DNA from: an uncultured virus (IMG/VR IMGVR_UViG_3300020198_000011)
Lineage: Duplodnaviria; Heunggongvirae; Uroviricota; Caudoviricetes
Length of the DNA stretch: 64,000 bases
Reading direction: 5' to 3' (one strand)
Virus record (IMG/VR): IMGVR_UViG_3300020198_000011
Below are positions 1 to 64,000 of this stretch, one piece after another. Both the position numbers and the translations under genes were made by a program. The notes below the pieces were generated by a model, which made no database searches, had not been told where the DNA came from, and saw only the letters and a program-made list of their open reading frames with translations. Every line of letters begins with the position of its first letter. Within the stretch, counting starts at the first letter, position 1.

Positions 1-1000
1 CGCCATTGGCATGGGTATGGTCGGACCGGGCGGGGTTGTTGGCCGAGCCCGTCCCCGCGTAGTCCGGGACGATCGTGCCGTCAGCCGCAGTCTTGAGGCC
101 TTGCCCGAAGGAGTTGGTGTAGACGCCGTTGGTCACAGTGGCGGCGTTGCCGCTGATGTTGATGCCCCAGGTGCCGGACGCCCCCGCGCCACCCGGGCCG
201 GGCACGTCCAGGCCGATCACCAGCCCGAGGCCGGCGCGCGCATTGACCGCCGTCGTCGCCCCGGTGCCACCGTACGCCACGCCCACAGCACTCCCCTGCC
301 AGGTGGCGTTGGACACCGTGCGATTGCCGTCGACGAACGTCGTGCCCCCGACCTTGAAGCCGGGCGTGAAGTCCTTGAGGCCCGAGACGGTCTCGGTGCC
401 GGCCAGGTGGACATAGGCGCCCGCCGCGCTGGTGTAGGCCAGTGTCGAGTAGCTCGCCCCGCCATCGGCGCTGACTTCCCAGACGTCGGTACTCTCATTG
501 AAGCGCAAGATGGCATTGGGCAGCGTCCCACGCTCGATTTCGATGCCGGCCGCCCCCGCCGAGATCCCGGCACCCGCTTCGTTGCGATTGAGGACGATGA
601 CGTTGTCGGCGACCGCCATGTTATCGGCGTCGATGATCGTCGCAGAGCCGTCGAAGATCAGGTTGCCCGAGAGGTAGACGTCTCCCTCGTCGGTGACGCG
701 GAAGATGTCGTTGATGCCGTCGAGGGTGACGCGGAAGCCGCCAGCGGCCCGGAAACCCACCAGACCGGTGGCCGTGAACGTCGGCGTGAGGCCGGTTAGG
801 GTCATGGCTGGCGCCCGCAGCGCGGTGGCGGCACTCAGGCGATCGAGCGTCACCCAGGTGCCATCGAAGTCGATCGTCGTGTCGACCGCCTCGCCCACGT
901 CTGGCACATGGCGCAGCCCGATGGCCCCGACCTGGGTGAGGGCGAACCCCGCGAAGGGGAGATCCTCGTCGACGACGAACTGCTTGACGCGAACGGCCAT
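1..1000 (-). CDS. tail fibre / virion fibre protein (runs off window start)
   Basis: Not in ORF track because it has no stop inside the window. Manual translation from ATG at 1000: MAVRVKQFVVDEDLPF...DNVIVLNRNEAGAGISAGAAGIEIERGTLPNAILRFNESTDVWEV...VAYGGTGATTAVNARAGLGL, typical phage fibre motifs. AGGAG RBS. Confidence 0.75.
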   Translation of the reverse strand, partial: MAVRVKQFVVDEDLPFAGFALTQVGAIGLRHVPDVGEAVDTTIDFDGTWVTLDRLSAATALRAPAMTLTGLTPTFTATGLVGFRAAGGFRVTLDGINDIFRVTDEGDVYLSGNLIFDGSATIIDADNMAVADNVIVLNRNEAGAGISAGAAGIEIERGTLPNAILRFNESTDVWEVSADGGASYSTLAYTSAAGAYVHLAGTETVSGLKDFTPGFKVGGTTFVDGNRTVSNATWQGSAVGVAYGGTGATTAVNARAGLGLVIGLDVPGPGGAGASGTWGINISGNAATVTNGVYTNSFGQGLKTAADGTIVPDYAGTGSANNPARSDHTHANG

Positions 1001-1014
1001 GGAACGCTCCTGTT

Positions 1015-1029
1015 CTGCTGAGATTATAG
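1015..1029 (-). promoter_or_regulatory. conserved putative late promoter motif CTATAATCTCAGCAG (copy 1)
   Basis: 14/15 identical to copies at 6307, 22514 and 56086; directly upstream of the fibre gene RBS. Confidence 0.75.
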
Positions 1030-1122
1030 ATTTCGCGCCAGGCCGGGCACCGCGGAGGACGGCAAGGGCTCAGCGCGAAACGCGTGCGAGGATCGGCCCG
1101 CAGGACCAGCCGAGCGGCGCCC

Positions 1123-1575
1123 CTAGACGATGAGCTCCTGGCATACCACCGCCTTCTGGTAGTACCCCCCGGGCTCCAGCACGATCTCCAGCACGAAATT
1201 ATCCGTCTGGAGTGGCAACTGCCCCATGGTGAAAACGGTGGCCACATTGTCGACCGTCTTGCGCAGCTTGCAGCTGGCCTTCTCGCCCTGGACCACGACG
1301 TCCCGCACCAACAGGTCGTAGGCGTAGCTGTACTTGACCGTCAGGATGCTGGCACTGGCACCGGCGTCGGCTGGCAGGCTGATGCGATCGGCGCTGACCA
1401 CGCAGGCCCCGGGAATGGTCGCCAGATCTTCGCCCAGGGCGGCCCGGACGTAACGCTTCTCGGACAACAGGCTCACGATGCGCCGCAGGAGCTCGTACTG
1501 CTCGTTGGTGTACTTGAGCGAAGCCCGGGCGGCCTCGATGGCGTTGCGCAGCGCAACCTGGACGACGGCGAACAT
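1123..1575 (-). CDS. hypothetical virion-associated protein
   Basis: 150-aa ORF tightly packed in structural operon, coding-like codon usage. Confidence 0.7.
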   Translation of the reverse strand: MFAVVQVALRNAIEAARASLKYTNEQYELLRRIVSLLSEKRYVRAALGEDLATIPGACVVSADRISLPADAGASASILTVKYSYAYDLLVRDVVVQGEKASCKLRKTVDNVATVFTMGQLPLQTDNFVLEIVLEPGGYYQKAVVCQELIV

Positions 1576-1576
1576 G

Positions 1577-2050
1577 TCAGTCGAGCTCCTTGAACAGCGT
1601 GTCGAAATCGCGGGCCGCGGCGGTCTTGGCGGTGCCGATGAGGCTGTCGGCGGTTTCCTTGAGGGCCAGCGCCCCGCCGCCCCAGACCAGCGCCCGCTGT
1701 GCGGTCATCTTGTTGGGCCCCATGTTCATCCCCAGGAACTGGGCGGGGGCGCGGATGGGTCCGGGTGCCTTCGAGAGGTTGTAATGGATGCCCGGCCCCT
1801 TGTTTAGGACCTGGTTGATGCGTACAAGGCCGGTGTTACTGGCGTCTTCGAGCCACTTGCCCCCACGAGCCAGCCCGGGCAAGCGCAGAGCATTGCCGGC
1901 GTGGCGCCCCGCCCAACCCGCCATCTGGGTGAGCCAGGGGAGCGTGGCGGCCGAGTTGGCCAGGCCCGCCGCGCCGGCGACCAGGCCGCCCAGGCTGGCG
2001 TTCTTGGCCAGGAAAGATTTCCTGGCCAGGAACATCTCGTATGGCGTCAT
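1577..2050 (-). CDS. putative head/internal protein (K-x-A motif family)
   Basis: Start re-assigned to MTPYEMFLARKSFLAKNAS, overlapping the upstream stop; Gly/Ala-rich. Confidence 0.65.
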   Translation of the reverse strand: MTPYEMFLARKSFLAKNASLGGLVAGAAGLANSAATLPWLTQMAGWAGRHAGNALRLPGLARGGKWLEDASNTGLVRINQVLNKGPGIHYNLSKAPGPIRAPAQFLGMNMGPNKMTAQRALVWGGGALALKETADSLIGTAKTAAARDFDTLFKELD

Positions 2051-3699
2051 CAGATGGCCCCCGGCTGCCAACCGCCCGACATGATGGCCTCTTCGCGAGC
2101 GGCGTGGTACTCGTCGAAGCGCTTGAGGATCTCGCGCTGGGCCTTGGGTTCGAGCTTGGCGAAGCTCTGCATGTAACGCAAACGGGCCCGATTGTAGGCA
2201 TGGCGCGAGCGCAGGATGCCCAGCATGGCCTCGGTACTCATCTGGGGCTTCTCGGAGCGCGATCCCATGAAATCGAAGGGCCCGGCTTGCTTCTCGACCA
2301 GATTGGAAAGGGAAGATGAGCCATGATTTTCCAATTGCGCCAGTTTGGCTTGCCAATACACCGCCTCGGCGCTGGCCGGCTTGATGGCCGAAGCGAGATC
2401 AGCCAAGGCCGTGCGCACGCCATGCTGCACGCCGGACGCCAAGGCCTTGCTGGCAATCTCGCGCACTCCTCCCGTTCCGATCGACGTCGCGCCAGTCGTC
2501 AGCCCGTGCGCCGCCCCCTCCGCCAAGCCGCGGCCAACCGCCTGGGCGCCGCGCCGCAGGGCCGGTTTGGCCACCTGCCCCGCATAACCCGCAGCGAAAC
2601 CCATTCCCCGCAGGACCGCGTCGCCAAACCCGGCCCGCTTGAGCGTCAAGCCACCCAGCCGTGCCGCCCGCGCCAGGGATTGGCTCTGCTGATGATGCAA
2701 GAGCCCCAGATGGGCCTTCATGGCCGCGACGTTGGCGGGCCGCAGGCGCATGACGTACTCTCGCAGATCGACCTGCCCGGCCAGGTTGGAGGCGTCGGCC
2801 CCCAGACGCCACAACTGCATGACCAGCGGATCGTTCACGGCGGCCGAGACATGGTGTAGCCATTCGGCCGCCTGCTTGGGCGATTCGGCGCCACCACGCT
2901 TGATGGCCAGCCCACCCAGGCGCACCGCCCGCGTGAGGGCGCTGCCGCCAGACGGACGGCGCGGCATCTCCGAATGCGCCATCGCCGGCGGCGTCAGGGT
3001 GGGCGACTGCACGCGGTGCGGCTTGAGGTAGGCCTTCGCAGCGCCCAGCTGCGACGGCCGCAACCTCATCGCAACCTCGCGCAAATCCAGCTGATCGGCC
3101 GTGTTCCACAACCCCATGACCATCGGATCGTTGGCAATCGTCGCCAGATGCGAGAGCCACTCGGCAGCGGCCTGCTTGGTCTCGCCCTTGCGCGCGAAAC
3201 GCTCCCGGATGGCCTGGGCCATGGCCACCGCCCGTACCAGATCGTCGACGGCCCCGACCGCCGCCAGATTCATGCTGGCCCGCTTGGGAGCGCCCATCAA
3301 AGCCGCCTGCGGCCCCTCGACGCGCGGCCGCACCTGTAAGAGGTTGCGCCCCAGCTGTCCCCGGAAAGATCGCTCCAGCTGATCGATGCCGCGATAGGCC
3401 GGCCGGCCCAGGGCCGCCTCGTACATTTCGATGGGATGCGGCGGGGTCGGGACGTGCATGAGATTCTCCAGTTTGCGGCCGCGCTCGCCGAGCTTGAGGC
3501 CGCGACGGATGCCGGCCCGCACCAGCTCCGCGGCCGCGATGGCGTCCTGGGGCTTGACCGACAGCGCGTGAGCCAGCTCGTGGGGTGGCACGACGGCCAT
3601 GAGCCGCCCGCCCGCCTCGCGGCCCAGTCGAGGCAGCATGGCATCGACCTTGGCGGCCTGCTTGGCCGAAACGCCAAACCGCGTCAGCGAAGTATCCAT
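2050..3699 (-). CDS. putative head/internal protein with internal ~90-aa duplication
   Basis: Start re-assigned to MDTSLTRFGVSAKQAA; six K-x-A-[AGS] motifs; two KQAA(A)EWL..NDP..DLRE..MRLRP..RLGGL repeats. Confidence 0.7.
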   Translation of the reverse strand: MDTSLTRFGVSAKQAAKVDAMLPRLGREAGGRLMAVVPPHELAHALSVKPQDAIAAAELVRAGIRRGLKLGERGRKLENLMHVPTPPHPIEMYEAALGRPAYRGIDQLERSFRGQLGRNLLQVRPRVEGPQAALMGAPKRASMNLAAVGAVDDLVRAVAMAQAIRERFARKGETKQAAAEWLSHLATIANDPMVMGLWNTADQLDLREVAMRLRPSQLGAAKAYLKPHRVQSPTLTPPAMAHSEMPRRPSGGSALTRAVRLGGLAIKRGGAESPKQAAEWLHHVSAAVNDPLVMQLWRLGADASNLAGQVDLREYVMRLRPANVAAMKAHLGLLHHQQSQSLARAARLGGLTLKRAGFGDAVLRGMGFAAGYAGQVAKPALRRGAQAVGRGLAEGAAHGLTTGATSIGTGGVREIASKALASGVQHGVRTALADLASAIKPASAEAVYWQAKLAQLENHGSSSLSNLVEKQAGPFDFMGSRSEKPQMSTEAMLGILRSRHAYNRARLRYMQSFAKLEPKAQREILKRFDEYHAAREEAIMSGGWQPGAI

Positions 3700-3710
3700 T
3701 TCTTCACGCC

Positions 3711-4082
3711 TCAAAACAGCGGCCTGGCGGCAAGCGGGGGCCGCCCACCGCCACCGGTCGGGGTTGCAAGCGTCAAGGCGCCGCCACCGAGGCCCGCAAT
3801 TCCCCCGCCGCCTGCCGGCAACGATGGTGCGGATGGCCTTGGAATGCTCGACACGGCCGCGGGTGCAATGGACTGGCCTGGCGCCACTGTACTCTGTGCG
3901 CCCGGCGGACCGATCGTAGGCATCCTCGAAGGGTTTATCTGCAACCATGTCTCCTTGGCCGGGCCGGACAAATCCGCATAAACCGGATTGAGCATTCGCG
4001 GGGCGGCCACATTGATCCCCGCGCGCTTGACGCGCTGAATCGCCATGAAGGCGTCGTAGGGGGTACACACGAAGGCCGGCAT
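3711..4082 (-). CDS. putative small head/internal protein
   Basis: MPAFVCTPYDAFMAIQRVKRAG leader, Pro/Gly-rich, coupled to neighbours. Confidence 0.6.
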   Translation of the reverse strand: MPAFVCTPYDAFMAIQRVKRAGINVAAPRMLNPVYADLSGPAKETWLQINPSRMPTIGPPGAQSTVAPGQSIAPAAVSSIPRPSAPSLPAGGGGIAGLGGGALTLATPTGGGGRPPLAARPLF

Positions 4083-4411
4083 CAGATGGCCACTGTGATG
4101 AGCCAGTCATCGGCCGTCGGACGCCACCTCCCGCGCGTGGCCGCCGCCCGCCTGGCCGGCGGCTTATACTTGTGGCCCCATTGCAGGCCCATCGGGGCGC
4201 CGATTCCTGCCCCGCCGGCTCCCAGGTTGGCAAGGTTCCCCAGCGCACCCGGTGGGCGCCAGGCGCCCTGCTTTGGAGGCAGGTGCCGCCCTTGCGGGAA
4301 GATTCCCCGAGGAGCACCAGATGGTGCGTCCTTGGCATCGACCTTGGCGTCCCCGAACACATGGCTCCGGCCAGCCTGCTTGGCCATGCAGGCGTCGCGT
4401 GGCGCAATCAT
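4082..4411 (-). CDS. putative small basic head/internal protein
   Basis: MIAPRDACMAKQAG leader; ATGA overlap with sigma gene stop. Confidence 0.55.
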   Translation of the reverse strand: MIAPRDACMAKQAGRSHVFGDAKVDAKDAPSGAPRGIFPQGRHLPPKQGAWRPPGALGNLANLGAGGAGIGAPMGLQWGHKYKPPARRAAATRGRWRPTADDWLITVAI

Positions 4412-5115
4412 CCCGTCAAACTCCCCACGGCCTGCTGGTAGCGCCGGGCCTTGTGCGCGATCTCGGTCTTGAGCCCCGAGATGCGGCTGGGATGGACGTT
4501 GGCCCTGCTGGCGATCTGCCCGGGTCGCAAGACCTCGGCCCCGCCGTAACCGGTGGTATGCCGGAACACCAGCTTCTGCATGGGCGAGAGCTGCTCGTAG
4601 AGGAAGTCGGCAGCGATCCGCTCGTGGCTGATGTCCTCGCGCACGGGCTGGGCTGCGTCGGCTTTGTGCAGGGCGCTGTAAAGACTCGTCTGGAAGGTCT
4701 TGAGCTTGCCCAGGGTGGCCGTACCAATCCCCAGGCGCTCCGAGACCTCCTCGGGCAAAGGGGCGCGCCCCAGCTCGGCTTCGAGATCCTGCTTGGTGCG
4801 CAACACCTTGCCGGCCAGTTGCGCCTTGGCCTCGGGTAGCCGGACCTCCTGGCGGTAGGTGGTCGCATAGCGATCGAGGCCCCGCAGGTGGGTCATCAGG
4901 TGGGTCGAGAGCTCGGCCTTCTGGGGATCGTAGGTCTCGAAGGCCTTGCGCGCCAGGCGTCTGGCCTCGGCCCGCAACGCGACATCTGGCAGGCCCGAGC
5001 CCGACCAGCGCCCGACCTCACGGCTCATGAGGGGCTGATAGGCCGTCATGAGCGGCGCGAGCTTGGCGCGGGGCCGCCCGGAAGCATGCCAATCGGCCCA
5101 GAGCTCGGTGCTCAC
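4408..5115 (-). CDS. phage RNA polymerase sigma factor (sigma70 family, short group-3-like)
   Basis: Region 2-like KAFETYDPQKAELSTHL, VRLPE, region 3-like LEAELGRAPLPEEVSERLGI, region 4-like LSPMQKLVFRH...GQIASRANVHPSRIS. Confidence 0.85.
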   Translation of the reverse strand: MSTELWADWHASGRPRAKLAPLMTAYQPLMSREVGRWSGSGLPDVALRAEARRLARKAFETYDPQKAELSTHLMTHLRGLDRYATTYRQEVRLPEAKAQLAGKVLRTKQDLEAELGRAPLPEEVSERLGIGTATLGKLKTFQTSLYSALHKADAAQPVREDISHERIAADFLYEQLSPMQKLVFRHTTGYGGAEVLRPGQIASRANVHPSRISGLKTEIAHKARRYQQAVGSLTG

Positions 5116-6296
5116 CAGTCACCCCGCATGGGCGTCCTGAGGAATTCGCCGAGGGTTCTGGGGGTCGCCCGGGGTGTCATGCGGTTGAAGCGGTCGAGAA
5201 GTATCGCGGATTCCGGATCCACGGAGCTAAACCCGCGCGAGAGCGCCGGAAGGCGCGGCTTTCGCACGGCCGTCGCAAGCCGCGACCCGGCAGCCGGTCC
5301 CGGGACGGGCGGCCGCCCGGGAATCAGTTTGGCACGCGAGGGCAATAGCTTATCCCACCTGCTGGCCTCTTTCCGGAGACACATCGCCGCCAGTTTCTGC
5401 CCCCAACTCTCGCCGCCAGGCTGGTCGGCCACCTCGGCCTGGGGGTTCTGCATCTGGGGCTGCCAGGCCTGCTGCCCGAAAGGCGAGTTGGCCCCCTGGA
5501 GCTGGAAGCCCGTGCGCACCTGCTGGCTGTAGGGCATCATCTCCAGCAGCCGGCCAGTCTGCATCTCGACATTCATGCCGATCTCTTCCTGTATCTGGCT
5601 GGTCTGAAAACCGATGTCCTGCTGGGCTGCCTGCTCCAGGGCCTGGCCGATCTCACCCGGGCCTATGGCCGCGCCCTGGTTGATGGCCACTTCGAGCATC
5701 TGGGCCGTGGCGTCGACCTGGGTCGGGGGCGGGAACATCGCACCCTGGCCGGTGAGCGGATCGGCCGCGAAGGGCCCATGTTGCACGGCGCCAGCGGGGG
5801 CGGGTCCGACCGGCTGGCCGGCCATGGCCACCGCGTTGGGATCCGGGGCCATCATGCCTCCGGCGGGGGCATCCACTGGCGCGCCCGGAGCAGGAACCGG
5901 CGGGGCAGTATTGGGATCGGCGGGGACCGCATTGGGATCGCCCGGCGGCGGAGCCTGCGGGAGCGGCGCGGACTGGGCGTCGGCCGGAGGTGGTCCCTGC
6001 TCGGATTTTTCCGACTTCTCGGACTTCTTGTCCGGGTCCTTCTTGGGCTTCTTGTCGTCCTCGGCGGCCTTGATGAGATCGGCGGCCTGCCGGGCGATGG
6101 TCGACACCTCGTCACACAGCGGCACGACGTCGACGTAAGCCGCGTACTTCTGGGCCTGCTCGTAAATCGGCGCATTCAGGTACGCACCCAGAGCGGCGGC
6201 CTTGACGCGCTCACACACCGCGATGATGGCCGTAGGCTTGTCTGGCGCATCGCCCGCCAAGCCGTGCACGCGGGCATAGAACGTCGAAAGATCCAT
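5112..6296 (-). CDS. putative head/scaffold-like protein (K-x-A motifs, Pro/Gln/Ala-rich)
   Basis: 394 aa, GGAGG RBS, KAAA/KYAA/KAAE/KLAA/KEAS motifs, low complexity. Confidence 0.7.
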   Translation of the reverse strand: MDLSTFYARVHGLAGDAPDKPTAIIAVCERVKAAALGAYLNAPIYEQAQKYAAYVDVVPLCDEVSTIARQAADLIKAAEDDKKPKKDPDKKSEKSEKSEQGPPPADAQSAPLPQAPPPGDPNAVPADPNTAPPVPAPGAPVDAPAGGMMAPDPNAVAMAGQPVGPAPAGAVQHGPFAADPLTGQGAMFPPPTQVDATAQMLEVAINQGAAIGPGEIGQALEQAAQQDIGFQTSQIQEEIGMNVEMQTGRLLEMMPYSQQVRTGFQLQGANSPFGQQAWQPQMQNPQAEVADQPGGESWGQKLAAMCLRKEASRWDKLLPSRAKLIPGRPPVPGPAAGSRLATAVRKPRLPALSRGFSSVDPESAILLDRFNRMTPRATPRTLGEFLRTPMRGDW

Positions 6297-6306
6297 GGAA
6301 GGCCTC

Positions 6307-6321
6307 CTGCTGGGATTATAG
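6307..6321 (-). promoter_or_regulatory. conserved putative late promoter motif CTATAATCCCAGCAG (copy 2)
   Basis: Exact 15-mer; similarity to copy 1 extends to GGCGCG(G/A)AATCTATAATC(C/T)CAGCAG. Confidence 0.75.
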
Positions 6322-6347
6322 ATTCCGCGCCCGGCAGGCCCCGCAGC

Positions 6348-9300
6348 TTAGCCGGGATGCGCCTCGCGGTTGGTAATGCGCCTGGCATGGGCGTACACTC
6401 TATCCTGGATCTCCTGGGCGAATGCCATTGGCGCACCCGAGAACGCCGTCCCCACTAATCGCCGGGCAGGTCTGGTCGCAGCCCGGCCATCCACCCGGAA
6501 CGACGCGTCCTCATCCTCGTAGAGAAACGCCAATCCCGAGCGCCGAGCACCCGAGTGCATGCCGACCTGCGCGATGGGCCGATACCACTTGCGCGTCTGC
6601 ACCTCCCGGGCGGAAAGATCCAGGATCTCTTCATCGAGGGCCACGAAGTCCTCATGGAACATGAAGCCCCCCACGTCGTCGTAGCCGGCCATCATGGCAT
6701 AGCGCCCGAAATCGCCCTGCCTGTCGGAAGCCCCCAGACCGAAACCCCCGTGGTAGACGAAGGGCGGCGGCATCGGCCTTGGGTGGTGACTCAAGAGCTC
6801 CCTGGGCATCCAGGTGTTCACCTGTCGACCGGGAATGACGTGGTCCTGCACGACCTTGGCCCGTCGCGGCAGGACGGCGCCGTCGTCGGTCTCATGTAAT
6901 CTCTTGCCGGCGAACCGGACATGGGTGTACGTGACCTCGGTGAAGGCACGATCGGCCGTGATGACATGCCGGGCCACCCGCACATGGGCGACCAGGTGCA
7001 GCAATGTCTCGCGACCGCCATCGAGAACCGCACAGGGGTAACCAACCAGCAGATAGGGGTTGAAATCGATACGGCTCCCGAAGCCCTGCTGCTGGAAGCG
7101 GCGAAGATAGAACTGGAAGTTGAGGTAGGGCCCAGCGAAGGCGCCCACGACCTCGGAGGACTTGACCTCTCCGACCTTCAGCTTGGATGCGCCGTCCTCG
7201 TCTACCGTCACCGCCTCCTGGGCGTCGACCTGCCGGGACAATTCACCGAACTCGCTACGGACGCTGTGATCGGTGCCCGGTGGGGTGCCGGTCAGCTCCG
7301 GCTCGCCTTCGAGCGGCGCCGCCCCGCCGGCCTGGCGCTTCTGGTCCCACTTCTCGAAATCCGCATAGAGGCGATTCCGGATGGAACGGGCCGCATTGCG
7401 AATCCCGTCGACCATCCCGGCCTCGAAGTTCGTCAGATGGGATCTCGGGAAATAGTCCGTGGCGGGCCGGACGTCCTTGATTCGACTCCTGCGACCTTCC
7501 GAGGCGTTCGCCATCTGGGTGGCCTGGAGCTCCTGCACAGCCGCCACAAGCCAGCCAGCCGCCTCGATCTGGGCGGACGTCAAACTCACGCCGGGCGGTG
7601 TAAGCAGCCCGATGGTCACGTTGCGCTGGGGGCCACCGGCCAGCGATCCCCCGCTATCGGGGGCAATCGTCGAAACGGGCAGCAATCCGGTCGTCGTGTT
7701 TTCGAGATCCGCAATGCGGGTGGGCCCGACGGACCTCCCGGCTGACGTCGCGCCCGGACCCAGAATGTACCACGGCTTGGGCTCGAAGCGCCGCCGTGTC
7801 GGCGCGCCACGCCGCACTACTTCCACGCGCAGGTAGGCGGTGGGATCGACGATGGCCTTGTCGAGCACGAAGCGGATCCAGGTGGTGCTACTGCCGGGTA
7901 CCGTCGCGGTTTCGACGCGCTGCAATGTGGCCTGCTGAGCAGGGGGTGTCTGCCCATCCCAGGGATCCCAGTCGTCGAAATAGAGCCGAGTCACCGTGAC
8001 GGTGGCCTCACCCGGGTTGTCCTTGAGATCCTGCAACAGCCCGTCGGATAGGTCTATCCGGGGCCAGCCGCCGACCCGGAGATCCTCGCCGATCATGTCG
8101 TTCGAGAAGATCAACTCCTTGATGAGGTTGGGCCTGGCGGGGGTGCCGCGGACGCTGAGCGCGAACTTCTTGTCCTCGTCCGTCAGGTGTATGGCGGGAT
8201 GGTACGGTCCATGCTGGTAGTCCTCCTGATAGCGCCTCTGGTTAGCGATCGACGCCCGGGCCTCCACCGGGGCCGCCCAACCGTGGATCTTCGGCCAGGT
8301 ATCCCGGCCGAACCAGAACCGCTCGTTGTAGGGCAGGACCCCGCGCCATTCGGGCAACGCCCGGCTCCTGCCGCCCACCCCGAAGGCCGGAATCATGAGA
8401 TTGAGAGACGCGGCGTCGGCCCCTGTCAACCCGTCGACCACCACCCCGAAGGGGAGTGCCGTGGACTCCTCGAAGAGCATGTGATTGCGACCCTGGGTCT
8501 GGATGATGACCGGCTCATGGCCACCTCCCTCCTTGGGGACCAGCGCGACGACGTAGTTGCAGCCTGCCGCCCGCAGATTCCGCGCCTGATCCGGCAGCAG
8601 GTAGCGCCAGCGCGACGCCTCCTGCTTGCTGCTCGGCTGATCGGAGACCTGGTAGGAGAAGGCCAGGCGCAGCAATGTGATGCGCTCGGGCACCATCAAG
8701 GCCTTCTGGCGATCGTCGTCGACAACCACCAGGGACTCGTTGCGACGCCGGTAGAGCCTGCCGTCGCCGCCCCAGGCCGACACCTCGCGGGGATCGATGC
8801 CGTTGCCGGCCCCGAGCGCCATACTCAGGAACCCCCAGTAGCGAATGAGGCGACTCGGCCCGTCCTTGCCATCGTGTATCTTCCAAGCGGCGGCGACCGG
8901 ATCGGCCGTCGCGACACTCTTGGTATCCGCGGCCGCGGCAGCCGCCGGCGTCTTGTAGCCGCTGGCCATGGCCTGCACGGCGATCGTGAGGGCCCTGGGA
9001 ATTTCGAGGTAGTCCTCGACGATGCCGACCAGGTGCTCCTCGGCGGTGAGGAACTGCACCTTGCGCTTGACGTCCCGGACGGGCCCCGAGCCCTCCTGAA
9101 CCAAGATGGGGCCTTCGCCGGGATCCTTGACCATCCGCTCCCAGAGGACCTGGAGCTGCTGGGGCGCAAAGACCGTGGTGACGCGTCCGAAGATGGCGTC
9201 GGGCTCCATGCCCCACAGCGCCTGGGGATAGAACTGACCGCGCAGCCGCGTGGGCTTGACCGACCGATCCTCGTTGAACTCCCAGCGCTCGCAAACCGAC

Positions 9301-10172
9301 GGGTAGATGACATTGCATGGCGGGATGGCGTTGAAGACCGTGTTGGGCTTGATCTGCACCTGCTGGGCGATGGATTTGGCATTGGGGACGACGGTCACCC
9401 CGTGAAGAATGTCTGCACTCACGTTGCGCAACAGATCCATGAACGACATCCGGGGACCGTCATTACGGGCCTGGTAGAACAGCACGAAAGCCAGATAGGT
9501 CTCCAGGAAGGTCTCCCAGTTCATCAGACTGGAGTCCGGGGCGACGATTCGCTTGGTCAGGCCATAGGCCTCCACCGCGTGCTTGAGGTAACTCTCGGCC
9601 AAGCGGCTGTTACCCAAGAGGCGTGAGTAGATCTGCGCAACGCCTTCGACCCACAAGGCAAAATCGAGTGTCGCATCCGACTTCATGTGCCCGGCCTTGA
9701 TAAGGTACTCCTTGACAATTTCGGCCCGGAAGTACTCGAAGGGATCACCTGTCAGGGTGCTTATCTGGACGACCGGATTCGTCTCGCTGGTACCAGCCAT
9801 CTGGTTCTTGATTGCCGCCACGGGATCCAGGGAGTCGATGGACATCTGGTCCATGTAGCTCACCACGTGGTACGCCACGTAGACCAATTCCTGACTGGTG
9901 GGGGATTTCTTGAAGCCCCGCGTGAGCATCTCGCCCTCGAAGAGCACGACCCACTGCTCACGGTGATCGAGAAAGAGCAGGTGCACCCGGGCGCGGCGGC
10001 TCACTCCGAACAATTCATGGCTGGCCGGCAGGGCGATGGCCATGCGCGGCGCCCGATCCTCTTCGATCAGGTACTCGATCGACGCGAACGGGCACCATGC
10101 GCCCTCGACATACAGCGCGAACCGCCCGGAATAATCGAAGGCGGACGCCTGGCCCTGATCAGAGCCGACCAT
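6348..10172 (-). CDS. baseplate hub-like / tail-tip protein
   Basis: 1274 aa. N-terminal FALYVEGAWCPFASIEY...VLFEGEM and C-terminal DFNPYLLVGYPCAVLD...VRHVIT..AFTEVTYTHVR resemble hub (gp27/gpD-like) beta-barrel segments. Downstream of tape measure. Confidence 0.6.
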   Translation of the reverse strand: MVGSDQGQASAFDYSGRFALYVEGAWCPFASIEYLIEEDRAPRMAIALPASHELFGVSRRARVHLLFLDHREQWVVLFEGEMLTRGFKKSPTSQELVYVAYHVVSYMDQMSIDSLDPVAAIKNQMAGTSETNPVVQISTLTGDPFEYFRAEIVKEYLIKAGHMKSDATLDFALWVEGVAQIYSRLLGNSRLAESYLKHAVEAYGLTKRIVAPDSSLMNWETFLETYLAFVLFYQARNDGPRMSFMDLLRNVSADILHGVTVVPNAKSIAQQVQIKPNTVFNAIPPCNVIYPSVCERWEFNEDRSVKPTRLRGQFYPQALWGMEPDAIFGRVTTVFAPQQLQVLWERMVKDPGEGPILVQEGSGPVRDVKRKVQFLTAEEHLVGIVEDYLEIPRALTIAVQAMASGYKTPAAAAAADTKSVATADPVAAAWKIHDGKDGPSRLIRYWGFLSMALGAGNGIDPREVSAWGGDGRLYRRRNESLVVVDDDRQKALMVPERITLLRLAFSYQVSDQPSSKQEASRWRYLLPDQARNLRAAGCNYVVALVPKEGGGHEPVIIQTQGRNHMLFEESTALPFGVVVDGLTGADAASLNLMIPAFGVGGRSRALPEWRGVLPYNERFWFGRDTWPKIHGWAAPVEARASIANQRRYQEDYQHGPYHPAIHLTDEDKKFALSVRGTPARPNLIKELIFSNDMIGEDLRVGGWPRIDLSDGLLQDLKDNPGEATVTVTRLYFDDWDPWDGQTPPAQQATLQRVETATVPGSSTTWIRFVLDKAIVDPTAYLRVEVVRRGAPTRRRFEPKPWYILGPGATSAGRSVGPTRIADLENTTTGLLPVSTIAPDSGGSLAGGPQRNVTIGLLTPPGVSLTSAQIEAAGWLVAAVQELQATQMANASEGRRSRIKDVRPATDYFPRSHLTNFEAGMVDGIRNAARSIRNRLYADFEKWDQKRQAGGAAPLEGEPELTGTPPGTDHSVRSEFGELSRQVDAQEAVTVDEDGASKLKVGEVKSSEVVGAFAGPYLNFQFYLRRFQQQGFGSRIDFNPYLLVGYPCAVLDGGRETLLHLVAHVRVARHVITADRAFTEVTYTHVRFAGKRLHETDDGAVLPRRAKVVQDHVIPGRQVNTWMPRELLSHHPRPMPPPFVYHGGFGLGASDRQGDFGRYAMMAGYDDVGGFMFHEDFVALDEEILDLSAREVQTRKWYRPIAQVGMHSGARRSGLAFLYEDEDASFRVDGRAATRPARRLVGTAFSGAPMAFAQEIQDRVYAHARRITNREAHPG

Positions 10173-11587
10173 CAGGCGCGCTCCCAGATATTCCCGAAAA
10201 CCAGCCGCTCACACCAGACGACGAGCTTGGCGATCGGGTCGGCGAGGGCGTCGATTTCCTCGGACGCCTCGTAACTCTCCTGGTCGCCCGTCTCGGCGCG
10301 AATGATGGCCCCGAAGTCCGCGGCCAGGGGCAGAAAGTAGTTCAACAGATCGTCGAAGCCAACGGGTGGCGTGACGATTTGTTCCAGGGCCGGAACGCGC
10401 AGGAACGTGGCCGAATAGGTCTGGATGAGGTAGCTGAGGCAATCCCGGGTCAACAGCAGATCGAGCTGCGGAAGATAGCCCAGATCCGGCTCGGCGGGCT
10501 CGGCCCCCGGATCCGCCAGTGTGGTGACGGTAAGCTCGTCGGACGCCAGTCCGGGGAGCCCCGAGGCGTTAATGGCCCGGGCGCGAAACGTGTAGGCGGT
10601 CGCCGCGCGCAGGCCAGTGAAGGTCACCTCGAAGGGACTGGCCGCCACGCGGGATAGCCCGGGACCCGAAAACTGGATCTGCGCGGTGGCCACCGGACCC
10701 TGTCCCGGAATGCCGCGCAACCCGACCGAGTCCCGGGTCACGTCCAGGACTCCCAGCGCCGGCATGGGCGGCGAGGACGTGACGACCGACTGGGTCGCCA
10801 CCACCGTGACCTCGCGGTCCTGGCTGTCCCGGGCGACGACCTCCAGGCGCACATCGCCGGAGTAATCCGGAGCCGTGAGCGACGCCTGGCCAACCGACCC
10901 GCCGGTACCCTGACTGACGACATCACCCGCGACCAGCCGGTAGCGCACCGTCCGGAGGAAGCTGCGGCTAGCCACCAGCCATCTCACCGCCACCGCGCCG
11001 TCACTGCCTACCCGCCAGGGGCCCACGGTAATCCGCGGCCCGCCAGGCACCGGCCCGAACGGCAATGCGGGAGAATCGAGCGACTCGACACCAGCCGCCG
11101 TGGCGCCCCGCACCACCACCCGCCGCAACACGTCGGATACTGCCGGGATGTCGACCGACATGGTACCCACGGGGACCTGCGCCAGCAGCGTCTCGCCCTC
11201 GGCGGTGATGTTATAGACCAGCCAATGGCCCACCGACGGGCTGATGACCGCGGCAGCCCAGCGCAAATGATACGTCAGTGGCGCCTCATACTCGTACCAG
11301 AGCGCATCGGGTGCGCTAGCCGGCACTGAATTGTCGACCTCCACTGAGGTCTGGGTCTCGGTCCATTCACCCAGGCTGTCGCGAACCCGGACCCGCAACG
11401 TCACCGATCCGACGTAGAGCGCCACGCCGACGCTCTCGGTACCGGTCGCGCCCGTGCGATTCAGCCAGCCGGGCTCGGCATCGCCTTTTGAGATGGCCAC
11501 CATGACGGCCATGGCGTCGCCAGTGACGCTCCAGGTGCATCTGGCGGTCTGGGTGGTGACCTTCCAGGCGCCGAAGGCGACCGGCAT
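10172..11587 (-). CDS. fibronectin type III / Ig-like virion protein
   Basis: FN3 signature FTGLRAATAYTFRARAINASG; several beta-sandwich-like segments. Confidence 0.75.
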   Translation of the reverse strand: MPVAFGAWKVTTQTARCTWSVTGDAMAVMVAISKGDAEPGWLNRTGATGTESVGVALYVGSVTLRVRVRDSLGEWTETQTSVEVDNSVPASAPDALWYEYEAPLTYHLRWAAAVISPSVGHWLVYNITAEGETLLAQVPVGTMSVDIPAVSDVLRRVVVRGATAAGVESLDSPALPFGPVPGGPRITVGPWRVGSDGAVAVRWLVASRSFLRTVRYRLVAGDVVSQGTGGSVGQASLTAPDYSGDVRLEVVARDSQDREVTVVATQSVVTSSPPMPALGVLDVTRDSVGLRGIPGQGPVATAQIQFSGPGLSRVAASPFEVTFTGLRAATAYTFRARAINASGLPGLASDELTVTTLADPGAEPAEPDLGYLPQLDLLLTRDCLSYLIQTYSATFLRVPALEQIVTPPVGFDDLLNYFLPLAADFGAIIRAETGDQESYEASEEIDALADPIAKLVVWCERLVFGNIWERA

Positions 11588-11589
11588 GA

Positions 11590-14500
11590 TTACTTGGCCC
11601 TCACGGCTTCATCGAAACGCCCCGCGAGATTGTTCACGCGTATGTAGACCTCGGCGATCTTCTTTCTGAGTCGGGTCCTGTCGGCCGCCGGTAGCCCCGG
11701 ATGCTGCGCCCGGAGCTGTAGGTTCGCCCCATCGAGAGCGTCCCGCTTCCGCTTCAGTTCGCTGTTTCGTGCCACGAGGATGCCAAGTCCGGCCGCGGCG
11801 TTGGTGAGGGAATTCTCGAAGCGAACCAGATCCTTTTCGAACTCGTTCGCACTCTCCCAGAGCTGACGCATGTCCTTCTCGAACTCGCCGACATTCGTGA
11901 GCTCACGCGGTGCGGGGGCTGGCTTGGCCGGTGGCTTGGCCGGTGGCTTGGCCGGTGGCTTGACTGCTGGTGGCGCAGGAACCGGTGGCTTGGCCGGACG
12001 AGACTCGTTATCGGCTCGCCTCGTCTCGGCCGCCGCCCGGCGCGTTTTCGCATCGGCGGCTCTGACGGACGGGTTCTGCGTTCCGCCAGCAGGTGTTGCC
12101 ACTCCCGAGGACCCCGCGTGAGCGGCCGGACGCGCTTCTACGGGCAGAGGAGATCCTTGGCGTCTCTCCGGCTGCCCTTGGGCCGCACCCGCGGCCTGGC
12201 CGTGAACCGGCAAGGCCGCCTTGCCCGTAGGGCCCCCATTCACGGCGGTCCTGGGTCGCCCAGGATCGGCATCCGTGGCTTGGGCCGGCGGCGGAGTACC
12301 AAGGAGCGCCGTCTTGATCGGCACCTGGCCACCCGTGTTGCTGGTGATCACGTCTGGCAGGTTTTTCAGGCCGGGCTTCTTCTTGGCCCAGGCGATCAGC
12401 GGATCTTGATCCCAGCTCGCGACCAGGACGGTCATATTGAAGGTCGACAAGACATCCGAGACGTTGGCATCGGTCCCTATCTGAAGTACGAGGCCGTACC
12501 CGTAGATGCGGATTCCGGCCGCCGGAATGCCGACGCATAGCTTGTGGCCATGCTCGGCCAGCTTGGTGATACGCAGATGGTTATCCCACAACTCCCGGAA
12601 ACGCGTGAGCTGATCGTTGAACATATCGTTGAGGAGCACCCCGGAAATGGTCCAGCTCTGCGGCGCCCGGCCGAACGCGTGGGCCAGCCAGCCATCAGCC
12701 AGGGTGTCCTGCACCTCGTACTTCTCGACATGGCTCTCGGACAGGCCGGCCAGGATGAAATGGTTGTACCGCTCGTAGTGGAACGCCCCCGACTTGGGCA
12801 GGTTCCACTGAAAAGCACCAGCCTGCCGGATCCGCCCGGCGTCGCGGGACGCGATCGCTTCCGAACTATCCTCGACATCCAGCCGATCCTGCGCCAGCTG
12901 GACGGGGTTGAGGTCGGCATCGAAGAGCTGAAAGTACGACAGGAGATCCGGATTCTGGAAGCTCGATACCGAGACATCCATGCCGGCGACCGCCAAGGGC
13001 ATGGCGATGCCCGTACGCCGGAAATCCTGAAAGTCACTCTCGAAGAGTGACGTAACGTTGAGGCCCCTGGGCGGGGGCGTGACCCTCCGGGCATCGGCCT
13101 TCACCCCCCCGGGAGAAGCTTGGCGTGGCCGGATCGCCGGCGCGGCGAGCGACGCGACTCGCACGACGTCCGGTTCGACGGGAATGATGCCAAGCAAGTC
13201 CCGAGCGGAGGCGATCATCTCGCTGGCAGCCGCCAGATTAGTGGGCGAGAACGCCCCGGAAACCTGACCAAACGACTCCATGGCCATCACGGCCGCATTC
13301 CCTATCTGCTTGGTCACCTCCGGACCAATCACGGGAATAGCGGCTATCGCGGCGGCTGCCTTGGCTAGTTGCTGCGAGAGGACGTCGCGATCGGCCGGAC
13401 GGGTAGCGGCCCCGAGGTGGCGCGCCAGATCCGAGCGGACCTTCTGGTAGAACCCCTTGCGATTGGCGTTGACCGCCAGCTGCCGGCGCTTCTGCCTCAC
13501 ACTGGGCTCGACCGGCACGCTGATCCGGTTCTTGACGGCGTTGCGCTTGGAGGCCGGGTCCGTCCGGGTGATCCCCGGGATGCCGATGACGGGAAGCTCC
13601 AAGGCCGCCTTGAGGGCGGGGCTGCCCAAATCGCGCGGCACGATCCACATCTGCGCGGTCGCTACATCGTCCCCCAGTATCTGGCGCAACAGCGCAAGGC
13701 AATTGTCGAGCTGGCCGGTAATCCCATTGCCGGCACCGAGCAGATCGTTGCGTCCACGCTTCTTGAGAGCGGTGGCAACAGCCTGCATGACGGCCTTGGC
13801 CTGCGCGAGGCCAGCGGCCCAGCGGGCCCGCTCGGCCGCGGTACCGGTGACGCCAGCCAGCAGCGAGGTATATGAGACCGCGCGCAAGGCCGCATCGACA
13901 TGGCGATCCTTGACCTGCGCGAATGTCATGGCCGCCAGTTCGGCGCTGCTGTCGCTCCCGAGGGCGCACGCGATGGCCCGCTCGACGTTGCGATCGGAGA
14001 GCGTGGCGGCGACGTCCCCCTGGGCGGTGAGCGTCGCCATCAGGGCGGCCTGCCCGGCAAGCGACACGCTCTCGAAGGCCAGCGGCGCCTCGTTGCCAGC
14101 AAAGACCGGCACCATGCCGCCACCGCTCGCCGCGGCGTCCCCGACGAGCTCCCGGGCCACCCCGAGAATGCCGGCAGGCGTACGAGGCTCGGACAGGGCG
14201 GCCGCAAGCACGTCGTCCATCGCTGCCCGCGCCCCCTCGGGCCATGGCAACGCCCGCAACTGGGTCAATTCAGCGTCGAGCTTGTCACGGGTGTCGACCA
14301 TGCGCAACACGCGCAGTTGGGCCTCGGCCGGCAGGCCCTGGGCATCCGGGAGTGGCGTGTTGCCAACCTGGTAATGGCCATTCGAGCCGGTCACCAGGTA
14401 CGGCGAGAGCACCAGGTTGCGATTCGCGGTATTGACCGCCGTGATGGCGAACCGCCGCGTCTGGCCGCTCCAGATCAGCTCGGCGACGTCCCCGAGCGCA

Positions 14501-15477
14501 TTGGAATTGGGCTGGCTGACCAGCTGCGGGAACGCCGTGACCGACAAGGCGGACAGATCGGTGACATGCGGATGGAAGCGCCGCACGCGGACATTCGCCG
14601 CCCTCTCGAACGGCACCGCGGAGGGCATGTCGGCAGCCGACATGGCGTCATTGACCAGGAAGTGGCGCGCGCCCAGGCGGATCTGGGTCGCCGAATGGAC
14701 CGCCAGGATGCTCCAGAAGCCATCGACGTCATTGGCGCCTTCCCCCACGTCGACCTCGGCCCAATCCCCGACCTGCGTCCCGGCAAACGAGTACCCGGCA
14801 TCGAGGGTACAGAGCACGTGATCCCAGATCAGGGGGTTGCCGGCCGAGCCGTCGAAGGCCCGGGTCACGCGGATGTCGCAGAAGGTGTCGAAGGCGGCGG
14901 CCACGAAGGCGGTCGGGTTGGCGGGATAGACCGTGCCGTTCTCCCCGTAGCGGTTGCCGTCCTGGTAGCGCTCGGGGACCAGGACGAAATGACGCAAGCC
15001 CGGATCGGCCGCAGCACCCGCGAACCCCCCGGGACCGGATGCCTGGCCGGCCTGCTCGATCCAGATCTCCTGGATCCGGAAGGCGCCCTGCGCGGCCGCG
15101 CTATCCGTCGCCGGCGCCACGGTGCGCCGAACCAGGTGCACCCAATCACCATTTTTCAGGGTCAGCACATTGCTCGCCCCGACGATCACGTCGAGCACCG
15201 CGCCGTTCCAGCGGATGCGCTGGTAGGACGCGTAGGGGACGATGGCGTCCTCGCGGATGAGGCCGCGCATGGTGCCCATATGGGGTACGGCATCGGCCGA
15301 CGCAGGGCTGACGTGCGCCGGGCCGCGCGAGCCCGAGACGGTCACGGTGCCGCTGGCCATGACCAGCTCGCTTGGCGCGTAGACGCGCCGCAGGGAATCG
15401 ATCAGGTACCGCGTGCGCGATCGGATATGATCGGCATCGGCATCGAACTCGTCTCGCAGGTGCTGGTCGGTTGGCAC
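11590..15477 (-). CDS. large virion protein with embedded tail-tube/baseplate initiator-like domain
   Basis: 1295 aa; beta-rich N-terminus; segment FILAGLSESHVEKYEVQDT..FGRAPQSWTISGVLLN; PAKP linker; C-terminal coiled coil. Confidence 0.6.
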   Translation of the reverse strand: MPTDQHLRDEFDADADHIRSRTRYLIDSLRRVYAPSELVMASGTVTVSGSRGPAHVSPASADAVPHMGTMRGLIREDAIVPYASYQRIRWNGAVLDVIVGASNVLTLKNGDWVHLVRRTVAPATDSAAAQGAFRIQEIWIEQAGQASGPGGFAGAAADPGLRHFVLVPERYQDGNRYGENGTVYPANPTAFVAAAFDTFCDIRVTRAFDGSAGNPLIWDHVLCTLDAGYSFAGTQVGDWAEVDVGEGANDVDGFWSILAVHSATQIRLGARHFLVNDAMSAADMPSAVPFERAANVRVRRFHPHVTDLSALSVTAFPQLVSQPNSNALGDVAELIWSGQTRRFAITAVNTANRNLVLSPYLVTGSNGHYQVGNTPLPDAQGLPAEAQLRVLRMVDTRDKLDAELTQLRALPWPEGARAAMDDVLAAALSEPRTPAGILGVARELVGDAAASGGGMVPVFAGNEAPLAFESVSLAGQAALMATLTAQGDVAATLSDRNVERAIACALGSDSSAELAAMTFAQVKDRHVDAALRAVSYTSLLAGVTGTAAERARWAAGLAQAKAVMQAVATALKKRGRNDLLGAGNGITGQLDNCLALLRQILGDDVATAQMWIVPRDLGSPALKAALELPVIGIPGITRTDPASKRNAVKNRISVPVEPSVRQKRRQLAVNANRKGFYQKVRSDLARHLGAATRPADRDVLSQQLAKAAAAIAAIPVIGPEVTKQIGNAAVMAMESFGQVSGAFSPTNLAAASEMIASARDLLGIIPVEPDVVRVASLAAPAIRPRQASPGGVKADARRVTPPPRGLNVTSLFESDFQDFRRTGIAMPLAVAGMDVSVSSFQNPDLLSYFQLFDADLNPVQLAQDRLDVEDSSEAIASRDAGRIRQAGAFQWNLPKSGAFHYERYNHFILAGLSESHVEKYEVQDTLADGWLAHAFGRAPQSWTISGVLLNDMFNDQLTRFRELWDNHLRITKLAEHGHKLCVGIPAAGIRIYGYGLVLQIGTDANVSDVLSTFNMTVLVASWDQDPLIAWAKKKPGLKNLPDVITSNTGGQVPIKTALLGTPPPAQATDADPGRPRTAVNGGPTGKAALPVHGQAAGAAQGQPERRQGSPLPVEARPAAHAGSSGVATPAGGTQNPSVRAADAKTRRAAAETRRADNESRPAKPPVPAPPAVKPPAKPPAKPPAKPAPAPRELTNVGEFEKDMRQLWESANEFEKDLVRFENSLTNAAAGLGILVARNSELKRKRDALDGANLQLRAQHPGLPAADRTRLRKKIAEVYIRVNNLAGRFDEAVRAK
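11918..11962. repeat. 12-bp tandem repeat (GGTGGCTTGGCC) encoding PAKP linker
   Basis: About 3.5 in-frame copies inside the 1295-aa CDS. Confidence 0.8.
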
Positions 15478-15490
15478 GGCTCGTCCCTGC

Positions 15491-15835
15491 TTACATGATG
15501 CGCTTCAAGCGCTCGACCAGGTCGGCAGGCATGCGCTCGACCCCATCAGCCACCCGCTCGTGAGCCGGATAGATACCGGGATCCGAAAGCAACAAGCGAC
15601 AAGCCTCGCCATCGAGGGCTATCCACGCGGCCTGGCTGATGCGGCTGGCCCACATTCGCGGCGTCCCTCGGATGGCCGCCTTGCGCTGGTAGAGGGCTTC
15701 GAGGTAGATATCGAGGATCTCGGAACCAACAAAGAAGCGTGTCAGGTACTCGGAGAGATCGCCCACGTGGATGGTCCGGGCCCACTCGGGATGATCCCGC
15801 TTGAGCTGGCACAGGACTACACGATAGTTACTCAT
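15491..15835 (-). CDS. hypothetical protein
   Basis: 114 aa, ATGA overlap with tape measure stop. Confidence 0.65.
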   Translation of the reverse strand: MSNYRVVLCQLKRDHPEWARTIHVGDLSEYLTRFFVGSEILDIYLEALYQRKAAIRGTPRMWASRISQAAWIALDGEACRLLLSDPGIYPAHERVADGVERMPADLVERLKRIM

Positions 15836-18800
15836 GTCTCGATTTTCAACTTATCATTTGTTTCTATGTCCTTGAGCCGCACGTTCATCATGCCACCCTC
15901 GGCAGCCTTGGCCAGTGGTGTGAGCGTATTGTCGAGCTTCTGGATGGCCCCGGCCAGGCCGGTGGCGCCGTCCTTGCGACCGATAACCTCCTGTAACTGC
16001 GCGATCTCTCCGGAGAGTTTCGGGAATTCGGCCTGGCTGAACTTATTGGTGAAATTCTCCAGCGCCTGGGCGAAGCGCGCCTGCTCCTGTTCGCTGGCCG
16101 TCAGGCCAGAACCGGCCGCCGCCCCCAAGATGCCCTGCCCGGCGAATGTGCCACCGCCCAGACTCTCGCCCACGTATCCACCACGCAGGATACCCCCGGC
16201 CGCCTGGAGGAACTTCGCCTTGAGCTCCTCCTTGTCCAAGGAGCCGTCCGCCTGACGGTTGACATAGTCCTGCGCGACCTCCTGGGCTCCCTCGGCGTCG
16301 TAACCCATCTGCCGAAACACCGGCACCAGGGACTCGGTGTCGAGCTGCCCGCCAGACAGTGACGAACCGACCCGTCGCAGACTCCGGACCAGCCCGCCCG
16401 AGAGCCCGAGCTTGAGTGCGGCCTCGTTGTCCTGCTCCAGCAGCATGAGCATGGCCATGGTCTTGTCGACGTCGGCGCCCGTCCCCTCCAGGGCACTCCC
16501 CAGGGCTTGCGCCTTGCCGCCCCGCAAATCCCAGGCCCCCAGCCCAAAAGCGTCGCGCACGCGCCGCCGTTCGTCTTCGCTGAGTGGCGAGCCACCCTCG
16601 CGAATCCTGTCAAGATCGCGCTCGCGCGTAACGAAGCGACCGAAGTTCTTGGCCAGATCCTCGGGCTTGCGGGTGGAGAGATCCTCCCAGGCTCCCCACA
16701 GCACGTCGGACTGCATGCCGCCGAACTGGCCGATGCGGCTCTCGACATCCTTGAAATACGAGTCGACCACGCCGCGATCGAAATTCGTCGTGTTGAGCCC
16801 GGACTCGTTGAGGATCGCCTTGAGATCGTCGTCCTTGGACAGGCCGGCCTGCGCCAGCAGCGCATCGAAACGACCACGGTCCCCGCCCGAGGCCATGGCT
16901 AGTTGCGCCAAGGTCATGCGCTTGAGCATGCCGGCATTGGCGACCTGCTCGCCGCCCGAGCCGTACTTCGCCGCGTCGCCGAGCTTGCCACCCATCTCCC
17001 GGGCCTGCGTCTCCAGGCGTTTGTTGGTCTGCTCCAGGCCGAGCATCCGCTCGTCGAGGAAGCGCTGGTCTCCCTGGCGGTAGAAACGGCCGGCCCGGGA
17101 CTCCCGTCCCGAGAAAGCCCGCTGCCCAAGAGATGCGCCAAGGACGCCGACCGAGGACCCAACGAAGCCGACCGCAGCACCGGGCAGCCCGCCAAACATG
17201 GCGCCGGCAAGCGTAGCCGAAGCCACTAGACTGACATCAATCGCCGCCGTGCCGAGCGGATCCCGGTCAAACGGTGAGGCCTGACCCTCCCCGCTGGCAG
17301 CCATGGCGTAGCCCACCTGGCGCTGTTCACGATCGTCGAGATCGGCATACCGCTTGCCGTGGATGGCCTGCGAGAACGCGTCGTAGCGCGCGTCTTCATC
17401 ATCGATCGCCCAGAACTCGGATTCGCGGCCATCCAGGCGCCGCAGCCCGGCCCGCCCGAGAGCCCGCGCGCTGGGATCGTCGTTGTCGCGATACGATCGC
17501 AAGGCCTCCAGGGCTCTGACATGGACCTGCTGCGACTGACGCTTCTTGGTGGTGACCATCCCGACCACCGTCTGCGCGCGCCTGACCATGTCGGGGTCGA
17601 GCGCGGCGGCCTGGGCTTCGCTGAGCTGATTCCGGGTGATGCGCCTGGCGACATCCCGATCGGCATTGGTTCGCAACGTCGTATCGCTGGCGATGGCCCG
17701 ATCGAGATCCTCCCGGAAAGCGCTGTTGCGGTTCCGGAAATCGGCCGTGACCTGCGACAGTGCGGTGTTGAGCGTGGTGGGCAACGCGGTGACACGATTG
17801 AGGATGGCTTCGGCCTGCGGGCCCGTCCCGGCACCGGCCAGCATGTTCGCCAGGGTCCCCTGCGCCTGGGCCGCGGTCATACCCCCCTGGCTCTGGGCGA
17901 GCTGCAAGAACTGCTCCTGGACGTCATGCCGACCGACGGCGTCCTTGATGGCCAGGCGCCGGCCGGTATCCCAGTCGGCTGCCATGGGGTCGGCCGGTCC
18001 GCCATAGGCGGTGCCCACCGTCCCCAGACCCTCCATGATGCGATTGGCCCGGGCGATGTGCGTCTCGCCGCCACCACGGGCGAGATCGGCCACGGCGCCC
18101 GGCTTGTAACGGTAGGTGCCGTACAGGAAATTCTCGACGTCATCGGCCCGATCGAGCCCCCAGTCCGAGATATCCGCCCAGAAGCCGACGGCCCCCTGCC
18201 GGACCGTCCGGTCGAGGAACTTCTGGAAACGACGCGGAATGGAGGGGCCGCGGCGGGTCTCCATCGACCGCTTGCCGACCTCGTCGGCGATCGATCGCCG
18301 GATGCCGGCCGCCGCCTCCCCGCCGCCTGCCACCCTGCTGTACTGGGCGTTGAGCTGCTGGTCGGTCCAGCCCTGGGTGACGGCCTGGAATGCCATGAAA
18401 TGCTCCAGATTAGCCTTGCCGTCGGGCCCCACCGACCCCGGAAACATGTCCCGGAAGTTCTGCAACGCCGTCTCGTCGAAGCTCTCCTGGAGGCCCGGGG
18501 TATTGTGCAACAACCGAGGCATGAGCGCCTGGAGCGTGCGCAGCCGCATGGGGTTCTGCGCCAGCGTGGACGCCCCCGAGATGACCTGGCTGAAGGGAAT
18601 GGCCTGACCCTGCATGGCCGCCAACATGTTGGCCCCGCCGGGTGCGAACAGGTTGGCCAGGTAGGTCTGGCCGAACGGCGTGCGGAACCCCGCGGCGGTC
18701 GCCCCGGTAAGCGCCGTCGCCAGACCCTCATTGCCGCCGAAATACGCCATGTCGGCCGGGGCCAACACCCCGCGCCGCTGCAACTCGCCGCCGATGGCCA

Positions 18801-20127
18801 GGTGACGGGCATGGATCATTTGCCCCTGCGCCAGACCCATGCCCTGACTGGCAAACATCTGGCCGGCCGGCGCCGAGGCCTGGACCATCTGCGACGTGGA
18901 CATCCCGGCGGACTGGGCCGCGATCGTGAGCTGGCCCATGGTATTGGCGAACATCTGGGGATTGAACGGCGAGATGCCTATCTGGTTGATCATCGTGTCG
19001 ATGGTCTGGAGGTGCTCGCGGGCCGGGACGCCTATCTTGAAGAGCGTGACAACCGCTTCGCGCAGGTTCTTGATCCCCTGGAGGGCCTGGCTGGTCTGAC
19101 CGGTGAAGCGGAACATCCCGGTCTCGCCGCCGATGCGCACGAGCTCCTGGTACTCGCGGCTGGTGAAGAAACTGTCCGAGCCGACAATGCGAGCCATGTC
19201 CCGCATGACCCCCATCCGCTCGCGGGTGTCAATACCGCCGCCCAGCCGGCTCTCGCGCACGAACGGCGCCACGTAGTTGGCGAACTCGTTGCTCATCCGC
19301 TCGTAGGGGCGCGCCAGGGCCCCGATGGTCTGGTTGACCACCCCGCCCACCATCGACCCGGCGAAACCCAGCGCGGCGCTACCGACCGGCCCGCCCAGCG
19401 CCATGCCCGCCGCCCCGCCCAGGAGGCCCCCGACGGCTCCGATTCCCAGATCGAACATGCCAAAGCGCGCCAGACCGGCGAGGTTCTGCCCGAAGTAGTC
19501 CCGCCGCCGCTCCATCTGGCGGTACATCGAGTCTTCCAGGTTGTCATTCGGCGTCCGCCCGAAGACGGCCATCTGGGCCGCCACCCGCAGCTGATCGAAG
19601 ACCGAGCCCTCGCCCATGCCGAAGATCAGCCGGCTGCGGCGCGGATCGCCCGGCGCCCCGGTGGGTCCGAACTGTTGCAGGTAGCCCATGTTGACGTTGT
19701 AGGGAGTCGACATGGTGGGCCGGAACGGGTCGATCACCGGCGCCCCGCCGAACGGCTTGGTGAAGCTCGGCCCGAACCCACCCATCGGCGAGGGCCCGGC
19801 CAGCAGGGCCTGCTGCTGGAAGGCATCCTGCGCCAGGGCCGCCATCGGGCTCATCGCCATCGGCATCCCGGCCATGGCCTGCTGCTGGGCCAGCCACATC
19901 GCCCCCATGGCCGGGTTGAGCGCCGTGCCCATCGCCGGGGGCGCACCGGGCAGGTTGGCCGCGAACGCGTTCGACACCATGTTGGTCGACAGCCCGGAGA
20001 GCGAGTTCGCGATACGGGTCGCGGCGGTCTCGACATCCGAAACCGCCTGCCACACATCACTCCGATCCAGGGTGATGCGGTAGGGAATGGTGCGATCGTC
20101 GTCCGCCAAACCGGCCTCCATGGACAT
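15832..20127 (-). CDS. tape measure-like protein
   Basis: 1431 aa, helical and Ala/Gly/Met/Gln-rich, Gly-rich hydrophobic segments (GGLLGGAAGMALGGPVGSAALG); upstream of hub-like genes. Confidence 0.75.
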   Translation of the reverse strand: MSMEAGLADDDRTIPYRITLDRSDVWQAVSDVETAATRIANSLSGLSTNMVSNAFAANLPGAPPAMGTALNPAMGAMWLAQQQAMAGMPMAMSPMAALAQDAFQQQALLAGPSPMGGFGPSFTKPFGGAPVIDPFRPTMSTPYNVNMGYLQQFGPTGAPGDPRRSRLIFGMGEGSVFDQLRVAAQMAVFGRTPNDNLEDSMYRQMERRRDYFGQNLAGLARFGMFDLGIGAVGGLLGGAAGMALGGPVGSAALGFAGSMVGGVVNQTIGALARPYERMSNEFANYVAPFVRESRLGGGIDTRERMGVMRDMARIVGSDSFFTSREYQELVRIGGETGMFRFTGQTSQALQGIKNLREAVVTLFKIGVPAREHLQTIDTMINQIGISPFNPQMFANTMGQLTIAAQSAGMSTSQMVQASAPAGQMFASQGMGLAQGQMIHARHLAIGGELQRRGVLAPADMAYFGGNEGLATALTGATAAGFRTPFGQTYLANLFAPGGANMLAAMQGQAIPFSQVISGASTLAQNPMRLRTLQALMPRLLHNTPGLQESFDETALQNFRDMFPGSVGPDGKANLEHFMAFQAVTQGWTDQQLNAQYSRVAGGGEAAAGIRRSIADEVGKRSMETRRGPSIPRRFQKFLDRTVRQGAVGFWADISDWGLDRADDVENFLYGTYRYKPGAVADLARGGGETHIARANRIMEGLGTVGTAYGGPADPMAADWDTGRRLAIKDAVGRHDVQEQFLQLAQSQGGMTAAQAQGTLANMLAGAGTGPQAEAILNRVTALPTTLNTALSQVTADFRNRNSAFREDLDRAIASDTTLRTNADRDVARRITRNQLSEAQAAALDPDMVRRAQTVVGMVTTKKRQSQQVHVRALEALRSYRDNDDPSARALGRAGLRRLDGRESEFWAIDDEDARYDAFSQAIHGKRYADLDDREQRQVGYAMAASGEGQASPFDRDPLGTAAIDVSLVASATLAGAMFGGLPGAAVGFVGSSVGVLGASLGQRAFSGRESRAGRFYRQGDQRFLDERMLGLEQTNKRLETQAREMGGKLGDAAKYGSGGEQVANAGMLKRMTLAQLAMASGGDRGRFDALLAQAGLSKDDDLKAILNESGLNTTNFDRGVVDSYFKDVESRIGQFGGMQSDVLWGAWEDLSTRKPEDLAKNFGRFVTRERDLDRIREGGSPLSEDERRRVRDAFGLGAWDLRGGKAQALGSALEGTGADVDKTMAMLMLLEQDNEAALKLGLSGGLVRSLRRVGSSLSGGQLDTESLVPVFRQMGYDAEGAQEVAQDYVNRQADGSLDKEELKAKFLQAAGGILRGGYVGESLGGGTFAGQGILGAAAGSGLTASEQEQARFAQALENFTNKFSQAEFPKLSGEIAQLQEVIGRKDGATGLAGAIQKLDNTLTPLAKAAEGGMMNVRLKDIETNDKLKIET

Positions 20128-20286
20128 GATGCGCTCGACAAACTGGTATGACCAATGCTAGAGTGCTGGTACTGGAGCACCAGTGCGGCGCCACATTCGG
20201 CTTAGCAGCTTCCGTGCCAGCGGCCGGGGGTCTGGGGTCGACCCAGGGCGAACGATGGCGCCGCACATGATTCAAAGGCGGAAATT

Positions 20287-20687
20287 CTGAACTGGGCCGA
20301 TCCTCCGTCCTGCGGAGCCTTCCAAACCCGCGAGGCCCTGGACCATGCGTACGATGCAGCCGTAACCGAGATCGGGCGCCTGCGGACCGCGCTCGAAGCT
20401 GCGATCGCCGAGAAGTATCAGTACTACCGCCCGCCCATCGAGGGGACTTCACGATCTGCAAGCTCGATCTGCGCACGACGCTGCCGCCGGTCTTCGAGGA
20501 CGCACAGGGGAACGTGAACTGCGTGTTGACCCGGCTCGCCTCGGAGGTGTACGGCGCGACCAACCGCTATCTTCCGCGGTGGGAGGTCGTCAACGCCGCC
20601 TACTACCGCAAGCACTCCCACCTCTATGAAGGTTGGATCCCGCTGGGCGACCAGGAGTTGCCGCCCGAAGCGCCGAAGGTCGGATAG
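20287..20687 (+). pseudogene. hypothetical protein with CTG start and apparent frameshift at G4 (20442-20445)
   Basis: Coding-like reading LNWADPP..KYQYYRPPIEG continues as DFTICKLDLRTTLPPVF..PKVG* only after a -1 shift. Confidence 0.45.
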
Positions 20688-21242
20688 GTGGTCGTCTGGT
20701 ACCACGGCACCGATCCAGCGAACGTGGGGAGCATCCTGGAGAAGGGCTTCAAGGCCGGCACCTACTTCGCCAGGGACATGGGTTCCGCGCTGCATTTCGG
20801 CGGCAATGTGATCTTCGAGGTCGTCTTCGATGCCGAGCCCACGACCGACTGGCAGTACGTCTGCTCCGAGGTCGTCGAGCCCCGCCGCATCCGCCTGGTA
20901 TTCGAGACCAACCCCCGGATCCTCTACCGGAATCATGATGTCCAGGGGGCCATCATGCTCGCGAACTTCCGCGAGGAACATGGCGACCATGCCGAGATCT
21001 GCCCCCAGTGCCGTGGCCGTGGTCAGGACGAGGACTACCCGCCCTTCGTGCGCTGGCGAGACAACCTGCCGGTCACGCGCTGCAAGGGCTGCGAGGGCCA
21101 CGGTTACCAGCTCCCGTGTGTTGAGTGTGGCGATTTGGTCCCGGTTCCGGGGCACCGTTGCTGGCGGGTGGGTGGCTGGACGACCCCCTCTGTGTCAGAC
21201 GTTCCTGAGCCCGCAGGGCCAGGGCCAAGGAGCCAACCCTAG
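20688..21242 (+). CDS. ADP-ribosyltransferase-fold protein with C-terminal CxxCxGxG zinc finger
   Basis: WYHGT...ILEKGF..GTYFARD...WQYV (H-Y-x ART/Tpt1-like); CPQCRGRG, CKGCEGHG. Confidence 0.6.
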   Translation: MVVWYHGTDPANVGSILEKGFKAGTYFARDMGSALHFGGNVIFEVVFDAEPTTDWQYVCSEVVEPRRIRLVFETNPRILYRNHDVQGAIMLANFREEHGDHAEICPQCRGRGQDEDYPPFVRWRDNLPVTRCKGCEGHGYQLPCVECGDLVPVPGHRCWRVGGWTTPSVSDVPEPAGPGPRSQP

Positions 21243-21631
21243 TCGTCGTCCAGGCAATTCCCCGCCGGATCCACCGGCACGCTAGCCGTCGCCAACGCCT
21301 GCGGCTCGCCGAGATACACATTGCCCGGGTCTTCCGCCGGCCCTGATTGGATGGTCGCCACCACGGCCACCACCGGCCCGGGGCCCAGACAGGCCCGAAA
21401 AGATCCCGCGCGCTTGCGCGGTCCGACCAGCGGCGAAGATCCCGCGCGGCACGCGACGTAGAAGAACAGATCCGACGGGACCCGATCGCCCTGGACCCGC
21501 GCGTCGATGTCGACGTCCCGCCAGGAGATCTCGACCCAGCCACGACCCACCGGCTCGATCGCCAACCGCGGCTCGGCCACCGGAACGGAAAACCAGGCGA
21601 CAAGGCTCGCAGCCAGCAACGCCTTAAGCAT
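21239..21631 (-). CDS. putative secreted protein
   Basis: N-terminal signal-like MLKALLAASLVAWFSVPVA. Confidence 0.55.
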   Translation of the reverse strand: MLKALLAASLVAWFSVPVAEPRLAIEPVGRGWVEISWRDVDIDARVQGDRVPSDLFFYVACRAGSSPLVGPRKRAGSFRACLGPGPVVAVVATIQSGPAEDPGNVYLGEPQALATASVPVDPAGNCLDDD

Positions 21632-21938
21632 CGCGCCCCTCCAGAACGGCTAGCACCACCGCCCGCTCGATGTCTTCGATGGGTTCGAGTTCGTCGTCGT
21701 CTTCCAGGCGCATGATTAGCGGGGTCGCCTCGGAGCCATAGGCCCGCTCGCGCGCCTCGCACTCCGGGCAACCCTCGACCAGCAGCCGGTGATACGCGGC
21801 CTCCCTGGCATCGTCCTGGGGCTGCATCACGGCGTAGCTCACACCGCGCACCTCGACGACATTGATGACGTCGTAGGGGCAGTCCCGGCCTTCTTCGTCC
21901 TCGAAAACCACCACCGTGCCGTACTCACCGCTGAACAC
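21624..21938 (-). CDS. DUF1292-like acidic protein
   Basis: VFEDEEGRD..YDVINVVEVRGVSYAVMQP...MRLEDDDELEPIED; GGAGG RBS. Confidence 0.6.
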   Translation of the reverse strand: MFSGEYGTVVVFEDEEGRDCPYDVINVVEVRGVSYAVMQPQDDAREAAYHRLLVEGCPECEARERAYGSEATPLIMRLEDDDELEPIEDIERAVVLAVLEGRDA

Positions 21939-22008
21939 CTGGGCCTCCTGGAACCAGAGCCCCCGATCCGTGCGGCGAATCAGGGGCTCCCGCTAACGCA
22001 GGGGAGGG

Positions 22009-22479
22009 TTACTTGTTGGTCTCCGACAGTTCGATCTTCACGCCGTAGCTGAAGGTCGCCGCAGTGCCACCGATCTTGCCGTGGACCCGGATGTAGTCCG
22101 GGGCGTCGCTGAACGCCACGCTCTGCGAGGACGCCGAGGTGGTCACCTGGGTGAAAGACACCAGCGGGTAGCAGTCACTGGCCTGTGCGCTGGCGCCCAT
22201 CACGGCCGAGAAGCAGCCATCGACACTCACGTCCAACGTCGGGTTGGCGCTGGCGGTGCCGGCGGCCGACCAAAGATAGGCCCGACCCTTCTCGCCGAAG
22301 CTGGTGCGCCGGGAGGCCAAGCCGGCGATCTTGGTGGCGATCGGCGTGCCATAGGTATTGGCAGCCGTGCGCTGGGCATACGCCAGACCCGTGAAGAGCC
22401 GGGTCTGGTAGGCCCATGCCGGCAGGGCCACCGCGCCAGCGAGCACGGCGCCGGCCATGACCATCTTGAGCTTGTTCAT
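22009..22479 (-). CDS. signal-peptide-bearing beta-sandwich protein, possibly virion-associated
   Basis: MNKLKMVMAGAVLAGAVALPAWA leader; preceded by GAGGAG and motif copy 3. Confidence 0.7.
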   Translation of the reverse strand: MNKLKMVMAGAVLAGAVALPAWAYQTRLFTGLAYAQRTAANTYGTPIATKIAGLASRRTSFGEKGRAYLWSAAGTASANPTLDVSVDGCFSAVMGASAQASDCYPLVSFTQVTTSASSQSVAFSDAPDYIRVHGKIGGTAATFSYGVKIELSETNK

Positions 22480-22513
22480 GGATTTTTTTTCTCCTCGCTG
22501 GGGGAATGACCCT

Positions 22514-22528
22514 CTGCTGGGATTATAG
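22514..22528 (-). promoter_or_regulatory. conserved putative late promoter motif CTATAATCCCAGCAG (copy 3)
   Basis: Exact 15-mer in intergenic DNA. Confidence 0.75.
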
Positions 22529-22574
22529 CGAGGGGCCCAGACGATCCCCGGCCTCGCCGGGACCGGGACTAACC

Positions 22575-23237
22575 CTAGGCTTGCGCCCGCTTGGCCCGAT
22601 CAGCCTGGACTACGAAGCGCGCCTGGTCGAGAAGCCCATCGAGCCGCAAGCCGCTGTCGAGAAAGTACGTGGCGTACGCAACGCTCTTGAGCTCGTCCAC
22701 GATGCCATCCAGACGCTCGGCCACCACCGCTGGCGACCGCCCCTGGCCGCGCATACGGCGCTCCAACTCCTCCAGATCGACATAGGCGCCCCCGAATCGC
22801 GGGTTCGGCACGAATCCATCAGTCAGCGCCGAGACCGCATACGGCGACAACGGCGGCATGGTCCAGAGCACGCAGCAATCGAGACCCGCATCCCGCAACT
22901 CGAAGTAGCCGTAGCGATCGACCACCGTGACCAGATCGCCCTCCGCCAGCTTGTCATGCACCTCGCGCCGCGAGAGACCGTAGAACTTCCCCGAGCCCTT
23001 GGGGACCTCGTTGCGCTCAACGAACTCGCCCGCCGCCGCCAGGGCATCGTAGTGGTCCCTGGTGACGAAGTGGTAGTGAATGCCATCCACCTCACCATCC
23101 CGCATGGGCCGGGTCGTATGGCTGACGGCCACCAGCATGCCTGGCAGCTTGGCCAGCTCGCGCTCGCAACTGGTCTTGCCAGTGCCCGCCGAGGGCCCCA
23201 TCAGCAGGTAGAAGCGGCCGCTAGTCGATCGGGTCAT
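22575..23237 (-). CDS. gmk: guanylate kinase
   Basis: GPSAGTGKTS P-loop, VSHTTRPMRDGEVDGIHYHFV, FYG. Confidence 0.9.
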   Translation of the reverse strand: MTRSTSGRFYLLMGPSAGTGKTSCERELAKLPGMLVAVSHTTRPMRDGEVDGIHYHFVTRDHYDALAAAGEFVERNEVPKGSGKFYGLSRREVHDKLAEGDLVTVVDRYGYFELRDAGLDCCVLWTMPPLSPYAVSALTDGFVPNPRFGGAYVDLEELERRMRGQGRSPAVVAERLDGIVDELKSVAYATYFLDSGLRLDGLLDQARFVVQADRAKRAQA

Positions 23238-23297
23238 AATCGGTACATTCGCAATGCCGCATCACCAGATCGGGCGACCCACAACGATCGCAGCACA

Positions 23298-23780
23298 TCA
23301 GAATGGAATCGAGTCCTCGAACTCGGCCGGTACCTCGCCGGCGTCGTAGTTCGGGCCCGCCGGCTCGGGACGCGCCGCCGAGCGCTCTTGCGCCTCGCGA
23401 TCGCCAGGGCTGTCGTACTGGCTGCGCCGACCGCCACAGAAGGTCAACTTCTCGGCCACGATGTAGTTGACCGTGATCGTCTTGTCCTTGGGCGCCCAGT
23501 CGGGCGTGTACTTGTCCTGGGCCAGGTGCCCGGTCACCAAAATCTCGTCGCCCTTCTTCCAGTGATCGACCAGGAACTGGCCGGTCTTGTGGTAGGCCTT
23601 GAGGGTGTACCACTCGGTGCGCCGGACCGCCTTGCCCTCTTCGTCCTTCTTGCCGCTGTAGACGTCGACGGCGATGTTGACGCGCGCCACACACCCCGGA
23701 TCTCGCTGGCCGGGCTTGGTATCGAACCAGTGGATCTCGGGATCGGCACCCAGCCGCCCCTTGAGGTTCACGGAATTCAT
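23298..23780 (-). CDS. ssb: single-stranded DNA-binding protein
   Basis: MNSVNLKGRLGADPE...TEW...KKGDEILVTGHL; acidic tail EDSIPF. Confidence 0.95.
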   Translation of the reverse strand: MNSVNLKGRLGADPEIHWFDTKPGQRDPGCVARVNIAVDVYSGKKDEEGKAVRRTEWYTLKAYHKTGQFLVDHWKKGDEILVTGHLAQDKYTPDWAPKDKTITVNYIVAEKLTFCGGRRSQYDSPGDREAQERSAARPEPAGPNYDAGEVPAEFEDSIPF

Positions 23781-23794
23781 CGGCCACTCCCTTC

Positions 23795-23833
23795 TGGTCC
23801 TACCACTCTAACATGGCCCTACCAAGCGAACAA
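23795..23833 (-). promoter_or_regulatory. sigma70-type ssb promoter with two TGGT-N3-ACCA-type operators
   Basis: TTGTTC-17-TAGAGT; operators 23795-23805 (perfect) and 23814-23824 (1 mismatch). Confidence 0.7.
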
Positions 23834-23857
23834 GCACCAGCGAAACGTAAGGAATAC

Positions 23858-24142
23858 TTACGTTTTGGATCCCTTGGTTAGCTTGGCCCGGCGCATATGA
23901 TGACCTACCGAGTTGCTACCTTCGAGGCCCATGAATTCAGATATCCGGGAATACGACGCTCCGAGATGCTCGCGCAGCACCACCATGGCTTCGTGACGCG
24001 CCAGGTATAGCTCGGCCATGTCGACCGCAAGGGTTTCGATCGGTAAACCGTACTTGCGCGCGATAGGCGCAATGGCCTCGCGCATTTCCGCGTCGGTGAG
24101 CCGGTGGGTACCGCGGCGATAGGACCGATAGGTGACGGTCAT
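23858..24142 (-). CDS. DnaA C-terminal (domain IV)-like HTH protein
   Basis: IARKYGLPIETL...ARHEAMVVLREHLGASYSRISEFMG..NSVGH. Confidence 0.65.
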   Translation of the reverse strand: MTVTYRSYRRGTHRLTDAEMREAIAPIARKYGLPIETLAVDMAELYLARHEAMVVLREHLGASYSRISEFMGLEGSNSVGHHMRRAKLTKGSKT

Positions 24143-24333
24143 GACCTTCCCGCCAACTCGGCTCGGGCCTCCAGGTAGAGTCGGTGTGCCGCGACTGCCG
24201 TGTCGCAACTCCCCAGATACCGCGACCGGCCGTCCACCGAGAGCTGCGCCAGATACCGTCCGGTACGCTCACGGTACGTGACGCCACGAAAGCCAGTCGA
24301 GTTATTGGAGTGCATCTTTCTTGACGTCTTCAT
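24139..24333 (-). CDS. stand-alone AP2 DNA-binding domain protein
   Basis: NNSTGFRGVTYRERTGRYLAQLSVDGRSRYLGSCDTAVAAHRLY. Confidence 0.8.
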   Translation of the reverse strand: MKTSRKMHSNNSTGFRGVTYRERTGRYLAQLSVDGRSRYLGSCDTAVAAHRLYLEARAELAGRS

Positions 24334-24608
24334 GGCTTCGGTAACGGCTCTCCCTTGGGCATCTTCGCTGGCCCGCGGACGACCGGCGTACAGTCGAGAA
24401 GCACCTGCTTGCACCGGCCGCATTGCGGCACGGCCTTGCGGGTACCCGACGCGCTCCGGGCGATATCGCAGCTCTTACAGTAGGCACGCAACCCGTCGGG
24501 CTTGGCGCGGTCGACATAGAATTCGGCGACCGGGTGCCAGTGCTCGCAGAGCGCACAGAACTTGCAGGTCTGGAGACCTTGCTCCGCATCGCCGCGGACC
24601 TTCCTCAT
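24330..24608 (-). CDS. zinc-finger protein
   Basis: CALCEHWHPVAEFY...DGLRAYCKSC, CGRC. Confidence 0.65.
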   Translation of the reverse strand: MRKVRGDAEQGLQTCKFCALCEHWHPVAEFYVDRAKPDGLRAYCKSCDIARSASGTRKAVPQCGRCKQVLLDCTPVVRGPAKMPKGEPLPKP

Positions 24609-24771
24609 GCCGGCCGGATCTCTCGGACGGGCTCCAGGTGGGCGTAGTCGGCCGCCAGGAACCGCGCCTGGAGCTCGGGGTCGTGCCAATCCCGAATACC
24701 AAGGACGGTGCCGTCCTTGACGTGGACCGTGAACTGCCGGGCCGGGCCGGCCACCGGGCGTGCCTCCTGGG

Positions 24772-25014
24772 TCACAGCGATACTCCTCCGTTATCCGGAC
24801 ACGGACACCCGGAGGCCTTCTCGCCCCCGCAGATGTCACAGAACCGTGCGAAGACCGCCAGGCGCTCGGCGGTCGTCATCGCCCGCAGAATCGCCAACGG
24901 CTCCCTGTCTTGAAGTATACCTGACAGACCGGACATTATGGCGTCGAGATCCTTGTGCATGCCCGCCAACTGATCGAGCACGGCTCGCTCACGTGCCTGG
25001 CGATACCGAGACAT
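24772..25014 (-). CDS. hypothetical protein
   Basis: MSRYRQARERAVLDQL..., coupled to upstream stop. Confidence 0.55.
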   Translation of the reverse strand: MSRYRQARERAVLDQLAGMHKDLDAIMSGLSGILQDREPLAILRAMTTAERLAVFARFCDICGGEKASGCPCPDNGGVSL

Positions 25015-25523
25015 CAGCCCGCCGCCCCCCGCATCAACTGCTGGTAGTCGAACTTGCTGCCCAGGGCCTCCCTGATGCCGATCAACCTCTCCCCCCTGTA
25101 GCACAAAAACTTGCCATCGTAGAGCACGACCTGGGCGGGGACCACCGCACCCTGAAACACGAAATCCCGCCCCAGATCGGTGATGCGGTAGAACCCCACC
25201 CGGGGCGACCCGTCCTCGCGGGTACCTGTCTTTGGCTCGATGAGGCCCCAGTACTTGAGCTTGGCCACGTCGCCGCCGGCCACCGTGGTGGGCGGCAGGT
25301 TGCGCCACTGGGCGAACAGACGCTCCATGTGGACCCATTCGCCCGGATGTGCCAGATCGTGCTGCGCCAGGATGATGAGACCCACCGCCATACCCGCCGA
25401 CAAATTGCGGTAATACCGCTTGACCAGCTGGTTGCAACAGGGGCAGTTTGTGGGAATGTCCCGCTTGAAGGCGTCCCGCAGCCAGGCCTTCGCCTCGGCC
25501 AATGATAGCTTCGCTGGATCCAT
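25014..25523 (-). CDS. hypothetical phage protein (winged-helix-like)
   Basis: CPCCNQLVKRY...KLKYWGLIEP...GFYRITDLG; likely leaderless (TTGCTC-17-TATGGT, ATG 6 nt later). Confidence 0.7.
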   Translation of the reverse strand: MDPAKLSLAEAKAWLRDAFKRDIPTNCPCCNQLVKRYYRNLSAGMAVGLIILAQHDLAHPGEWVHMERLFAQWRNLPPTTVAGGDVAKLKYWGLIEPKTGTREDGSPRVGFYRITDLGRDFVFQGAVVPAQVVLYDGKFLCYRGERLIGIREALGSKFDYQQLMRGAAG

Positions 25524-25682
25524 GGTCTTACCATATCAGACCACTTCCAGCCGAGCAATGGTCACGAAAAGTACAAAATCCTCCCAGGCCGAAATTCCAG
25601 ACACGGGCATTCCGGATCGCTACATCCGGCCAGGTTGCGTTGACCGTGGTGGCGGGCCTTGGCATGCTCGCACAGGCAGTAA

Positions 25683-26546
25683 TCAACGTGCAACTCCGGA
25701 CTCCTCTCGCCCATCGGCATCGAGCACGATCACCCCCTGCTCCAGCGCCCGGGCGACCACGCGCTCCTGCTGCTGACGGTTGAGATGGGTGCCAGTCTGG
25801 CGCAATAAAGCATCGAGCTCCACTCGCAAGCGACCAATCTCGACTTGCTCGGCGTCCAGTTCGATGCCAATCCCCCGACGCCCCAGCCGCTGGCAAGCCA
25901 CCAGGGTCGTACCCGAGCCACAAGCCGGGTCGACCACGAGGTCCCCTGGATCGGTATAGGTGCGCAACATGTACTCGATCAGCGCCACCGGCTTCTGCGT
26001 TGAATGCCAGACAGGCCCTTCGGTCTCGGCAGTCTTGAAGTACAACTTGTTGGTCGGCTGACGTACCCCGGTATCGCTCTTGACCCGCACGGGCGCGAAA
26101 TGCCGGTACACTCCGGTATCGGCCGCCTTGCGCACGCCCTTGTCGTAGGGGTCGCCCACCTGGAGTTGGGGGTGGTAGGTCGGCTTCTTGCGATAGAACA
26201 CCACCACCTCCTCGACCTTACGCAGGGGCTGATGACTGACATTGAGGTAATTGGTCGGTTTCGACTTCTCCCAGTACCAGGTGTACTTGTACCAGCGGGG
26301 GTTCGAGAGCTTGGCGACCGCCGAGAAGAGTTCGGCCGCGCAGACCAGCACGACGCCGTTGGGTCGCAGGATGCGCCGCCAGTGGGGCCAGAGCGCCTCG
26401 AAGGGAATGAACTGGTCCCACTTGGCCGCGGTCAGGACGTAAGGCAGATCCGCAAAGACCAGCGCCGCCACTCCATCCGGGATCTCGGCCAGGCGCCGGA
26501 GGCAATCACCGTGCCAGATGTGGACATCCGCCGGGCCACCATTCAT
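25683..26546 (-). CDS. site-specific DNA methyltransferase (N4-C/N6-A, beta class)
   Basis: GDC..., DLPY, HSTQKPVALIEY, DPACGSGTT, GIGIELD. Confidence 0.92.
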   Translation of the reverse strand: MNGGPADVHIWHGDCLRRLAEIPDGVAALVFADLPYVLTAAKWDQFIPFEALWPHWRRILRPNGVVLVCAAELFSAVAKLSNPRWYKYTWYWEKSKPTNYLNVSHQPLRKVEEVVVFYRKKPTYHPQLQVGDPYDKGVRKAADTGVYRHFAPVRVKSDTGVRQPTNKLYFKTAETEGPVWHSTQKPVALIEYMLRTYTDPGDLVVDPACGSGTTLVACQRLGRRGIGIELDAEQVEIGRLRVELDALLRQTGTHLNRQQQERVVARALEQGVIVLDADGREESGVAR

Positions 26547-26646
26547 GGCAGCACCGCCAGCAGCGCGCCAGGAGCCAGAAGCCCGACCAGGTCGTCACGG
26601 GATGGGCGGCATGACATTCCGGGCAACAAGTAGGGACGCGCACGCA

Positions 26647-27180
26647 CTACTGATACTTCTTGACCAGGGCCTCGACCTGGCCACGCGCCTGGGTACGCCA
26701 TTCTGCCTGCTGCTCGCTGGTCAGCTGCGACCAGTCGGCCGGATGGCCCTGCGCGCAATAGAGCAACCGCGCGGTCATGGCCAGCAGGTTGTCAATCAGG
26801 ACATGATTGAGTCGCTGGGTCTTCTTGAGATCCCGCGCCAACCGCTTGGCTCCCTCGACGGCCGCATCCCGCTCCTCTACCAAGAAACCCACGGTCTCGA
26901 AGAGCGCAAACGCCTGGCTCTCGGGACTATCCGGACGGACGCTGATGACTTCTGGCTGGAGATGAGCGGTCCGCTTGAATTCGGTCATGATCTGCTCGAC
27001 CATCTCAGCAGGCATCTCGGGGGCCGGCACGGCCTCGACATGACCAAACGGCTGCGCCGGCAACTCGAACCGGCCGAGGCGCGGATCCCACGCCGGAGGC
27101 CGCCAGCCACCACCGCCAGGCCCGAGATCGGCATTACCATGGGAGCCACCATACAGACCGGTCTGGTCGAACAAGGGCAT
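26647..27180 (-). CDS. hypothetical coiled-coil protein
   Basis: MPLFDQTGLYGG..., coupled start. Confidence 0.6.
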   Translation of the reverse strand: MPLFDQTGLYGGSHGNADLGPGGGGWRPPAWDPRLGRFELPAQPFGHVEAVPAPEMPAEMVEQIMTEFKRTAHLQPEVISVRPDSPESQAFALFETVGFLVEERDAAVEGAKRLARDLKKTQRLNHVLIDNLLAMTARLLYCAQGHPADWSQLTSEQQAEWRTQARGQVEALVKKYQ

Positions 27181-27443
27181 CAAGATTTTCCTTTCAAATC
27201 GGCTTCGAGCTGGCGCTCGATGGCCTTGCGCCGAAAGCCATGGAAATACAGCCACTCCAGGCTAGCGGCCATCAGGCGATACACGCCCCGGGACATGACG
27301 TAACAGCCAAAGCCCGAAACGATAGCCAGAATCAGGCCACGGGAACCCAAGGGCGGGACCTGGGACCACGCCAGGTGGACCGCGAGCACGATGAAAGCGA
27401 TCTGGACCAGGCGGGCCAGCAGCTCCAGCTTGACGACCGTCAC
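27180..27443 (-). CDS. small membrane protein (2 TM)
   Basis: Two hydrophobic segments and a charged C-terminus. Confidence 0.6.
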   Translation of the reverse strand: MTVVKLELLARLVQIAFIVLAVHLAWSQVPPLGSRGLILAIVSGFGCYVMSRGVYRLMAASLEWLYFHGFRRKAIERQLEADLKGKS

Positions 27444-27610
27444 GGGCTCGCCACCGCCGCGGACTCGCTCGCCAGACTGTCCTGCATTCGGCCGGGCTCG
27501 ACGCGGACTACCAGGCCGATATCGCGCATGACCCAGGCCCGGCAGCCGAGCAGCGCCAGCAGAACCCCGGCAACGATGGCCCCGGCCATGGCCAATTGCC
27601 GCACACTCAT
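27440..27610 (-). CDS. small membrane protein
   Basis: MSVRQLAMAGAIVAGVLLALLGCRAW; ATGA overlap. Confidence 0.45.
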   Translation of the reverse strand: MSVRQLAMAGAIVAGVLLALLGCRAWVMRDIGLVVRVEPGRMQDSLASESAAVASP

Positions 27611-27960
27611 GGCGAACATGGCTTGAACCGCGAGAGGTAGATGCGGTGGCCGCTGGCCGTCCCGTACGCGCTCACGATGACCGCGGCCCCGAAGGGTCGC
27701 CAGCCCTTGCCGGCATACTCCCGGGCTTCGGTGATCCCCTGGGCCACCACGATGTCGTAGGCCTCGGCGCAGGGCTGGGGCAGCATTAACGTAAGATCGC
27801 CCTGCTGCTTGATATTATAGCCCCCGGGGTCACTCGGGGTCGGCGTAATACTGACGGGAGCCGGGGATGACTTGAGGGCCGCGACGGCCGGCCAGACAGC
27901 CACAGCCATGGCCATGGCGCCAATAGCCATGCCGATGATCGTGTCGCGCTCCCAGCCCAT
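27607..27960 (-). CDS. membrane-anchored hypothetical protein
   Basis: N-terminal TM IIGMAIGAMAMAVAVW. Confidence 0.6.
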   Translation of the reverse strand: MGWERDTIIGMAIGAMAMAVAVWPAVAALKSSPAPVSITPTPSDPGGYNIKQQGDLTLMLPQPCAEAYDIVVAQGITEAREYAGKGWRPFGAAVIVSAYGTASGHRIYLSRFKPCSP

Positions 27961-28184
27961 CAGACTTCGACCGGCGCCATTCCCTCGGCCAAAGCCAAGG
28001 CCTTCCAGTTGTCCCGCTCGTCCTCGGCCGCCCGAACGCGCCTCTCGGCCTCGTGGGCAACCAGTGCCATCCGCTCGGCCATCTGCTTATGGCGCGTCGC
28101 GCCCAGGATGCACGCCAGCAGGAAGCACGTGGACCCAGCCAGAAGGTGCGTCATGGCCAGAATGGTGATCTGCCCGAAACTCAT
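27960..28184 (-). CDS. membrane-anchored coiled-coil small protein
   Basis: MSFGQITILAM..FLLACILG followed by EAERRVRAAEDER. Confidence 0.55.
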   Translation of the reverse strand: MSFGQITILAMTHLLAGSTCFLLACILGATRHKQMAERMALVAHEAERRVRAAEDERDNWKALALAEGMAPVEV

Positions 28185-28309
28185 GCGGTTACCAACTGCC
28201 GCCTGGCGGTCGACTCCTCGACATAGCAGCGGATGCAATGCCGCTCGCGGAACTCGTGCTCCAGCCCGAGATCCTCACAGCGCTGCGGGGGCCGGAATCG
28301 CCACATGGT

Positions 28310-28525
28310 CTATCTCCTTTCCAGGAACGGCATGCCGGGGCGCTTGGACTCGTTCATGTAGCTCGCCCGACATGGTCGGCAGAAGCCTTCCATCCAGGTC
28401 CGCGGGCCGTGCTTGGTCTGCACACCGTTGCCAATGAGATCGCGTCTTGTCAATGGCCTGCCGCAGCGCCGGCAGATTGGGTTTCCATCCGGTCCTACCA
28501 TGCGCGGGAGCTTGCGGCGGCCCAT
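28310..28525 (-). CDS. small zinc-finger protein
   Basis: CRRCG...CRPC. Confidence 0.55.
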   Translation of the reverse strand: MGRRKLPRMVGPDGNPICRRCGRPLTRRDLIGNGVQTKHGPRTWMEGFCRPCRASYMNESKRPGMPFLERR

Positions 28526-28532
28526 GGTTATC

Positions 28533-29132
28533 TTAGGCGGGCAAGGGTTGGTTGTCCAGCGGAAGTTTCCCGCAGCGGTACGCAACGAACACGTTGCGGC
28601 GCCCGGGCCGGCAGATGCCCGGGAACGCCGCTTCGAGTACATCCAGATACGCAGCCGCCGGCAGATTCGCCTGATAGCCGTCGCGTGTCAGCCTCCCGTG
28701 GCCGCCGCGATCGCCCTCGTAGACGGATACAAGGAGCAGGCCGCCTGGTCGCAACACCCCGGCCGCCAGGCCCACGAGGCGCTCCCGGCTGGGCATGTCG
28801 AGCAGGACATTGAGCACGCTGCCAAGCGTGACCGAATCGACACCGCCAGGGCGGTTGGCAGCGAGAAAATTGAGCGCGTCGAGATTACATCGGCGCGTAC
28901 GCGCATAGGGATCCACGATCACGTTGGTAATGCCAACCAGGCCGAGCAGCTCGGTCCCGAGGGTATAGGGGCCACCGCCAAGATCCAGGTTGATCGTGCC
29001 GGCCCGGTCGGGGCGTCTGGCCAGTTCATGAATGACGGCTGGCACATGCTTGCGGGCCGTCCTGGCAGGATTGTACCCGAGCTCTGGCGGAAACAGGATC
29101 TCCTCACGGAGCGGCAGATACAGCACGCTCAT
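28533..29132 (-). CDS. class I SAM-dependent methyltransferase
   Basis: NLDLGGG motif I, VDPY, DSVTLGSVLNV, VLRPGG. Confidence 0.75.
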   Translation of the reverse strand: MSVLYLPLREEILFPPELGYNPARTARKHVPAVIHELARRPDRAGTINLDLGGGPYTLGTELLGLVGITNVIVDPYARTRRCNLDALNFLAANRPGGVDSVTLGSVLNVLLDMPSRERLVGLAAGVLRPGGLLLVSVYEGDRGGHGRLTRDGYQANLPAAAYLDVLEAAFPGICRPGRRNVFVAYRCGKLPLDNQPLPA

Positions 29133-29362
29133 GGCCCACAATCCCGGCAAGTGCAGACCCCACGCTGCGCCGCCCAGGCCATCAATTCGCGCCTGGAAAC
29201 GACACCCAGCTTGTCCCGCGCCGAGCTGATGGCGTTCTCACATACCTTGTGGGTGGTGCCGATCTCGGCAGCCATCTCCTTGAATGAGTAGCCCAGGACG
29301 TACAGGCACACGACCTTCAGCTCCTTGCCAGTAAGGCTCGGCTCGGCGGGTTCAAGCATCAT
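29129..29362 (-). CDS. LuxR-type HTH-only regulator
   Basis: LTGKELKVV..GYSFKEMAAEIG....ENAISSARDKLGV. Confidence 0.8.
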   Translation of the reverse strand: MMLEPAEPSLTGKELKVVCLYVLGYSFKEMAAEIGTTHKVCENAISSARDKLGVVSRRELMAWAAQRGVCTCRDCGP

Positions 29363-29625
29363 GGACGGCGCTCCTTGGGCACGATGACGATGTCGACTTC
29401 GCGGCATGGGCACATCCCGAACTCGACGGCCTTGGCAACCAGCCCGGGTCGCGTCCAGACCTCCAGCTTGTTCTTGAGGATGTCCAGGTAGTTTCCCACG
29501 GTGCGCACCGACCAGCCCAGGGCCTTGGCGATATCGCCACTGGCATAGCCGCGCGCCAGCAGGTAGAGCACCTCTCGCTCGCGGCGCGTCAGGCGGATCT
29601 CAAACGGATCGCCTATTTGTCGCAT
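29359..29625 (-). CDS. LuxR-type HTH-only regulator
   Basis: LTRREREVLYLLARGYASGDIAKALGWSVRTVGNYLDILKNKL. Confidence 0.85.
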   Translation of the reverse strand: MRQIGDPFEIRLTRREREVLYLLARGYASGDIAKALGWSVRTVGNYLDILKNKLEVWTRPGLVAKAVEFGMCPCREVDIVIVPKERRP

Positions 29626-29891
29626 GGACGCTCGAAGTACACTCGCTTCTCGGGGTTGGGTCGCTCGCCCCCGAAGTACGCGATGTCGTTAATGGGCTGC
29701 CAATCATGGGTTCTGGCCATCCGATACGACCACATCAACCGCTCATTCTCGTTGACGGGACCATCCAAATCGGCCAGCTGGTAGCACGCCGCGATGCGGC
29801 TATTGTCCTGATTGAACACGAAGCCATCGTTGCGCGCCCCAAGCACCTCATCGAGGGCTTCGAGGTACTCCTTGCCACGCTGACGACTCAG
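29613..29891 (-). CDS. hypothetical protein (probable CTG start)
   Basis: CTG overlapping upstream TGA, AAGGGGG 5 nt upstream; LSRQRGKEYLEALDEVL... Confidence 0.5.
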   Translation of the reverse strand: MSRQRGKEYLEALDEVLGARNDGFVFNQDNSRIAACYQLADLDGPVNENERLMWSYRMARTHDWQPINDIAYFGGERPNPEKRVYFERPCDK

Positions 29892-30163
29892 GACGCCCCC
29901 TTGGCCTTCGCCTTCTTGCGGTCGGCCAGTTTCAACAAGTGCAGCGGCCCCGTGTGACAGGAGTAGCCCAGCACTATCGCCACCTGCATCCAGCTCAAAC
30001 CCGCCTTCCGCAACCTCCTGGTAGCCAGAACCCTGGCTGCGAGCAGGCGCTCGCTCCAGTCCAGGCAAATGGCCTCGTAAGGCACGTCGGTCTCGCTCGC
30101 TACCTCGCGCACAATGCGCTCCCCGCGATCGAGGGCCGCAATGTCCTCGTTGTACGGACTCAT
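29888..30163 (-). CDS. DnaA C-terminal-like HTH protein
   Basis: IVREVASETDVPYEAI...AARVLATRRLRKAGLSWMQVAIVLG..HT. Confidence 0.6.
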   Translation of the reverse strand: MSPYNEDIAALDRGERIVREVASETDVPYEAICLDWSERLLAARVLATRRLRKAGLSWMQVAIVLGYSCHTGPLHLLKLADRKKAKAKGAS

Positions 30164-30486
30164 CGCAGCTCCCAGCGCACGAACACCTTGCAATCGGCAA
30201 GTTGCGGCGGGATCTCCGGCAACCATGTCGTGGCCAATCGACCCTGCCAGCAGTTACCGGCCGGTCGATATGCGATGCGGCAGCGGGCCGGTAGTCGCCA
30301 GCCGTGCCTGGTTGCGGATGTACTGGTGACGCTCTGCATGGAGTTAAAACCCCGCAGCTTCTCGGGCCAGCGGAACCAGTGTCCCGCTTGAGGCTCGACC
30401 GCCGCGTCCCGGCGGAAATGCGCGGTTTCGGATGTTAATCGCGGCGTTACGGCCAATTCGAGGATCTGCCAGAACTTCTCCTCCTG

Positions 30487-30738
30487 TCATAACGGCCGGC
30501 CAAATCCGGCGCAGGCCGCACAGTACGGCTCGGCGCAATGGTTTCGGCGGTGACGATACCGCGCATGGCCGCAAACCAAACACAAATGGTTGTGCCCAAA
30601 TTTCCCGAGTTCATCGAGATGGCCTGCTGCCCACTGGGCCTCAGACGACATGGGGTGGGCAATCTTGATGAGCTTTTCCAGTGCCCGCCCCAGGCGCAGA
30701 GCAAGCTGGGCCTCGGCAGCGCTGAACGACTCGGTCAT
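30487..30738 (-). CDS. small Cys/His protein
   Basis: CLVCGHARYRH..C..YCAAC. Confidence 0.55.
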   Translation of the reverse strand: MTESFSAAEAQLALRLGRALEKLIKIAHPMSSEAQWAAGHLDELGKFGHNHLCLVCGHARYRHRRNHCAEPYCAACAGFGRPL

Positions 30739-30901
30739 TCCTCGCCATCCGCAGCGCGGTACCACGCCGCCGCCTCGGCCAGGGTCAACCCGGCAGGTGC
30801 CTCGGGATACCTCTGGCGAACCCACTCGGCCGCCTCGCCAAGCTTGAGCTGCGCGCAGCCCGGCTTGGCCGCCATCGCCTCCATCTCGGCCAGGCGATCG
30901 T

Positions 30902-31288
30902 TCATGCCGGGTTACCGCCCTTCATGATCGACCGCGGCTCCCGATCGAGCAGGGCACCGATTAGCCGCTCCTTCCGGGCAAGCTCCAGGCGAACCTGATC
31001 GAGCTCGGCGTGGCACCAGCCCTGACATGCCTGGGAAAGTCGACGCTTGAGGATCTCGATCTCATCCAGGAGGGCCAGATTGCGCCGCGAGAGATCGAGG
31101 TTGCGACTCTGCATGACCTCGGTGAACTGGCCCAGGCCTTCGCGGAAGCTGCGCATGGCCACCAGATTCCGATCGAGCTCGCCGAGCTTCCCCTGCAAGA
31201 GATGTAGCATCTCCAGCGCCTCGCGCACCGAGGCGTCTAGCTCGGGGGCCAGCCAACGCGCCAGCCGCTCGCGCCACCTACGAGACAT
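30902..31288 (-). CDS. coiled-coil hypothetical protein
   Basis: Heptad-rich ORF within operon. Confidence 0.55.
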   Translation of the reverse strand: MSRRWRERLARWLAPELDASVREALEMLHLLQGKLGELDRNLVAMRSFREGLGQFTEVMQSRNLDLSRRNLALLDEIEILKRRLSQACQGWCHAELDQVRLELARKERLIGALLDREPRSIMKGGNPA

Positions 31289-32249
31289 CGCTCGCGACCG
31301 GCGCAACGATGGCTGGGAGGCGGTCGTTTGCAGACGGCTCCCCGGGCTGCCAGGTAATCCCGGTGTCGAAGTTCTTGTGGGGGAAGGTGTGATCGAGCGG
31401 CAGGTCGCAACCGGCCTCGAACTCGATGCAGTGCCCGCGGATCTCGATGATTTGCGCGATGCGCTCCCGTTCGGCCTTCTCGGCCAAGGCCACTAGACGC
31501 TCGCCGGCCCCATCCTCGGCGACGACAGCGAACTGCGGCCGAGGGGTGTCAATAGACGTGCAGGTCGCGGGCATCCCGCCTGGCTCGGTAGACACCTTCA
31601 CCCGCTCGGCCCAGAAGCGATTGCGCGCCGGATCGGCATCGAGCCCGATACCACCGACCGGCACGACCTCCACCCGCTCGCCGTCCAGCCCCGGGCGGTA
31701 CATCTTCCACCACGCCGAATCCCACCCAGCGAAGCGACAAATGATCTCATGCGCCTGGACCCATGGTGTCTCGGAAACAACCCGCTCGCCGGCTACCTCG
31801 TAGGTCCAGGAATCGGCGCCACGAACAGGCTCCTGCATCTCGACGTTCGGAGCCTTGACCTCCAAGGCCTTCGCCTCATAGGCCGCCGTCTGGATATCGG
31901 CCGGCATGACCCGCACGCCCTTGGCAGCGAGGCGATCGACCTCCGCTGGCGGGAGGGCTTCGGGGATGAACAGCTGGCCGTCGCACGGCTCGCCGCGCAT
32001 CCCGGCATCGGCCGCCTTGCCCACGAAGAACTCGAAGACATGCCGCGGCACGGCCACCTTGCGCCCCGTCTTGATCTCGAAGATCATGACGTCGCCGGGG
32101 TTCACCGGATAGGCCACGCCCTCCCGATCGTGATAATGGCCCAGGTGCGACAGCATGCAAGCCGGGTTATTGCACATCCCGAGCGCTGGCCCGACTGGCG
32201 AGAAGTCGTTGGCCTCAATCTTGGTCTTTCTGGTCTGGTACTGCGCCAT
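31278..32249 (-). CDS. hypothetical protein
   Basis: 323-aa ORF with coding-like usage. Confidence 0.7.
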   Translation of the reverse strand: MAQYQTRKTKIEANDFSPVGPALGMCNNPACMLSHLGHYHDREGVAYPVNPGDVMIFEIKTGRKVAVPRHVFEFFVGKAADAGMRGEPCDGQLFIPEALPPAEVDRLAAKGVRVMPADIQTAAYEAKALEVKAPNVEMQEPVRGADSWTYEVAGERVVSETPWVQAHEIICRFAGWDSAWWKMYRPGLDGERVEVVPVGGIGLDADPARNRFWAERVKVSTEPGGMPATCTSIDTPRPQFAVVAEDGAGERLVALAEKAERERIAQIIEIRGHCIEFEAGCDLPLDHTFPHKNFDTGITWQPGEPSANDRLPAIVAPVASDVS

Positions 32250-32251
32250 CG

Positions 32252-32575
32252 CTAATCGACCCGCTTGCCATGCTTGTGGACCACTGACGCCAACGGCGCG
32301 TAGTAGTCCAGGATCTCGGCCTTGGTCGCCAACGGAGTGCGCGGCCGCGGTACCGCCACCAGGTAACGGTCCACCCGGCTCACCGAGTAGTCGAACTTGC
32401 GCTGACCACCCTTGGTCATACCACGCACGGGCGGGAATACCTTCTCGGCATCCTCATGCGCTGGCAGCAGGGCTACTATCTTCCCGACCTTCTCGCGGAC
32501 GGTGCCCTGCCCCTGGCTCTTCCAGGAAACAGTATGACCGACCTCGTACTTGAACGCAATTACCACCGCTGGCAT
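32252..32575 (-). CDS. hypothetical phage protein (SH3-like)
   Basis: YEVGHTVSWKSQGQGTVREKVGKIV; AGGAG RBS. Confidence 0.7.
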   Translation of the reverse strand: MPAVVIAFKYEVGHTVSWKSQGQGTVREKVGKIVALLPAHEDAEKVFPPVRGMTKGGQRKFDYSVSRVDRYLVAVPRPRTPLATKAEILDYYAPLASVVHKHGKRVD

Positions 32576-32579
32576 GGTC

Positions 32580-32870
32580 CTACTCCTTTGGCGCTGGCAG
32601 GCGCGCTGCCAGGTAATCGACGCACGACCCGACCGTCGTCAGTTTGTCGGCCTCCTCGTCGGGGATTTCGATGCCGAAATGTTCCTCGGCAGCCATCACC
32701 AGCTCGACGCAATCGAGCGAGTCGGCACCCAGATCGCCCGGGAATTCGGCCACCAAGCTGACCTCGTCGCGACCCACCTTCAGTTCGCGCACGATCAGGG
32801 CCCGCAAGGCGTTGAAGATCTGCTCGCGCGTGTAGGTCTGGACCGTCACGGCGAGATCGTCCCCGGGCAC
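32580..32870 (-). CDS. acpP: acyl carrier protein
   Basis: DLGADSLDCVELVMAAEEHFGIEIPDEEADKLTTVG with intact phosphopantetheine Ser. Confidence 0.93.
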   Translation of the reverse strand: MPGDDLAVTVQTYTREQIFNALRALIVRELKVGRDEVSLVAEFPGDLGADSLDCVELVMAAEEHFGIEIPDEEADKLTTVGSCVDYLAARLPAPKE

Positions 32871-32873
32871 CGG

Positions 32874-33050
32874 CTATTGGCCTATCTCGGCGGCGAGCGC
32901 GACGTAGCTGACGCTGGCCGACTTGCGATGATGCTTCTCGCGCAACGTCACGCCCTTCTCGTCGAGGGTCACCACGTAGACGATTATCCCGCCGCCAGCC
33001 CCTGTGATCTCGATCTCGCGGCTGACGGGCTTGGTCCAGGTTGTCGCCAT
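32874..33050 (-). CDS. small hypothetical protein (paralog of 44598-44849)
   Basis: MATTWTKPVSREIE...VVTLDEKGVTLREKHHRK. Confidence 0.6.
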   Translation of the reverse strand: MATTWTKPVSREIEITGAGGGIIVYVVTLDEKGVTLREKHHRKSASVSYVALAAEIGQ

Positions 33051-33078
33051 CTTTCTTCCTTTCGAAAAAACACTCGGA

Positions 33079-33114
33079 TGGTAGGACCATAGCAAGCGAG
33101 AAATCCGCCGTCAA
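33079..33114 (-). promoter_or_regulatory. sigma70-type promoter with operator
   Basis: TTGACG-17-TATGGT with extended TG; operator TGGTCCTACCA (33079-33089) over -10/+1. Confidence 0.75.
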
Positions 33115-33763
33115 GCCTCCTTTTCGGCTTGAGAATGCTCCGCTGGCGCTACCCCTAGCGTAGCGCGGTTCGTCGTCTGGTAAGTATAGGCACTCACCGA
33201 CACCCCGGAACCCTCGGGAATTGCGCCGCCGATACGCCGCAGGGCGCTGATCAAGAGCGCGATCTCGGTGAGCTCCCGCCGCTCCTGGGGCTGGGCCCTC
33301 TTCACGATCTTGAACTTCTCGCCGCGGACCTCGATGAGCCCCCAGCCGGGCGGCAACTCGTCGACGGCGATCAGATCGGGCGGCTGGATCGAGCGCATGC
33401 TCCTCGCAATCCCAGAGGAACTCGTGGAGATCGGGATACCAGTGGTCGCCAGCAACTATCTGGTAGTCGGCCAGCGTCGCGACATCCACCTGCTCGGCCC
33501 GCTCCCACTCCTCGAAATCCCGACGCGCTTGCACGGCCTTCGCGCAATTCCAGCAGATACCGCCAAGGTGATAGCCGTGTTTTGGGCACGCCCTTGCCGC
33601 ACGCGCGGCACTCCCTGGGAGCACAACAGCGCTGGGCGGCCTGGTAACGCTCCTCGGCCGTACCGTAGATCTGAGCCATCTGGCAGACCGGACAGACATA
33701 GAGCTCGACCAGGCGCTTGACGGGCGTGACTAGGTCCGCGATGGCGATGACCGTTTCAGGCAT
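33111..33763 (-). pseudogene. frameshifted / fused gene remnants
   Basis: MPETVIA..CRACGKGVPK continues as HGYHLGGICWNC only after skipping one A (33580-33583); it then runs into a start-less fragment PPDLIAVDELPPGWGLIEV. Confidence 0.5.
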
Positions 33764-34458
33764 GCTTTCGGCCGTTCTTTCTCTTCGAGATCTTCTGGAA
33801 ATACCAGAGATCGATACGGGCACACTCCAGGCACTGGCCCTTCTCTGGGCATGCCCTGCACTGCGTCTGCGTCATGACGCCATCTTCCCCTCACCGCCCC
33901 CCGGCGAAGAGCATCCGCAAACAGGTCTTGCAGGTTACCTCGCCATGCTTGGCGGCAAACTCCAACTCGGATCCCGCCCCGCAGATGGCCAGCTCACGCG
34001 CGATGCGCTTGTCGGTCAGGAACTCGACCAACTCGACCGTCTCGGGCCAATGGACTCGCAGGCCGTCAAGCACGGCCCACCTCAGTCGTTGCCATGGGCC
34101 GTGGCGATGCCCTGTGGCTCGCCGGACAGGGGCGCCCCGCAACGCCCGCAGACAAATCTTCCGCCCCGCAGCTCGACCTGGTACTCCGGCGGATGCGGGC
34201 ACTTGGCCGGATCGGGCTTTTTGGCAGCCAACCTACGCACGACCGCGCGCTCCAGGGCGCACGATCGACGCCCGCCACCTGCACGCCACATCTCGAACGC
34301 AACGCAGGCGGCCGTCGATGACGCGAAAATCGTCGCGATCGAGATCGCCTTGGCACTCCCCGCACAGGACGTGCAGCCCATTGAGGAGCGCGACGACCTG
34401 TGCGACGACATCGCGAGACCCTTCGGCCATGGGACCCCCTAACTCTCGACTGGCCGCT

Positions 34459-34488
34459 ATGGTACTACCATGAGAATGGCGCTGTCAA
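34459..34488 (-). promoter_or_regulatory. sigma70-type promoter with operator
   Basis: TTGACA-18-TACCAT; operator at 34460-34470. Confidence 0.7.
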
Positions 34489-34508
34489 TCCAGCGCGAGA
34501 GGTGCGCC

Positions 34509-34802
34509 TTACTTGGTTTTGCGCTTGCCCGTCTCGCGCTTGGGGCTCGTCCCGCCCTTGCGGCCGATCTTGGCGTAATACCCCTCCGGCTTGCTGGCCT
34601 TGACGGCCTGGCCGCCCTTGGAGCCGATGGCCGAGAAGAACTCGTCGCCATACTTGGCCTTGGTACTCTGACCACCGCGGGCGCCTATCGCCTTGAAGAA
34701 TTCCGTACCGTGGTACTCACGCACCGCCGCACCCCCCTTGCGCCCGGCCTCGACCGCCCGGGGATCGCCTGGCTCGGGGCCGGGCCGTCCTGGTCCTGCC
34801 AT
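34509..34802 (-). CDS. KGG-repeat general stress protein (GsiB/YciG-like)
   Basis: AGRKGG, FFKAIGARGG, FFSAIGSKGG, YYAKIGRKGG repeats. Confidence 0.85.
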   Translation of the reverse strand: MAGPGRPGPEPGDPRAVEAGRKGGAAVREYHGTEFFKAIGARGGQSTKAKYGDEFFSAIGSKGGQAVKASKPEGYYAKIGRKGGTSPKRETGKRKTK

Positions 34803-34803
34803 G

Positions 34804-35037
34804 TCAGTCCTTCATCTCCAGTTCGGCGGCATCGAGGGCCTGGCTGACCAGGGCGTCGTACACCGCATCGAAATCGTCCAGTAACCTGCCGAGCATGGCA
34901 TACACCGGGGGCGCGAGACAAGCGGTTGGCAGGTTGCGCAGCTGCTCGCGCCAGCGGCGGCGCTCGTCGTCGGCGGTCTTGAGCCGGGAGCGCGTCCGGT
35001 CGAGCCGGAGTGCCACCGCATGCTGCAATCTGCTCAT
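34804..35037 (-). CDS. hypothetical protein
   Basis: 77-aa ORF with ATGA overlap. Confidence 0.55.
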   Translation of the reverse strand: MSRLQHAVALRLDRTRSRLKTADDERRRWREQLRNLPTACLAPPVYAMLGRLLDDFDAVYDALVSQALDAAELEMKD

Positions 35038-35813
35038 GGCCCTACCAATGCCTCGTACCCAGCCAGAGCGGCGCGGGCATCACAGACGCGGCAGCAGAGT
35101 TCGTTGGGGCGGCCATGGCCATTGGTGCCGGGGCGTTCTTCACCTAGAAGCGTATTCAGCGCTTCCGCCATCTTCTCGGCCAGCAGTCCCCGGCGTGCCA
35201 GGGCGATCAGGTCGGGCGCGGCGTTGCGGAGGGCGATCAACAACGCCCCGTCTTGGGGGTCGATGTCGTGGATGCCCGTGTCGATGGCCGCAGAACCGCC
35301 AGGCAGCAGGCTCCACGGCCCTGCCGATGCGCTGCGCTCCAGGGCGGCCAAGGTGTCGAGGTCTTCGGGGGTCACAGGCGCACCCTGCACAATCGGCACA
35401 CGATCACTTGCGCGATCATCGTCAACGGATGCAAGCTGGGCCAGAGCGGCGCGGGCGTAGTCCGCCATCCCATCGGCGGCGCGGTGTACGCCGTCGTTCC
35501 AGCCGTCTTCGTACTCCCGCGCCAACCGGGCATCGACGACGCAGTAGCTACGCACTTCCGCCTCGGCACCATGTAGCGCCGCCTCCAGCTTCGCCACGCG
35601 GACGGCCAGAGCGTCGCGCTCGGTCTGCCGCAGGATCATGTCGTCGGAGAGTGCCACGTACTCCCGGTCCAGCCGCTCGATCTCGGCGAGGGCTTCCGGC
35701 ACGCCCTCCAGGACGTCCTCGTCCACCATCATGCGGTCGGACTCTACCCAGTCATTCCAGGCTGCCTTGAGTGCCTCGTGGCGCTCGGGCGAGTATGTTT
35801 TGGGTTCGCTCAT
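35034..35813 (-). CDS. hypothetical mosaic phage protein (Ead/Ea22-like segments)
   Basis: ALAEIERL, LAALERSASAGPW, LIALRNAAPDLIA. Confidence 0.65.
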   Translation of the reverse strand: MSEPKTYSPERHEALKAAWNDWVESDRMMVDEDVLEGVPEALAEIERLDREYVALSDDMILRQTERDALAVRVAKLEAALHGAEAEVRSYCVVDARLAREYEDGWNDGVHRAADGMADYARAALAQLASVDDDRASDRVPIVQGAPVTPEDLDTLAALERSASAGPWSLLPGGSAAIDTGIHDIDPQDGALLIALRNAAPDLIALARRGLLAEKMAEALNTLLGEERPGTNGHGRPNELCCRVCDARAALAGYEALVGP

Positions 35814-36410
35814 CTACTTCCCCTCCTCTGGCGCGGCCAGGGCGGCGCGTAAAAAGTCTCGCAGCGCCCTCGTGCCTACTTCCGGGGCGCCGATGTCGTG
35901 GAGATCCTCGTAGAGCCCATCAGCCATTTTCGCGGCTTCCGCCACGCGAGCGGCCAGGGCGTCGCGCTCTATCTTCTCGGCTATCGGGCGAATTTCGCGG
36001 TCTTTGGCTGCGATCACCCAATCCAGCTTCTCGGACTCTAGCTGCCTGACTTTTTCGCGTTCCATGGTGAGCGCCGCCTCGGCGGCCGTACACGCCTCTT
36101 CGGTGTTGTCAAGCTGGGCCTCCAGCACGTCCTTGTCATGCTCGGCGGTGGCAAGGTCTGCCCGCAGCCGCTCGCTCTCGTCGGCCAGCTCCAGCACCAG
36201 ATCGGCCAGGGCGGGGACATCTGCGCGAAGCAACCGCACGATATCTTCTGCTGGATGTGGCGTGTTCACAGGTCCATGCAGCTCCGGGCGATAGCATTCT
36301 CTGCACCAGCCTGCCCACCATCTCCCGTGTGGACATTTTTCCGGTGTCGCCACCTCGCACCGCGCCTTGGCGGCGTTGGCGAGGTCACGGGCTGCGTTGA
36401 GATCAGGCAT
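35814..36410 (-). CDS. hypothetical coiled-coil phage protein
   Basis: ADVPALADLVLELADESERLRA; GAGGAGG RBS. Confidence 0.65.
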   Translation of the reverse strand: MPDLNAARDLANAAKARCEVATPEKCPHGRWWAGWCRECYRPELHGPVNTPHPAEDIVRLLRADVPALADLVLELADESERLRADLATAEHDKDVLEAQLDNTEEACTAAEAALTMEREKVRQLESEKLDWVIAAKDREIRPIAEKIERDALAARVAEAAKMADGLYEDLHDIGAPEVGTRALRDFLRAALAAPEEGK

Positions 36411-36508
36411 GGATGCCCTCCTCGCGGGAACACACCATCGAATGGCACATGCAGAGTGCCGGTAGACCCGTGATCACCGATCCAACAAGCAGGCCGATCC
36501 AGCACAGG

Positions 36509-36886
36509 TCAGGCATTCTCGGCCTCCTTCTTGATCGCTTGGTAGGCGGCGAGCGCTGCAAGCCCCTGGCATCGCACGCAGACGATGGTGTCTAGACGCT
36601 TGAGCGGATCCTCGCCCTGACGGCAGCCCGCAGAATGTGTCCCCTGCATATTCTGGCCCAGCGCCTCGGCCAGCTTCTCGGCCTGCTGGGCTAGGGGTAG
36701 CAGCCAAGAGGAGGCGTTGACCAATTCGATCGCGAGATCAGCGTTCTCGCTGCAATCGAAGGTCGCCAGCGGGCCGCGATCGTCGTCCTCGTCCTCGGGT
36801 CCGCAGACCTCGACCTGCCAGGGTTGCGGCCACGCCTGCTCCCGCAGGGCCGACAGGTGGGAGAGACGGGCGGATAGATCAGACAT
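36509..36886 (-). CDS. hypothetical phage protein
   Basis: AWPQPW...ENADLAIELVNA. Confidence 0.6.
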   Translation of the reverse strand: MSDLSARLSHLSALREQAWPQPWQVEVCGPEDEDDDRGPLATFDCSENADLAIELVNASSWLLPLAQQAEKLAEALGQNMQGTHSAGCRQGEDPLKRLDTIVCVRCQGLAALAAYQAIKKEAENA

Positions 36887-37176
36887 GACGGCAGGCCGTC
36901 CCGGGACACTCGGCGTGCGTGATAATCTTGCCGCTCTCGCGGTGGCGATACCGATTCAACGAACTCCCTCCCTTCGCTCTCGGGTAATGGCCGAGGTGCT
37001 GGGCGGATTGCCGCGGCCATAACGCACATGCCGGATCTCGTCGATCCATTGCAGCACCACGCTCGCGCGCTGCCACTGACCGACGACGTGCGCCCAGCGC
37101 TCATGCGGGTCACCGTCCGGGATCCACCCCAGACGCACAGACGCATCCCGATACCGATGCCAAGCCGGGCACGTCT

Positions 37177-37614
37177 TCACCTCCCCGACGACCCCCAGCC
37201 CTTCTCGCCCCGAGCACTGCCCGCGAGCTCCAAGACTTCCTCGAACCTGGCCTGGTAATAGGGCTCGAAGGTAAGCTGGGCTATCTTGTCGCCGGCCCGC
37301 ACCGCGTAGGACTCGGGGCTGGCATTCTGGAGCACGACCACGATCTCGCCGCGGAACCCCTCGTCGATGAGGCCGGCCTCCAGGTGGATGCCATGCTTGC
37401 GCCACATGCCGGAGCGCGAGAAGGCTACCGCCCGCCACCCTACCGGGAGCTCCAAAGCGATGCCGGTCTCGAACGCCACCCGGCCACCCGGTGGGATGCG
37501 ATCCCGATGCAAGGCGAAAATCCCGGCACCGGCATCGTCGTCGTAATCGTACGCCGGGAGCTTGGCGTCGGGATGGAGCTTGCGCACCTTGACCAAGGGG
37601 GATGTGGCATTCAT
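37177..37614 (-). CDS. dut: dUTP diphosphatase (trimeric)
   Basis: AKLP..DDAG, TGIALELP, SRSG, GLIDEGFRGEI, GDKIAQL, RGEKGWGSSG. Confidence 0.93.
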   Translation of the reverse strand: MNATSPLVKVRKLHPDAKLPAYDYDDDAGAGIFALHRDRIPPGGRVAFETGIALELPVGWRAVAFSRSGMWRKHGIHLEAGLIDEGFRGEIVVVLQNASPESYAVRAGDKIAQLTFEPYYQARFEEVLELAGSARGEKGWGSSGR

Positions 37615-37853
37615 GACGCAAACACTCCCTGCTCCTTGAGCGCCTCGAAGGCCGCCCGCTCCTGCTCGGCAATCCGCTTGCGCAACACGCCGAGCATGTC
37701 CTGGATCTCTTCCATCTTGGGCGAGCCCAGCATGTCCACCAGCACCTCCGAGACCCACGGCTCCTCGTACATCCTATCGAGTTCCCGCTCCAGGTGGTTC
37801 GCCGCGGCCACTAGCCGCACGTAATTGCGCATAACGTCCGTAGCGTTATTCAC
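37611..37853 (-). CDS. hypothetical protein
   Basis: 80-aa helical ORF coupled to dut. Confidence 0.6.
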   Translation of the reverse strand: MNNATDVMRNYVRLVAAANHLERELDRMYEEPWVSEVLVDMLGSPKMEEIQDMLGVLRKRIAEQERAAFEALKEQGVFAS

Positions 37854-37931
37854 GATCCCATCGTCTTTCTTTTACGGATAACCGGTATGACCCCCGTGTT
37901 TTTCGAGACATCGTGAGTTTTTGCAATCCGG

Positions 37932-38371
37932 TTACGCCTCTTCGTCATCCTTTTGCTCTGGCCTTCCCAGGCGCCGCATCCGGTCCCAGAGCCGCTCCCG
38001 ACGGACCTTGTCCGGCTCTGGCGCCGGTGGGGGCTCCTGATCGGTCACCATGTGCCCCATGCCCCAGGCCGCGAAGATCTGATCGGTCAAGCGCTTGGCC
38101 ACGGCCTCTTGCTCCTTGTGGTCCGACCCGCGCTCGGGGAATAGCACCCCCAACAGGTCATCGGCGGCCTTCGCGGATATATCGGCCGCCTGCTTGCCAG
38201 CATACCCCGACAAGCCGGAAAAGATCAAGGCCCGCAACGTCAAGAGTTCCCTCTGCTGCTGCGCGAGCATCGAGAGCTGGAGGTACGCGTCCTGCAACGA
38301 ACCCCGGGGCGGAAGCCTGACCCCCTGGAGCCAGGCGCGACTGCGCAACTGGCCCCAGGAGGTCTTTAGCA
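37932..38371 (-). CDS. -1 frameshift extension of tail assembly chaperone-like protein (gpT-like)
   Basis: No own RBS/start; entered via G GGA AAC into LLKTSWGQLRSR... Confidence 0.7.
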
Positions 38372-38378
38372 GTTTCCC
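38319..38378 (-). other. programmed -1 ribosomal frameshift signal
   Basis: Slippery GGGAAAC (38372-38378) in X XXY YYZ phase, 7-nt spacer, 16-bp stem GACCTCCTGGGGCCAG/CTGGCTCCAGGGGGTC. Confidence 0.85.
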
Positions 38379-39577
38379 ACCATCTCCAGGTTGTTCGCCT
38401 TGCGTACCTTGCGATCCCAGGCCTCGCACGCCCGCAAATAATGGTAGTACAACGACAATGGCAGACCCTTGAGATAGTCGAGCCGCTCCTTGAGCGAACT
38501 GGTAGGACCAAACCGCACCCGGTTGTCACCGCGGAAAAACGCCGCGAACCGGAACAACCCCACGATCAGCGTGACCCGATCCCCCGACATCTCACCGTAA
38601 CCCGCCTGCAAGATCCCCTCGGCCAACTCGTTGGCCTTGTCGAGCGCATCGGTCGTCGGCGATGCGAACACCAGTTCTAGATCGCCGTCGAGGGCCCTGA
38701 CAATGCCGGTGAACTCCTCGCCATCGGGCACCGTACACATCTGCTCGACCAGCGCCTTGGCGTCCTCGTCAGAGAATTCCTCGTCGATTTTCCCCTGGCA
38801 CGCCTCCTGGGCCAGGGTGTCCAGGTGCAGCAGGGCCGTCGCCAGGGCCTGGTAATGGAATTCCTGCATGCCCTTGAAGTGCGTGACCATCACGTCGAGC
38901 TGTTCGCACAACCCGGTCGGACCACCCGGCACCAACCGACTGCGCGGACAACCGCCCTTGCCGTCATCGAGCACCGTGAACGCCAGGGCGCGCTTGTTGG
39001 TCTCGGTCGCCTTCCACGGAAACGACGCGGCCGGCACCTCGCGCGCCAGGCGCTCCTGCCACTCCTGGATGGCATCCGAGTCCTCGACGGTGCGCACCCG
39101 CAACTTGGCGGTCAAGCGGCCGGCCATCAGCTTGAACTCGGCCGCGAACGCACCGTCGGCCAGGATCCGCTTGCGGCCCCAGGCCACGCATGGATCGCAG
39201 TGGGCTCGGGCCACCTCGGTCGCGATCTCGGCCTCGCAACGCACGCAATGCCGATGATCGGTCTCGCGAGCCTGCCCCTTGCGGGCGCAAACACCGCAGG
39301 GGACCAACACGGCGCGCTCGATGCGCACGAACACCTCGCCATGGATTGATACATCGCCGAGCTGTAGTTCCTGGGCCGAATTAACCTGCAAGATCTTGGC
39401 GCAGGTCCATTCCCCCTCGTCTGACCGTTTCTCCACTGGCGCCGAAGCGGCCAAAAGCGTGGTACGGTCGTCGGTCGTCACCCCCAGCGCATAGAGGTCG
39501 GCGCCGACAAGCAGCAAGCGGCCATCGCTCGTAACCATGCCGCTTCCAACCCACAGGGGGGTCCACAGGTCCGCCAT
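38366..39577 (-). CDS. tail assembly chaperone-like protein (gpG-like) with Cys-rich region
   Basis: GGAGG RBS before MADLWTPLW; ends VGNC* on the slippery site; CGVC/CVRC/CDPC. Confidence 0.6.
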   Translation of the reverse strand: MADLWTPLWVGSGMVTSDGRLLLVGADLYALGVTTDDRTTLLAASAPVEKRSDEGEWTCAKILQVNSAQELQLGDVSIHGEVFVRIERAVLVPCGVCARKGQARETDHRHCVRCEAEIATEVARAHCDPCVAWGRKRILADGAFAAEFKLMAGRLTAKLRVRTVEDSDAIQEWQERLAREVPAASFPWKATETNKRALAFTVLDDGKGGCPRSRLVPGGPTGLCEQLDVMVTHFKGMQEFHYQALATALLHLDTLAQEACQGKIDEEFSDEDAKALVEQMCTVPDGEEFTGIVRALDGDLELVFASPTTDALDKANELAEGILQAGYGEMSGDRVTLIVGLFRFAAFFRGDNRVRFGPTSSLKERLDYLKGLPLSLYYHYLRACEAWDRKVRKANNLEMVGNC

Positions 39578-39712
39578 CGTGCCTCCATCGCGTGTTCGCC
39601 ACCGGCAATAGTTGCTAATGGCAATTGTCAACAATAGCAACTTTTATTTCGGCCATATCTGGCGCAAACCAAGTCACTATGCGGTTTTCAACCAGGCAAG
39701 CAATCTTCGAAC

Positions 39713-39742
39713 TTGCCTGCTTTGGTAGTACCAAGCTATACT
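39713..39742 (+). promoter_or_regulatory. sigma70-type promoter with operator in spacer
   Basis: TTGCCT-18-TATACT containing TTGGTAGTACCAA. Confidence 0.75.
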
Positions 39743-39787
39743 CGCAATTACCAAACGTCAAGCAACCGTCGCCACCTGGGGGAATGG

Positions 39788-40291
39788 ATGCCAAAATTCA
39801 CGCTATCCGTGATACGTGCAGGAGAGCCCGTCGCCAAGCTGGGATCCGATGAACCGGACGCCCCTAACCAACTGGCTTTCGACCGCCTGCGAGATCTGGA
39901 CGACATCAAGGTCTCGACGCTCCACAACGGCACCGTCGTCATCGCTTCCGAGCACCAGATCGTAGGCCTCGGCCACGACGGTTCCATGTGGATGTTAAAG
40001 AACCTCGATAGCAAAAGTGGCGTCGACACCGTAAAAGAAACGGGCGCAGGCGTCACAGAGCTCAAATGTGATCACGATGAACTGACCCTCCTGGAGCTCG
40101 CGTTGCAGAACCTCCCCGTCGCCAAGAATGGCGCACGCAAGCGCAGCCATGAACGCCTGTTGCGCGCCGTCGCCCGCAAGAAAAAGGACGTGGCACCCGT
40201 GGCCCCCGAGCCACCAGGCACCCGTACCGATCCGGACATGACGGCCCACCAGGCGCCACCGCCCTCGGCCGATCCGGGAGTTCAGGCATGA
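39788..40291 (+). CDS. hypothetical protein
   Basis: MPKFTLSVIRAG..., first gene after promoter. Confidence 0.65.
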   Translation: MPKFTLSVIRAGEPVAKLGSDEPDAPNQLAFDRLRDLDDIKVSTLHNGTVVIASEHQIVGLGHDGSMWMLKNLDSKSGVDTVKETGAGVTELKCDHDELTLLELALQNLPVAKNGARKRSHERLLRAVARKKKDVAPVAPEPPGTRTDPDMTAHQAPPPSADPGVQA

Positions 40292-40839
40292 GCCAGAACC
40301 ACGGGTGCGTGGCGATCTTGCCCTTCAAGTCCCTGGCCATCGAGTTCACGGTCGAGACCTCATCCGGACACGATTGCCCAAACTGTGCGCCCGCTCTCGG
40401 CGGCAAGGACCTGATCTCCTACAGCGAACAGGATGGCCGGGTGGTCTCGCTCGACCTGCGTTGCCACGCATGCGCCCACACCTGGACCCTCCACCCCGCG
40501 TCGGCCACCATTCACCACCCGGAGACCATGTTCTTCGTGGTGGCCCACCGCAACGAACGAACCGTGCTCTTCCTTGGTGCCACGGCCGACTACCGGACCC
40601 TCGATCAACTGACCGCCGACCACCAGCTGGAAGATGCCATCGGCCACGCCCTATGCACACAGAATGGACCCAATGGCCTCCTGGGTCTGCGCTGCCAGAT
40701 CCTGCGTCCTGCGGGTTCCATCTGGGTGATGGTCGAGCAGACGGTGGCGATGTTGATTCCCGAACAGGATATGCGGAATGTCTTGCTGGAGTTGGGATGC
40801 AAGGTGCCCAGGTTCGTGCATGGACCTGGGGATAATTAG
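40288..40839 (+). CDS. zinc-ribbon hypothetical protein
   Basis: CPNC...CHAC. Confidence 0.65.
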   Translation: MSQNHGCVAILPFKSLAIEFTVETSSGHDCPNCAPALGGKDLISYSEQDGRVVSLDLRCHACAHTWTLHPASATIHHPETMFFVVAHRNERTVLFLGATADYRTLDQLTADHQLEDAIGHALCTQNGPNGLLGLRCQILRPAGSIWVMVEQTVAMLIPEQDMRNVLLELGCKVPRFVHGPGDN

Positions 40840-40967
40840 GGATTCTATTCGAATGTACTTTCGAGATAGGTTCGCGGATGGAATGACCGGGCCGAGACAG
40901 TTAGGGATACGCTGCGCAGGTAGGCCTCCCGAAGCCCAGGATGGCGGCAAGTTAAATCGAGGTATCG

Positions 40968-41213
40968 GTGGATTCTGACCTGTACGAACGCTGGCGCCCC
41001 TTTCTGGAAGACACCCAAATCCAGGAATGCCTGCACCGGCTCGGGGATCTGCGCTTCGAGCACCTGGCCAGCACCGAGGCCCACATCGGCGAGGATCAGG
41101 TCGGGTTCACACATCTCGAATTCATCGGGCCCAAGCACGAAATCCTCACGATTGCGCTGATCGTCGGCCAACTCGGGCTCATCGCCGACCAGGACATCCG
41201 GCGCGGCAATTGA
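40968..41213 (+). CDS. hypothetical protein
   Basis: GAGG RBS, 81 aa. Confidence 0.55.
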   Translation: MDSDLYERWRPFLEDTQIQECLHRLGDLRFEHLASTEAHIGEDQVGFTHLEFIGPKHEILTIALIVGQLGLIADQDIRRGN

Positions 41214-41241
41214 CGCTAGGCTGCTCCATGTGGTAATACCA
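41210..41241 (+). promoter_or_regulatory. promoter/operator of LexA-like gene
   Basis: TTGACG at 41210; perfect TGGTAATACCA over the -10 region, 5 nt before ATG. Confidence 0.7.
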
Positions 41242-41246
41242 TCTCC

Positions 41247-41570
41247 ATGCGCGAACTGACCCCCGCGGAAAAAAAGGTGCTGACCGCCCTGTATGACCTC
41301 AGCACGCCGACCCACACGCCAAGCATCGAGGAACTGGCCCGGCACATCGGCCTCAAGAGCAAGTCGAACGTTCACTACCACCTCGGGCACCTCGTCGAAC
41401 TCGGCCTCGTCAGCCGGGGCAATGGCTCACATCGGAGCTTCCGGGCCGTACGCAAGACCGAGACCATGACTGTCAAGCCACCCGACCACGCCGCTTCACT
41501 TGCCAGGGCCCTCGCACATTTCGAGGGCCAGACGGTGCGCATTACCATCGAGGCCCTCGACCCGTCATGA
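41247..41570 (+). CDS. LexA N-terminal DNA-binding domain protein lacking S24 peptidase
   Basis: LTPAEKKVL....TPSIEELARHIGLKSKSNVHYHLGHLVELGLVSRGNGSHRS; only 107 aa. Confidence 0.85.
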   Translation: MRELTPAEKKVLTALYDLSTPTHTPSIEELARHIGLKSKSNVHYHLGHLVELGLVSRGNGSHRSFRAVRKTETMTVKPPDHAASLARALAHFEGQTVRITIEALDPS

Positions 41571-41938
41571 ACGAGACCCTGACCAGGGGGCTGATCGAGA
41601 ACCATCCGCGAGTCTTCGCGATTCCCATCCGGAGTCATCCCTTCTACCTGTTCGGCTTCGAGGTCGACGACGGCTGGCACGATCTACTCCGTGCCTGCTG
41701 CGACCAGATTGAGCAATACCTGGCCGAGCATCCAGACCTGCCATTCGCCGTCGCCCAGATCAAGGAGAAGTTCGGCACATTGCGCTTCTACTTCGACGAC
41801 GGAGATGATCATATCCAAGAACTGGTGCGCCAGGCCGAGAAGCAGAGCGGTGTGACCTGCGAGATATGCGGGGCGCCCGGCACCCTCAAGAGCCTGCGGG
41901 GCGGGGGCTGGATGGCAACCCGGTGCGCAACATGCTGA
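41567..41938 (+). CDS. conserved phage hypothetical protein
   Basis: GFEVDDGW..QIKEKFGTLRFY..TCEICGAPG. Confidence 0.75.
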   Translation: MNETLTRGLIENHPRVFAIPIRSHPFYLFGFEVDDGWHDLLRACCDQIEQYLAEHPDLPFAVAQIKEKFGTLRFYFDDGDDHIQELVRQAEKQSGVTCEICGAPGTLKSLRGGGWMATRCATC

Positions 41939-42588
41939 TCCACCAGATGACGCCCGAGAAGTGGGCCAAGATCGATCGCTTCTGGCTGGACGTAGCCATC
42001 GCATACGGGGACGCCTTCTCGAAGGACCCCAAGCACCGCTTCGGGAGCATCATCCTCAACAACACCACCCTGGCGCCCTGCGTGGCGGGCTACAACGGTC
42101 GCGGCGCCGGCCGGCCGGACGTGCGCATCTCGATGGAACAGGGTCGGGCCGGGACGGCGCACTCGGAAGCGAATGCGATTGGCCGCATGAACTGGGACTG
42201 GGGCTGCACATACACGCTCTATGTGCGCTCGAACCCATGCTACGACTGCGCCAGCCTGATCCTCAACATGCCCATCACGCGCTTCGTGCATCGCGACACC
42301 TATGAAGCCGAGCGCGGCGACGAAGAGCTCGCGGCATCCGGGCGCGTCGAAGTCATCCGCCTGGACCCCTTCGACCTGGGAGACGCCCGCGGACAGGAAA
42401 TCCTTCTACTCGAACGAGAGTTGGCCATATGGCAACGGCTCGCCGACCCCGAGACTGCCCTGACCATCAACGCCAGGCAATGGGCCGGCTACCATCAGGA
42501 AGTCGACTTCCTGCACAAGGAACGGGCTAAACTGACGGGCAAACGGCCCGTCGACGCAAGCCCGACCGTTACCTTGCACGAGGACTGA
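41932..42588 (+). CDS. dCMP deaminase-like protein
   Basis: SKDP, GYNG, HSEANAI, PCYDC zinc motifs. Confidence 0.85.
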   Translation: MLIHQMTPEKWAKIDRFWLDVAIAYGDAFSKDPKHRFGSIILNNTTLAPCVAGYNGRGAGRPDVRISMEQGRAGTAHSEANAIGRMNWDWGCTYTLYVRSNPCYDCASLILNMPITRFVHRDTYEAERGDEELAASGRVEVIRLDPFDLGDARGQEILLLERELAIWQRLADPETALTINARQWAGYHQEVDFLHKERAKLTGKRPVDASPTVTLHED

Positions 42589-42949
42589 TCATGGCCAAAC
42601 AGGATCCGGGCGCCAGGCAGGCCCACGAGGAAGCCAAGATGGATATCGTCCTGGCCTTTCGGAAGGTCAATCTGATGGCGTGCTCACTCGATACGCTCCA
42701 GCAGATCAAGGCCCTGATCGATGCCGACCCCGGGAAGTCGTAGGCCGGCTCCTCGGCCGCGGCCTGCGGCCGGGTCCTCGGACGCCCTCGGCGCTGAGCG
42801 TCTCCCGTCCTCTGCGGTGCCCGAGGTGAGCCGCATCGCACCGGCGACGCCCCGGGAGGCCCTGGAGTTGGCCACGGCCATCGGGGCTGGCATGACGCTC
42901 TTCGATTGCATCGTGGGTACCTATGATCTCCCTGAGGAGGTCGCCGGCC

Positions 42950-43363
42950 ATGAAGAGCATGCCCACGACACCCGGGTACACCTTCTACGAAGCGAGCGAT
43001 CGCGCAAAGCGCCCAAGGGTCTTTGAGCTGGCCAACGGCGACGTCCGTTTCTCGCTGCGCTCGCCCGAGACCGGCACCATCCCCCCGGGCGGCCTGGGCT
43101 GGGTCAACACCCACATCCGCCTGGAGTACCCCAAGGAATTACCAAAACTGGTCTTCTCGCGGCCCGAATGGATGCCCGATCACGTCCTGGTCAATGGGCA
43201 GATAGATCCCGACGGTATCGTCCTGGCCTGCATCGTCAACCAGTCCGACACCGACCCGCTGGTCATCGGGCGCGGAGCCTGGGTGCTGGTGGGCCTGGTC
43301 AAGCGTTCGCCCGAACCTGTGTCCTGGTGGGAGCGCTTCCTGGACTGGCTCGGGTTAAACTAG
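42950..43363 (+). CDS. degenerate dUTPase-fold protein
   Basis: LRSPETGTIPPG..VNTHIRLEYP..FSR..GQID; lacks motif V; C-terminal SWWERFLDWLG. Confidence 0.6.
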   Translation: MKSMPTTPGYTFYEASDRAKRPRVFELANGDVRFSLRSPETGTIPPGGLGWVNTHIRLEYPKELPKLVFSRPEWMPDHVLVNGQIDPDGIVLACIVNQSDTDPLVIGRGAWVLVGLVKRSPEPVSWWERFLDWLGLN

Positions 43364-43370
43364 GAGCGCC

Positions 43371-43748
43371 ATGCCCTGCCCGGATTGCGACGGCCAACGC
43401 GACCTGTTGTACCTGGCCATGCGCGCGGTCACCGCCACCCAGGACCTCGCCAGCCACCACGAAGCCTGCCCGGTCTGTCAAACCAACGGCGACTGCGCCG
43501 CTCACGAGCAACTCGCCGCGGACGAACTCGGGTACCGCCATGCGGTCCTGTGCCCGGAGAACATCGCGCTGACTCCCTATCGTGAACGCCTGGCCCGATT
43601 CGACCGTCTGCTCGACGACGGCCACAGCCTCGCCCAGGTCTGCCACCTGCGCTTCGAGCACAGCCACCAGCCGGACGAGATCCAGGCCCGCAACCTGGCC
43701 GGCCGGGTCCTGGCCGGGCATCGCCACCTCTACGGAGAGCACCCATGA
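43371..43748 (+). CDS. Cys/His-rich hypothetical protein
   Basis: CPDC, CPVC; AGGAG RBS. Confidence 0.65.
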   Translation: MPCPDCDGQRDLLYLAMRAVTATQDLASHHEACPVCQTNGDCAAHEQLAADELGYRHAVLCPENIALTPYRERLARFDRLLDDGHSLAQVCHLRFEHSHQPDEIQARNLAGRVLAGHRHLYGEHP

Positions 43749-44230
43749 CCAACGACCAGACGCATCACCTGGCACTGCTGGGCAAGTTCTGCCGGGAACG
43801 ACGCAAGACATTGGGCCTCACCCAACAGCAACTCCATCAGGCTACCGGGTTGTCCATGGGCTGGATCGGCTCGGCCGAGGCCGGCCTGGAACACACCCCA
43901 AAACCGGAAACTCTCAGAAAGCTCTCTGGTGGCTTGGTCCTATCAGTAGAAACCCCTGGGTCTCTATGGAACTTCTTCCAAGTACTCTTGGCGGGAGCCC
44001 TCCTGGATCATGTAGTCATCGCCGTGGCCTGCGGAATCAAGTCTGCCGCGGACGTCCTCTGGGAGGCCACGCAAGGGCACGGGATCCGCCTCCTGCTGCC
44101 AGCCGAAACCCGTGCAACCAGACGACCATCCAATCATGATCGCGTAATGAAGCTACTGGCGGCAGATCTCCCACCCCCAGACTACGAACTGGCCCAAATC
44201 CTGCTGGCACATCTGTACCGCAGGCTGTAG
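43745..44230 (+). CDS. XRE-family HTH regulator
   Basis: RERRKTLGLTQQQLHQATGLSMGWIGSAEAG..PKPETLRKL. Confidence 0.85.
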   Translation: MTNDQTHHLALLGKFCRERRKTLGLTQQQLHQATGLSMGWIGSAEAGLEHTPKPETLRKLSGGLVLSVETPGSLWNFFQVLLAGALLDHVVIAVACGIKSAADVLWEATQGHGIRLLLPAETRATRRPSNHDRVMKLLAADLPPPDYELAQILLAHLYRRL

Positions 44231-44385
44231 CATATCTTAACGACGTAATATTTTTTGCCGCGAAGGCATACTTATACTCTTGCCTAACCAGGCAAGCCTC
44301 GGCTAATCTGTGATCCTGGGGTGTCAAGTCACTCTATGGCACAATACCGTCCCGCCAACAAAACTTGCGTATGCGAGGTGTCGCC

Positions 44386-44598
44386 ATGCTTGTCAATTCG
44401 ACCAGTTTTCAGTACAAACGCGCCCAGGGCAGCGAGACGCTCGGACACTCCGGCCGTGCTGCCATCTGGCGTGACCACGACAACCAGCAGTTCGTCATCC
44501 GCTGCGGACAGGGTGCGCTCTTCCTCTGCGACGAGGAGTTTGAAGACCTCATGGCCGCATTCCGGCGCGCCGGCATCCATGGGCTGCCAACCCCCTGA
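44386..44598 (+). CDS. hypothetical protein
   Basis: GAGG RBS, MLVNSTSF... Confidence 0.5.
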   Translation: MLVNSTSFQYKRAQGSETLGHSGRAAIWRDHDNQQFVIRCGQGALFLCDEEFEDLMAAFRRAGIHGLPTP

Positions 44599-44849
44599 TG
44601 GCCCCACGTGTCCTGCGCGGCATTACCAGACTCAAGGGGGAGGTCAGCCGCCTGGTCGACCTCGACATCCCCGGCCACGGTGACCGGCCGGCCATCAAGG
44701 GGCCAGCGGCCGTGACGCTGACCGCCCAGGGCGTCGAGATTCGCCTCAAGCATCACAAGCGCCGGCTGGTATTACCATTTGACCAAATGATCGACGCGGC
44801 GCAACGCGATGTCAGTCACAACCGGGCCTACCTGCTGGGGAAGGACTAG
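44598..44849 (+). CDS. small hypothetical protein (paralog of 32874-33050)
   Basis: EVSRLVDL...AVTLTAQGVEIRLKHHKR. Confidence 0.6.
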   Translation: MAPRVLRGITRLKGEVSRLVDLDIPGHGDRPAIKGPAAVTLTAQGVEIRLKHHKRRLVLPFDQMIDAAQRDVSHNRAYLLGKD

Positions 44850-44851
44850 CC

Positions 44852-45646
44852 ATGGCCGTCAAGCTGCTAGGTAAGAGCGCTCTGTTCTTCGAGCTAGACG
44901 GCGCGGTCCGCAAGATCAAGCCCGAACGCGTCGAGTCCTACCTTGCCCAGTACAACGAGATCCCACCAGCCCCGGCCGCCCTGGGCGACCAGACCCTCAT
45001 CGAGCCAGTCGTGGCCTTCATCAAGGATTACTGCTCCCGCGAGGCGGTCATACCCATTGGCATAGACCAGGCCCCGTATGTCGGACCGGTCGTCGATCGC
45101 GAGAGCTACCTGACCATCCTCGAAGAACTCCATGGCATGCTCGCCGAGGCCGGCGTGCCCATGCCCGAGTTCAGGAAGGCGTTCTTCGTCTGCACACACG
45201 CACCCGACATCCAGAAGCACGTCGCCCCAGACGGCAAGCTGGTCGAGTTGGCCACCCCCCGCTGCTCATGCCGCTTCCCCGGGGCGGACATCTTCAAGCG
45301 CGCCGCCGAACGCCACCACATCAACTACCTGGAGAAGTGGGGCCGCTGGCGCTTCTTCGAGCCATCGCTGTGCCTCGTGGCCACCAAGGCCGCCCGGGAC
45401 GCCGCCATCCATGGCTGTGGACTCAACGTCCAGTGGGTCGAAGGCGTCCTCGACGGCTCGTACCAGTGGCCAACCCTCATCGAGAATGAGCATCGCACGG
45501 CCGCGGCCCGGCTGGCCGACTTCGCCAGGCAATCCGGTCTGTACTCGCAGAGCGCCCCGGTCGTCACGGCCGATGCCCGCAGCCTGCCGGATCTGCCCGT
45601 CCTGCCCCGTAAACTCGATCGCCCGAGCCGGAAAGACCAGCCTTGA
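44852..45646 (+). CDS. GmhB/HisB-like HAD-fold protein, degenerate active site
   Basis: ALFFELDG (for DxDG), CTH...CSCRFPG (for CxH..CxCRKP). Confidence 0.65.
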   Translation: MAVKLLGKSALFFELDGAVRKIKPERVESYLAQYNEIPPAPAALGDQTLIEPVVAFIKDYCSREAVIPIGIDQAPYVGPVVDRESYLTILEELHGMLAEAGVPMPEFRKAFFVCTHAPDIQKHVAPDGKLVELATPRCSCRFPGADIFKRAAERHHINYLEKWGRWRFFEPSLCLVATKAARDAAIHGCGLNVQWVEGVLDGSYQWPTLIENEHRTAAARLADFARQSGLYSQSAPVVTADARSLPDLPVLPRKLDRPSRKDQP

Positions 45647-46053
45647 CTGTCACCTCCAAGCCAAACCGCACGGTCGACCTGGGCCTCAAGGATCCATGTC
45701 AGTGCGGCTCGGGAAAGCGGTTCAAGGCCTGCTGCTACCAGCTGCCGCGCAAAGGCTCGGGCTGGCTCTTCCTCTCGGCCCGGACCTACCTGCCGCTGCG
45801 CATCGAAATTCCCGGGCACGACCACCCGGCCCTCTTGCTCCATGCGACCTATAAGGGCGCCCTGGAGTACAGTGGGCACAATAAACTGGTCGCCCTCGCC
45901 GGCGAGGAACTCTATCTGGTCAGGATGACCATAGAGCAGGTGACCGAGCAGCTCGACGCGAGCTTCAGGCCCGGCGACACAACGCTGCTGATCGTGCCCG
46001 CGACGATCTCCGAGGATGGCCAGGGCGCAGTCTACGAGGTGGTCTCCGAGTGA
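45643..46053 (+). CDS. SEC-C motif protein
   Basis: DPCQCGSGKRFKACC. Confidence 0.75.
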   Translation: MTVTSKPNRTVDLGLKDPCQCGSGKRFKACCYQLPRKGSGWLFLSARTYLPLRIEIPGHDHPALLLHATYKGALEYSGHNKLVALAGEELYLVRMTIEQVTEQLDASFRPGDTTLLIVPATISEDGQGAVYEVVSE

Positions 46054-46293
46054 TCCGCCAGTTGCTCGAAGGCCCGTTGCGCCCGCTGCTCGAACTGGTC
46101 AGCCCGGGCGCGCAACACCATGATCTCACGGACCACCCGGGAAGTCCGGTCACCCGAAGCGCCGGGCGCCAGATGGTCGGCCAGGCGCCGCAACTCGACC
46201 GCGCGAGCGGCCAACTCGGCATACGATCGGGCAATCTTCTGGCGCATACGGCTACTCTGTCATATTGGCGCCAGAAGCTCAAGTGGTAAAGCT

Positions 46294-46854
46294 ATGAAGC
46301 TTGCCTGCTGCGGATCGAGCTGCGGAGGAAAGACCACGCTCGCCACCTCGCTAGCCGATCGCCTCGGCCTGCCGGAGGCCATCACGTACAGCCGGCCCAC
46401 CACCGCCGCGCGCCGGCTGGGCTACTCGCGCGCCAGCGCCGTGCCGCCCGAGGAGATGCGCATCTTCCAGTGGCATGCCTTGTTCGAGCAGCTACTGGCC
46501 GAGACCATGGGATCCTTCGGGAGTAGCTTCGTCGCGGACCGCAGCGTGCTCGACTTCGCGGCCTACTACCTCTTCCAGGCCCCTGGTGCCGTCTGGGGCG
46601 ACGATTACGTGGCCTTCGCGATCGACCACGCCTGCCGGGCCTACGATCTCCTGATCCACGTCCCGCCGCCAACCTGGGAAGTCGAGGACGACGACAAGCG
46701 CCACCTCCACGGCATCCACGAGGTCGACGGCATCCTCGCGCAACTCCTCGGCCTGCGCGACCTGCCGGACCGCACGCTGCACCTGAAGGCCAATACGCCA
46801 GAGGATCGCGTCGAAGAAGTCGTCACGTGCTTGCAGGATCGAGGCCTCCTGTGA
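46294..46854 (+). CDS. P-loop nucleotide kinase (AAA_28/NadR-like)
   Basis: GSSCGGKTTLA, VADRSVLD, YDLL, DDDKR. Confidence 0.8.
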   Translation: MKLACCGSSCGGKTTLATSLADRLGLPEAITYSRPTTAARRLGYSRASAVPPEEMRIFQWHALFEQLLAETMGSFGSSFVADRSVLDFAAYYLFQAPGAVWGDDYVAFAIDHACRAYDLLIHVPPPTWEVEDDDKRHLHGIHEVDGILAQLLGLRDLPDRTLHLKANTPEDRVEEVVTCLQDRGLL

Positions 46855-48368
46855 GCGTCACCATCCTGCCCCCCCTGCCACCCGAGCATCAGGCCTATGC
46901 CCTGGCTCGCTACAGCCGCTCGGCCGACAGCATCGAGAAGTCCCTCGAATACGTCTACTCCCACGATCCCTCGAAGTTCTTCTCACAGTTCTACTGGAGC
47001 TACGGCCATGCCAGTGTCGCAGACCTTGGCCATGTCGCCATTTGCTTCGAGGGTATCTCGGACCTTGCCGCCCAGCACATCCTGGGCTACGACCTCATCG
47101 ACGCCCAGTGCAAGAGTACACGCTACCAGGATTTCGGCAAGTGCGCGATCGTGCTGCCGCCACACGCCGACGACCGAGCCCGAAACCTCCTGGCCGCCGC
47201 CAGTTCGGCCTCGCTGACAACCTACCAGCAAGTACTGGACCTCGAACTGGCCGCCCTTGAAGCCGAGTACCCCAGGCCCGCGACCATGGACGAAGCGACC
47301 TACGCGCGCACGTTGCGAGCCCGGGCGTTGGATGTCGCCCGCTACTGCCTACCCATGGGCATCCCTACCAGCCTGGGTATCGTCTGCTCGATTCGCACGC
47401 TGGAGCGTATCGCCTCCGACGCCCTGGTCGACCCCTATCCCGAGGTCCAGCACATCGGGCAGGAGATCGTCGAAGCCTGTGCCAGGGCGCCTATGGAACG
47501 CTGCTGGGATCCGGACGGTCTCCACAACAAGCACGGCTACGAAGGCACGGCCCATCTGCAAACCGACGATCAGCCCGTCCTGCCAACCCTGGCCAGCCAC
47601 ATACAGCCCAACGAGTACCGCGAGCTGGTGCGCAAACGCGCCCTGAGCTACTGCTGTCCGGGTTTCAGGGACACGTCCGAAACCTGGCTGGAAGACCCGC
47701 ACTGCGGTCGCGTAGCCCTCGCCGAGCCCGGGAACCTCCAGGCCGAAATCCTCGCAAGCCTCTGCTACCCCCACACAACCAGGTCCTACCAGGCCCTGAT
47801 GAGCCATTTTACTCCCGACCCCCGGGGATTCGACCTCGACACCATCGTCCTGGCTGGCCTGCTGGGCCCGAGCGTGCCAGACGCGATCAAGGACCGCCCG
47901 GCCGACCTGCCCGAAATGCGGGCCGGGTTACCCTTTCAGTTCGAGATGAAGCTCGATCACGGAGCCTTTCGCGACCTGCGACGCCACCGACGCTGCGTGC
48001 AACTGCGCAAGAATCTCACCTACGACGACCTGCACTACTATCGGCCACCCTTCCCGGCCAGCCCCGAGAGCCACCGGCTCATCACCAAGGCCTGGGTCGC
48101 GGCGGTCGAGGCCGGGCAACGAATTGCCGAGTTCGATCCGTGGGCCAGCCACTACCTGTTGCCAATGTGCCACGGCATCTCGGCAGTCTTCAAGATGGAT
48201 CTGGCGCAGGCCATGTACATCGTCAAGTTGCGGACCGGCAAAAAAGGCCACGACGCCTACCGACGCATCGCCTGGCTGATGGGTAAGGCCATTGGGGGGA
48301 AATACCCCCATCTGGCGCATTACATTCAGGGCACCGATCCCGAAGAGCGGGATCCGCTATTCAGATAA
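46851..48368 (+). CDS. thyX: FAD-dependent thymidylate synthase, double-domain form
   Basis: ALARYSRS, YGHASVAD, STRY, ALDVARY.LP, DHGAFRDLRRHR. Confidence 0.88.
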   Translation: MSVTILPPLPPEHQAYALARYSRSADSIEKSLEYVYSHDPSKFFSQFYWSYGHASVADLGHVAICFEGISDLAAQHILGYDLIDAQCKSTRYQDFGKCAIVLPPHADDRARNLLAAASSASLTTYQQVLDLELAALEAEYPRPATMDEATYARTLRARALDVARYCLPMGIPTSLGIVCSIRTLERIASDALVDPYPEVQHIGQEIVEACARAPMERCWDPDGLHNKHGYEGTAHLQTDDQPVLPTLASHIQPNEYRELVRKRALSYCCPGFRDTSETWLEDPHCGRVALAEPGNLQAEILASLCYPHTTRSYQALMSHFTPDPRGFDLDTIVLAGLLGPSVPDAIKDRPADLPEMRAGLPFQFEMKLDHGAFRDLRRHRRCVQLRKNLTYDDLHYYRPPFPASPESHRLITKAWVAAVEAGQRIAEFDPWASHYLLPMCHGISAVFKMDLAQAMYIVKLRTGKKGHDAYRRIAWLMGKAIGGKYPHLAHYIQGTDPEERDPLFR

Positions 48369-48379
48369 GGAGAGCATAC

Positions 48380-50713
48380 ATGTCGAACGAGACCCGTTTC
48401 ACCCTCGGCGAATTACGGACCCTGGCAGAGCTCTCCATCCATGCCGTCGAGGGCCTGCGTGAGGTCATCGCCAAGAGTCCAGGGTTGCTCGTCATTCCTC
48501 CCGCGGTGCTCGATGAGCTCCTGACCCTCACCCATCCCATTTCATGGGTCACGGCCCCAACCGCGCCAGCCGCCGACGTCGAGCCACCGGACATCCAGGA
48601 AGCCATGCTGCCTCCGTCCTCCGCGATGCCCGAAGAGGACCATTACAGCGGCGTCACGGCCCTGGGTAAGATCCTGCGCTCCTGGCGAACGGCCCAGGAT
48701 ATGACCTCTGGCGACATGGCTGGCCGGCTCGGCGTCGACCACGCCCTGCTGCTGAAGTGGGAAACGCACGGCGACACGGCCCCAGATGGCCTGTTCGACA
48801 AGCTGACGCAGGCCTTCGAGATGGATCCGACCACGCAGCTGGAGCTCTTGCAGGCCCTGACCCTGATGGATTCCCGAAACGCCTATCGCCGCATCAGCAC
48901 ACTGATGGCCAAGCACCCGGGCACCGTCTACACGGCCGAGGACATCGCCAAGAAACTCGACCTCAATCTCAATACCGCCCGCACGCACCTGGCCTCCCTG
49001 GCCCGCCGGGCCGTCGTCTACCGCCGGACCAACGGACACTTCTACTGGCCGCCCCATGGCGAGCGCGAAAGCAAGCGCCAGCGCATCCTCGGCATCTTCA
49101 TGAACCGACCGGGCGATACGTTCACCACCCGCGACATCGCCGATCTGCTGGGAACGGACTCGGCCGACGCCAGCCGCCACTTCGACGCGCTCAAGAACAG
49201 CGGCATGATCGTCAAGCTGGGCAATGGGCTCTGGCGGCTGGCCGAACTGCGCGGCGGTGGCAACAAGCCGCCCACCCAGACCGCCAGGGACCGGATCATG
49301 GCCCTGTTCGAGCACGCGCCCACCCTGACGCGCCAGGAAGCCGTCAACCAGCTCACCGATCTCACCGGGCCCACCGTCGACAACGCCCTGCTCGATCTGG
49401 TCAAGACGGGGAGACTCTCGCGCCACAGTAGACTAGGCATCTACCGCCCGGCCACCGCGGATGCCCTGGACAACCAGGGCGCCCGCCCGAAGACCAGCGA
49501 GCCGCTCGACCAGCAAATCCGCAGGATCCTCGATGGCGCCCCAGGCACCTCCTTCAGCCCCGGGGCTCTCGGGGACATTCTGGGCATTACGACCCGCAAG
49601 GTGGACGCCCAACTGAGGAAACTCCTCTCGCAAGGCAAGATAGCCCGGGCCGATCGCGGGGAGTATGTCTCCAGGCGGGCTAAGAAGACCTGGCAACCAC
49701 CGGCGGTCTCGGCGGCCGGGCAGGTTCGCAACTACCTGGCCGCCCACCCCGGCCAGACCTTCCTGCCCGCCGCACTCGCCAAAACGCTCGACCTGAGCCA
49801 CAGCGCCGTCAGCGGCGCCCTCTGGAGCGAGGCCAAGAAAGGCCGGCTCACGGTCGACAAGACCGGCCGCTACACCGTCCCGGACACCTACCCATCCGAG
49901 ACGACGACCGCCGCCACGGGCCCCGAACCAGACCCCGGGACCGACCAGGCTCCAACCAACAGTGGCACCTACTCGCCCGAGGAGCTCGCCGAAGCCGCCA
50001 AGTCGGGCCTGTTCGACAAGGCCCCGGAAAGCCACCAAGCCACCATCGAGGGGCGAATTCAGCATCTGCTGGCCAGCAACCCCGACACCCGCTGGACGCT
50101 CCTTGAGATCTACGACGTGCTCGGCCTCGATATCAGCCTATCCTCCCTGTCCGGCCACGTATCCCACCTCAAGAAAGACGGGATCGCCACCTATCCCGAG
50201 CCTGGCAAGATCCAGCTGGCCGCCCCGCCGCAAGCCGCAGACACCCCCAAGCGCATCCTGAAGCTCTTGCGCGAGCACCCCGAGCGAACCTTCCAGGCCA
50301 TCCACGCCCGGAACGAGCTCAATTTGCTGATCTCGACCATCAAGATTCGCGACATCCTGGTGGATTTCGAGCGCCAGGGCCTGGTCGAACAGCATCCCGG
50401 GAGCCACTTCGCCATCAAGCGCCAGGCCGCCAAGCCCTCCGAGCAACGGGCGCTGGAGATCGCCCAGATGGACCCTACCTACTACCCGGAACCCCCGAGC
50501 CCGTGGTGGATCGCCAAGGAATGCAGCCATTGCACGCGGAGCTTCCTGGTGCCCTCGCACATCAAGACCAACAACCGCTGCTACCGGTCGCTCGAAACGC
50601 ACACCCAGAAGCAACGCCTCACGAACATCCTCGCTCGGCTGCACGAGAAGGGCGAGCCCTTCTCCTCGCCGACAATTACGCCATTGTCTGCGATCAGTGC
50701 GGCAAACGCGTAG
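48380..50713 (+). CDS. XRE HTH plus seven tandem winged-helix domains (probably extends to 50862 via frameshift)
   Basis: Repeated RI..L...PG..F....IA..L.......L..L...G.......G.Y units. Confidence 0.75.
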   Translation: MSNETRFTLGELRTLAELSIHAVEGLREVIAKSPGLLVIPPAVLDELLTLTHPISWVTAPTAPAADVEPPDIQEAMLPPSSAMPEEDHYSGVTALGKILRSWRTAQDMTSGDMAGRLGVDHALLLKWETHGDTAPDGLFDKLTQAFEMDPTTQLELLQALTLMDSRNAYRRISTLMAKHPGTVYTAEDIAKKLDLNLNTARTHLASLARRAVVYRRTNGHFYWPPHGERESKRQRILGIFMNRPGDTFTTRDIADLLGTDSADASRHFDALKNSGMIVKLGNGLWRLAELRGGGNKPPTQTARDRIMALFEHAPTLTRQEAVNQLTDLTGPTVDNALLDLVKTGRLSRHSRLGIYRPATADALDNQGARPKTSEPLDQQIRRILDGAPGTSFSPGALGDILGITTRKVDAQLRKLLSQGKIARADRGEYVSRRAKKTWQPPAVSAAGQVRNYLAAHPGQTFLPAALAKTLDLSHSAVSGALWSEAKKGRLTVDKTGRYTVPDTYPSETTTAATGPEPDPGTDQAPTNSGTYSPEELAEAAKSGLFDKAPESHQATIEGRIQHLLASNPDTRWTLLEIYDVLGLDISLSSLSGHVSHLKKDGIATYPEPGKIQLAAPPQAADTPKRILKLLREHPERTFQAIHARNELNLLISTIKIRDILVDFERQGLVEQHPGSHFAIKRQAAKPSEQRALEIAQMDPTYYPEPPSPWWIAKECSHCTRSFLVPSHIKTNNRCYRSLETHTQKQRLTNILARLHEKGEPFSSPTITPLSAISAANA

Positions 50714-50907
50714 AAATCAAGCCGAAAGAAGTCGAGCGGGTCCGGAGGGGCTGGTTGCGCTACTGCATCCAATGCGCGACCAGCCCGAAGCTGTTCAAGA
50801 CGCTGCTGGCGCGGATCAAGGATCCAGCATTCCGCGCCGAGCACTTCGAATCGCTATCATGAGCTTGAGCAGCTAAGGGAAGACTCGGAGGGGACAGAGG
50901 TGCCCAG

Positions 50908-52029
50908 TTGGCACGGCTGTCCAACAAGGCGCAACGCATTCTCGGCCAGGCCCCATCACGGAGATCGAGACCCGCCCACGCCACCAGCGGACCACCAGCC
51001 AACCAGCCACCCGGACCAGACCCCGATCCCGCCGGGGAATTACTAGCCCTCCTCAAGGTCCGCAAGGATGCCGGGGTCACGCCCCAGGAACTGGCCAAGT
51101 ACGACGACTGGGTGATTGCGGCCCTGGAAAGCAGGGGCTACGCCATTTCCCTCAAGGGCGGACGCATCGTGCTGGAGCGCGATCCCAAGGCCATCCCGCG
51201 CAACCCGGACGCGGCGGCCTACAACGTCTTCGACCCGCGGCGAAAGTCCTGGCGCTTCCTGCTCATCTCGGATTCCCATATCGGCGGCCGCCAGGCCCAG
51301 CCCTGGTTCCTCAAGAAAATGTTCGAGGAGGCCGAACAGCGCAAGTGCGCGGCCGTGTTTCATGGCGGCGACCACGTCGACGGCAGCCCCAAGATGCATG
51401 CCGGCTTCCTGTATGAACTGGTCCTCACGCGAGCCGACGACCAAGTCGATGCCGCCGTGCAGATCTACCGGAACTGCCAGGTGCCCATGTTCGGCATCGG
51501 CGGCAATCATGACGGATCCTGGTTCAAGGACGCGGGGCTCGATGTCTGCCGCATGATCCAGGAACGCCTGGACAACTATTGCAATATCGGCAACATCGAA
51601 GGCTGGGTAGCGGGACCGAACGACGACCCGAACTTCCTGCTGCTTTTCCACCCGCAAGACGGCACGAGCTACAGCATCTCGTACAAGCCGCAGAAACTGG
51701 CCGAGTATCTGGTAACCGAGAATCGCCGGGTACCAACCTGCTTCACGGCAATCGGCCACTACCACAAGCGCGGCCTGTTCGACGCGGCTAACGGCTCGAA
51801 TTCGATCATGATACCAGCCACTTGCGGGACGACGGCGTTCATGCGCGCCAAGAAGCTCGTGAATCAATCTGGTGCGACATTCGTCGAATTCTCGCTCGAT
51901 AAAAACGGCCAGGTCGACCGCTTCATCTACGAACAAATCAAGCTCTGGCCGCACGAATGGCAATCATGCGATTACTCCGACTTCACCCGCCCACGCCGAG
52001 CGTCGATTGGCAACGTCTGGGGCAGCTGA
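50908..52029 (+). CDS. calcineurin-like metallophosphoesterase
   Basis: SDSH, GDHVDG, GNHD, FHP, GHYH. Confidence 0.88.
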   Translation: MARLSNKAQRILGQAPSRRSRPAHATSGPPANQPPGPDPDPAGELLALLKVRKDAGVTPQELAKYDDWVIAALESRGYAISLKGGRIVLERDPKAIPRNPDAAAYNVFDPRRKSWRFLLISDSHIGGRQAQPWFLKKMFEEAEQRKCAAVFHGGDHVDGSPKMHAGFLYELVLTRADDQVDAAVQIYRNCQVPMFGIGGNHDGSWFKDAGLDVCRMIQERLDNYCNIGNIEGWVAGPNDDPNFLLLFHPQDGTSYSISYKPQKLAEYLVTENRRVPTCFTAIGHYHKRGLFDAANGSNSIMIPATCGTTAFMRAKKLVNQSGATFVEFSLDKNGQVDRFIYEQIKLWPHEWQSCDYSDFTRPRRASIGNVWGS

Positions 52030-52033
52030 AAGC

Positions 52034-52404
52034 AAAACCCCCGGAACCTGCTCGTCTTGCGACGGCCTGTCTCGGGGGCCAGCTCGGCCTTCCTGTCGCC
52101 TCTGCGATCCGTGAGAATCGGTTCGGACGATTGCCGGCCACTTCGGGCACTGCCGCTCGATCTGGTAGGACCGCTTGCCGCGCCCCCGGAAATCACCGCC
52201 GACCGCGCCCAGGACTCACATCCCGAACAGGCCAACCTTGACGACCGGATCACCCGCCCTGGCGGACCGACGTTCATCGGACCGACCGCTTGCGCGGCGA
52301 ACCCAGCGAAGATGACTACGAGAACGTCTCCAGGAACGACTCCTTGCCCTGTCTCCAGGTTGGGGCTCCCTCCCGGGGGCCTTGCGGCCCGCGCCGCTCT
52401 CGAT
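52034..52404 (-). ncRNA. candidate large structured non-coding RNA (~370 nt)
   Basis: Intergenic gap between convergent genes; at least five GNRA-capped hairpins on the minus strand; own TTGACG-18-TATCTT promoter; ends CCGGGGGTTTT. Confidence 0.65.
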
Positions 52405-52419
52405 GTCCTTAAGATAACC

Positions 52420-52833
52420 TTAATCAGGCAGGCTCGTCAAGGGGGTAGGACCAACTTTTTCCGAGAATTCTTCGATGCGGGCCACGATGCGCTCGGGGCC
52501 CCAGCATTTGGTCGCGCTCACCCGCCAGACCCACTTGTCGTCGAACCCCAGGGCCCTGGCGATCGCGTCCACCGAGCACTTGATGGGATTGTCGACGTCC
52601 ACCGAGACCGGCACCCCGGACCGCTCCCAGAGCCTGGGGAAATAGAACTCGAAGCGCATATCCAGTGGCTTGCCTTGTAATTCGAGCGGAAGGGTTACGC
52701 CGCGCTCCCGTAGCAGTTCGACCACCGCGTCGGTGAAGCGCCGAGCGGCGTCGCGCTTGTAGACGTTGCCGTGCTTGCCCTTGGCGTAAAGCTGATTGAC
52801 GCTGACGGCCTTGCCGATGATGATGATCTTCAG
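52420..52833 (-). CDS. rusA: RusA-like Holliday junction resolvase (CTG start)
   Basis: GKAVSVN...DVDNPIK...DA...GFDDKWV; in-frame TGA two codons upstream of CTG. Confidence 0.85.
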   Translation of the reverse strand: MKIIIIGKAVSVNQLYAKGKHGNVYKRDAARRFTDAVVELLRERGVTLPLELQGKPLDMRFEFYFPRLWERSGVPVSVDVDNPIKCSVDAIARALGFDDKWVWRVSATKCWGPERIVARIEEFSEKVGPTPLTSLPD

Positions 52834-53447
52834 GGTTCAGCCCGCACGAAGAACTCTCGCGGATCGACCGGCCTGCCATCGACCAGGATTTCGACATGGA
52901 GGTGCGGTCCCGTTGATTCGCCGGTACTTCCCACCTTGCCGATGACTTGGCCAGCCTCTACCCGCTGGCCGACCACCACGTCCCGAACCGACAGGTGAGC
53001 ATAGCGGGTCCTGGTGCGATGCCCATGATCGATGACGACCATCTCCCCGTAGCCATCGGAGTTACGACCCGAGAAAACGACCCTGCCGGGAGCGGGGGTC
53101 CTCACGGCCGCTCCTGCCGGGGCCACGATGTCGATACCCTGATGTGGGCGCGTCACGCCGCGCCTCGTCCGCATCCCGAAACCGGAACTGACCCTTCCCG
53201 ATGCCGGCCAGGCCCAGGTGCCGCGCACACCGGCCGCGATGCCGCTTGCCGGATCGGGCGGCCTGGTAAACCGCCCCGTCACGGCGCCAATAAAAGCCTC
53301 GACCAGCTCGGCGTCGGTCGACGCCGACCCCGGTGATCCGCGAACCCGCTTCAATGTCTTCCTGTAAAGCTGGTTGTCACCCGGTTCATCGGTCGACGCC
53401 CCGCAATCCCGAAGAAAGTTGGGCAGGCGATCCTGGGCGGCGGTCAC
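52830..53447 (-). CDS. M23 family peptidase (endolysin-like)
   Basis: HQGIDI, YG..VVIDHG, YAHL, GSTGESTGPHLHVE. Confidence 0.92.
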   Translation of the reverse strand: MTAAQDRLPNFLRDCGASTDEPGDNQLYRKTLKRVRGSPGSASTDAELVEAFIGAVTGRFTRPPDPASGIAAGVRGTWAWPASGRVSSGFGMRTRRGVTRPHQGIDIVAPAGAAVRTPAPGRVVFSGRNSDGYGEMVVIDHGHRTRTRYAHLSVRDVVVGQRVEAGQVIGKVGSTGESTGPHLHVEILVDGRPVDPREFFVRAEP

Positions 53448-53450
53448 GAC

Positions 53451-54434
53451 CTATTGCGGTCGGCGCTCGTAGACGCCGGCCGTCCCGGGCTCGCCCGCTG
53501 AATCGAGGGTCTCGAAGACCATCAGGGGCGTCTGACCATCCGCCTCGTAGATGGTCAAGGTGTTGGTCAAGGGGTCGAGCTTCCAGGCCCCGGCCAGGAT
53601 CTTGCGCGATAGCAGGGCGGCCGCCAAGGCCTCGGCCATCGAGCCGACCGTGACGTCTTCGGGTAACTGGGCATCGAGCAGGTTGCCCGGCAGGGCATTG
53701 ACCGAAGCCTGGGAGGCCCGCGTCGAAACGGTGGTGTCTAGCTTGTCGAGGCTGTCGAGCTTGGCCGCGCGCGCTGCCGAGTAGTCCGCCTTGGCGGCCC
53801 GGCTGGAAACCGCCGCGTCCAGGTACGATGCGCGCTGTGGGGTCCACAGGTCATTGCGGGCCCGCGAACTAATGGCCGCGTCGAGGAAATCCAGCTTGGC
53901 GGCCCGTTCGGCCGTGTAGTTGGCGCCCAGGCCGCTACCCACCGAGGTGATGGCTGCGTCGAGATACCCCGCCCTGGTGCTGGTCCAGACGCTCGCTGCC
54001 GTGCGGGTCGTGATCTTGGCGTCGAGATTGGTCGCGAGCTGACTGGCCAGATCCGAGCTCCAGACAGAGCCGGCCGCCCGGGTCCCGACCGCCACGTCCA
54101 GCCTGTCGGCCACCGCGGCGCTCATCGCCAGGAGCTTGTTATGCTCCTCGGCGGTCAGGCCGCCAGCCCCGCTCGCGGGCAGCAGCAGGCCGCCCTTTCG
54201 GTTGTCGCCGCTTCCGGTTCCCTCCGCGCCGGTCCAGGCCTCCCAGATCACCGCTTCACTGATGTCGTACTCGAAGACATACAGGCCCGTTGTATTGCCA
54301 GTATTGTCCCGGATGTTGCTGATAATCGGAACCGTGCCTGCCGGATCCCCATTGGTCAGCTTCCAGGTCGTGATAGTGGGTACCAGTTGCAGGTTGGCGT
54401 TACTGGGACCCCAGTCGATGACGTGGAAAGCCAT
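53451..54434 (-). CDS. virion fibre/collar-like protein with LDAAISSR repeats
   Basis: About six repeats such as RAGYLDAAITS, RAAKLDFLDAAISSRA, RASYLDAAVSSRA; C-terminal NTLTIYEADGQTPL. Confidence 0.7.
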   Translation of the reverse strand: MAFHVIDWGPSNANLQLVPTITTWKLTNGDPAGTVPIISNIRDNTGNTTGLYVFEYDISEAVIWEAWTGAEGTGSGDNRKGGLLLPASGAGGLTAEEHNKLLAMSAAVADRLDVAVGTRAAGSVWSSDLASQLATNLDAKITTRTAASVWTSTRAGYLDAAITSVGSGLGANYTAERAAKLDFLDAAISSRARNDLWTPQRASYLDAAVSSRAAKADYSAARAAKLDSLDKLDTTVSTRASQASVNALPGNLLDAQLPEDVTVGSMAEALAAALLSRKILAGAWKLDPLTNTLTIYEADGQTPLMVFETLDSAGEPGTAGVYERRPQ

Positions 54435-54458
54435 GGCCCTACCTCTCTACCCCTATTA

Positions 54459-56060
54459 TCAAGGCCCGGGCGGCGGTCCCGGCAGCGGACCGCTCGGCGC
54501 GAACCAGCCCTGGTCGAACCAACTCTCTGGAATCTCCTCGGCTTCGAAGCTCACCTGCTCGGTGCAGAGGCCCAGGTCGAAGGTATCCGGCGGGACCTCG
54601 ATGCAAGCGGCCAATCTGGCCCGCTCCCAGACGGTCCCGTCGGGATAGTGCCCGATAGTGCGCCGGGAGTTCAGTATCCAGGGGCCGCCACCAACATGGC
54701 GCGCATGCTCCAGTTCTGGCTGCCAGGCAAGCTCGGCCTGTTCATGGCTAAAATCCTCCAGTACCCCCCAGTCCCCGGCCCCGACCTTGAGTCCGGCCCC
54801 CATGGCAAAACGTCCGCGGCGGCGCACGTACTCGGCCGCATCGTAGGCGGGATCCTCCAGGACCAGGCGCGTCAACTCAACGAGGGCCGCGATGTCGGTA
54901 TCGTCCGAGCCGAGATCTACCAGTTCGTCGACCTTGAAGTACGCGTTGGTATACGGGGCCTGCCAGTGCGGCTTGACGTCCCAGAGCACGCCGAAGAACT
55001 CTTCGAGGGCCTTGAAGTTCCCCAACGCGGCCGTGCTGTACTTGACACCCATGACACTGTATTTGAGGTACTCGTCGAAGACCCGGTCGATGACCGCCGC
55101 ATCGTCGCGCGAGGGACCCGGCTTGACCTGACCGTTCACGACCGGATCATCCGGCAATTGGGGCACCAGCTCCTGGGGCAGGTAGGTCACGACCCGCTTG
55201 GTAGGATCCTGATTATCAACCCCGCCCTTCCACCACTCGGGATCCGACAGGTAGTCCATCACCCGAATATCCGAGACAAAGGTCGAAAGCGGCCGCAGGA
55301 CCGAGCCGACCTCGACAGCCAGGGTGGCCCGCAGAGGGATGTCGTAGGTGTGCCCGTTGCGCGTCCTGACATGGTAGTACTCGGCATCCCGAGTGATCTC
55401 GACGACCACGTCGGCCTCGCGACTGACCGGATAACCAGCCGCCAGTTGCAAGCCGGCGTTGAGCGCGTAGAGGATCGGGCCATTCCCGAACAGGTAGAGC
55501 ACACCCTTGATGAGCTGCCGATACTGCTCGCTGCTCGGGCGCACGATGCTGGTCAGGTACCCGAAGAGCTTGTAGAGATCCTGCTCGTCGGTGTAGACCT
55601 TGGGCGCGAAGAACGTGATCTCCTTGGTCGTGCCCAAATCCCGAATCGGATAGTTCGCCCGCGCGAACGGATCGTCCTCAAAGACCAGGTGGGTCCGATC
55701 CCGGGTGACTTCCAGACGATAGTCCGCGCCAGCCCGGGCAATGATCGTCGGCTCGTAGATGCGGTTGAACAGGAAGGGAATCTCGACGTAGGGAGCCGGC
55801 AGCAGGTACCTGAACGCACCCCCCACCCCCTCATCGGCCCGGAAGGTTACCAGGTGCCAGAAGTCCTCGCGGAAAATGGGCATGCTGTCGAGATAGGCCG
55901 GCGCGGCGACCCGCAGGACCTGAAAGTACAGCCGCTTGAGGATCTCGGCCTCGACGCCCAGCAACGAGCCCAGCGTCCTGGCGCCCCCGTAGAGCGTCGC
56001 CCACAGATCGCTGGTGAATTGCAGGAGGTAACGGCCGTCGCGCATCGTCTTCATGTCCAT
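54459..56060 (-). CDS. baseplate wedge-like structural protein
   Basis: 533 aa; FGYLTSIVRPSSEQYRQLIKGVLYLFGNGP..., VKPHW segments typical of wedge proteins; structural context. Confidence 0.55.
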   Translation of the reverse strand: MDMKTMRDGRYLLQFTSDLWATLYGGARTLGSLLGVEAEILKRLYFQVLRVAAPAYLDSMPIFREDFWHLVTFRADEGVGGAFRYLLPAPYVEIPFLFNRIYEPTIIARAGADYRLEVTRDRTHLVFEDDPFARANYPIRDLGTTKEITFFAPKVYTDEQDLYKLFGYLTSIVRPSSEQYRQLIKGVLYLFGNGPILYALNAGLQLAAGYPVSREADVVVEITRDAEYYHVRTRNGHTYDIPLRATLAVEVGSVLRPLSTFVSDIRVMDYLSDPEWWKGGVDNQDPTKRVVTYLPQELVPQLPDDPVVNGQVKPGPSRDDAAVIDRVFDEYLKYSVMGVKYSTAALGNFKALEEFFGVLWDVKPHWQAPYTNAYFKVDELVDLGSDDTDIAALVELTRLVLEDPAYDAAEYVRRRGRFAMGAGLKVGAGDWGVLEDFSHEQAELAWQPELEHARHVGGGPWILNSRRTIGHYPDGTVWERARLAACIEVPPDTFDLGLCTEQVSFEAEEIPESWFDQGWFAPSGPLPGPPPGP

Positions 56061-56085
56061 GATAGGACCCGGTTTTTAAAGCGGC

Positions 56086-56100
56086 CTATAATCCCAGCAG
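56086..56100 (+). promoter_or_regulatory. conserved putative late promoter motif CTATAATCCCAGCAG (copy 4)
   Basis: Exact 15-mer 30 nt upstream of the 707-aa gene. Confidence 0.75.
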
Positions 56101-56130
56101 AGCCCTTGTCCCTACTCGCAAAGGAACCCC

Positions 56131-58254
56131 ATGCGCCTGCCGATGGACCCCAGCCAATGGTCAACGCTGATCATGCGCATGCTCATCGGCCGGTTCCCGA
56201 CGCTCGAACCACACATCCAGCTCGTCAAGACGCTGGACCAGGACGAAGAGGGCAACGCCCACGGCATCGTGCCACTCGGAACGGGCGGGGCGCATATCCC
56301 CTTCGTGATACGTGACTTCGAAATCAAGCCGATGGACACCCTCATCGTCATCGAGAACGGCGAGGAGCGGTTTCGCAACCTCTCCGAGGCCAATGCCCTA
56401 CTGGCCGTCGGGGGCATCGCTCTGGGAGATCCAGTCAAGAAGCTGCCGCCAGGCATCGTTTCCGATCAGGAGTTGCACATGCTCGCACCGCGGTGGTCGA
56501 CCTTCGGCCGACGCATCCCGCCCATGAACGTCCTGGGCACGACCCAGCCCATCAAGCTCGCAGCCGACCGCAAGCTGTCGGTCATCGCCTTCGAGGAGCT
56601 ACTCAAGGCCGCCCGCGACATCGACCCAGGGCTGCCGGCCTACATCGCCGCGCAATACCGCGACATCCTGATGGGCCTGTCGCCCCGCAAGGAGGCTGGC
56701 CATGTGACGGTGCTCGATCCGCGCCCGGACGGCACCGCCGACCTGATCGAGGATGGCGCCAAACGGGCCAGCGTGCCCATCGGAGAGCTGGCCGCCGAGC
56801 TGCGGGGCCGACTGCCCAATGCCCAGGACCTGATCGCCAAGCTGGCCATGCGCGACGAGCTGGTGGTCCACGACGGTCGCACCGAAAAGACCGGGGCCTT
56901 CGGGTACGTCGTCAGGAACCATGACCCGGAAGTGGCCATCCGGGAGCCGGGCTGGCATCGCACCGGCGGCCGACTCGTTCGAACGCTGCGCACGCGCCAC
57001 CTGTCAGGCGAGCCGGCCACCTACTGGCTGCAACTCGCCGAGGGCGCCCATGACTTCTCGCGCTACGCCTGCGGCGCCAAGGCACCTGCGGCCGACTCCG
57101 AGCGCCTGGGCGCGTTCTACGTACCCGCCGAGCTCAAGGGTGGCGAACTGGCCTTCCTGCTATGGCACAAGAGCGGCGAGGCCTCGGTGCCCTTCAAGGT
57201 CAAGGAGCGTCACGACTTCCCGGATGGCACCTGCAAACTCATCGTTCGGCCGCTCTTGGGTCCCAACGCCACCGAGACCCTGGTCTTCGGAAACAACCAG
57301 CACGCCTACCGCCTGGGCCCCGGCGAAATCGCACTGCCGCGGAGCGGTGTCGGTGCCTTCAAACTGCCGCCCAGAAAGATCGGCGACCTGGCCACCGCGC
57401 CGAACGATCGTGTGCGCGTGCGGATCTTCAAGGGCGGAGGCACGTTCTCGGTGGTCGAGGACAAGCGACCGGCCACCGAAGGCCTGACCAGAGGCATGCT
57501 CGTCGCCATGCTCATGCACCGCTACGGTCTCGATCCGGACACCGCCATCCGCTACAGCAGGATGGCCACCACCTTTCACGCCCCAGAACTCCACGTGGTG
57601 CCCCATGAAACCCCCCAGGATCCCGACCAGCCTGACGACCAGAAGCAGGCCGCCAAGCTGGCCGTGTTGCTCTGGGATCTGACCAAGAAGGCCGACGGCT
57701 CGGCCACATTTCGCGAACTGGTCAAGCGCGCCCTGGCCGAAGCCAAGAAAACCCCCACCAAGCTCGACCCGACCATTCCGGAAGCCGTTCTCTCGCTCTT
57801 GCAACTCAAGAAGGCCTACGCCGAAGACGACCGGCGCCACCCCTCGTCGGGCACCGCGCCCGTCGACCTGGATCCGGGGCGCAGCGGGCCCAACCGCAAG
57901 GAGAACGGTCCGGCGGGACCCTCGGGACCGGGGCCGGTCGCCATGGGGCCGATGGATCAGGGCGCGGCCATCCTGCCCGACATCCCGTTCATGCGCGAGG
58001 TCTCGGACACCCTGACGGGATTCGCCACCGGCTCCTTCACGCCCGCCGAGCTCTCGGAGATCTACCAGGGCCTGACCCACAAGCTCCTGGACATCCAGGA
58101 CCTGACCGGCCGCATCCTGACCCTCGCGCGACTGGGTAAGATAGACTTCGTCACCGAATCCGAGGCCAAGCGCATCCTCGATGAGGCCGACCGGTTCCGC
58201 GGGACATTACTCAACGCCGACATGCTACTCAAGGGCATGGCCTCGATCTCCTAG
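56131..58254 (+). CDS. large putative head/morphogenesis protein (K-x-A motifs)
   Basis: 707 aa, AAGGA RBS, KLAA/KEAG/KQAAKLA motifs. Confidence 0.7.
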   Translation: MRLPMDPSQWSTLIMRMLIGRFPTLEPHIQLVKTLDQDEEGNAHGIVPLGTGGAHIPFVIRDFEIKPMDTLIVIENGEERFRNLSEANALLAVGGIALGDPVKKLPPGIVSDQELHMLAPRWSTFGRRIPPMNVLGTTQPIKLAADRKLSVIAFEELLKAARDIDPGLPAYIAAQYRDILMGLSPRKEAGHVTVLDPRPDGTADLIEDGAKRASVPIGELAAELRGRLPNAQDLIAKLAMRDELVVHDGRTEKTGAFGYVVRNHDPEVAIREPGWHRTGGRLVRTLRTRHLSGEPATYWLQLAEGAHDFSRYACGAKAPAADSERLGAFYVPAELKGGELAFLLWHKSGEASVPFKVKERHDFPDGTCKLIVRPLLGPNATETLVFGNNQHAYRLGPGEIALPRSGVGAFKLPPRKIGDLATAPNDRVRVRIFKGGGTFSVVEDKRPATEGLTRGMLVAMLMHRYGLDPDTAIRYSRMATTFHAPELHVVPHETPQDPDQPDDQKQAAKLAVLLWDLTKKADGSATFRELVKRALAEAKKTPTKLDPTIPEAVLSLLQLKKAYAEDDRRHPSSGTAPVDLDPGRSGPNRKENGPAGPSGPGPVAMGPMDQGAAILPDIPFMREVSDTLTGFATGSFTPAELSEIYQGLTHKLLDIQDLTGRILTLARLGKIDFVTESEAKRILDEADRFRGTLLNADMLLKGMASIS

Positions 58255-58265
58255 AGCGTCCGGAC

Positions 58266-58721
58266 ATGCTGATGCTGCCGCCGCGTGTCTGGCGAGATCC
58301 GGACATCCGGGAGCACACTGAAATGTTCGACCTGTTGAACCTGGCCGACCTGGCCAGATACAATAGCCTCCTGGCCGAGAACCGACGCACCATCCGCATC
58401 CTCTCGGAGAAGCCCTGGCCCAAGGCCGGCGAGGCCGCCACGGAATTCACCAGCGGCACCGACGACGCCTACTACCTGATCGTGCGCTACGAACGACGCC
58501 CCGACAGCCCCTACCTGCCACAGCTCGGCCCGGATGCCACGCAGACCTTCGACGCCGACTTCTCGGAGATACCAATAGTCCCACCGGAAGCGGAAATCGA
58601 GCCCCCGGAACCCGGAGACGTCACCATCGACATCAGTGCCGCCCAGCGGCGACCTAAAAAAAAGACGCCGCGCAAAACAACCAGCAAGCCGACCAGCCGC
58701 AAACGGGTCAAGCCGCAGTAG
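58266..58721 (+). CDS. hypothetical protein with basic tail
   Basis: 151 aa, KKKTPRKTTSKPTSRKR C-terminus. Confidence 0.65.
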   Translation: MLMLPPRVWRDPDIREHTEMFDLLNLADLARYNSLLAENRRTIRILSEKPWPKAGEAATEFTSGTDDAYYLIVRYERRPDSPYLPQLGPDATQTFDADFSEIPIVPPEAEIEPPEPGDVTIDISAAQRRPKKKTPRKTTSKPTSRKRVKPQ

Positions 58722-58727
58722 TTCGGC

Positions 58728-59516
58728 ATGATCCGCTTGCGCTCGCCGCGCTGGCGCTGGAATACCATCGCCACGCTCTGCGGCGGTGCGCCATTCCGGG
58801 ATGGCCTGACCATTCCTGCCAGGCCGGACAAACTGGCCGAGGATCTCAAGAGCCAGATCCTGGGACGCGGCAGGCCGGACCGCGGAATGTCGCGAGCATA
58901 CCAGATCTATCGCTCGGACAGCGCCCGCACCATTTGGGACTCCATGCTCTTCGCGCTGTGCAAGGCAGGCCAGGAACCAGACTGGGCGACCTGCGGGCAA
59001 GTCCTTCACGAGAGTCAGGATCTGGTGCGGCTATACAGCCAGTTGTTCTTCGACGTGACGGTCTTCGCCGCCGAAACCGACAAGCTGGTATTCCTGGACC
59101 AGTACGTCCGGCTCGATCATCGGGCGGCGCTGATCATGCGCAACACCATGGGCCTCGATCGCGACGGTCTGATGCATGCGGCCGACATGTCCCGGGCAGA
59201 GCGCATCGATCCCAAGACAGCGCTCGAAGAGGGCCTGACGACCTACTACAAGCTGGCTCGGATCTTCGGGCCGCTGGCCATCGCCTTCGAGGCCCGGATC
59301 GCCGAGGACCCGGCGAGTCGTGAAAGGTTCGAATGGATTTTCAAGCAGTACAACATGTCGACCAGCCGCATGAAAGAATTCGCCCACGAACTGCTGGCCT
59401 TCGAGCTCGACAAGAGCGCCGAGAACTTCCTGGAAGAGTTCGTGATGCGCCTTGAGAAAGTCGACAACGACCAGTTGATAGTCGACAAGAATGCCGACGG
59501 CCAGGAACTCGTCTAA
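58728..59516 (+). CDS. hypothetical protein
   Basis: 262 aa, LRSPRWRW...YSQLFFDVT. Confidence 0.7.
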   Translation: MIRLRSPRWRWNTIATLCGGAPFRDGLTIPARPDKLAEDLKSQILGRGRPDRGMSRAYQIYRSDSARTIWDSMLFALCKAGQEPDWATCGQVLHESQDLVRLYSQLFFDVTVFAAETDKLVFLDQYVRLDHRAALIMRNTMGLDRDGLMHAADMSRAERIDPKTALEEGLTTYYKLARIFGPLAIAFEARIAEDPASRERFEWIFKQYNMSTSRMKEFAHELLAFELDKSAENFLEEFVMRLEKVDNDQLIVDKNADGQELV

Positions 59517-59770
59517 TGGCTAGCATTGCGCTTGCGGTCGGGCTTCTCTTCGGGCATGGCGGGCATCGGATCGGGGATGGGTAGCACCACCCCGTCGACC
59601 CTGGGCCGGGTAGGCCGAAGCATGATCGTGCCGTCGTCTAGCAGCTCGACCAAAAAGGAATCACCCAGCTTGGCGCCGATCAACCGCACGTACTCGTTTG
59701 GCAGCGTCACGGCCGAACTGCGGCCATTCCGGACCAACGGTCGCTCTACGATAAGTACCGGTTTCGCCAT
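59513..59770 (-). CDS. AbrB/MazE/SpoVT-family DNA-binding protein
   Basis: VRNGRSSAVTLPNEYVRLIGAKLGDSFLVELLDDGTIMLRP. Confidence 0.85.
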   Translation of the reverse strand: MAKPVLIVERPLVRNGRSSAVTLPNEYVRLIGAKLGDSFLVELLDDGTIMLRPTRPRVDGVVLPIPDPMPAMPEEKPDRKRNASH

Positions 59771-59910
59771 GACTGCCAACTGCCATCCCATAAACAAGCT
59801 CGTATTTGTCCTAACGGCCAAAGTCTGACACAAGCTTGCGTTGGTTGCAAGGCGTTTCATCCGGTTCCATCCGAAGAAGAAGGGAAAAAAGTGTGAAGAA
59901 TATCCAAAGG

Positions 59911-59939
59911 TTGTCCGGTAGGACCACCGCGGGTATAAT
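59911..59939 (+). promoter_or_regulatory. sigma70-type promoter of HU gene, operator-like site in spacer
   Basis: TTGTCC-17-TATAAT; CGGTAGGACCA at 59916-59926; ATG 7 nt after -10 (leaderless). Confidence 0.75.
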
Positions 59940-59946
59940 CCAAGTT

Positions 59947-60258
59947 ATGCCGACCAAGCGCTTCCTGGGGGAGATGGTCAAAGAAGTCTCCATTCGTACT
60001 GGCATCAGCCGCCAAGACGTCAGGTACGTCATAGAAGCCTTTATCGAGGCCATCAGGGAGTCAATAGGCGCCGGAAAGATGGTCGCCATCAATCACTTCG
60101 GCGTCTTTTCTCGCCAGCACCGCCGCGAAGTCCACCGGAAACTCAAGGCGCAGACGGCCCTGACCCCCTACACCCCCGCCCGAGACTACCCGGTCTTCCG
60201 GGCCGCCAAGGCGTGGAGGCAGGAGGTCAGGAAACCGTTGCGACCCGACGGCCCCTAA
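59947..60258 (+). CDS. HU/IHF-family DNA-binding protein
   Basis: VKEVSIRTGISRQDV..VIEAFIEAI...V.INHFGVF...PVFRAAK. Confidence 0.9.
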   Translation: MPTKRFLGEMVKEVSIRTGISRQDVRYVIEAFIEAIRESIGAGKMVAINHFGVFSRQHRREVHRKLKAQTALTPYTPARDYPVFRAAKAWRQEVRKPLRPDGP

Positions 60259-60395
60259 CAGGGCGCCGCCCCCTCGGCGAGCAGCGCACTGCGCAGCGTC
60301 TCAGCGCTCGCCTCGTCGACGGCCCTTCCGACAATCTCGACACTCTCCGGATCGGGCGCATGGATCAGGGCGCAAAGCCGCACAATCTTCGGTCA

Positions 60396-60445
60396 TGACC
60401 CGGTTGCGCGGCAAGCCCCGGCATTCATGCCGGGGAAGGATAACC
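60396..60445 (+). mobile_element. possible orphan IS200/IS605-family end
   Basis: CAAG-CCCCGGCAT-TC-ATGCCGGGG-AAGGATA hairpin resembling IS200/IS605 subterminal palindromes; no tnpA/tnpB nearby. Confidence 0.4.
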
Positions 60446-60492
60446 TCTTTCTCGGGCACTGTACCCGCAACGCCCTGGGGGTTTTCCCCGGA

Positions 60493-60549
60493 GCGATGCG
60501 GACACGGGGCGAGGCCCCGTGCCGGGTAGGAGTGCTAGCGGGCGGCGAC
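60493..60549. repeat. 57-bp direct repeat with hairpin (copy 1)
   Basis: 52/57 identical to 60741-60797. Confidence 0.9.
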
Positions 60550-60720
60550 CTCGACGACCCGGACCCGGATGCCATCGCATCCGTTCAGGTGGTCGACCAT
60601 CGCCGGGTCCATCCGCAGGATCGCCCTGGCTTGGGCCGCGTGCCGGCCGTCCTGGGCGTGGACCTCTCGGCATCCCCCGCCTACCTGGGGGATCCGGATG
60701 ATCAGGGTGCTGCCGTCCAT
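60535..60720 (-). CDS. small hypothetical protein (cassette between repeats)
   Basis: MDGSTLIIRIP...VEVAAR*; GAGGGAG RBS. Confidence 0.6.
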   Translation of the reverse strand: MDGSTLIIRIPQVGGGCREVHAQDGRHAAQARAILRMDPAMVDHLNGCDGIRVRVVEVAAR

Positions 60721-60740
60721 TTTCTTCTCTCCCTCTTTAG

Positions 60741-60797
60741 GCGATGCGGGCACAGGGCGAGGCCCCGTGCCGGATAGTGGTGCTAGCGGGCGGCGAC
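60741..60797. repeat. 57-bp direct repeat with hairpin (copy 2)
   Basis: Includes last codons (VAAR) and stop of the upstream gene. Confidence 0.9.
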
Positions 60798-61364
60798 GTA
60801 GAGCCACGCCAGCGAGGGGTCGTCGTTGTCCGGCGCCCAGGAGACCTGGACGTCGGTGTCGGCCAAGGCAGCCTCGATCTCCCGCGCCGTCGTGACCAGA
60901 ACGGCCGACCGGCTGACGCGACCGTCGCGGGTGTCGGGGTCGGGGCCGAAGTCGATATCATAATCCCGGGCTACCCGGTCGATCGCCCGGTTCGTCTCGT
61001 TCACGACGGCGCAGTCGTCGCAGTACGACCGACCGCTTTCGCGGGGGTCGGCAACGATGCCGCCCTGGGCGGGGAAGTCGCCGGCCCAGCCCTCGACGCC
61101 ACACCGGGCGCAGCAGGCCGTCGTGGTTGAGAGAACTTCGCGGCCGTCGATCACGACGGTTACGCTGTCGTTACCGGCGGCCTCGACCTCGACCACGCTG
61201 AGGTCGGCGAGGAATACCTCCTCGCTCTGGCCCAGTATCCCCGCCGCCTCGGCGACCGATGCGTAGCCCGCGTCCCGGACGTAGGCCAAAACGGCCGCCG
61301 CCGCGGTTTCGGCCTCGTAAGGGCCCATTGAGATGCCGTTGACGGAAATCGTGTAAATGCTCAT
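60783..61364 (-). CDS. hypothetical protein
   Basis: MSIYTISVNGISMGPYEAET...LYVAAR*; ATGA overlap. Confidence 0.65.
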   Translation of the reverse strand: MSIYTISVNGISMGPYEAETAAAAVLAYVRDAGYASVAEAAGILGQSEEVFLADLSVVEVEAAGNDSVTVVIDGREVLSTTTACCARCGVEGWAGDFPAQGGIVADPRESGRSYCDDCAVVNETNRAIDRVARDYDIDFGPDPDTRDGRVSRSAVLVTTAREIEAALADTDVQVSWAPDNDDPSLAWLYVAAR

Positions 61365-61885
61365 CTTCTTTCCTTGGCGTAGATGTCCTTCCGGAAGTCT
61401 ATGTCGTGGAGCACCGGCAACTTTTCCCGATCCAGGTCGAACAGGATGCGCACCTTGCCGGCCCTGGCCTTCCAGCAAGGCTTCCCGATCCCGGACGCAT
61501 CGGCGGGCATCCAGTCGGCCATCCCGACCGGATCGCGCATGACCCGCATCATCACGTCGAGTACACGTCGCTTGTGGGTCTTGTCGATCAGGTACCTGTG
61601 CGCTCCTTTCAGTGAGGCCATGAGCCAGTACACGCACACCTCTGGCCTAACGGCCCTGAGATCGTCGTTTTCGGCGAAATCGGCAAAATGCTTGAGCAGA
61701 TCGTAGCGCAGGTCGCGATCGCGCTCGCGTTCGACCAGGTCGAGCAGTTGCTCGACGGCGGCCTTCCAGGCATAGGCCTCGCCGGCACGAATCAGGCGCT
61801 TGAAGGCGACGCCGCAGTCGAACTCGGCGCCAAGACAAAGTTGGTGATCGGGATCCTCCGACGCCTTTTCGATCAGAGCCGCCAG
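61361..61885 (-). CDS. protein with C-terminal RelE/ParE-like domain (CTG start)
   Basis: GGGGAGG-8nt-CTG; C-terminus WKARAGKVRILFDLD....VLHDIDFRKDIY. Confidence 0.6.
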   Translation of the reverse strand: MAALIEKASEDPDHQLCLGAEFDCGVAFKRLIRAGEAYAWKAAVEQLLDLVERERDRDLRYDLLKHFADFAENDDLRAVRPEVCVYWLMASLKGAHRYLIDKTHKRRVLDVMMRVMRDPVGMADWMPADASGIGKPCWKARAGKVRILFDLDREKLPVLHDIDFRKDIYAKERR

Positions 61886-61907
61886 GGGTAACGCCTCCCC
61901 GGGTGGC

Positions 61908-62477
61908 TCACCGCCCCAAAAGAGCGGCTTTCTCCTTTAGGTTGTCCGGTATCTTGATCGTCTTGAGATCGGGCGCCGCACGCCGCAGCTGATCTTCAAG
62001 GCTGGTGATGCGACTCTGGGCGGCCGTCAATTCCAATTGGGCCGCCTCCAGCAGGCTCTGGGTCTCCTGCCATGACGACATGGCATTGTCGAGGTCGGCC
62101 TCCAGCTGGATAGCCCGGCGCTGCTCGGCCAAGGCCTTCTCGATGGCGAAGTCGAGCAGATTGAGAACCTCGTCACCCTCGGGCCCGGCCGCATTCACCC
62201 GGGGTTCATTCGGCACCTCGGGAATCGACGGCAACGACGGGGCGGGCGCCCGGCGCGGCCGCGCCGGGCGCGGTGGGGTCGGCGCCACGTGAGCCGCCCC
62301 CACGACCTGCGGCTTGCGGGCATCCTTGACGCATTGCTTGCACCAGGCCTGATACCCAGTCGCGGTATGACGGCCCTTCGAGAAAAGCGAATCGGCCTCT
62401 TCCGTGCCATGGGCCACCCTGCCGCACCTGGCACACGTCGCGGTCGCTTGTCTAACGGTACTGGCCTTTGTTACCAT
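61908..62477 (-). CDS. zinc finger plus coiled-coil protein
   Basis: CARC...F.K...GYQAWCKQC; heptad-rich C-terminus. Confidence 0.7.
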   Translation of the reverse strand: MVTKASTVRQATATCARCGRVAHGTEEADSLFSKGRHTATGYQAWCKQCVKDARKPQVVGAAHVAPTPPRPARPRRAPAPSLPSIPEVPNEPRVNAAGPEGDEVLNLLDFAIEKALAEQRRAIQLEADLDNAMSSWQETQSLLEAAQLELTAAQSRITSLEDQLRRAAPDLKTIKIPDNLKEKAALLGR

Positions 62478-62483
62478 GGTCCT

Positions 62484-62691
62484 GTTTCAACCTCCCAGGC
62501 TGGAACGCCCCCTTTTACGATCGCTCGCCAGTCACCGGCCTTCGGGCCGACCGACCGACGAACGACACCGGAAAGGGAAAGCAAGGCACGGATCTCGCCT
62601 GCCAACGGGCAGGGCACCCGGGTCGATTCGTGACCTACCGGGGCCACGTTGGTCCCATCAGGCTCCTGGTTCCTCGGGGGCCTGTTTCTTT
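62484..62691 (+). ncRNA. candidate structured sRNA (~205 nt)
   Basis: TTGTCT-18-TACCAT promoter, C(UUCG)G and C(AACG)G hairpins, plus-strand terminator with no plus-strand gene upstream. Confidence 0.45.
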
Positions 62692-62746
62692 GTGTGTGTC
62701 CGGTACATCCGCTTGGCGTTCGTGCATAACCCGCGAATCGACAAAG

Positions 62747-63190
62747 CTAACTATCGCCGAGTTTGTCGTTGCTGTCAACCTCGAAACCAAGCTGGCAGGA
62801 CTTCCGATACCCCGATACGTGGTCGTACCGCCCGGTTTGGGTAATTTGCAGGTTTTCGCAACTGCGACACGGCGCCCGGCATCGCCAGGCCGCGAAAATG
62901 GTTTCAGGGACCGAAAAGGGGGCCTGCCGCATGTCTCGCGACCGATACCCGGAGCAACGTGCCATTGCTTCGGCCTCGCGGCAATTTCCACATGGCTCGA
63001 TCGCGGTGGGGGCCACGGGCTTGCCACAGCGCACACATGGCCGCAAGGAATCCTGCCAGAGCTTTTCGATCTCCCGACGGCAGCGCGCGCAGGATTTATC
63101 CAGCCCCTCGATGCGCTGGCGCTCGCAGCGCCGGCAAATCCCCTGGGCCTTCAAGCGCGCCAGCCGCTCGGTGCTGGTCTCGTAGGGCAT
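62747..63190 (-). CDS. Cys-rich hypothetical protein
   Basis: Multiple CxxC pairs. Confidence 0.6.
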   Translation of the reverse strand: MPYETSTERLARLKAQGICRRCERQRIEGLDKSCARCRREIEKLWQDSLRPCVRCGKPVAPTAIEPCGNCREAEAMARCSGYRSRDMRQAPFSVPETIFAAWRCRAPCRSCENLQITQTGRYDHVSGYRKSCQLGFEVDSNDKLGDS

Positions 63191-63438
63191 CAGGCCTCCT
63201 CGACGAATTCCAGAAGATCGATCCCCAGGTGTCCGCACAGCAGCAGACAATTTTGCAAACTGGGCATCTGGTCAGGCCGGGCGGGATTGAACCAGTGGGA
63301 AACCACCCCCCGGTGCTTCATATCGAGCAATTGCGCCAACTTCCCATGGCTAATCCCGCCAGGGGTCAGGCCACCTGGCCGGATGAGCTCACGAACGTGA
63401 TCGAGCAGGGCCTCGCGATCGATGCGATAGCGCGCCAT
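63190..63438 (-). CDS. XRE/Cro-like HTH protein
   Basis: ISHGKLAQLLD....VVSHWF....MPSLQN...LCGHLGI. Confidence 0.65.
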   Translation of the reverse strand: MARYRIDREALLDHVRELIRPGGLTPGGISHGKLAQLLDMKHRGVVSHWFNPARPDQMPSLQNCLLLCGHLGIDLLEFVEEA

Positions 63439-63446
63439 GATCCCCC

Positions 63447-64000
63447 TCAAGCGATCTGCAAGCCGAAACAGGCCTCACAGCGTGGCTCATACATACTCGA
63501 ACCGACCACCACGATACGTAAGCCCGGATCGACACACAGGTAACTGAAAGCCGCGTCGCGGCCGCAGCGCGCGCAGCGCGACATGCATGAGTCCGGACTG
63601 TCGGCCGCCTCTATCCAGTGACGCATCGCCAGGTAGGGCTGGCCGACATGATCGCGGTCCCGGCCAGCTACCAGCACCTGACAGTCCGGAAGGGCCTTGA
63701 GGCGCTTGGCAACCTCGACGGTCTCGGGCAACTCGAAGAACTGCGCGTCGTCGATGGCCACCAACTCGACACCGGGCACCGCGAACTCGACCAGGTGATA
63801 CAGGCTGCCCAGCGCCATGGCCGGAACCCGGCCATTGAGGCCAGGATCCGGGGATGATAGCGTGTGGGTAGTCCGGGTATCCATCACGCTCTTGACGACC
63901 ACCCGCCTGCTCGCAGGGCTACTACTGCGGGAGATGGTCTCGATGAGCTTTTGGGTCTTCCCCGAGGAAACCGGCCCGTAAAGGACACCAAGCTTGGCCA
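63447..64000 (-). CDS. tdk: thymidine kinase (start just beyond window end)
   Basis: YGPVSSGKT, DTR, IDDAQFF, CARCG, VVGSSMYEPRCEAC. Confidence 0.85.
   Translation of the reverse strand, partial: AKLGVLYGPVSSGKTQKLIETISRSSSPASRRVVVKSVMDTRTTHTLSSPDPGLNGRVPAMALGSLYHLVEFAVPGVELVAIDDAQFFELPETVEVAKRLKALPDCQVLVAGRDRDHVGQPYLAMRHWIEAADSPDSCMSRCARCGRDAAFSYLCVDPGLRIVVVGSSMYEPRCEACFGLQIA

Follow-up and report, generated by a model that had tools for sequence, protein, structure and literature searches.

A predicted structured non-coding RNA with its own promoter between two convergent phage genes, and a homologous unit in a related genome

In the genome of a lake-water Caudoviricetes phage, two convergent genes are separated by a gap of 390 bp (52030-52419): a calcineurin-like metallophosphoesterase (50908..52029, plus strand; Pfam PF00149) and rusA, which encodes a RusA-like resolvase (52833 to 52420, minus strand; PHROG 140, E 1.7e-8). 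Does this gap carry a gene of its own, and if so, what does it make? The original prediction proposed a regulated, previously undescribed structured RNA of about 370 nt, transcribed from the minus strand by its own promoter. The window, that is, the whole stretch of 64,000 nucleotides that we analyzed, belongs to a contig of 74,876 bp that was found, among sequencing runs, only in DNA runs from lake water; about 11 kb of the contig lies outside the window. The convergent arrangement is as proposed, but rusA extends to 52420, so that the predicted −35 element and operator lie within its last codons and not in the gap. We place the predicted non-coding RNA (ncRNA), about 370-375 nt long, at 52030..52404 on the minus strand, on the basis of its non-coding character, its folding z-score, the spacing of the promoter and a match in a related genome.

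The window encodes typical phage functions, including tail-like proteins, a sigma factor, nucleotide enzymes, RusA and an M23 peptidase, the last identified with Pfam in the minus-strand block that rusA terminates. A gene for a 533-aa protein located 2 kb upstream has 14 relatives with 37-62% identity, several on contigs of 130-208 kb, and two of these relatives are complete genomes that we used for comparison: G006 (203.7 kb) and G007 (208.3 kb). As 34 window ORFs (about seven of them opposite-strand shadows) also match G006 and/or G007, the window is probably a fragment of a phage genome of about 200 kb. The sigma factor gene (4408-5115) is 46-48% identical in both genomes. In both complete relatives, rusA abuts convergent genes with no RNA in between, and the metallophosphoesterase has no match in either. 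Its relative in a third genome, G001 (51% identity), is not followed by such an RNA, so the metallophosphoesterase is not a fixed partner of the RNA. Adjoining it in the window is a 777-aa protein (48380-50713) with many tandem winged-HTH matches; neither protein is matched in G006 or G007, and the pair therefore resembles an accessory block next to the RNA. We also observed two repeat pairs elsewhere in the window. One is a 62-nt direct repeat (60493-60554 and 60741-60802; 89% identical, 248 bp apart) that contains a 10-11 bp hairpin and has no third copy in the window. The other is a 61-nt pair in opposite orientation, 41.7 kb apart (1044-1104 on the plus and 42763-42823 on the minus strand; 79% identical), with no Rfam match and no third copy.

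The gap contains a predicted structured ncRNA and, as proposed, no credible ORF. On a phage codon model, each of the six ORF readings that overlap the gap has a negative score, while held-out real genes score positive in 10 of 10 controls. The minus strand had been described as carrying five hairpins with GNRA loops (52377-52390, 52348-52359, 52286-52297, 52211-52224 and 52053-52064), and all five are present there. They occur together in a single 372-nt minus-strand segment among 2,546 segments from both strands of the window, and all are part of the minimum free energy (MFE) structure with pair probabilities of 0.98-1.0. Dinucleotide shuffles of the minus strand contain at most two GNRA loops in 150 trials. 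Folding of the minus strand against shuffles gives a z-score of −2.7 (−2.3 in a second estimate), while the plus strand of the gap folds like its own shuffles. Among the nine window gaps folded on both strands, this one has both the lowest z-score and the most special tetraloops. Some gaps in the related genomes fold as well or better, with z-scores down to −5.5.

The MFE structure is a string of six consecutive, locally closed domains in which 68% of the bases are paired, including 24 G-U pairs, and most helices have probabilities above 0.9. Domain 1 (52319..52402, minus strand) forms a three-way junction with GCAA and GAGA loops (p 0.87-1.0, z −3.05). Domain 2 (52249..52316) is a second three-way junction that carries a GCAA hairpin and a GAAC-loop hairpin (p 0.96-0.99, z −2.5), and Domain 3 (52186..52248) is a long irregular hairpin with a GUGA loop (p 0.97-0.99, z −4.7). 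Domain 4 (52145..52185, z −1.75) is a hairpin whose loop holds a second copy of the operator described below. Domain 5 (52086..52139; p 0.46-0.99, z −1.3), an irregular stem plus a hairpin with a UCAC loop, is the least certain part of the model; UCAC-loop hairpins also appear in the G006 unit (four) and the G007 unit (one) described below, and we found nothing on UMAC/UCAC tetraloops in the literature searched. Domain 6 (52030..52080), a GCAA-capped hairpin followed by a U tract (−27.9 kcal/mol, z −5.0, helix p 0.98), is a probable intrinsic terminator that a simple terminator scan passed over because its stem is interrupted.

Not every pairing in the original prediction survived folding. Base pairing between CCCCCGG near the 5′ end and the terminal G-run is possible in sequence but disfavored, as both segments have local partners at p 0.98-0.99. 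Of four further stems that had been listed, the one at 52267-52280 is in the MFE structure, while those at 52254-52265, 52116-52132 and 52096-52107 compete with its helices. We also considered a kissing loop between Domains 3 and 5 based on a complementarity of 6 bp and rejected it, since 25 of 150 shuffles match it.

The promoter is where it had been proposed on the minus strand (52411..52440), with the −35 element TTGACG at 52440-52435, a spacer of 18 nt and the −10 element TATCTT at 52416-52411. It matches the sigma-70 consensus at 9 of 12 positions, and there are two such promoter-like sites in 3 kb where 0.7 are expected. From its spacing and from the match in G007, we infer that transcription would start at 52404. 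Transcription of the ncRNA is quite probable.

An operator-like site had likewise been noted next to the −35 element, and it lies 3 nt upstream of it at 52444..52452 (about −48 to −40), which falls within the 3′-terminal part of rusA. Its motif, the strandless GGT(A/C)nTACC, is enriched across the phage: the window has 22 sites where 3.2 are expected, and 50 Markov simulations give eight at most. The sites occur in either orientation, frequently located at −10 or −35 elements, and are also present in G006 and G007, which suggests a phage-wide putative operator regulon conserved in both relatives. They span window positions 1158-62829 (for example, 20145, 23796, 33080, 34461, 39724 and 59917). 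One operator precedes by about 60 bp an AbrB/MazE-like gene (59513-59860) that has homologues in G006 and G007. At 28491-28535 on the plus strand, another has, 26 nt further on, the 10-base −10 context found in the RNA promoter; this promoter-like site points antisense into the gene at 28533-29150. The second copy at the RNA locus (52172-52164, minus strand) is located at +233, in the Domain 4 loop, and may be an auxiliary DNA site. An internal copy is also present in the G006 leader, while the G007 unit has only a site with one mismatch.

Searches for known RNA families were negative. The window has no Rfam match at gathering thresholds, and the ncRNA region has only chance-level matches at E-values up to 10. 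None of these is to tmRNA, RNase P, SRP or group II intron RNA, in agreement with the absence of their hallmarks noted originally. ARAGORN detected no tmRNA and no tRNA in the window, and no tRNA in G006 or G007. As ARAGORN missed a G006 tmRNA that Rfam found, Rfam is the stronger tmRNA test here. Neither G007 nor G001 has an Rfam match at the gathering threshold.

In G007, a unit on the minus strand of L215 (about 3363 to 2848; 2840-3411) has ends homologous to those of the ncRNA. This unit of about 520 nt occupies a non-coding gap of 563 bp, folds with a z-score of −3.7 and has no match to an Rfam family. Its promoter has the same −35 element, abutted by the operator motif, and the same 18-nt spacer, and after an identical gap of 6 nt come the same first five bases. 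At the +1 of this equally spaced promoter, the first 25 nt of the ncRNA are identical at 21 positions. This is the single best match among about 863,000 positions in G006 and G007 combined, and it is reciprocally best in the window, while ten other sigma-70-like promoters tested give 8-12 matches in the first 25 nt. Of 35 sampled 25-mers of the ncRNA, only the first has its best G007 match inside the unit. Two of the other 34 reach 20/25 elsewhere in G007 by chance, so it is the position of the match, and not its score, that carries the argument for homology. G007 and the window each contain a single copy of the 11-nt terminator tail; the G007 copy closes the homologous unit, and G006 has none.

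The 5′ similarity extends to structure. We built three covariance models, each from a single sequence aligned to itself and thus of limited sensitivity, and with the model of Domain 1 alone the G007 site ranked first among non-self matches in 541 kb, at 19.6 bits and a marginal E-value of 0.065. Among 13 comparable Domain 1 base pairs, six are unchanged in G007, four are changed on both sides, one is changed on one side and two are broken, so that 11 of 13 are kept; the alignment comprises two sequences aligned to the model, and 24 of 500 shuffles reach the same level of covariation. The four double changes make the divergence of the 5′ domain compensatory rather than codon-type. The conserved 5′ module consists of the closing helix and GCAA hairpin of Domain 1, and the third arm of this domain is absent in G007. 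The middle of the G007 unit, about 480 nt, shows no similarity to the window ncRNA, so homology does not extend beyond the promoter, the initial ~40 nt of structure and the tail of the terminator. A gene in the same direction starts just after the terminator of the unit. These data indicate that the G007 unit, although at a different locus, is a homologue of the promoter, 5′ module and tail.

Other candidates in the relatives were rejected or stand as separate observations. A second G007 promoter that shares nine spacer bases fronts a different gap and has 12/25 matches at +1, and a look-alike of Domain 4 in G007 (L224) reaches an E-value of only 1.6. A gap of about 480 nt in G007 (L221:17170-17706, minus strand; z −4.6) opens with a GCAA hairpin right behind a −10-like hexamer and does not match the ncRNA covariance models. 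Two promoter-bearing gaps, in G007 (L221:13486-13971; z −5.5) and G006 (L213:11700-12216; z −4.9), are rich in inverted repeats. The former precedes a gene pair resembling a replication initiator and loader and is possibly an origin or control region.

In G006, a sigma-70 promoter with the operator in its spacer is followed by a leader, a tmRNA and a terminator (L210:10411-11460). The leader is non-coding, about 495 nt long and rich in tetraloops, contains the four UCAC-loop hairpins and is closed by pairing of its own ends. The tmRNA scores 72 bits with Rfam and has an unusually long predicted tag of 35 residues. The genes that flank leader and tmRNA are about 70 bp apart in G007. The best match of the G007 module in G006 (18/21, among 427,000 positions) falls in this leader, while a covariance model from the window ncRNA finds no match to it and it folds at a z-score of only −1.1. 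The G006 leader is thus a possible member of the same RNA group as the window ncRNA and the G007 unit.

Searches beyond these genomes returned no further homologues of the RNA body. Comparison by blastn to GenBank phages gave one chance match, and a search against plasmids gave three short matches without a homologue. The G007 unit likewise found no homologue of the RNA body in GenBank phages. An exact 18-mer has one match in IMG/VR, in coding-looking DNA. Pattern searches returned 40 loci for the Domain 1 loops, none with both stems, and at least 119 loci for Domain 2, with none among those listed having both stems or an nhmmer match. Model R1, applied to 46 of about 190 loci from earlier searches, identified no homologue of the RNA body. 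Scans based on neighboring genes included rusA in viral contigs. The metallophosphoesterase led to 20 metagenome loci (all at 26-32% identity) and five viral loci, and among genome contigs neither it nor the 533-aa protein gave any locus; a 327-aa upstream protein matched only unnamed viral clusters in the ESM Atlas. Four other lake DNA runs yielded short contigs with zero sequence variants and so contribute no covariation. No relative of Domains 2-5 turned up in G001, G006, G007 or the collections searched, and their structure is consequently without covariation support. Six short motifs are absent from three of the six supplementary files of PMC10690425, a set of about 10,000 candidates. We found no description of the ncRNA or of the phage group in the literature searched, mostly without subscription papers.

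Taken together, the absence of Rfam and ARAGORN matches, the strand-specific fold, the enriched operator and the G007 homologue support the original proposal that the phage has an undescribed ncRNA that is regulated and has a promoter of its own. The explanation that we prefer, and hold tentatively, is a regulated RNA cassette that can move, whose 5′ module is conserved and whose folded cargo varies, and which acts in trans as a ligand of a protein or ribonucleoprotein. Host sigma-70 polymerase would start at about 52404, gated by a phage regulator that binds GGT(A/C)nTACC, with the copy at +233 as its auxiliary site. The transcript would fold into its string of locally closed domains and end near 52033, at the hairpin with the U tail. 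The 5′ module, with its closing helix from nt 3 and its GCAA hairpin, would probably stabilize the RNA or recruit a protein, and Domains 2-5 would be lineage-specific cargo. With no gene downstream in sense and no credible ORF, one would expect the product to act in trans, presumably through its fold, by serving a host protein or ribonucleoprotein as ligand, decoy or scaffold in the course of infection. With switch, start and stop conserved while body and locus vary, the unit is built like a movable expression cassette with an RNA product. With about two-thirds of the RNA paired, in GNRA-capped arms and purine-rich internal loops, the fold appears better suited to protein or ribonucleoprotein binding or to self-assembly than to base pairing with a target. 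GNRA loops are known for making tertiary contacts. How natural RNA assemblies use such loops is described in bioRxiv 10.64898/2026.07.01.735769.

The gene that follows the G007 terminator in sense, however, fits a leader equally well, and the link to the G006 leader is weak, given its z-score and its absence from the matches of the ncRNA model. The unit could instead be a cis-acting leader, an attenuator or put-like processive antiterminator in which the 5′ module modifies or senses polymerase and decides on terminator read-through. Read-through would then be antisense to the operon of the metallophosphoesterase and the multi-HTH protein, or the unit would be such a leader's stranded relic. 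This agrees with a conserved part that is exactly the promoter-proximal ~40 nt, with the ORF just after the G007 terminator and with the tmRNA behind the G006 leader. In the window, however, the next gene is convergent and none follows in sense, and no alternative antiterminator fold is populated beside the terminator helix. A put-like element needs fewer than 300 nt of domains, and the 300 nt of well-defined, tetraloop-capped domains found here exceed that need; we regard a cis-acting leader as unlikely. Quite unlikely, in our estimate, is that there is no functional RNA body at all, and that the gap is a GC-rich spacer with chance hairpins that carries the rusA operon terminator and a regulated promoter. 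The moderate overall z-score, the weak z-scores of Domains 4 and 5, the lack of homologues of the body in the collections searched and the equal or better folding of some gaps in relatives all fit such a spacer. It would leave unexplained five GNRA loops on the transcribed strand only, z-scores of −2.5 to −4.7 for each of Domains 1-3, the compensatory changes in the 5′ module and the conservation of a promoter-to-terminator unit in G007.

A base-pairing regulator, either an sRNA or a cis-antisense RNA, would act through the Domain 4 loop on GGUAGGRCC or on convergent read-through transcripts. GGUAGGRCC stands directly before the ATG of four window genes of 77-327 aa, and since the plus strand of the gap has no run of four or more T, convergent transcripts may overlap the ncRNA. 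Yet the motif behaves as a palindromic DNA operator, in both orientations and at promoters, and the G007 unit lacks an exact internal copy. Most of the RNA is itself paired, no match of it to the rest of the window beats an E-value of 0.07, and complementarity to the G006 tmRNA does not exceed shuffles, which makes base pairing a very unlikely mode of action. We consider it highly improbable that the ncRNA is a much diverged known RNA, such as a tmRNA relic, an SRP mimic, RNase P, 6S/Ms1 or a GOLLD fragment. Its length of about 370 nt and the tmRNA behind an operator-controlled promoter in G006 would suit this, as would an internal loop of the terminal hairpin that we take to resemble SRP helix 8 loosely. 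Against it, no such Rfam family matches the region or the G007 unit at E-values up to 10, ARAGORN is negative, the ends are unpaired, similarity to tmRNA is at chance and the SRP-like loop is missing from the G007 terminator.

Large folded phage RNAs are rare, and GOLLD and ROOL are still without a function. We would place the ncRNA in this established class, large phage RNAs whose function is unknown, as a putative new family. It is about half as large as GOLLD and ROOL, and as a promoter and a terminator of its own are predicted, its production and direct probing are feasible. The relatives provide a natural swap experiment, with the same ends on different bodies at different loci. If the movable cassette is real, phages swap folded RNA cargo as they swap accessory genes, and family-level covariance searches would miss this exchange because only ~40 nt are conserved. 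A bolder version, which we rate as unlikely, is that these units are RNA-only ‘morons’ of a clade of ~200-kb phages. Each would be mobile and comprise an operator-gated promoter, the 5′ module, 300-500 nt of swappable cargo and a terminator, and would serve as a decoy against host defense sensors or RNA-binding proteins. The cargo would diversify like accessory proteins, and in one relative a tmRNA follows.

Among known systems, the closest parallels are the phage- and prophage-borne RNAs GOLLD and ROOL, which PMC12286853 describes as large folded RNAs that often lie close to tRNA islands and assemble by means of tertiary contacts. The ncRNA is likewise phage-borne, long, highly structured, non-coding and of no known function, although neither its region nor the G007 unit matches their Rfam models. 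GOLLD and ROOL are often near tRNAs (PMC12286853 and PMC5737381); the G006 unit precedes a tmRNA, while the window, which covers all but about 11 kb of its contig, has no tRNA. ROOL averages 581 nt (PMC5737381) and GOLLD often exceeds 800 (PMC12286853), against 370 nt here. ROOL has six multistem junctions as well as three pseudoknots, compared with two three-way junctions and a kissing loop at chance level here, and, unlike both RNAs, the ncRNA is a succession of locally closed domains for which no pseudoknot is supported. PMC12286853 also divides GOLLD into a conserved and a variable part; the conserved part is at the 3′ end in GOLLD and at the 5′ end here. Because the relatives have different bodies, a single conserved fold of the GOLLD/ROOL kind is not demonstrated. 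Abundance as a transcript and assembly into homo-oligomers are further hallmarks of RNAs like GOLLD, ROOL and OLE.

The other large RNAs are more distant. tmRNA is of similar length, and that of G006 lies behind a promoter with the same operator, but no tRNA-like domain was detected in the ncRNA by ARAGORN or Rfam and its 5′ and 3′ ends are unpaired. Sense similarity to the G006 tmRNA is equaled by 158 of 300 shuffles, and 283 of 300 score as high in antisense complementarity. For RNase P RNA, there is no Rfam match and the ends do not pair as P1 would; for SRP RNA, there is again none (E up to 10), and the look-alike loop in the terminator hairpin is not shared by G007. 6S and Ms1 RNAs form a single end-paired rod with a central bubble, in contrast to six separate local domains here, and have no Rfam match either. 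The same is true of OLE on the ncRNA region and of group I and group II introns, and the ncRNA lies between two complete convergent genes. In HK022 put RNA and other RNA antiterminators, a structured element at the transcript start is the conserved part. While the ncRNA is much longer than put, has no Rfam match and precedes no sense operon, it shares with these elements that what is conserved is a structured element at the start of the transcript.
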